64,000 nucleotides of DNA. Origin: Orbicella franksi (taxonomy: Eukaryota). Shown here piece after piece: positions 1 through 64,000 of the stretch; within the stretch, counting starts at the first letter, position 1, and each line of letters opens with the position of its first letter. Below the pieces are notes generated by a model. The model searched no databases. It was given only the letters and a program-made list of their open reading frames with translations, and was not told where the DNA came from. Both the position numbers and the translations under genes were made by a program. The DNA lies in NCBI GenBank assembly GCA_964199315.1, contig OZ116699.1, forward strand, positions 18,972,001 through 19,036,000. Reading direction: 5' to 3'.

Positions 1-321
1 CCTAAGAGTTACCAAGATCCTGCTTTGTGGGCGTGGCTTCAAATTCTTCTCACCCCTTCGAGGCACCAATTCTGAAACAATTCATTTACTGACACTCATA
101 ATTTTCAATAACGATAAAGACGATGCTTTGAATACCTTCTATCGCGTAAAGTTGATTGTCAAATAAATTATCTCCTATAATATTTTTTCTGCTCAATACC
201 CTAAAAGGTACTGCTATGGACCTTTTGAGGCTGAACACCCTGAGAGGTACCAAAACCGCTTTTTCAACCCCTAAAGGTGCGACGAGCATCCCTGTCCTTT
301 TTATATGAAGCCTCCCCCTGG
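1..321. repeat. Interspersed repeat fragment (MITE-like, truncated by the window start)
   Basis: Repeated CCCTAAAAGGTAC/CCCTGAGAGGTACC-type modules resembling an abundant coral non-autonomous family (recognition from memory). Confidence 0.45.
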
Positions 322-1329
322 AGTTCAAACTCTTTGCACGGGTATCGGTGAATCTGTTGTAGAACACGGCAAGGATCCAGCATAAAAGGAGCAATTTTAT
401 AGGTTAGCACGTTTAGATTACCAAATGTTTCAGGCTCTATAAGAATTGCGCACAACAACTTACTTACACGTGCGTGTTTCTGGCCTGTCTACTGGGCTTT
501 CTCTTGCGCTGTATTTTCGTAAAATTTGGAAAAGGTCATAACAACAAAGGCGTGTGTCAGACAAACAGTTTTCTGACTAATCTTTATAACTTCGGGGACA
601 CAATCAAATTCACTGATACTTCCATGCTGGGAAAGACTCCTCTTTCTCTTCTCGTTGCATGATTTTCCAACTGAGATATTCCAAGTTAAGCTTTAAAGTT
701 GAATCGACTTAGTTGTTCATTTACATTTCATATAATAGTACTAAATTATCACGTTAAAGAAGATCACCAGAGTTCTTATCCTCGGCTTGTAAACTTTCTC
801 TTCTCAGTGTCCCTAAGCAATAGCTTATCCTGAAGCACTCTCGCACTTAAAAAAAAATACTTTATAAAAGTCGGCTGGACAGAAATCATGCTATGGATTC
901 CGCAATCAATTCTTATGTTTTGATCGTGAATTTCTACCAGTCACACTCGTCGAAGCTAATTTTAAGGTAAATTTTGCACATGACGGAATCAGCTAAAAAA
1001 ATATTTGTTGCTAACCACCGCTAACGTGGTAAATTCGAAAACAAATTCCTAGTCCACATAGAAATTAGCCCGCAATGCGCCGCTGGTCTTCCCGCTAACT
1101 TCCCCTCCGACCGGGCACGAGGGAGCAACGGAAACCAAACCCATTGTACGACTGGGAGAGGCAAAATCACGTTCGCATTTTGGATTTTAATTTCTCCAAG
1201 ATAATCCTCATTTATCTTTATAGCATAGCTGTGGTCGTGACTCTCTTTGCTAATTGTAACAAGCTTTGCAAGATCCCCGGCCGTACACACGTGCTTCAGT
1301 AGTCTTTAATACTTCAATGATTATGTTCA

Positions 1330-2075
1330 GGAAATAAATAGAACGCCACTGGGATGATCACTCTTCTGCCGGTGCTGTGCGAAGGGTAATACAACTAGTC
1401 AACAGCGTAACACAAAGTATACCATGGGGTTCCACGGCAATATTTCAGAGATGGTTTTGATCACAAGGAGCTACAAGGAGAACCATTGTTAGCCCGCACT
1501 GGAATGCATTCCTAATCAGCCGTCTCTCTTATGGCTATGGACGATGAGAGGCGACTGCCGTCGTGTTGTCTATTATACATTATGGATATCAATACAACAA
1601 AAGTAAAGTGATCTTAGAACTTACCATTATCCTTGTCGGATACTTGACGAAGGAAGCCTCATCTGGCATCAATTTTACGATGTTCCACTCAGGAATACAA
1701 AGCGGCATCAAGCAGTTGAAGCACTGTTGTTTTGACGCAAACGTTTTGAGCGCGCTTTCTATCAACTGGAATACTCGTATGTCCCACCGACTTGGTGTGA
1801 AATACCGGTTTATCCCGGGAGATCAGCCACGCATTCGGCCCTTTGCTCTTTGATTATTGGCGGTATAATTCACCGTGCCGCCATAAGTGTGGACCAATGC
1901 ACTCTAAAAAAACTTCGGCTGTTTTGGTCAAAGCTGAACGGCTTCGCTCTAATAAGTGAATAACACAGTCCTCCATATAACGATCACAGTCTCTGTTTCT
2001 TTTCCTTTCAGCAGTAAGCCTTCCTGTTGTAATTTTAATACAGATTAAGTCTAACCGAGAAGGATTTTGAACCAT
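1330..2075 (-). pseudogene. Possible decayed protein-coding gene of unknown family
   Basis: One frame runs 2075-1625 (150 codons) with only 3 stops and ends at a consensus donor G|GTAAGT. A second protein-like segment KYCRGTPWYTLCYAVD*LYYPS...VIIPVAFYLFPE lies downstream. Product not recognised. Confidence 0.3.
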
Positions 2076-4442
2076 GATATTTCTGGCAAAATCTCGAAAA
2101 TTAAATCATCCTGTTGGTTATGCGTGATTATGCCTGCGGCAACTAAGAGGATAAATTCACAACTTCCTGGTTGTCTCTTTCCGACAATAGAACGTGTGAC
2201 ATGATGAACTCTTTAAACAGATGTCAGATTATCCCAATGTTCCACGACCAAAACTCACTCTCATATATTTGCATAGTGACCATTGTTATGCATAGATTGA
2301 ACAGTCATTTATTCTTCAGTTTCCCACCATACTCGCGCGGTTTCATTTATATCCTGTTCAGACCTAATCTGTTCTATAGCCTGCGTGCAGACGTGATATA
2401 GCAGACGTCTGCACCCAGGTTATCTGTTCCATAACTTTGATTGTCTTGTGAGAATAAAGAGTTTCATAATGAGGACAGTAAAACAAATGCTGATCAAGTC
2501 CCGTATCCAATCTCATCTTGGGTGGTCAAACTACATTTATATGACCTTTTAAAAATTGTAAAACTGCACTGCGGAGAGAGAGTGGGAGTATTAATGTTCT
2601 TCAACAACCTCACCATGCAGAAAGGGAACAGGTCGCACGCGTCAATTTCGGAGAGACCAAAGGAATTTGGCAAGGAAAATGTTCGTCTCACAAAGCGCAG
2701 ATTTCTCAATCAAAAACCACTTCTTGCCGAAAAGCTCACATCAACACCATGTGTGTCTTGACAGACAACTAGCTAATTGCGCGCCTTGCATGTGAAAGTC
2801 CCCGTTTCCACAAAAGAAAACAATTTGTCGCAACAGATGCATTGTATTAAATTGAATAAATTGTTCGGTTGTTCATTCAGAACTACATTCAAAGCGTAAT
2901 GGCTTTTGCTTTTAAAGGTCTCCCAGCCCTATAACCCGTTTGGGAAAGAGGAACTGTGTATAAAGACTTTTCGTTTGACTTCATCCAAATAATGGCGAAA
3001 GGGAAGGGGAAGTCGGTATCTCACAGAAGACCTGAGCGTAGAGAAAAGAGCCTAGACTTAAGGTGGGACTATCGGAATCTCAAGGATAACCCTACCGAAA
3101 ACTCCAGTTTGTACTTCATCCTGGCAGAGGACAAAGATGCTCTCAGTAACAACTAGTTATCCCACTCTTAGATATGTTTAATATAATGAGACATACTTTT
3201 GTGATAATACCGGCGACTCATTTTGTTTTTCCAAAGACAAGATTTAGTTTGGAGCACATATAGCATTCAACTACCTTTACCGGTATAATTCTGACATGTT
3301 ACAAGGCTTCAGGTATCAAGTGTGTAAAAACAAGAGCGCTTTAGCACCGGAAATTGCAGTTGAAAAGGTTACAGATAACAAGGCTCAGGAGAAACCTAAT
3401 TGATTAAGAGGCTGTTTGGACGTTTTTGCATAAACACGAAGTGAGAGAAATCACCGTGAGAATTTTCAAACCGCTCTGCGTTAGTCATCAGTCGAAACAA
3501 GATCCTGCTTAATCCCGTAAATAATTGCAAAACAACTTGCCAAATCGATCCAAAGCTTCTAGTTCTGTTTTTAATTTAAACTATCCTTTTAGATACTTAT
3601 TTCATTAACATCTGTTAAATTATTCAGAAAAGCACCCGGCACGTTGCTTCAGGCATGTTTTGCCCGCATTTTCTCGCCGCCACGTGAGAAAAATCGAGAC
3701 GGGATGTTTTTGATCAAGATCGATTTTTTTTTCCGGAGGACCAAATCGAACCCGGGTCCATAAAGAAAAAGGGAAATGTGTGGGTGCGTAAACGGTTTGT
3801 AAATCAGACTTAAATAAATCCTTTTTCCCTGTCATTTTTGTTTTTTAAACTGGAAGAATAAGCTTTGTATAGTCAAGTGCTCTTACTTAATAATGCAAGA
3901 CGATCAACTGTATAATCTTGTTTGTTTGAGAAGTACTGTTTGAGTGGTGAAGAAGTAGTGTTCCGGCTCGCCTTTTTTATGATGGAAAGTTCGTTACACG
4001 CAGATCAGTTATCATGATTGCGGCGATAAAATGAGCAAAAATTATTTCGTAATTAAAGAGTCATTTGAATCTTCAGCTGAGCATACAATTATATTACAGT
4101 TTTAAACCTTTGTGAACGTTCGTTTGTGGTACGACAAAAACAAATATTTTCTTTCCTGTAAATCCTTCATTTCAAACTTTACCACATAATCCGGGTTATT
4201 CTTTCTTTGGTTTTAAACTTTTGTATTTTTGGAACGCCGCCCTCGAAATTTATCCTTAGAAAAACAATTTGTCATACTGCCTAAACAATGGAGACTTTTC
4301 TCTCACTTCAGGGGTTAAACGTAACAGGACACCGTTAATAAAATCCCACTGCTATCGCTTCTCATCTGCAAGCTTCTCATTTACACTCGATACGGTGATA
4401 AAATGTCGGCAATACCTCCCACTTACGACCTGCAACGAGTAG

Positions 4443-4450
4443 TATAAAAG
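4443..4450 (+). promoter_or_regulatory. TATA box of the FGF gene (TATAAAAG)
   Basis: Consensus TATAAAAG 50 nt upstream of ATG 4493 and 98 nt upstream of ATG 4541. Confidence 0.7.
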
Positions 4451-4540
4451 CGGGCAATTTGTAGAGACCTCGTTGATTCATCTTCACATCGGATGTCTTT
4501 GCAAGCTTCTAGTCTGGTTTGTACTCTCTGCTACTTTGCG

Positions 4541-7500
4541 ATGAAGGCAAGCCTGTCAACCTTGGGTATTTGTGGTCTTATTTTAATCCTGTAAGTCTTG
4601 ACAATTTGAAAACGTCCTGTTTCAGATAACCAGTCACACGTGTGTTACTAATTCTTTCAGTCTAAGCTGATAAAAATCTCCATATCTCTTTCAGCCTTCC
4701 AGAAACGTTAAGCACCAGTCCTGCGGCTAATAGCCGGAGCTGGAAAACTAGAAGCGGAGAATCGCTACCTTGTCCTACAAACAAGTCCATTCCGGTACGT
4801 AAGACACACTGATCAACACCTTCACTTACGCACGATAAGATCTTTAACGAACCTTTCTTTTTCCATTCGTTATTCCAGATTTACGAGAGAAACATGTGCA
4901 ATTTTGTTGAGAGTCAAAAAAACCAAACGGACAACAACAATCATCCTGTGAAAAGAACTGTTCAACTCTTTTCGAGAGCTTCAAAACTCCACGTTCAAAT
5001 CATGAAAACGGAGCTGGACGCTCGCGGTCGAGACGGCTCAGGATTCGGTAAGAGCATTGGAAGTTAACTCCTTTTATGATCAATGATTCGTTTATGATTG
5101 GTAGTTGCGAATTAAGGTTCCTATTAATGGCCATTCATAGTTTGTATTTTAAATAATTTAAACTCGCATTGTTTTCTTATTCTATCAGTGATTTCTTTGG
5201 GGTATCATAAGTTGGCGGATGCTTTCAGAGAAAACATTTATATTCCAGCTAAACTAGAGCAATTTACTTGAGTGACATTAAGTTTCTCGACGTCATAGGC
5301 GTAAGACACGTTTGTGTTACCTTCAATCATTTTGTTCTCCTTTGTCGACGTTTCTTTATTACATTATGATAAATATCGTGGTAACCGCATTTCGTGATTA
5401 GTGCAAATGTTGAGGGTCATCTGGGTACCACATGGAAAAGCTTCCTTGGAAGCCATGCGCTCACGAAAGCTGAAAATGTGCTTTGCTGTGAGCTTCAAGT
5501 ACGTTTTGTTCTTTAACAAGGATATTAAAAAAACAGTATCGTCACAAAGAACGGATTCTGCGGCTTGTTCCATTCAATTACGGGTCACGTTTCTTCAAGT
5601 AAGTGCGAAAATGTGCCGCTATTGTTTACAAAGTAAAGCGAATAACCGGCGTCTCTCAGCATGTGCATCTTCTTCCGTCAACAAAGCAGCACAGAAAGTG
5701 AGAGAAAAACAGCTAGTTCAAAAGCCTCTTTCCAGAAAAGTAAAAAGGAAGACGTGATGATTTTTCCTATTCGATTAAATTTTGCCGGTTTTAGGGCTGG
5801 GTCGTTACGCCACAGGGATCGGAACCAACTGGACCCCACATGTTTCAGTTTTCCTCTCGGTCTCTTCTCTTAGAGTGGGACGTTTCGCGTGAATGCGGTG
5901 CCTGTCTCTTTTGAAATTGTCGTCTAATGATTCGTGAGTTGTGGTTTTTGCATTGTTTCTTCAAATACGTTATCCAAACTGATGTCTTGCCAGATGGCGT
6001 GATGATGCTAGATGATAGAATCATAGAATCTTGAGAAAGGTTATCGTGACGTTTGCCTTTGTCCTTTCTGCAACAGGAAAGATCTTCAACAAAACAGAAA
6101 GCCATTTTCATTTAGTCAGTACCGCCAGGGGTAGAAAAATACCAATCTATCGACAGCGACGAAAAAGAAATCTAAAGCCACGAAGCAAAATAAATTTCAA
6201 GCCACAAAGCTCTCTTCATCAAGTAGTGTAATTTAGTGTAAACTGTTTTGGCTGATACCCCGGAGCGAACGGTTAATTATTTCTGCTTTCTCACCGGTAT
6301 ATAACTGTATGCGTCCGAAAAAACGTAGTTTGGGAAACGATGTTGTTCAAGATCTTTTGTCACATGTAGCCAGTAACTGTGTTTTCGTCTGAGGCGTTTT
6401 TCTCTATATTAAGCACTGATATCACTGTTTATTCAGCTAGCCTGTACTAATAGCCTGACAAAACGGATCGTAGGGTGCAATCATTTTTGCGGGTTCAGTT
6501 GACATTATAAATTCTTTTGTAATGGATATCGTTTTGTCCAACAAATCATGAGCGTTCTCAGCTTAATTCATCTTGAACGTTGACATTATTTTCTCAGTTG
6601 TTCGGTGTTGGGAGTTTTGTTGAGTATCCGCGCGACCACTGCACTGTTTCACCTGTTTCGCTTCTGTGATCATTTAGAGAAAGCTTATGACTTGCGATTT
6701 TGCAGCTGCCTCTCGCTTTGAGTCAAAAACAAGGTCATATTTTTCATTGACTAATTTTGTCCGGAAGCGGAGCGAATCTCTTATTAAGTAAACTAATAGG
6801 AGTGATGTGCTAAGGAGGAAAGAATGATCAAATTAATTCCTTCTACTATTACACACAGTGGACTTTAACAGTTCCTCTGACTTCAGTAGATTCAAACTTA
6901 AAACAAAGAAAATCATCTCAAGTTTACTATTATTATTGGCGAGGATAAGAATAAAAAAAAAAAAGCAAAACAAACAATACCAACCACTCCGTTTCAAACT
7001 GTTTACAGGGCATGTCTGATCATGACGTAGAGGGATAGGGACAGGGGGAAGAGGGCGGGAAGGAACAAAAATAACCTGCCCTGCCCTATATGGCCTATTG
7101 GTGATACCGTTACTCAACCTCGTTCCCAGGTCTCTCATCTTACCGCCCCCTGGAGTGAGCGAAGAGAGACCCTGGTTGGGTCTGGTCACGTGCCACTTTG
7201 ACAATTAAGAACATCAGGGAGGGGTCCTCTGTAATCAGCAATTTGTCACGTTGAGCTTTGTCGAATTCGAAGTATCGCGCTGCGACTGCCATTACCCGCG
7301 GCGTTTATTAATACTTAGCTTTCAGGCTGAAATTTCGAATAATATCTATTCCAACGTTTACCTAAAGGTTAAGCAAGTCTGTCTCGAGGCAATTTAGTGG
7401 TCTTGATTTTCAGTGTTGCCGTCTTACCCACTGGATTTATGGAAAGTCAGTCATTTCAACTGTGGACGTGGAGCAGCGCAATTTCATCCCGGAGTAATTG

Positions 7501-10500
7501 TTGTTTCTTCTTTGAATGCACTTGATCAAATTGATGTTCAAGGAATATTTTAATCTTTGTCCCTGGAGAGCCAATACTTAGAGCCTTAAAACATATCTTG
7601 CAATAGAAACGAACCTAAACAAAGTATAAGCACGGCATGGCAAATTTATACAGAGGTGTCACTCTGAGAAGTGACGTGCAGTTTACAGCGGAAACCATGC
7701 AGACCTGCGATCTCTAAAAATATGCTGTAACATAATCAAACGACTCCACTCTACTTATAATTTCCATTTCTTCTAATAACACAGCATAAAAAGTGCCCCT
7801 CAGAAACACGCGTGAAGTAAAGAAAGGTCGAAAGATCGAAAATTAAATGACAATGTGCACAATTGTCACGAACCGTTGGAGTCACGTACACTAATTTATT
7901 AACGACACAATAAAAATTTTCTTTTTCTTTTTCTTCTTCTAGCCTCCTTTCGGTCGAAGATAAATCCAGTTTATCAGCAACGACGGCGAAATGCATACCG
8001 CGACGAGTTCGTTGTATTATCCTTCGCGCTCTGCAAAGTTCGGGGCGTCGACGGCGCGGTGAAACTTCAATAGATCTTTTCAACCTTTGACGCTCCTTTC
8101 GAAGTGACCTTAACTTTCAGAGATCAATTAAAAGGCCCTGAATTCTCTAGAATTATTTAATCGCCGCTCACAAGACCTGCACTTCATTCTGAGGTAAAGC
8201 TGAGTCAAAGATCTTCCATACACAGCCTCGGTCGCGGTGTGTAATTCTCCATTCGCCTTCTTGAAGAGATTTTTACAATATGTAACGTCCTTCACTGAAC
8301 CATAGAGCCTTCAGCGACTTGGATTTCCGCTATTAGATGATGGATAAGTTTTCCTCGACGTTTGCAGAATACTACCGCCGGACATTGCCGCAGAACATAT
8401 CGTTCTTGGTTTACTTTGGTGACAACACATCCCGCACTCCCGTGGGCTAAGTATAGACAAAATTCCTACTAGGCCGCCCATCCCTTCAATAATTTAATTG
8501 TCATCTCCCAGATTCTGGGAGACACGTGACCAGACCCAACCAGGGTCTCTCTTCGCTCGCTCCAGGGGGCGGTAAGATGAGAGACCCTGGGAACGAGGTT
8601 GACCGTTACTCTCCATTATCGTTATTCTCTCTCTCTATTTCTGTTTTCACTCTCACGCCTGACTTTTCTATGCTGTGCAAGCAAAGCACTCACTGAACGT
8701 GAGTGGAAGAATTTCCAGCTTTATTACAAACAACCGTGTAACTCAGTGAAAAACGCAGCGGGTTCAAGATCAAATTAGTTCTCAGAAAAGTTATTTTATT
8801 CTGAAGATGAGGATACGGGGAATTTTGCATTTTTTTTTGTATTATTTCCACTATCCGCAAGGAACATTTTCCATTGATCTGCCACATTATCAAATTAAAA
8901 AGGAAAAAAAGCTGTTGTAATTCCAGTTCCACGCGACGAGGTATTCTGCAAATCACAAAAAGTCACCTATCGGTAAATAATTTGAATTCAAGGGGAAAAC
9001 CGATGTATTTTTTAGTATTTCTTTTTGATGAAAACAAATTCAGTAATGGATTTGCCTCAGCATAGCTTTTCTTTCAAACTTGACCGTATGTTACGTTCCA
9101 CCAAATGGACCACCGAGTTTGGTCTGTACAATTTGAAAAATAAACAATGGCGGGTATCTTCTCGGCATGAATTAGTATTTCCCTGAAACATTGCATGTTG
9201 ATCAGATTTTCAGACAGTTTTTCGCTGACGGGAACTCATGATAAGCTCGGACACATATATGTCGCCAGGCTGGTCCGCTCGATTTTTATCAAGGGAGCAG
9301 ATTTAACCTATGCAGCTGAAGAAACCTTCGTTAGGTTGTTTTTGCTTCTGCCATCTGGTATACAACTGAAAGTTGTCGTACTTATAAACCCGCCCCAGGT
9401 GGAGCAACTCAGCAAAGTTTTATACAGTTAGGCTCTGCCAAACCGTTACACAGTTATATGCCATTTTGTCCGTAAGGTAGCCCTGTCGAATAGATCCCAC
9501 ATCATGGTAACCGTTTTAAATATTTACAATAACAGCACTACATCCTTTTTCTATATCCTTGTTTGACACAATTTGAAAGGCCCTTTTAATCAATAGCGCC
9601 TAAATTGAATAACAGTTTTTCCTATCCTTTTTTAACCTTCAAATTCCCATCCATTCCCCTATAAAACCCCAGGCTGAGAAAGATACTCTTTCGGTTGAAA
9701 CCTCCCTAATTAGTCCATCAGAGGGAGTAATCCTCCTCGCAGCTACATTCCTTGATTCCCAGTGCTTTCATAGTTTGGCCCAGAAAACAATTTTGGATTT
9801 AAGGTAATTCCCCTGAAATAAAACTGCACATAGATTTTTATTCAAACTTTGTCCAATGAATATTTATCATATGAGAACTTAAATTATAAAATAAAAAAGG
9901 GGGATGCCCATGCTCGTTAAGAACCAGTAAGGCATTGAAAATGTCCCATTTTAGAGTTATTTAATGCTTTTTACAAGAACGCATTCCAAGTTATTGTAAA
10001 CTCTTTGTGAGCCAAGACTCATGAAAACACGCCTCAAACTACAGTCAATACTTGTGTCGGAGACAAATAAACTTTTTAAGTTTGATTTTGACAGACAGCA
10101 ATATCCTTGTTAAAATATTGGAACCAAACTGCTTGCCACGGCTATCAAACTGCAAAATAGAAAAGACTACAGTACAGCTGCTAGTTTCCTTATTTATTCA
10201 ATTTTCAACAACAGAAATCCGATCAGTCTTTTCTCCTGCAAAGCTAATGATTAGTTGATTAAAATGACTGGAAAAAAATTGCGGGTGCCCGAGCTCGATC
10301 GTGAGCTATAGCCATTTTTCAACTAACAGAACTCAATATCAAGGCAAATCCGCCATGTTTTCAATGTGCGCGTGCACGAACGCGCACTAATGACGCCATA
10401 AATTATGCGCAGTAAGGATGTGCAATGCAATACAGGGGAATGACCTTAATCGCAGCGTTAGACCTGTAGACCCTAGATCTAGATCGTGTCAATTATGAAT

Positions 10501-13500
10501 CCCTCTTCACCCAGGATCGATGGCTTCCGACAAATTTTTGAAAATGCTATGAGGAAGTGTGAGATTCCATGCCAAGGAAGTCTGAGAAAGTTCTATTTGA
10601 GGAGTAGCAAATGGTGATACCTAGTGTGACTTTTTGATACAAAAACCGGCCTAAGTTAAGCACTTTTAGTAGTTTGGGATTTTTAAGCGCAGACTTATAG
10701 ATTCTCATAAATAATTATAGATTCTCGTAAACATACCAGAAGAGGTCAGTCCGGTGCTACCGATTACTTGACCATTGTACCACCGAGAAAAATACTTTCT
10801 TGTACATTATCTTCATAACCAACGAAACAACGGCCGGTTATTTTTTTTTGATTTTTACTGATTCGTAGTAACCATAATTTGTTTTCACTTCCCCCCTCCC
10901 CCCGCTCAAGAAAAAGCTGCTGAAAAAAAGACTTAACGGCCCCATATTACACTATCCACGAAATTATCGCCCGTTAGTTGAATACTACAAATTCACTCTA
11001 ATGTCTTGCTTTATTCCCATCGCTTGTTTATATACGAACTAAATTTCCATTGCAAGACAGCCGTGTGTTTACATGGTTAAGTTTTAAATCACCTGGGGAG
11101 TAGAGGGTTATGAAATAATGCTGTTGGACAGCTCTATTTTTTTTTATAGAAGTATAAGTTTATATAAGTTTAGGTTTGTTTAAATAACATGAACATAATC
11201 TCAATACGTTGTTACTTTTTCATCATCGCTCTTCAGACAGACAGTGTTGGTTCTCGGTTACTTTAGATTCATCTTATATTCTCGTTGTATTTTGATTGCT
11301 GTTTTCATGTTGTATTCCTTTAAAACCACCCTGACATCATCCTGCATTCATTCTGTAGCGAGGCTGGTGTTGGAGTCTGACAACTTTGGTCGAATAAAGA
11401 TTCGAGGAGAGAGTACAAATCGCTATCTCTGCCTGAACAAGAAGGGTGAACTCGTTGCCAGGGTGAGAATTTGGTTTCCCTTAAAGGCCATTTCTTAGTT
11501 TCCTTTTGCCTCTGCGTCCAAACGATTGTCCGTGCAAAAATATCCATACAAAAATGTTTCCCACAGAAACGTCTATTTTTTTTTAGGCTACGCAAACTCA
11601 TATTTGTAGGTCCCGTTTTGAAACAGAGGCGAAGGGTAACTTAGAAATGTGCTATTGTCTCTTCTTATACAGTTCATGCAAGCTCGCGTATTTGGTATCA
11701 CTGAAAACCCTGGCTTGCAATACATAGTGTGACAAATGTTCAGTCACTGTCGAAGGCTGAAGCTTCTCGTTTGTCCAGCCATGCTTTCTCTCTTTGCTCG
11801 AACTGCCCTGGCGCGACTATCTAAAGAGAGACTAGAGTGCGGACACACCCACAAGAGTTGTTCGTTACATGAGGATTACGCTGAACAATTTGTGATTACC
11901 ATGCATTTTGTGGAGGCGCGGTGGCCACATCGTTAATGCACTCGACTCCGGATCGAGCGGTCCAGGTTCGAGCCCCGGGGCCTGTTTCTTGAAAGTCCCG
12001 GAAACTTTTCGGGCCCGCAAAGCCATTTTTAATTCATATGTATCTAAAATAGAAAGGTGTATACGCCTGAAACATCTTGTATGAAGGAAACTTCTGGTCA
12101 TATTAAGAATATGTAAATAAACAGTTATGTAATCATAAGGTTTGAGATTTTGCTACGGCTTTCCGGGTGCGAAAGCTTTTCGGGACGATCGAGAAACGGG
12201 CCCCTGGCCGGAGGACATTGTTTTGTGTTCTTGGCAAGACACTTAATTCTTACAGTGCCTCTCCCCACTCAGGTGTACAAATGGGTACCGGCGAATTTAT
12301 GATCACTGCTGAGGGTTTTGATGAATGGAACTTGCCGTGATGAGCTTGTCTCTCAGTAGCTGAAATAAAGCTACCGTATTGCTGCTCTCATGGGTGGCGC
12401 GGTGGCCTCATGGTTAGTGCGCTCGTCTCCGGTCAAGCGGTCTGGGTTCGAACCCTGGCCAGGGACATTGTGTTTTGTTCTTGGGCAAGACACTTTACTC
12501 TCACAGTGCCTCTCTCCATCCAGGTGTATAAATGGGTACCAGTGAACTTAATGCCGAGGGTAACCCTGAGATGGACTAGCATCCAATCCGGCGGGAGTAG
12601 AAATACTCCTAGTCGCTTCATGCTACAGAAACTGGGATAAGCCCGGGCCTGATGGGCCACTTAGCTCGTATCCATGCTTTACCTTTTATTGCTGCTCTCA
12701 TGAAATGTAAATGCATGCGAGCATGACTTCGATTGGCTATCAAGCGTCTTTCACCACTAAAAGATTTCAACGCCTCCTTGCCGGTCATGGCTGCTTCTTT
12801 TGATCGACTCTATAAGGTCTTTTATTGGAGATTTCGCCATTTGACAAATGTAACGTCTTATGCATGTGTAAATTTTCTCGTTATACAAGAAACACACTAT
12901 TAGCTAAACATCTTTAAACATTTCTATTTTTTAACCTGTTTATACAGACCAGAGTGGTGTATAAAAACAATCCCTTTTCATTTTTAAAAGATGTGAAATA
13001 AGGCGGCTCGGGTGAACAAGCCTTTCACTACAGGGGTGGGCCCATCAAAAAATTACAAAGGTTCGAATTTAATTTGTTAAATAGATACTGCATATCAATG
13101 CAATCTCAAAGCTGCTTTTTAATTAAGTTTTGTTCACTGTTATGCTGTTCAATATGCATCAGTATTTAAGTGAACAAGACTTAAGGCTCACTTAAGCAGG
13201 TTAAATGCTGCGAACAGGTACGAAATACATCGAGCGTTCTTCCCCAGTTGGATAACTCGAGAATGATAGCAGATTGTACCAGGTGTAGCAGATAAGTGGA
13301 TCCCCGCCTTACGGACACCACATAGATACGGCCACCTCATTATTCTGGTCACTCTATTCTGGTCCGAACAAAAGCTCAGTCAGTCATTTTCTTATTTAAC
13401 GAACCCCTTTAATACGGCCATCTCGCTAAGACGACCGGATTTTTGTGGCCCGTTGATGACCGTTAGTGACTGAGGATCCACTGTATTTAGAAATGTTAGC

Positions 13501-25638: not shown

Positions 25639-25932
25639 CCGCCCACGAACTAAAGCCATATCTGTGTTATTGTGATTTGTGACGTCACTAACACGCCCCT
25701 TCGCTGGATTTGCTTCGCTTGATATTTACGTTTTCCTCGTTCGCGTTGTGCGTGGTAAGGAAAAACGGTCAAAACGATAACCCGTGTACCTTAGGATTAC
25801 TCTAAACCTTCGACTGATGTATAGCTAATACCGATTGCGAAATTTTCCACGTTCGAAGTGCAGTCTGTTTATCTGTTTATTAAAACGCCATATTGCTTGC
25901 TGAAGACAGTCTCTCTCAATGTGACTTCCGGT
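25639..25932 (-). promoter_or_regulatory. Putative Sprouty promoter: GC box (25639-25644), palindromic CRE GTGACGTCAC (25679-25688), ETS site ACCGGAAGT (25924-25932)
   Basis: Motifs read directly from the sequence, just upstream of the CpG-rich predicted first exon. Sprouty is an established ERK-induced gene. Confidence 0.55.
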
Positions 25933-28900
25933 TTCATTCTGGTCAGAACAAAGGCTGCAGACAAAGGGTTTGTTCGTGTGTCTTTAGATTTACATAATGA
26001 ACATACTAAACATATTCTGCAAATTGCTTAAAAGTCCAGAGAGGTTTATCATGTCTTGCCTGTGAGCTGGTTCAGTTGAGTCTTGTACCGGTTTTCGTCG
26101 ATTTTTGCGTTTCTTTTTAGGGTTCTCAGTTAACGACGCGTTTTCCTTTCAGCTGTCAACTTTTTGAAAACATTTTTCTTGCATTAATTTTGCGATCAAG
26201 TTTGACGGCGACAGGAGGTTGGATGTTTGTATTTCTTTCTTTGCTTTGTACGTGCGGTAAGAGAAACTACAGGACTGGATCTAGCCTTTAAGACACTTGA
26301 TATGGATGTAATTGATGACCCACGTTTGGGGGGGTTCCAGTCGCCCTTAATGAACATCAACCACTATGCCATCAAAACCCTTCACTTCCGATGTCAGTTT
26401 CCGATTTGTGTGATGGGATTTAAGCTGACAACTGTGTCTGTCGAGAAACGAGCAAGCACTCGAGAAAAGCGACTGCGAAATTAGAAAAATCCAATATGTC
26501 AACTTTCAATAGATTTAATCATCTGGTGGAGCGCTTTGAAGTCAGGCGCATGCAGATGAGAACAGACCGTCATTTCAAGTCCGGTAACCCAACACTTGAA
26601 AGTGGCGTATTGGCCCGGAGGGATGTATGAATATTAGATGCCTTGAGATCTGCTCTAAGGCTAGCGTTTGGGAAAGCAACTAAGCCTTTACAATCCTTCT
26701 TTCCTTGACTTGGGAAAGAGAAAAAGGAATTTTGTTTAGAAAATGTCCAGTTATTTACCAACGTTTTCAAACAACCAAAGAAAACGATATTGCTTGACTT
26801 TCACAACTGAAAAAGAACAATATACACATTTGCATCTCCATAAACAATATAGTTTCCGGTCGTCAGCTTTCTCGCTTTTTTCCAGTACGTTCTTCGAGAT
26901 ATTTACTTTCGATCAGGTTAGAGCCTAATGCAATTTTCTAAACGTGATCGTAGACTTCTTAAACAGATTTTGCTTCAACCGGGCCGATCTCTTTTCTAAA
27001 ACTGCCGAAAAACCGAGTCCTTTGCACTTCAAAAGGAACCGAAAGTGCCAAAATGTAATTATGGCTCAAGAAGAGTGTCCGCGTCTTTGTTAGGGGTTTC
27101 CTGCTTTGTCCATAGGTCTATTTTCCTTCAAAACAAACACCTGCTTAGGGGTTCGTGACGTTGAATTAACGCCAGCAATCTCGTTGCCAATTATTTTGCG
27201 TCTCCGCGAAGCTGAGCTGCGAAGGAATGCCACTGTGTGTACACAAGCAAATTAAATTCAGGCGACCAAATGCGACAGAACTTGATTCAGCAAACATGGG
27301 GGGCTTTTATGAATCAACTGGGATGACAGTTTGGATGAATCGTAATTTCAGAGCCGCGGGGAGCGTAAAATAATAATTGCTTGTGCGTGATACACTAAGC
27401 GCCCGACCAAATAACATGCAAATTTTATTTTCGTTATTTGTGGATACACAGGGTACCCAGACTATGGTAACAACTTTCTCTGGAGAACGAACAGACAGAG
27501 AAATTGGTGATAAAAAAGATAAACTGTAGGCTTTCCCTACCGACGTGAAGATTTCATTAAAGCCGATTCTCGCGTGTTTTCTCATACTCATTTCAATATC
27601 TTTCACCATTTACGATACTTATCGTTTCTTTTACTGCAAATGAAAGTCGAAATGAAAGAATTTTGGAATCAGTGGGAAGCATACGCCACTGATAGAGCCA
27701 CTTCGTACTTTTGTTGTTCGCCTTCAATAAGAAAAACACAACTGTACGAGATATATTTCTTATTTAGATAGATATCATAGTTATACAGGCTAGTCATACG
27801 AATATCCTGTGAAATGTTCCTCTTCTTGTAAATCAAAGGTGATACCTGGCTTATGCACGACCCAGAGCACAAATACCAGGTGCGTATTCAATAACCCAGT
27901 GAATTAATCCTAATTTTCTATTGGAAGACTCGTGCACGATAAAGAACCAAATAGACATTGAGCTCTATTGAGACCATCATTAAACCAACCTGCCAATTTG
28001 CCTGTCTCAGTTTCTTACGTTGAAAGAGTAGAAGTGTCTTGGGCTTGTTTGGAAGATTTTTTTCCTTATTTAACCTTTTATTCTTATTTAACCTTTTATT
28101 CTAGAGAGATAACACTCTTTAAGGATCTGTAGAGGTCGATTTACATGTATAATTTAAGTCGATGACATTAAAACTTGCCAGACTGAAAAATACTATGATC
28201 TATTGTAACTGCATGACTACAGCCAATTGTCTCAAAATGTTGTTTGACATAGCTCAGAAGAACCCGTTGAAGGAAAAACAAATTGGATTGAAAAAGACAT
28301 GAATAGGGTTATGATAAGTGAGCACTGAAATATCTAATCCGAGATCCGTGAAGCCAGAACAAAATTAAAAGCGATCGTGTAGGGTAATACAGATTGAACT
28401 CAAAATCTTTGCAAAGCAAGTATACAACTAGGCAGTTAATTTCATTCATATCAACACAAAGTGGAAGCTTATTGACGAGGAGATAAGTGGCATAAAACAT
28501 CCGATAAAACAAGTGTTTATAGGAAGTAGACAAGGCATGGACAATTTTCTTAACACGACGACGTAAGGCCAGGAAATAAGCAATTTTTTGTCTTTTTAAT
28601 ACACCACAGACGTTTTCATAGCACGTCTTAATTAGTTGATGTAAAGGATTTATTTTATCAAGTTACTTATTTGTGTACTGCCGTTTTCGATCCTTCCGGA
28701 TTTTCAAGTTCTTAAAATTTTTTTCAGCGATTAAAGTTTATAGAATGTTCCATGGTATGAAACATGATCAAGTAACATGTAGAAGACGTGCCCTTGTAGT
28801 TTAGTGGATCAGGCGTTACGTAATGCAAGGACGACTTAAGATGAGAGGTTAAAGTTCTTTTTCTCTTCTCTTGTTCTCACTGATCTCTGCTTCTAATGAG

Positions 28901-31900
28901 TTCTCTCAGCATTGCGCATGGCTGTGTCGACGATCAGTCTGTCGTTCAAGCCGCTGAAGGACTTGTCTCGCTGCGGCAGAATTCTTACTTTTTGCCACTA
29001 ACTTGAGTTAGGAAATATTCTTTCATGGTCTTGATTTCTGTTAAGGTCTCGTGAGTTTAACAACAGTAAAACCTCCACAACTCAGTACATCTAGATCTCA
29101 GTAGAAGTTAAAGCAGTTTGAGTCAAACGAAAATCGTTTCCGTGACTTTGATTGTCTCAAAGGCATTGCCAGTCAAGTAATCGCCTCATTTAGAAGTTAA
29201 AAGACTAAGGGTCTTATCACAGTTAAGAACAGATGTCGAGTACCAGATTTGTACTGGCTTTGTAACACAAACACCGGCGGCATATTGGATTATCAAACAC
29301 AGGAGATTTATCGCAACGATATTCACCGCAACCCAAGAGCAAAACTTAAACAAATTCCTTTGGCTCTAAAACATCTTGTTCACGCAAGGGAATTTGTGTA
29401 ACGTCTACCGAATCGAGTGATGATTCTGTATTCCTTGTTCGTACGTTTGTCAGAGCTTGTTAAGGTGGCACTCCAAGACACTACAGCTTTCTCAGTGATC
29501 ATACTCAATGTGTCCTCATTAAGTACTCGAGATATTTGCTTTGCTCTTTTTTTCTAGTACCGACTTTAAACAAACACCGAATTGCGCATGGCACGCCCTG
29601 ATTTCTCGAGCAAAGTATCCGTAAAATTGAATTATGTCAGTCAAAAACAGCTACGAACAAGAAATCAACGACGTACAGCCAAGGCAGGGCTTTTGTCAAG
29701 AAACAGCCAGTCAGATAGACTTATGTAATCGACATTAAAATATTGCCGGACTTACTGGTGTGGTTAACAAGTCGTCAAGTAATTATAAATAAGTCCAAAC
29801 TGTCTCTGGTTGAACCTTTTATGACTGACAGACTGTAGCCCGTGGAACTGAAGTAAACAAATGAACAACCAAAGTGAACACAAGCAGTTCCTTGCTTATC
29901 TTTTTTATTTTTGTAAAAGAGTGATGCCAAATCCGCGCGCATGTTTTTACCTGCGGTGCTAAACTATGACAACAACCTTATTTCCACTCGTATATTGTAA
30001 ATTAACGTTGTTCAACAGCCAAAGTACATTTTTTCAGTCATAGTTAATTACTTTTGGTTTGTCAGTTCAGCAGTTGCAAGCTTCTGTTGTGGATCTCCTT
30101 ACCTCTATCTGTCTGTTGTTTTTTTATCAGTTGTCTGTCTAAGTGTTTTGTCCTGATATTTATTTGTTTGTGTGTGTGCTTTTTTAGTAGCTTAGTAGTT
30201 AAATTCAATCTCTGAATATATAGACTTTTCTCTAACTGATTGTTCTTTTGTTTATTAATGTTTTTAATTCATTTCAGTGGTCTTCAGTCCTGCAAACTGC
30301 GAACTGTCTGGCTGAAGTTTTTGGCCTATTCCCGTGTCTCTTTATCACATTGTGACCCTTTCAGTAATATAGTCAGAGCTGGCTATCATACAGTCTAATA
30401 TATGGGCGTCGATATAAACCTCGTTTCTGTAGAGTAACTTCTTTTCCTATTTTGCTGGTTTGTCTGATTGTTTGTTTGTTTGTTTAGCTGTTTTGTTAGC
30501 TCAGGTCTGATATCCATGCTGTCCGATTTTACACTTTATTTTGCAGTTGCTAAAAACTGCGTTGATCCCTCTAGCTCTGGATTATGTCTGATAAAATTTA
30601 CATGCATATTTAGTTTTTAAACTTTATTGTGTTTATCTATTTCCTTGACTCCTCCTGTCTGATGTCTCCCAGATCTACCTGTTTTACGTATCTTTGTTTG
30701 TTTACATGTCTTCTCTAGCTTCAACGTTTCTCTTATATTCAGAGACAGCTCTACAGCGCCATGCATTATATAACTAAAAGTTGCAGTCATTTTTATTTTC
30801 CTTTGCACTTTGATTTCTTTACCAAGATGAGCTACCTGGCCCACTCGTTTCTGCAGCTGGAGAACTCACAGTACCCAGCAAATATCCCAACCCCAAAATA
30901 TGCACAGATTGTACCCTCTAATGTTCACTAAGGCTTGAAAAAGTCCACTTGGAAATGTTAAGCGACTCAGCGTTGAAGGAAGGAAACGCCTAGAAGCCTA
31001 TACTTGGGTTACGTTATTAGTGAATATAACCCAGGAGAATCATAAATTTCAGAAACAATGGGAAGTAAAACATCGAAGTGGCTTGAGCAAGAACTAGTCT
31101 GCGCATCTCACTAACTGCCTCTGCGCTTTGCTTCTCTCGCATTCTATCGAGGTCTCTCGGTTACAGTGTATATTAAATTGTAATAGTTCAAGAGACTAGA
31201 TCATAGTCTCTCGTGTGGTTTAAACATCAGTCAAACTAGAAGTAGTCCAAGCTTTTGTAACTTGAAAAAATCCATCCCTGGAAAACACTCGGCCTCTCCG
31301 ACTGCTTTGGGTACTGGCGAGCTCACTTAGTCCGTTTGAACTCTATAACAGGCAAACAAGTCTTTCAAACCGGATGAAGCTCAGTCAAAAATACCCGTCC
31401 GAAACAATTAAGAAAGGCCGTTATAACTCACTAGAATGCCATGAATATGGTCTAATCTAGCCTGGACGAGATTTAAACTGTCATAACTTGACTTCTGTCT
31501 GTCCGATTAAAAACAAGTTTGAGTGTATTTCTATGGGAAAATGAGGTCTTCGTTACTTAGATATACGCTCAGTCAATTACTATAGCTCTGTAAAATTATC
31601 TTTGTGAAGGAATACGCAATAATTCAGTGGCACTCAGATAAAGCAGTTGACGCAAGAACATGTATTCCGTGGGCCCAAGACTGGTCGGCCTACTTAAACA
31701 GTCTAAAAGGGGAAAGGAGCTAAAAGACTGCCAGCGCATCTTATACGACTATATAGATGACAAATTGATAAGAAACCATCTTGGCCACTAAGCCATGGCT
31801 AAAAGACGTTCAGTGAAAAATGACAGCGTACACTGCTCTGTTTCGAAGACGGTGGAACGTTTTAGGGTGTGGACGAGTTCAGGAACATGTACAACGATTG

Positions 31901-34900
31901 CCTCCTTACAAAACGTTTAAAATGATGAAAGACAGATGTAGAACACTGGCGTCTACAAGTAGCGTTAAAGGCGTATCTGTCCTTAAAGTGCACTTAACAT
32001 CGCCTGAGAATTTGCTGAAAGCTTTGTAAGTTGATCTTATTATCAATTACCTGAAAATATCTATAGGACTGTACTAAGAATTGTATCGCTTTGACTCTTG
32101 ACTGGAATGGAGTTTCAACTACTCCTTCTGCTTTCGTAAACATTGCGAGGGTCTGTTGAAAAGGTTCATCCTCCTTGGACGGTTTTCGAGATCTAAACAG
32201 ATTTGTGGTTTCCATGCTGCACTCACTCATGATTTTGATGTAGCCAATGGACACGGCGACATTCCATTCTACTGCATAGCTGAGCAAATCATTTCCACGA
32301 AAAGGGGCCATTCCAAAGCAACACACATTACTTATTAGTTTTGTCGGCAACTCAAATTAATTGTTATCTCTCGCTGATAGATAGTTTTATCAAATAATCA
32401 GTTAGAGTAATGTTTAGCTGGCAAAAGAATTGAATCAGTATAAACAGTGACAAGCAATTTTCTAAACTTACTGAATAAATGAGGCGGTATAACTTCTTTA
32501 ACTACTAAAATATCGTCCGCAATTCCTTTCTCTACTGCCATAATTAACTTCCCTTTCACACCTAAAGCGAATTTTGTCAGTCGACTTTTTTTCTTTATCA
32601 GCCAGCGTGTTCAGCTACAAAAACGAAAGTACTATAATTGCCAATACAGTTTAGCAATTAGTCATAAACTGATGATGATTGATGGAATCAACGGAGACAG
32701 AACTGTCGAGTAGAGACACTAGAGTACGTCTCAATATCGGTCAGTAACAAAATTAGTTACTGTTTCGACTCTGCTAGATATTTCCGTCGGACGGAAGAAG
32801 TTCACATTTCTGAGACATTTCAGTCGGAAGGGTTAGCATGCTAACTTAATCGATCCAACCTGAAACAGTACGAAAGAGTCTACGAACTGTTTAGGCGTTT
32901 TCCAGGCTTGAGCCGGGTGCAATTTCCTAAGTATACATGCATGCATGTGGCCAAGCTTCTAACTCTTTGATGGTACAATGTAACTTCTTCACGATTAATG
33001 ACCGAAAACGTTTCAAAACGGTTGGACTAGCTACTGGAAGCCTACTGTATCTTTACAATGGCTCGCCTTCTTAGAATCAAAGGATTAAGGCAATGCTTGT
33101 ATGCATGGTACTCTGAGTAGGTAATCCATTCCTCTGTATGTCCATTGTACGTCGACACCGGCGAAAAAGTCTGTCCTATCATCAGCAAAGGTATTAAATT
33201 CATGTAAATCCCGCTAGTGATTGTGTTGAAAGTCGACCCAAGGGCAAAAGTTGATTCGACACAGGGTTTCTTTCTGCTATACAGCTCAAGTATTCTTTCT
33301 TTGTTTTCGAAGAATGAAAATATCTCTTTTCTGACTGATGACACCTATGTGTTTTTATTCGCTTTTAAAGCCTCGCATTTTGTTTCGTTCACGAAGCAAC
33401 ACTCCCTGGCTCTCCGGCTTCACCGGGGATAGCTCAGTTTAGTGACGCGAATTTAGCTGCTGCTTCTGAACTTTTTCCGGCTGCATCTTATGCAACCTCT
33501 ATTCTTTCATCAAAGTTGGTAAAATGTGCGTCTGCCCTGCATGCGTGATCTGTGATTAACGTTTTCATCATTACTGCCACCCAATAAGCAAAATCTGTTA
33601 CATGGTTATGGACTTTGGGTCTCACAAAACCGACCAAACGACACCAGATTTCCGCTCTTTCGCGTCTACGAAGATCAGTTGCGCTTTCTTTGCAGCTTTG
33701 GTCAAAGTAGTGCATAAATTTCACGGTTAAAAAAAGATAAGGACTTCGATAACTTACCTTGCGTAAGTCTTGCTTGGTTGTTTATCTGGGTACTGTAATA
33801 TAAAGTGGCTACGCTCCTTTCTGCAAGCAGTTAGAAAACTTTACAGAAGGCTTTTGGACTAGTGCAGTCTTCCGTTCGTTCGCAGTGATTAACCCACGAC
33901 AACTCGCACAATACTTGATCGATTCATTGGTTGCCTAATTATGACATAAAAAGTTAGGAGACTTTTGTTTCAGCGAGTTAGGACCTTCGCCACAAAGAGC
34001 CCTATTCGACCGGAAGTTCGGTGAACAAAGACAAGCCGTGTACTGAGAGGCGGACTTTTCCCGCGCATTAATCACGCAAATTATCTGTGAACGAAGTTTA
34101 GCCAGAATGCACCTTAACCGGTGTCTAAAAATACCATATAGTCAAAGTTTTTCCATGCGTATCTGATGACGAAAAACATTGCCTTAAAAAACTAACCTTG
34201 TAGGTGCTGTGTGCTTAAAGTAAATTAGCTATCATTAGATCTTAAACGGGTAAACAACTCAGCTTTCCGAACGAGTTTTGAAAGTAATCAGGTGTGGTGC
34301 AAACGCAGCTCGTCTCGACTCTAAAGGAGAAGGGAGACATTAGAAAATGCGTGTTTAATGTTTAGCAGACTTCGTAGTCTTGCGCCCAATTTAGGGTTTA
34401 TCGTAGTTAAATCTTTATGGATGCATTTTCATAACTCCAATTAAAAGGCTCAGGTATTGTCTTTTCGAGACTATCAAGTAAATGAATTCAAGGCATTTCC
34501 TGTTAGATGGCGAGTATTAGTGCAAATTATATTTGTAATTATAGAACCAGAAAACCTTTTGGCGTTTTGTCAAAAGCGAAGCACTATCATTTTGCCTTCA
34601 ACAAAGTTCCAGTGTGACGTGCATTCGTTGTCCATGTTCATATCCTTTACAAAACCAAGTATATACCTTAACCATGAACCAGACCTCCCACTACATATTC
34701 ACTAGCTAACTTGCATTTGCCATTGTTTTGAGAACAAAACAAACTCGAGTTTCCTGTTTTTCTTACTTTCTTTGTCCCGTTTCCTGTTTATCTTACTGGC
34801 AAGACTTTACGCTCTACAGAGATTACTGACTTAACGGTTCCTCAACATGATTGAAAATTTCTGCGAGTTAATAATAACCCTTTGTTTTTTTTTATCTGTT

Positions 34901-35729
34901 GGGAAACAAAATTCGCTCATCCAAGTCCATTAATTTGATCAAAAGTTTCCCTTATTCGTAATTAAAAATCACGTGACCATACATGAAAATTGCCCAACAA
35001 GCAATTGCTTCAACATTAAATCAATATGTGCAGTAGTTGAAATCTTGCTCACTTCTTTGAGAGCCAAGAATTATTGCAAAAAATTTTATAGCCAGTTATG
35101 ATGAGCCAGTTATTATTAGTATGAGCATTTTTTCTGATCAAAACTCCGGACCTGGCAAGGGTGAATATTTCGTTCAACCCCTGTTAATTAATTGGGAGGT
35201 GTCAGAGAGATGGAGGGCGGTTCAACCTTGTTATACGAGACTTATAAGAGACAGAGACATGCCAAAATCTTAAAGAATGCACTGAAATTGTATTCAAGTC
35301 ATTTGACAATTGAGAGAGTAATTAAATTTTCCCTTTGCTGCTGTTGAAATTGGCAAAAACGTAACACGACAACAATTTAGCTAATTTTTTTCGTGGCGTA
35401 CCTGTAAACTAGCTTTTTAGCTAAGCGTACCGACCACGTTAAATATATTGATTGATTGATTCTAACATGCCGGAACCCTCTCAGGCATTGTTTGACGACT
35501 GTGACGTTAGAAACGTGAACTACATGAGTGGTTTCCTACTCATGCTAAAGTTCAAATCTTGTGAAAAGGAATATTGTGGAAAGGAATGTTCTTACAAATA
35601 AGTGAAAGCGTTGGATAAGAGGGATACACGAGACAAAAAGTCTTGGGCGCTGGTCTGTTCCGGATTTAGTGCAAGAAATACTGCAGCTTCGGCAAAGGTT
35701 GTCCTACAGAGGCGTAAAAACCATGCGTA

Positions 35730-35925
35730 ACAATGCCGATAGGCATTATGAGTAGTGATAGTTTATCTTGGCTTGCATGATTGAAGCTTATGGTGTTTCG
35801 GTAAGAACGAAGGAAAGGGCATGAATACCCGTATTTGTGTTGTCTTCTTCAATGACGCTAAAACACCACGAGCATCGATCGAACAACAATGAAACACCAT
35901 TACCCATAATACCTTTCGACATTGT
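35730..35925 (+). repeat. Fold-back element copy A (unassigned three-copy family)
   Basis: Imperfect terminal inverted motifs ACAATGCCGATAGGCATTATGAGTAGT / CATTACCCATAATACCTTTCGACATTGT and internal GCATGAATACCCGT. Homologous to 56017-56307 and 59689-59872. Confidence 0.7.
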
Positions 35926-37293
35926 GTTGCACGCTTTCTAGAAACAGCTGTATACGCACCAGAACTCACTCAAGCTTCACTTAGAGTGTGAATAAAACAA
36001 TTTGAAATTCAAGGCTTGTACTACGGAAATTGGGAGATTCATGACCAACGTTTCCACTACAGTAGTAGTGCGGGTGCTAAAGTTCTCTACGCCCCTGAGC
36101 GCCAGCGCTACAGGGACATAGATCTAGCTAACGGTCTAAAATTCAGTTACAACAATGCAGATGTATGTGTACATGAACATATACGAAATAGAAGTTATCA
36201 CTAAACAAACCTCTTCTTGCAAAGTGAATGAAGAGAAGGTATGTAAGAGTAGCGGTGAACAATCAGTTCAGGGTGACCCTTCAAAAACAGCAAATTCCAA
36301 CTAGAAGGACTCCCTCGGAAACACTGTAGACCTGTCCATCAAATGTTTGGTTGGTGATTGTCAGAAACGGGAAAAGACTTGGTATTGTGCATGAGCTTTT
36401 GCTTCCCATGTCACTGGTGGTCACGTGATTCTGATCTGATCCCGTCTCACGTGCGCCAAACTGACAGGTGGAAGGGGATTGGCTGAAAGTAACCCTGTGG
36501 CTTGTTTCCTTTTTATTTAACCTTCTTGACTCCAAAGAACCCTTTCTTCCCAAACTAGGCTCTCGCCCGCCAGGTCATTTTTCTCAAATTCTTCGATCTG
36601 ACATTAATAAAACTGTTTGGCTGTCAGTGAGAATAAACATGGACTTGAAGCTGATAAGATTAAGGTACGCACATATGGTGCAACTCTGTGCGTTGAACTA
36701 CATGTAAATTTTCCTCTGGGTATAACAAAGTAGATATGTCCACTAACGTTGCGGGAAATTTCGTGGCACAACCGCACAATCATCATTTATTTCACGGTTT
36801 CTGGTTATTCAATTTTCTGAAATCGGTACAGAATGTGTGCTGATTGAGAGGAATCGGTAGTAGTAAAATGGAGTGAAGAAATAGGTGTGAACACAGGGGA
36901 GTGGTGGGAGTAAGCGAAATCTTTTCTTTCCATTGTTGTTCTCTTTGGCTGTGATTGATGTATTCATGTGAAAATTCCAGTATAACACGAAAAGAATTTT
37001 TATCTTTCCCGACCTCTAATCATCAGCCATTTAATCATGTTTACTGTACCAAAAAAACAAATGCTTGTCTATAAAAGTAAATTTATTTAATATATTCGAT
37101 ATAATAGATCTATTTGTCAGTGCTTATTCTCCTTATTTGTAGAAGAAAGACACTAATGTTTCAGCCCTCTGTACAAAAGCATCAGTTATTTCTTCTTTTC
37201 AGCTTTTCCTTCGCCTTTTGCAGACTCCACATTTTAAAAGCACTTTAACCATCTCTCAAGTAACTCGGTATAATGTTTTTCCAACACTGCAGA

Positions 37294-37481
37294 AATAGGC
37301 CATTTCTGAGTTACCTTTTGCCTCTATTTCAAAACGAGTCTTCTTGCAAAACCTTTCATATGAAAATTAGTTTGATTTGCATGAAAATGAAGCTGTAGGC
37401 CAAACGCATTTTCATGTGAATGGTTTCGCACGTAGACTCGTTTTGATACTGCGGCTTAAGGCGACTCGGAAATGGGCAATT
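37294..37481. mobile_element. MITE just 3' of the FGFR stop (partial second copy about 11614-11656)
   Basis: TIRs AATAGGCCATTTCTGAGTTACCT / AGGCGACTCGGAAATGGGCAATT plus an internal inverted pair AAAACGAGTCT / AGACTCGTTTT. Confidence 0.8.
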
Positions 37482-37779
37482 GATTAACATTTCTGCGTTA
37501 GTTAGAAGAATGTTTTTCGTTTTAACTCGGTTTATTATCGTAGTTGACTAATTTTCAGTATATTTTCGAACAATATCTATGCTGGCTTGTTGTACAGTAC
37601 ATCACTGAGAGGATCTTCTCGGATAGTCTTCGTGTTACAGTCCTTGAATACTTTGTTTCCATATTTGTGCACAACCCGCAAAATACTTGTGCGAGAACCA
37701 TAGATCAGGATCGCGTGACTGTGATTATTCGCGTGACTCCGGTTCGCGTGACTCCACAATTACTTCATACCACTTGCGT

Positions 37780-52233
<14,454 letters not shown>

Positions 52234-53312
52234 CTTAAAGCGAGCGGTTTCCTCCCTTTCTTGATCTTAGCCCTCTTGATTTCTTCCTCAGCGAGGTTAA
52301 GTCCAATAACGAAGTCACAATCCAGTGAAATATTCGGCAGCGGCGTTCGTCAATCTGTCATAATGAATATCACAGTGTTAGAAGGACAAATGTTTCGTTC
52401 GCAACTCCTGATAGCGAGTCAATTGTAGTAACTAGCTCGCCGCAGTGTTATGAGACATGACTCGCTCACTTCTCTGGAAACACTCATGAATTATGAATGC
52501 ATCGGCATCTTCAAAATGTCACGTTCCCAGTTATTTACTCTTGGGTTATTGGGCATTAGACATGAGCTAACTTTGTAGTGGCCGAACAATACTTGACGAA
52601 GAAAATCGCAGCGTAACTGATCGCGCCCTAGACTTTAACGCGTTGTTGTGTCAAACAGACGGACAACACACAAATCGAGTTGAAGGGAGAAGAGGAAATG
52701 AAATACTTCGACTTCCTGCGAAGTCTACTGCTGATAAACAAGACAAAATTAACATACCTGGAAAAACTCTGTTCCTGAACATAGATTACACGGCGCAACA
52801 ATTCGATTTCCAAAATCGTTTTGCGAATTCTAGGAAGTGTCGAGGGGTAATTTAGGTCGCTTACGAAGTTGTTGATTGTCCACACTTGGACGAATTCAAT
52901 AATCGACCTCTTAGGTGCAGTCAACTGAACAATGATCACGAATTACCCTCGCATTGACAGCGGTCAGATGCACTCGTGCTGAGATAACACGCCGAGTAAC
53001 TTCCGGTGACAGAAAACCTCTCCATGCCACCCCTGCGGTGTTTAGTGAATGCGCTGTTCACTTTACTTTGGCTCCCACAGGCTACAACTTTAAAGAATAC
53101 TAAAGTAGTATAGAGATCCAACAGAGCTAAAGAACATCGTTGAGCGCGAGACATAGGGGTTTTCGTACGCGCAAAAACCGTTTTGGAGTTTGCGAAGTTC
53201 CGAGGCGTGGGTACGAGCATGTCCCGAGAGGGCTGCCCCTTTCCAGAAGGTTCGTTCCTGATGCATGACAAGCTCTTGTTTGCAGTTAGTGATGCGCTTA
53301 ACAACTGCTTAC

Positions 53313-53452
53313 GAATATAGCAGCTTCAGAACAAAAGACTTCGGGCATCTTGATACAAAAAGCTTTTTCAAGAGATCAATTATCCACAACCCATTGTTGT
53401 GCAAAAAGCCAAATAGTATATAAAGCCAAGAGGCTCAGAGCTATTAGCCAAT
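53313..53452 (-). promoter_or_regulatory. Candidate FGFR core promoter and first non-coding exon
   Basis: CCAAT at 53448-53452, TATA-like tract 53417-53424, minus-strand donor TTC|GTAAGC (exon end 53313) and a possible acceptor at 52355-52356 ahead of the signal exon. Prediction only. Confidence 0.3.
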
Positions 53453-56016
53453 GGCGCGCGAGAGATTTAGATCCCTGCAAATCGGACAGCTGCGCCTTCA
53501 AGAAAATAAACTTCCCTCTTGCCTTAATTTTACTCCAGTTTTGAGTGAAATCTTGAAAAACTGGACGTGCAAGAGTACGCAATAGTGCAATATCAGTGAA
53601 ATGCTGTTCACCTGCTGTCGACCGAAAACAAGTTGTTTTGATCCAGTTATCCCCTGGATGGCTCAAATGAGCAACGTAAATCTCTCTAGAAAGTTGCTTT
53701 TAATGAAGTGTGATTTAGTTAATTCCTTCTTAATATTCTTGGGTATCATCCAACATAGCATAACTTCAGATCTTAATTTGAATTCCACTTTCTCCAACGT
53801 CTATCTCGCCGAGCTCACCGAGTTCGCATCATGTGTGTTTTCATGGAACACTGAGCGGAGTTTCTTTTCCAGCAGATCGCACCAGCTGGCCACCGCTGAC
53901 AACGGCACAGCTATTAACTGTGATCAGTTGGAATTATTTATAAATTTATAAACGATAAAGACCTTCTTTGTTTTTGCTTCACTTGTTGCTTCGGAGAAAA
54001 AACAGAGTCAAGACACCTGCCCCACAGCTAGACATAACACGAGATAAATCTTGAGTGCACACAGTTTGGTGAAAGCTTTTAAGGACATTAAAAGGTTTGT
54101 TCAAGACATTCGTGATCGCATGACGCGCGCCCTTGATTAGCTGAATTCCACCTGACCCACCTTGCTTCAGCACTTGCGGAAACACGAACTAGACTACATA
54201 CCACTAGAGTCTCGCTCAGAGGATTCTACCCAACTTTCCTTGAAATCCACTGAGTCCTGTTCACTGCATAGAGCTACACGTAGGCGCTATTGAGCTTTAT
54301 TTACGCGCAAAATTGGAGACGTCGGCTGGACCGTCTGCATTTAGTTATATTTACGACTTTTATGCTAAAAAATATATTAAAAAAACATCTACAAATACTG
54401 AAATGTTAACCGGCGCGCTTTCATTCCTTTACTTTCTGATTTCAAAAAGGTTTGGCAGCAATGCCAAAAGCTTTTATGTGACTGGAGAAGTTAAAAATAA
54501 AACCATGAGAAAAAAAAAAAAAACGAAAAACAATACAATATGGTGCTATCACTTTGAACTGAACTTCGTGCGCTGTCGACAAAATACTGAAAATACGACA
54601 AAATACGACGACTGCGAGGGCGGGATTTAACGGAGTTACAAATTATGATAGACCATGATGAAGGCCACGAGAACGGTTGCCAGTAGCAGCTTACATGAGT
54701 GCTAAACACTCGAGTGGGATTCGAATGTTTTAAAAGCACTTTCGAGTAGTCTTCCTTGTTCACCGTGCGCTGTTATTCTAGGTAGTCAACAAACGGTAGA
54801 CATTCCGGCCAATTTTTTTTTTCTGCTTTCTGGTCATATTGCCCCTTGATATTTCAAGAGTCTGTTTACAAGCCATTTGCACGCAAGAAAAAAGAATACA
54901 AGATTGTTTTTACAGACTTGTTGCTCGATTAATATGATTCAAATACGTGGGGTCTCCATATCGTGCACCTCAACGCGGCAAGCGTGTTGTTTTTTAGGCC
55001 TTTGTTCAATACAACAGCTAGCCGTTTTGACCTCGTGCCAAGAAAGACGATATAAATATACCACAAGAAAATTTACCTGAGGAATGTTGCCTACGAGTAA
55101 ACCGGCTCCACACTGCTTATCCAAGAGAGTCGGAGTTTGCTCGCAGCATGCAGGCTAGGCGCGCATGGAGTGGTGCATACTTGGCCCGCATAGCTAGTCA
55201 GCTAATGCCCTTGTGATTACCATGGGTTCACATTGTGGCTCTGATATCAGAACTGTGATGTGACATCAAACTGATGGATAGAGTAATCAACATTACTCCA
55301 ATCCTCAAACCGCAAACGGCGAATAGATATTATCGCAAAAGTAACTGAATGCGATACCAGTTCAGAATATTTAAAGTGTTAAATGCACTTCAGTTAAACC
55401 TCTTGATATTTATGAAATAATATAACACATTCTAAGAATCGAAAATTCTTAAACATCTAACGAAAGCAACATCGTTAATAAACGAACAGGCTGAGACAAA
55501 ACTTAGTGATGTTAATCATCGCGGTTAGTGTCTCATTCAGTCATAGAATATCGAATCTTTTTCCTGAAAGAAGTTTTTCATCAGGATATTAAAGTTTACG
55601 TACTCTCTTATCACTGATCAACGATGAACAGAAAACCCAAAAACGATCAGCAGACTTATCCCTTTGGGATCCTCTTAAGATAAATGTTCGCTTGATGAAT
55701 TGAAGACTTTTAATTGCCAATTCTTATCTCTGCACTCTGAAGAATGTGAACATTAACCATTTAAAAACCAATATAATTGCTTTTAAGTACTGTGCACAAA
55801 GACAGGTTTCCAATTTTAAACTGGAAAATGCTATAAATATTCTCACCACTGCATGATTTTCGGTATGATCCGTTATGACTTCTTAGCCCCATCCACAAGG
55901 CCTGATACGTGTTTTTGTGTGTGCATGAACTATGGACAAAGTACCTATAGCTACTTACGTATTGAACTGAGCTGTGATGCCGGGACACGATTATAGAAGG
56001 CTGCAGAAACGCGTGC

Positions 56017-56307
56017 ACAAATACCGATTGGTATTATGGGTAGTAATAATTTATCGTTGCTTGTCACGGAGTTGCAGCAAGAAGGAAGAGGAAGCATGAA
56101 TACACGCGTTTCTGCTGTTTCCTACTATCACGATAATCAAGCAATAATAAGCCAAAATAATGTCCATTTTAATTGGCACTTACTTAATTATGATCTATTG
56201 GAAGACAGACGCATAGATGACGTCATTAACATTCGTTCTTCCTCGCAGCAGCATGGAATCTATTTGTTAAGTAGATCACAATTGCCCATAATACATTTCG
56301 ACGCTGT
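56017..56307 (+). repeat. Fold-back element copy B (with about 95 bp of extra internal sequence containing TGACGTCA at 56218-56225)
   Basis: Ends ACAAATACCGATTGGTATTATGGGTAGT / ATTGCCCATAATACATTTCGACGCTGT; internal GCATGAATACACGC. Confidence 0.65.
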
Positions 56308-57859
56308 CACGTACACACTGAACAACAACATACACAACCTTTCTCAAAACAGCTCAGCTGTATCTAGGATATTAGAGTAACTGAGAACTTTCGGGAGGAT
56401 TGATAGACAGTTAGCTGCTTGTTCTTGTCAACTGAGAGATCATCACCGCGTTTCTTCAGAGTCACCGACGTTCAAGACTCTATGCGAAATCAGTCAAGTT
56501 GGGAGTCTTGGAAAGTTAGGACGAAAATTTTCAAATTCGTCCTTCGTAATCTGTCTTGTTTATCCCTAATCATTCCTAACCATGCTAGCTCTTTTTTGAC
56601 TTTTTTTTTCATCACTACTTTAGTGTTTATTGTTGAGGGTTTCTTCGATGTTTGGAGGTGACGGTCATTTGCGCATGTACGTAACCGGTGACAGTAAGTT
56701 TCCCATTTGAAAGTTAACAAGGCTTGTAAAAAACTTAAATAGAAATGCTAATCATTAATACATAAAACACACTTGAAACGTCCGGAAAAGGTCAAACAAA
56801 AGAACTAATCAGCCGTTTAACAAGTTCATAAGCTTACTTCTAAATATACACTGACGTAAACACGATGAGCAAGGGGCGACCACGAATGACACAATATGAG
56901 CTAAAAATTATCGTGTGCAGCGCACGTCTACGATCAGTAATCGCGATACGTTCGAGCCTACCTGTTTGAGCTCCTCAAGAATTTTTCATAATAGTACATT
57001 TTGTATGGATCACTTAACACTAGCTTCTTATACTGATTGGCTTCTTGGGCTTATCGATTGTAGGCGTAGTTGAGGCAAACTAACAAACTCGCACTCCTGA
57101 TAGTAATCACTCAATCCGCGGTCTGTCTTTTTGATACAATGGACGATTCTACTCTTTTATAAACTAATAATGCAACGATGGTATCACATAAATGCCTGGT
57201 AGTTGATAAAAACTGCAACAGTTTAACCTACAGATCCGACGAAAATCAACCAAATGTTTTCCTGTTCCCGAATGTTTACAACTTCTAATTGAAAAATAGC
57301 ACGATATTTGTAGCACATGAAGATGAAACTTTGACAGCCCATGAAAGTTATCGCTCCACCTTAATTACTTACGTTCTTAGTTTTGAATCCCGGTGTAGAC
57401 GACTGCTACCGACGAACCCTTCGTCTGTGCTGTTTATTCACAGTTCACATGCATGAGTGATCAATCTATTTGATGCATTACCATTTGGTTCATAGCATGT
57501 TACCTCTAGGTCTTACTGTCTAGTCGTAATATTTGTCGTTAAATGGTTTGTGATTGTAACAATTGCTTAGCAACAACCAGCCAATGATATTATATTTCTC
57601 ACGAGAGAATATCCGTAAGGTGGTAATTAAAGGACATATTTGGATAAGAACGTAAGCTAGTAATTCACGCTTCACAAAACAAATGATGGAGAAAAATAAA
57701 AAGTAATTAAAAAACGGATTTGAAAAATCAAACAGTATACAAACAAAAAAGATAAATTAATTAACATGAAGCAGGATGGGCTTTTTCATCACATCAGTAA
57801 CGGCTCTGTACTGGTATAGAATTGGTTGCTGGCTGTTCAGACCACCTATGCCACCAACG

Positions 57860-57941
57860 GCTTTTCTTGCTTCTGTGATTTCTTCTTTTCTTACCCAAAA
57901 TAAGTCGGGGGGGGCGCGCCCCTCCCCTAGAGCCGCCACTG
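57860..57941 (-). mobile_element. Partial hAT-like MITE end
   Basis: Minus strand begins CAGTGGCGGCTCTAGGGGAGGG, an end motif typical of a common MITE type (recognition from memory). The other end was not found. Confidence 0.45.
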
Positions 57942-59688
57942 CTTAGAGAGACCAACGCTACAATTATCATAGCCATATTACTTATACTTTTTTTTGTCAT
58001 TTTAATAATTTAGTTCTAAGGTCACATCCCGGAAAATTGGCACATAAATCAGCAAAGTATATGTACACTTTGGCATGTTAGACTCATTTATAAAACAACT
58101 TGTTCCACAACTTCTTAGTTCATTCACACCATAATAAGATTAAGTAGCGATGTTCTCTGTGGCGCGTACGATAATCAGGCTAATCTATTCACAGAAAGTG
58201 TTTGTAAATTAGATATCGACCAGACAGCGTATACTGTACTTAAAAGATCTTAAAAATAAAGAACTTATTCCATTAGCTTCTAATACATGTACTTTAGGCG
58301 TCCTGTTAATTGTGAAACGACAGGGTGAAAGCTGAAACAGTTGTAAAGTATTTCATTTTTCCCGTTTTGGACAAGTAATCTTATATTACCACAAACATTG
58401 ACTGCAAGGTTGTTGTTTTATGTCTTTTATGCATACGCGGCAGTTTAATTAATTCAATCACTTTGTAACTGCTCGATATTATTTAATTTTAGAATGATTC
58501 AAGGGAAATTTCTTCCCTAGAAGTTGCAAAAGTGGGAAAACAAGAGAAAACAACAAGACTGATAATCTAGACTTGCTGGCGACAGCCAAATCATTGATAT
58601 AACAATACGCTGTGCATATCCACTTTATCAACCAGTGTCAACTGTTTCGATGTTTTGTATAACTATGCATCCTCCTTTTTGTGTAAAACAGAAGCTTAAA
58701 AATGGTGTGAGAATCAGTGTTATTACATATAAAACTGGCTTGCCCCAGCTCGGCGTGGCGGGTGGCAGAGAGACAATTGAAACGAGGATGTTCCAACAAG
58801 GCAAGTGACGTTAACAGGTCATATACATTTTACACCTGAAACTTGGATTCACACAAGAAAGTCCCTTTTACATCGTTTCTAGACAATAGTAACGTTAATC
58901 AGAAGCATTTTCTTGCCGGCGAATATCTTTGTTGTTTATTGGTGGTGGCACCGTTCGGTACAGAAGCATGTCTGAAGCGTGTTTGTCACTAAAGGCCAAT
59001 ATATTCTTTACTATTTACGCCGCTATTTTCAACATTAATCAATAGTGAATATTACTTACTAAATATGTAAAACCAAAAGAGTTTGGAAGTGTTAGCTCAT
59101 GATATTGTTGACAGACGCTTGCTGAGTGCTGCAACTTCAAAAATGTATCCTTTCTCTGACTAGCACTCTTTACGTACATTTTAAATCAGTTGAACAAACG
59201 GTTGTCCATAATGCTTAAGATGTTTGATATTCAGTTGTCAGGTTCGTGTAAAACGTTTTTTGACTCTATCCAAGTGTGCGCTCAATATTGCTTTTCCGTT
59301 TGCAAATAACGTACTATAAATAACTCTCCGCTTCGTTTCTTTTCTCTTTCAAGGCTTTCCTTAGATCTTCACTTGTTATTCTTTCTTTCTTTAGGAAACA
59401 GAATGGTTGTGCAAATTTTCTTGCATTTGACGAGCTATTGCCTTAGCCAACAAAAGAAACTAGCAGGTTTAGATTTTCTTTGAATACATGTTTTAAGTAT
59501 TGATCTTAAATTACAGAGCAACTAATTAATAGCCTTATTGATCAAAATCTTTCATGTGGACAAACCTTGTCCGCAGGAAGTCAGTTGTTAGCCTGGTGTT
59601 TGACAAGCTGTCGGTACGCGTGTGACCGTTGAACACAGTTCTTTTGAGGAAGTTACAGTTGTCCTTCAAAAGCGTCTCATTGTACGCG

Positions 59689-59872
59689 ACAATGTTGAAA
59701 GGTACTGTGGATAATGTGGTGTAATGTCGCCCTGATCGAATGTAAGCCAAAGGTTTTCCAGTGTGATAGAGGGAAACAACGCAATCACGAGTATTCATGC
59801 TTCACCTTTCCACTGTGAACCTCAACCTAGCAACGACAAGCTATAACTACCCATAATACCAAGCGGCATTGT
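59689..59872 (-). repeat. Fold-back element copy C
   Basis: Minus strand TACGCGACAATGCCGCTTGGTATTATGGGTAGT ... CATTATCCACAGTACCTTTCAACATTGTCGCGTA; internal GCATGAATACTCGT. Confidence 0.7.
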
Positions 59873-62800
59873 CGCGTAAGCTTTTACACTTTTGTGGGAA
59901 AAACATTTTCAAAACAGCTCTATATCGTGCGATTTGCATTTTTCACATATGATTTATTTATAGTGTATTCACAAGAAAACATTATCTCAATCACTCAACA
60001 GTAAGATACAACCGACCTACTTAAAACAGGGTGTCATGCACATATAGCCAAAAGCCCTTTCAATGTAAACATGGACTTGAAACAATTGCAAAAACTACAA
60101 AATTACCCGAAAATAGCTCACATGCATGTTGGATTATATTTTAATGCAAACGAGAAATTTTTACCGTGAACAGGGCAAGTTGAACGCGACACAGATGTAA
60201 CGAATATAAACAACATTACTTGGTTTGTTTTTCATTTCATTTGTTAGGTTGCTTACACTTCATCATTTGCAGTTATTTTTAACTATTCCTACGTTATTTC
60301 AGTTAAGGTTAATTTCGTCATTTTTAATTATTACAGTTGTGAGGTCCTTTTTTTTCTTACATATCATTTGCACTGGTAGTTGTTTTTGCCCAAGCTGGTT
60401 ATTTCCGTCATTTTTGTGGTGAGACTTGTTATTATCTTAAAATTTGTGGGGCCTATGTCCAGTTAAAAGGCTTTTCATGGTAGCTTGTTGTTTTCTATAC
60501 TATTTAGCCATTACCTGCCTTTTAGCTCAACGGATTGCCACCCATAGCTCTAAGCTGCTAGCCTTTGGCAGTTAGAAATGTTGTGATTAAAAATAAATTC
60601 GTTCAAAACTCCGCTACTACTTTAATGGTGTTTGATGGCAACTGGCTCCAAAATGATCAATAGCACATTTTACGATGGAGAGCGGAAGTGCAACTGACGA
60701 AGCGCAGGTGGAAAAATCGGAAGAAAAGAAAACTTAAAACAAATGAATCAATATAGCTACAGGCTAGCAAGTTTTTGTCGATTGTCATACCATTTTGAAA
60801 TCATAAATTATGGGCAAGCTCACCGCCACAAAAATATGGCCATTGGGGTCGTGATAAACCTCTCCAGGTGCCTAGCTATCACGCGCTTACGGAGGGATTT
60901 GCTGGCCTTATTTTAGAACGTCTCCACGCAAAGAAATAGACACTGAAATAGATGTAAACAAAATTTATACATTCAGCATCGTCTCTTGATACGTTACAAG
61001 ACCAAATTCGCTTTAGATCCCCCTTAGACCATAACCGAATCTTCACGACAAATTAAACTCGACTCACTGATGTAGAATTAATTCAGTACAAAGTATAGTT
61101 TTATAGAATGCAGATTGCTAACCAAATCATGAATAACTAATCAGGCTAAATTTCGGTTAAAATTGAGAATGTCACTATGGTGTACTGAACAACGCAATAC
61201 AGAAAGAACCTCAGTGCTAAAAGTAATCTGTTCGATCAGTTCTTTTTGAACTGCATCTGTCCTCCTTTATTGCAAGAACAAAAATCGTTATATTCCTTTT
61301 GCTGGATTGCATGTTCTGTGGTCAAAATAATTACATCCAGAGATTATTTGGGCTTAAAACGGGCCATGCCTTGTTCCGTGAAGTAAAGTTAACCGCAAAT
61401 GTTCTCCATCGATCCGTCATGGCATGACTTGGATCAGCGGACCTTTCTATTACCGGCTGTTAGCTGATATCAAGCGATGTGTAGCCTTAAGCAAGTTGTT
61501 AGCACAAAGTAACAGCTCTTTTGAAACTTGCCGCTCAAAAAATAAACGAGTCTTTTTGCTCGCAAATAACGACTAAAAAACCTCGCTTCGTTTTCTGTGA
61601 GTATATTTCCTCCGAGCTGTTTGTCGACTGTATTAAATTAAAATTATCCCAGCTTGTATTCGTTTTCTTAAATTATGTTTAAATGATCTGGACATATTTC
61701 ACGCGTAAATTAAGAGATTTCCCGAAAACACATCACTGCAAAAGCCATCTAGATTAAAGCAATTTAGGGTTCATAACATTGAAGACGAACGAATAGATAT
61801 ATCTATCTTTTCTTGTACATGTGAACCGGCATTTCAACCATACATGTACCGATACATAAATTGGCCGTCTCCACTGAGTACATTAATTTGATGTCAATAT
61901 GAATACCTGTTGTATCAGCTTATATATGATGATAGGCTCAACCGACCACCTTGAGCGGCATGTTCAGTTTAGGCAAAATGTGAAGCCTTTCAGGCTTCAA
62001 GGATAGCATATCTAGTTTAAATTCTAACTGAATATCATGATCGAAGTGGGAAGAGGTCGCGAGAATGTTCAACTGAAGACAATAAAACCTGCAACCACAG
62101 TGACTAACAAAATACAGCCTCGCATCAAAAAAATGCTCAAGCGGAATGAGTTCAGTGCTAGGCAATTCTGAAGGGAGGACCAGCAGCCAAGTATATCTAT
62201 CACCCAAAGGAGCGCACATTATAAAACTCTGAAATCATACCTAGCAAGCCCGGCTTCTCAGCTGTCGTATCCTACATCGACATCTCCAGGCTCCTTCTGG
62301 CTAAGAACTTTTATCCTCGTAAACTCAGCATGATCTTCACGCGGATGTCTAGATCTGCTTCGTGTCTGAAACCACTTGTCAACTGGTATGTATTTTAAGT
62401 TGACTGAGCAGAAATCACCTGACAATGCTTGAGGAAAAATGGTGCTACTTTAGCGAATATGACTCTTTGTTCAATGACACTAACTGAACTGACACACGAG
62501 ATAAAGACCTTTTGAAATGCTTTGATGGACTCACTCACGATTGATCGAATGTCGACACGTTTACTTTAATTCAGTTTTCAAACACGCAAGGATTTTAAGA
62601 ACCATTTATAGTGCTTTTGAAGTCCATTTATTTTTGGTTCACAAATAATATAAATCACGCGAATGTACGCAAAATCCCTCTATCATTTTGCCAGGCTCTT
62701 TATGAGAGAGTATGGATGCTGGAAAAGCAAGTTTTTCGGGAAAATGAGCTAAACTTTTACTTACCAGATCACAAGCTAAGTCCAAGGCAAACTGCAGATG

Positions 62801-64000
62801 TCTCTTTTGTGCTACTCGTACACGGCACCAAGGCACTTATATTCAAATCAGTAGCAAAAATATATTAAAAATACTGAGACCAATCAAATTGCGAGGTTCA
62901 ACAACAGAAAACGAAAGCTTCAAAGCAATGCCTTCTGGGTAAAATATCTTTATGAAGAAATCGAAGGTGTTGCAATTCAAAACTCCCTGGAATAGTTTAA
63001 TTCCAGTTTATACCCCATCTGTAAGTCTACATACAGCTTGTAAAAGGCTTCTTTCTTGTGAAGTCGGTGAGTTGTGTCTGAGGCTCAATATTCGCGTTGG
63101 GAAAATATATGCATTACAATCAGTATTAATTAGGATTTCGCTCCATGAATTAATGTGATATATGCTACGTCAGTACGCGAATCTCTTAAAGAGGCATATA
63201 TACGTCAGTGAAGGAATTGATTTTCAGTACGTAGGTTTAGATTAGGAGCAAAGCTTATTATCAGTAGTTTTAACGTTCAGAAGACATCATCTAGACGTCA
63301 CAGATCTGTATATCGAAACAGTTCAGTAATCTAAAATAATATCCAAATTAGCTGTTCGTAATCTGAAGTAATCTTACTCTCAATCTCCCCCACGTCTTTA
63401 TATCGCAGTGTTCCTGTTTGCTTAATTAATATTTATTTACCTTTTTGGTGTCCACAGAGTTTCTATCTCAGAAAACTGTGATTATTTTGTGGTTTTCTTG
63501 AATTGAAGCCAATTTTTTTCATCCTGAAAAAAATGACTTAATGATTGATATAATGTAACATGATACCAAGTTTATAAGAGAGCTATGGTTTGTGAACTTC
63601 AGTATGTATACCATCTGCCAAAGATTTTATCTGTCCTGTGTTTGGCTTCAAATTTGCATACAACAATTTAAAGACACTTCATAGTATTTTATTTTTTAAA
63701 TTCTTGTCGGTAGCTGAAGAATGCCACACGATCTCTTCTTCTCTTCCTTTTTTCTATTTTTCAGACTCTACATTTTTCATCAAAGTTCTTTTAGTCATTT
63801 GAGTCAAGTGATATTGATTTTTCAGCATTTTCTTTGCACTGGAAGTCCTTGCAAGGGGGATTAAAAAGGTTACATTACAGAAATATGGAGAAAAAACTTT
63901 ATTAACGTATTGTTCGTGATGTGCCCATTAACCCATTGCTCACGTTAACTTCATCATTTGTGACGTCAGCAACGCTTTACAAAGCCGAGTAGATGTATGT

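Follow-up and report, generated by a model that had tools for sequence, protein, structure and literature searches.

Three genes of the FGF pathway, encoding an FGF8/17/18-like ligand (plus strand), Sprouty (minus strand), and an FGFR (minus strand), are immediate neighbours in the window, by which we mean the whole 64-kb stretch of coral DNA analysed here, and together they span positions 4541-52233 (47.7 kb). At least four lineages share the order and orientation of this trio. With some reserve, we regard it as probable that the three adjoining genes form a conserved anthozoan block, whose inheritance most likely goes back to an early hexacorallian ancestor or beyond, and that the block is wired for feedback through ETS.

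Arrangement of the three genes

The FGF and Sprouty genes converge tail-to-tail, with 6.8 kb between the FGF stop (17368) and the Sprouty stop (24154). FGFR shares the strand of Sprouty and is located upstream of it, with 12.9 kb separating the Sprouty ATG (24912) from the FGFR stop (37780-37782). Both spacers, when recomputed, match the lengths given in a preliminary description of this DNA. Moreover, the adjacency within 47.7 kb claimed there was borne out by Pfam and by models spliced at GT-AG sites, in which all three genes are intact and give unbroken ORFs, while the identities proposed for the three were upheld by Pfam and by the best PDB matches. The trio, as an observation, is confirmed. 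No intact gene had been recognised there between its members, and this agrees with the 20 ORFs (81-144 aa) from the spacers, one FGFR intron, and the flanks, for which no credible Pfam match was obtained; the sole match among them was to a microcystin-synthetase model at chance level (E 0.052). No second FGF or FGFR copy was found within the 64-kb window, and nothing in the window matched Rfam. If 25,000 genes are assumed, with 13 FGFs and 3 FGFRs among them, the probability of Sprouty adjoining both an FGF and an FGFR by chance comes, as a rough estimate, to about 1e-7.

The FGF8/17/18-like ligand gene

The ligand gene was modelled with the following features.

4493/4541-17368, plus strand: FGF gene, five exons; 248 aa, or 232 aa from the ATG at 4541 used in the preliminary description
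4443..4449, plus strand: TATA box TATAAAA, 44 nt before the first ATG (4493); putative promoter
4493..4590, plus strand: exon 1, hydrophobic N-terminus/signal peptide; GTAAGT donor at 4591
4695..4794, plus strand: exon 2 (modelled), with pyrimidine-rich AG acceptor, GTACGT donor, and frame kept; within the intact 248-aa ORF
4879..5047, plus strand: exon 3, start of the beta-trefoil core, from a motif search
11359..11462, plus strand: exon 4 (104 nt), Pfam FGF PF00167 at 36.6 bits; conserved in L012 and L013
17093..17368, plus strand: exon 5 and stop codon, Pfam FGF PF00167 at 44.6 bits; orthologous exons in L002, L012, and L013

Both Pfam scores exceed the PF00167 cut-off of 24 bits. The ATG at 4541 lies in frame inside exon 1, and the joins of exons 1 and 2 are modelled. 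In the model, the first coding exon is subdivided, with three exons preceding the 104-nt exon; of these, exon 3 is backed by its conservation in L013 (orthologue at 20649-20512) and exons 1 and 2 come from the model only. In vertebrate Fgf8/17/18, the first coding exon is split into short sub-exons.

In comparisons with the PDB, exon 3 matched FGF8b and FGF18 and no others, exon 4 matched FGF8b (3e-7, 32.5 bits) and FGF18 (2e-6, 30.1 bits) ahead of FGF2 (1e-3, 21.7 bits), and the top match of exon 5 was FGF18 (37.2 bits). A search of the ESM Atlas with exon 5 returned the generic FGF family only, and exon 5 had no match in a protein index whose length filter and word index leave out full-length FGFs. 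The ligand is FGF8/17/18-like by best match in all core exons, as had been proposed, with the subfamily call denoting the best match to solved human FGFs and not a phylogeny.

Sprouty and the FGF receptor

In vertebrates and Drosophila, Sprouty is an FGF/ERK-induced feedback inhibitor that belongs to the FGF8 synexpression group; here it is encoded by a single exon.

24154..24912, minus strand: Sprouty CDS, 252 aa and stop

The Sprouty domain (PF05210) was recognised in the minus-strand ORF 24154-24933, scoring 79.4 bits where the cut-off is 25. Our searches found 45 homologues, the closest named ones being from Oculina (89%) and Montipora (76%). In the alignment, the cysteines of the Sprouty domain are invariant across anthozoan and arthropod sequences. 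A check of the N-terminal tyrosine motif showed that a DEY..DYCVIAA block is conserved among the anthozoan Sprouty proteins in the alignment and has no aligned counterpart in the arthropod ones.

The receptor gene was resolved into 13 exons.

37780-52233, minus strand: FGFR, 13 exons, 879 aa; ATG 52233, stop 37780-37782
52158..52233, minus strand: exon 1, ATG and signal peptide, from the sequence; phase-1 GTAAGT donor
46426-46145, 44967-44671, 44169-43792, minus strand: Ig1, Ig2, and Ig3, one exon each, from Pfam Ig families
42923-42375, 41912-41802, 41566-41403, 41014-40892, minus strand: exons 5-8
40178-40108, 39860-39820, 39554-39458, 39224-39119, minus strand: exons 9-12; exons 5-12 together hold the transmembrane, juxtamembrane, and tyrosine kinase regions
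37780..38124, minus strand: last exon, C-terminal tail and stop, from the splice model; transcript coverage continues to ~37,100

Pfam placed the three Ig exons and the PK_Tyr_Ser-Thr exons on the minus strand from 37.8 to 46.5 kb. The 879-aa ORF holds a signal peptide, three Ig domains, a transmembrane segment (a hydrophobic stretch of 23 residues), and a complete tyrosine kinase, which carries sequence motifs amounting to 11 residues along with the activation-loop YY. For one kinase exon, the best 60 PDB chains were all FGFR1-4, and the kinase is 58% identical to a sturgeon FGFR4-like kinase. Moreover, Ig2 and Ig3 match D2 and D3 of human FGFR1-4 over almost their full length. Between Ig1 and Ig2, no acidic stretch corresponding to the acid box was found in any frame, a small missed exon being possible, and in the best splice model Ig1 is followed immediately by Ig2. 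Since a complete kinase is in frame, the receptor is not FGFRL1, which has three Ig domains and a transmembrane segment but lacks a kinase; with an FGFRL1-like transcript (P0192) it shares only 28% identity.

In polyA RNA-seq, depth stays at 40-60 down to 37,200 and then falls, such that FGFR coverage ends near 37,100, with almost no coverage from 32.0 to 37.0 kb. Runs labelled 'metatranscriptomic' contained 60-80% of intergenic words, meaning that they carry DNA, and so were left out as evidence of transcription. An exhaustive search with the Ig3 exon was dominated by giant multi-Ig proteins, and none of FGFRa, FGFRb, and FGFRL1 of Nematostella came up in it. The Acropora digitifera 'FGFR4-like' locus (L006) and L005 were considered as FGFR orthologues and rejected; their exon order (Ig1-Ig3'-Ig2-Ig3), identity of 50-60%, and the lack of a kinase exon within 8-10 kb mark them as a paralogue.

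Conservation of the block in other assemblies

The same order and orientation of the trio were found in three other anthozoan-like assemblies. Closest among these is a TARA Pacific coral, with Sprouty 80% identical, the FGFR stop 12.6 kb from the Sprouty ATG, and FGF exon 5 at 5.9 kb from the Sprouty stop. The trio is also kept in ERZ25071792 ctg18600 (L012; Sprouty 65% identical), with spacers of 13.8 and 11.6 kb, and in ERZ25073755 ctg66198 (L013; Sprouty ~50% identical), where it fits inside ~21 kb. On the other hand, in ERZ25072724 ctg139642 (Sprouty ~45%), the 19 kb upstream of Sprouty contain no FGFR exon, and the 10 kb downstream contain no FGF exon. The idea that relatives share the linkage thus holds for order and orientation in the three assemblies, and fails for the tight cluster in ctg139642. 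In a distant lineage, Sprouty is linked to a receptor-like gene at a distance of 71 kb, and that gene is an Ig-only paralogue. A Sprouty search from that lineage returned no named sea-anemone Sprouty among its matches, and consequently the synteny in Nematostella is taken from the literature alone. The Sprouty tree did not settle the placement of three of the comparison contigs.

Non-coding elements and ETS sites

By alignment, both spacers contain conserved non-coding blocks, and the main elements identified in and beside the cluster are as follows.

25101..25181, minus strand: Sprouty core promoter element with TATA box 25166-25176, from a four-way alignment
25863..26013, minus strand: conserved non-coding element harbouring an exact ETS site (25924-25932), ~1 kb ahead of the Sprouty ATG
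26764..26865, strand not assigned: second conserved non-coding block upstream of Sprouty, 78% identical to L004/L011 and 76.5% to L013
33889..34799, strand not assigned: conserved non-coding block of 0.9 kb between FGFR and Sprouty, sharing 73.5% identity with the TARA coral and containing an ETS site at 34009-34017
52999..53007, minus strand: third exact ETS site, ~770 nt upstream of the FGFR ATG

The promoter element is 85% identical to that of L001 and, over 61 nt, 95% identical to that of L013. Three exact ETS sites were found in the window against 0.32 expected, and the one at 25924-25932 is kept exactly, at 0.88-1.04 kb from the Sprouty ATG, in L001, L002, L003, L004, and L013. The Sprouty TATA element and the upstream ETS site are conserved in all five lineages. 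This placement of the site fits Sprouty being an ERK/ETS feedback target. Here, Sprouty would be transcribed from a deeply conserved TATA promoter, and the ETS element ~0.75 kb upstream of the TATA box would make it a direct FGFR-to-ERK-to-ETS target, whose ETS-driven induction would close a negative feedback loop.

The block at 33889..34799 shows no codon periodicity and has many frame-breaking gaps, and with a polyA depth of at most about 2 it is essentially untranscribed in the polyA data; its reading as an exon or as an FGFR 3' UTR was rejected on this depth and on the coding-signal check. In a comparison of the window with the TARA coral, the 12.9-kb spacer can be aligned over ~3.8 kb whereas the FGFR introns cannot be aligned, which points to constraint and not to general alignability. 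Putative regulatory elements interleaved with the genes plausibly help the block to persist. The preliminary description suggested a cassette that may have been held together by shared enhancers and later dispersed in vertebrates; conserved non-coding blocks are indeed present, whereas enhancer sharing, a pre-bilaterian origin, and vertebrate dispersal are conjectural.

Such conservation might also arise in a block that nothing holds together, if anthozoan genomes rearrange slowly and each non-coding block serves one gene. We think this passive inheritance a less likely account, albeit one with a good deal in its favour. The blocks near Sprouty can be read as the gene's own promoter, proximal enhancers, and 3' UTR, and ctg139642 retains the Sprouty promoter and ETS elements without its tight neighbours, from which it follows that the linkage is not obligatory. 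Moreover, the block is unbroken in another lineage whose spacer harbours a transposase-like ORF, and so the spacers tolerate insertions. However, order, orientation, and roughly equal spacers last down to ~50% Sprouty identity, whereas the FGFR introns have diverged too far to be aligned, and the 0.9-kb block, midway between FGFR and Sprouty, might act on either gene. Were the linkage merely inherited, the trio would be a tidy but ordinary case of microsynteny. If instead regulatory constraint holds it, then the locus would be both conserved and compact (20-50 kb) and would combine a morphogen, its receptor, and a feedback inhibitor, so that FGF feedback wiring would be open to deletion and reporter dissection in a cnidarian.

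Relation to known linkages and origin of the block

On Nematostella scaffold 51, NvSprouty lies between FGFRL1 and FGF8a, with FGF8b also linked (Bertrand et al., 2009, BMC Evol Biol 9:226, PMC2754479), and this linkage was read by these authors as a sign of a functional link (PMC2754479). In that analysis, linkage meant a distance under 10 Mb, and no kinase FGFR was present on the Sprouty scaffold (PMC2754479). In twist mutants of Nematostella, fgf8a, fgf8b, and sprouty are reduced together, and fgfrb is weakened (PMC13539428). That Sprouty is linked to FGF8a/b and to a receptor-like gene in the anthozoan Nematostella was already published in 2009 (PMC2754479); what is new here is the tight trio that includes a kinase-bearing receptor, and not the idea itself. 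Common to scaffold 51 and the coral is an anthozoan Sprouty with an FGF8/17/18-type ligand on one side and a gene of the FGFR family on the other, although the receptor-like FGFRL1 lacks a kinase and the coral receptor has a complete one. Beyond the Nematostella report, the coral trio is contained in 48 kb, and its orientation and non-coding elements are shown to be conserved. We consider the coral block to be probably the same linkage as the FGFRL1-Sprouty-FGF8a of Nematostella.

For bilaterians, an ancestral FGFR-FGF8/17/18 (-FGFRL1) linkage was proposed by Itoh and Ornitz (2004) and Birnbaum et al. (2005), as cited in PMC2754479. It resembles that of the coral in having the ligand subfamily and the receptor on one chromosome segment. 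The human pairs are FGF8/FGFR2 on 10q, FGF17/FGFR1 on 8p, and FGF18/FGFR4 on 5q. Unlike in the coral, FGF-FGFR distances in vertebrates are in megabases, and Sprouty genes are not known to adjoin either partner. Vertebrate FGF8 synexpression is achieved without physical clustering, whereas the coral genes are clustered and known here from their sequence. Like the FGF/ERK-Sprouty feedback of vertebrates and Drosophila, the coral arrangement of Sprouty beside ligand and receptor, with a conserved ETS site upstream, would fit ERK/ETS induction.

The coral block offers an anchor for asking if the loose bilaterian FGF8/17/18-FGFR linkages descend from a tight cluster. At its boldest, the trio would reflect how the FGF8 module was already arranged in the cnidarian-bilaterian ancestor, kept as a single regulatory block by interleaved ERK/ETS-responsive elements, with the Sprouty-linked site as the original home of FGFR, and with Nematostella FGFRL1 and the Ig-only paralogues (Acropora, ctg139642) as local duplicates that lost the kinase; we deem this unlikely. 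Still more doubtful, and in our judgement quite improbable, is a secondary assembly of the trio limited to scleractinian-like lineages, without homology to the FGF8-FGFR linkages of Nematostella or bilaterians. It would accommodate the kinase-less FGFRL1, and not an FGFR, being the Sprouty-linked gene in Nematostella, as well as the far-off Ig-only paralogue of the distant lineage. However, the FGF8a-Sprouty linkage exists in Nematostella too, and L013, by Sprouty identity as distant as the non-clustered lineage, nonetheless has the full trio.

Gene content and spacing of the cluster

The adjacency of an FGF8/17/18-like gene, Sprouty and FGFR noted in the preliminary description is correct and far beyond chance, and its spacing was exact: the converging FGF and Sprouty stops are 6.8 kb apart, and the FGFR stop lies 12.9 kb from the start codon of Sprouty. 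That no intact gene lies between the three was borne out as well, with 20 ORFs from the spacers, one FGFR intron and the flanks showing no credible Pfam domain. The window, which is stony coral DNA (G+C about 40%, no assembly gaps), contained no further FGF or FGFR copy and gave no Rfam match. Mapped features of the ligand and Sprouty genes were as follows.

Features of the FGF and Sprouty genes
4443-4449: TATA box 5' of the FGF gene
4493 or 4541-4590, plus strand: FGF exon 1 (splice-site reading; model only)
4695-4794, plus strand: FGF exon 2 (splice-site reading; model only)
4879-5047, plus strand: FGF exon 3 (motif search; orthologous exon in another locus)
11359-11462, plus strand: FGF exon 4, 104 nt (Pfam FGF domain; orthologous exons elsewhere)
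17093-17368, plus strand: FGF exon 5 (Pfam FGF domain; orthologous exons elsewhere)
24157-24912, minus strand: single Sprouty coding exon, 252 aa (clear Pfam Sprouty domain)
25166-25176: Sprouty TATA box, some 255 nt 5' of the start codon

For the ligand, Pfam placed FGF domains in two plus-strand ORFs, while a motif search located the start of the beta-trefoil at 4879-5047, and the five exons, when spliced, give an intact ORF of 248 aa. Against all solved structures, exon 3 matched solely FGF8b and FGF18, exon 4 favored these two by about four orders of magnitude over FGF2, and the top match of exon 5 was FGF18. Such best hits support the FGF8/17/18-like label originally given to this putative ligand. 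In Sprouty, the genome from 25146 to 24019 is colinear with a transcript-derived protein, and hence there is no intron within this stretch. The encoded protein is 99% identical to one transcript-derived protein, 89% to that of Oculina patagonica and 76% to that of Montipora capricornis.

The 13 exons of FGFR splice to an intact 879-aa ORF that opens with a signal peptide and continues through three Ig domains, each in its own exon with phase 1 joins, and one transmembrane segment to a complete kinase bearing a YY motif. No acid box was found. Ig2 and Ig3 align near full length to D2 and D3 of FGFR, and the best 60 solved chains for one kinase exon were FGFR1-4 in every case. This receptor is an FGFR and not a kinase-less FGFRL1. 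Its Ig2-Ig3 intron holds a (GACT)n microsatellite of 28 copies (44266-44379) that reads as false SVSQ-repeat ORFs. Two dispersed repeat pairs were also seen, one (12414-12631 and 18421-18637; 82% identical) with copies in an FGF intron and the FGF-Sprouty spacer, and the other (38741-38894 and 45036-45209; 74% identical, inverted) with both copies inside FGFR.

As evidence of transcription, we used polyA runs and left out "RNA" runs containing DNA. Among the public runs X1-X14, 60-80% of the words in the untranscribed spacer 27468-37467 occur in those with a metatranscriptomic label, which thus contain genomic DNA; in polyA runs of the same species this was 2-4%. Two polyA RNA-seq runs cover the FGFR last exon and its run-on at a depth of 40-60 down to about 37,200, falling to about 6 by 37,000, with 32.0-37.0 kb essentially silent.

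Arrangement in other lineages

DNA around Sprouty homologues was fetched and then walked outward on both sides, giving four comparison lineages.

Comparison lineages, with Sprouty identity to the window
TARA Pacific coral contigs (L002, L003, L008): 80%; trio present
ERZ25071792 ctg18600 (L004, L011, L012): 65%; trio present
ERZ25073755 ctg66198 (L013): about 47-52%; entire trio inside 21 kb
ERZ25072724 ctg139642 (L001, L007): about 44-46%; tight cluster absent

In the TARA coral, a convergent FGF exon 5 lies 5.9 kb past the Sprouty stop, and orthologous FGFR exons from Ig2 through the C-tail are all present on the Sprouty strand, where 12.6 kb separate the FGFR stop from the start codon of Sprouty. 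On ctg18600, the FGFR tail is 13.8 kb upstream of Sprouty and the convergent FGF exons 4-5 are 11.6 kb downstream, this spacer being longer in part because of an inserted transposase-like ORF (Pfam HTH_animal; L012 7729-8556). In locus L013, the kinase exons of FGFR lie at 134-2292 and Sprouty at 10001-10726, and FGF exons 3-5, at 20649-14543, are on the other strand. On ctg139642, no FGFR exon was found in the 19 kb upstream of Sprouty and no FGF exon in the 10 kb downstream. Gene order and orientation of the trio are kept in three lineages, and the tight cluster is absent from the fourth. Conservation of the arrangement is real but undated, since the Sprouty trees leave the placement of the comparison lineages unsettled.

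At a distance of 71 kb, ctg139642 also carries an FGFR-like paralogue composed of Ig exons only (L005 5552-12035), and another occurs in Acropora digitifera DF970983.1 (L006 7286-17550). Both have the exon order Ig1-Ig3'-Ig2-Ig3, with one more Ig3-like exon in L005, and neither has a kinase exon within 8-10 kb. These may represent a cnidarian "FGFRL1" type or, alternatively, a set of alternative Ig3 exons. The Exaiptasia model "Hemicentin-2" (P0047) looks like several fused Ig2-Ig3 units.

Relation to published linkage

On Nematostella scaffold 51, NvSprouty lies between FGFRL1 and FGF8a, with FGF8b nearby, and a functional link was suggested for this linkage (Bertrand et al. 2009, PMC2754479). 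No kinase FGFR was found there, whereas the coral receptor has a complete kinase; NvFGFRL1 groups with NvFGFRb in trees (PMC2754479). Earlier proposals cited in that work already linked FGFR and FGF8/17/18 in the bilaterian ancestor (PMC2754479). The general idea of linkage is therefore already published for Nematostella. Our literature search found no paper on a tight trio in corals, and gene position is absent from the discussion in a coral FGF8/FGFR modelling paper. New here are the tightness, the kinase-bearing receptor, an orientation conserved in several lineages, and the conservation of the ETS and TATA elements. In human, FGF8/FGFR2 are on 10q, FGF17/FGFR1 on 8p, and FGF18/FGFR4 plus SPRY4 on 5q. 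While the ligand class and the conserved arrangement are supported, shared enhancers and a pre-bilaterian origin of the trio are hypotheses.

Conserved non-coding elements

When the window is set against the TARA coral, the FGFR introns do not align. Alignment spans 22,674-27,467 (Sprouty plus flanks of 2.55 kb on its upstream side and 1.5 kb on its downstream side), with further blocks at 28,629-28,768, 33,190-33,363 and 33,889-34,799. The last, of 0.9 kb, lacks the codon periodicity present in the Sprouty coding control and shows no expression in the polyA data. The element around the Sprouty TATA box matches even L013 at 95% identity across 61 nt. The ETS sequence ACCGGAAGT occurs three times in the window against 0.32 expected. 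The copy at 25924-25932, inside a 150-nt conserved element and 0.88-1.04 kb from the Sprouty ATG, is exact in all five lineages, including the cluster-less one; that at 34009 is also kept in the TARA coral, and that at 52999 precedes the FGFR start codon by 770 nt. Both the TATA promoter (25101-25181) and ETS (25863-26013) elements have matching positions in L001, L002, L004 and L013. Such sharing with lineages whose Sprouty is only 44-52% identical to that of the window is unusually deep for cnidarian non-coding DNA.

The pathway known from other animals runs from FGF bound to FGFR, through activation of ETS factors by ERK, to an induced Sprouty that damps it. In the coral, feedback onto Sprouty would likely enter through the conserved ETS element that precedes the conserved TATA promoter. 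That any spacer element serves two genes is a hypothesis, and because the ctg139642 lineage has the promoter elements but not the two neighbouring genes, Sprouty regulation has no strict need for the cluster. In Nematostella twist mutants, fgf8a, fgf8b and sprouty fall together and fgfrb weakens (PMC13539428), which would fit co-regulation while being silent on cis-linkage. The Sprouty start context, GGATCAATGTTTGATGGCG (24917-24930, immediately before the ATG), is near-exact in four lineages, with the most distant differing by one base, and holds an out-of-frame upstream ATG overlapping the start codon region.
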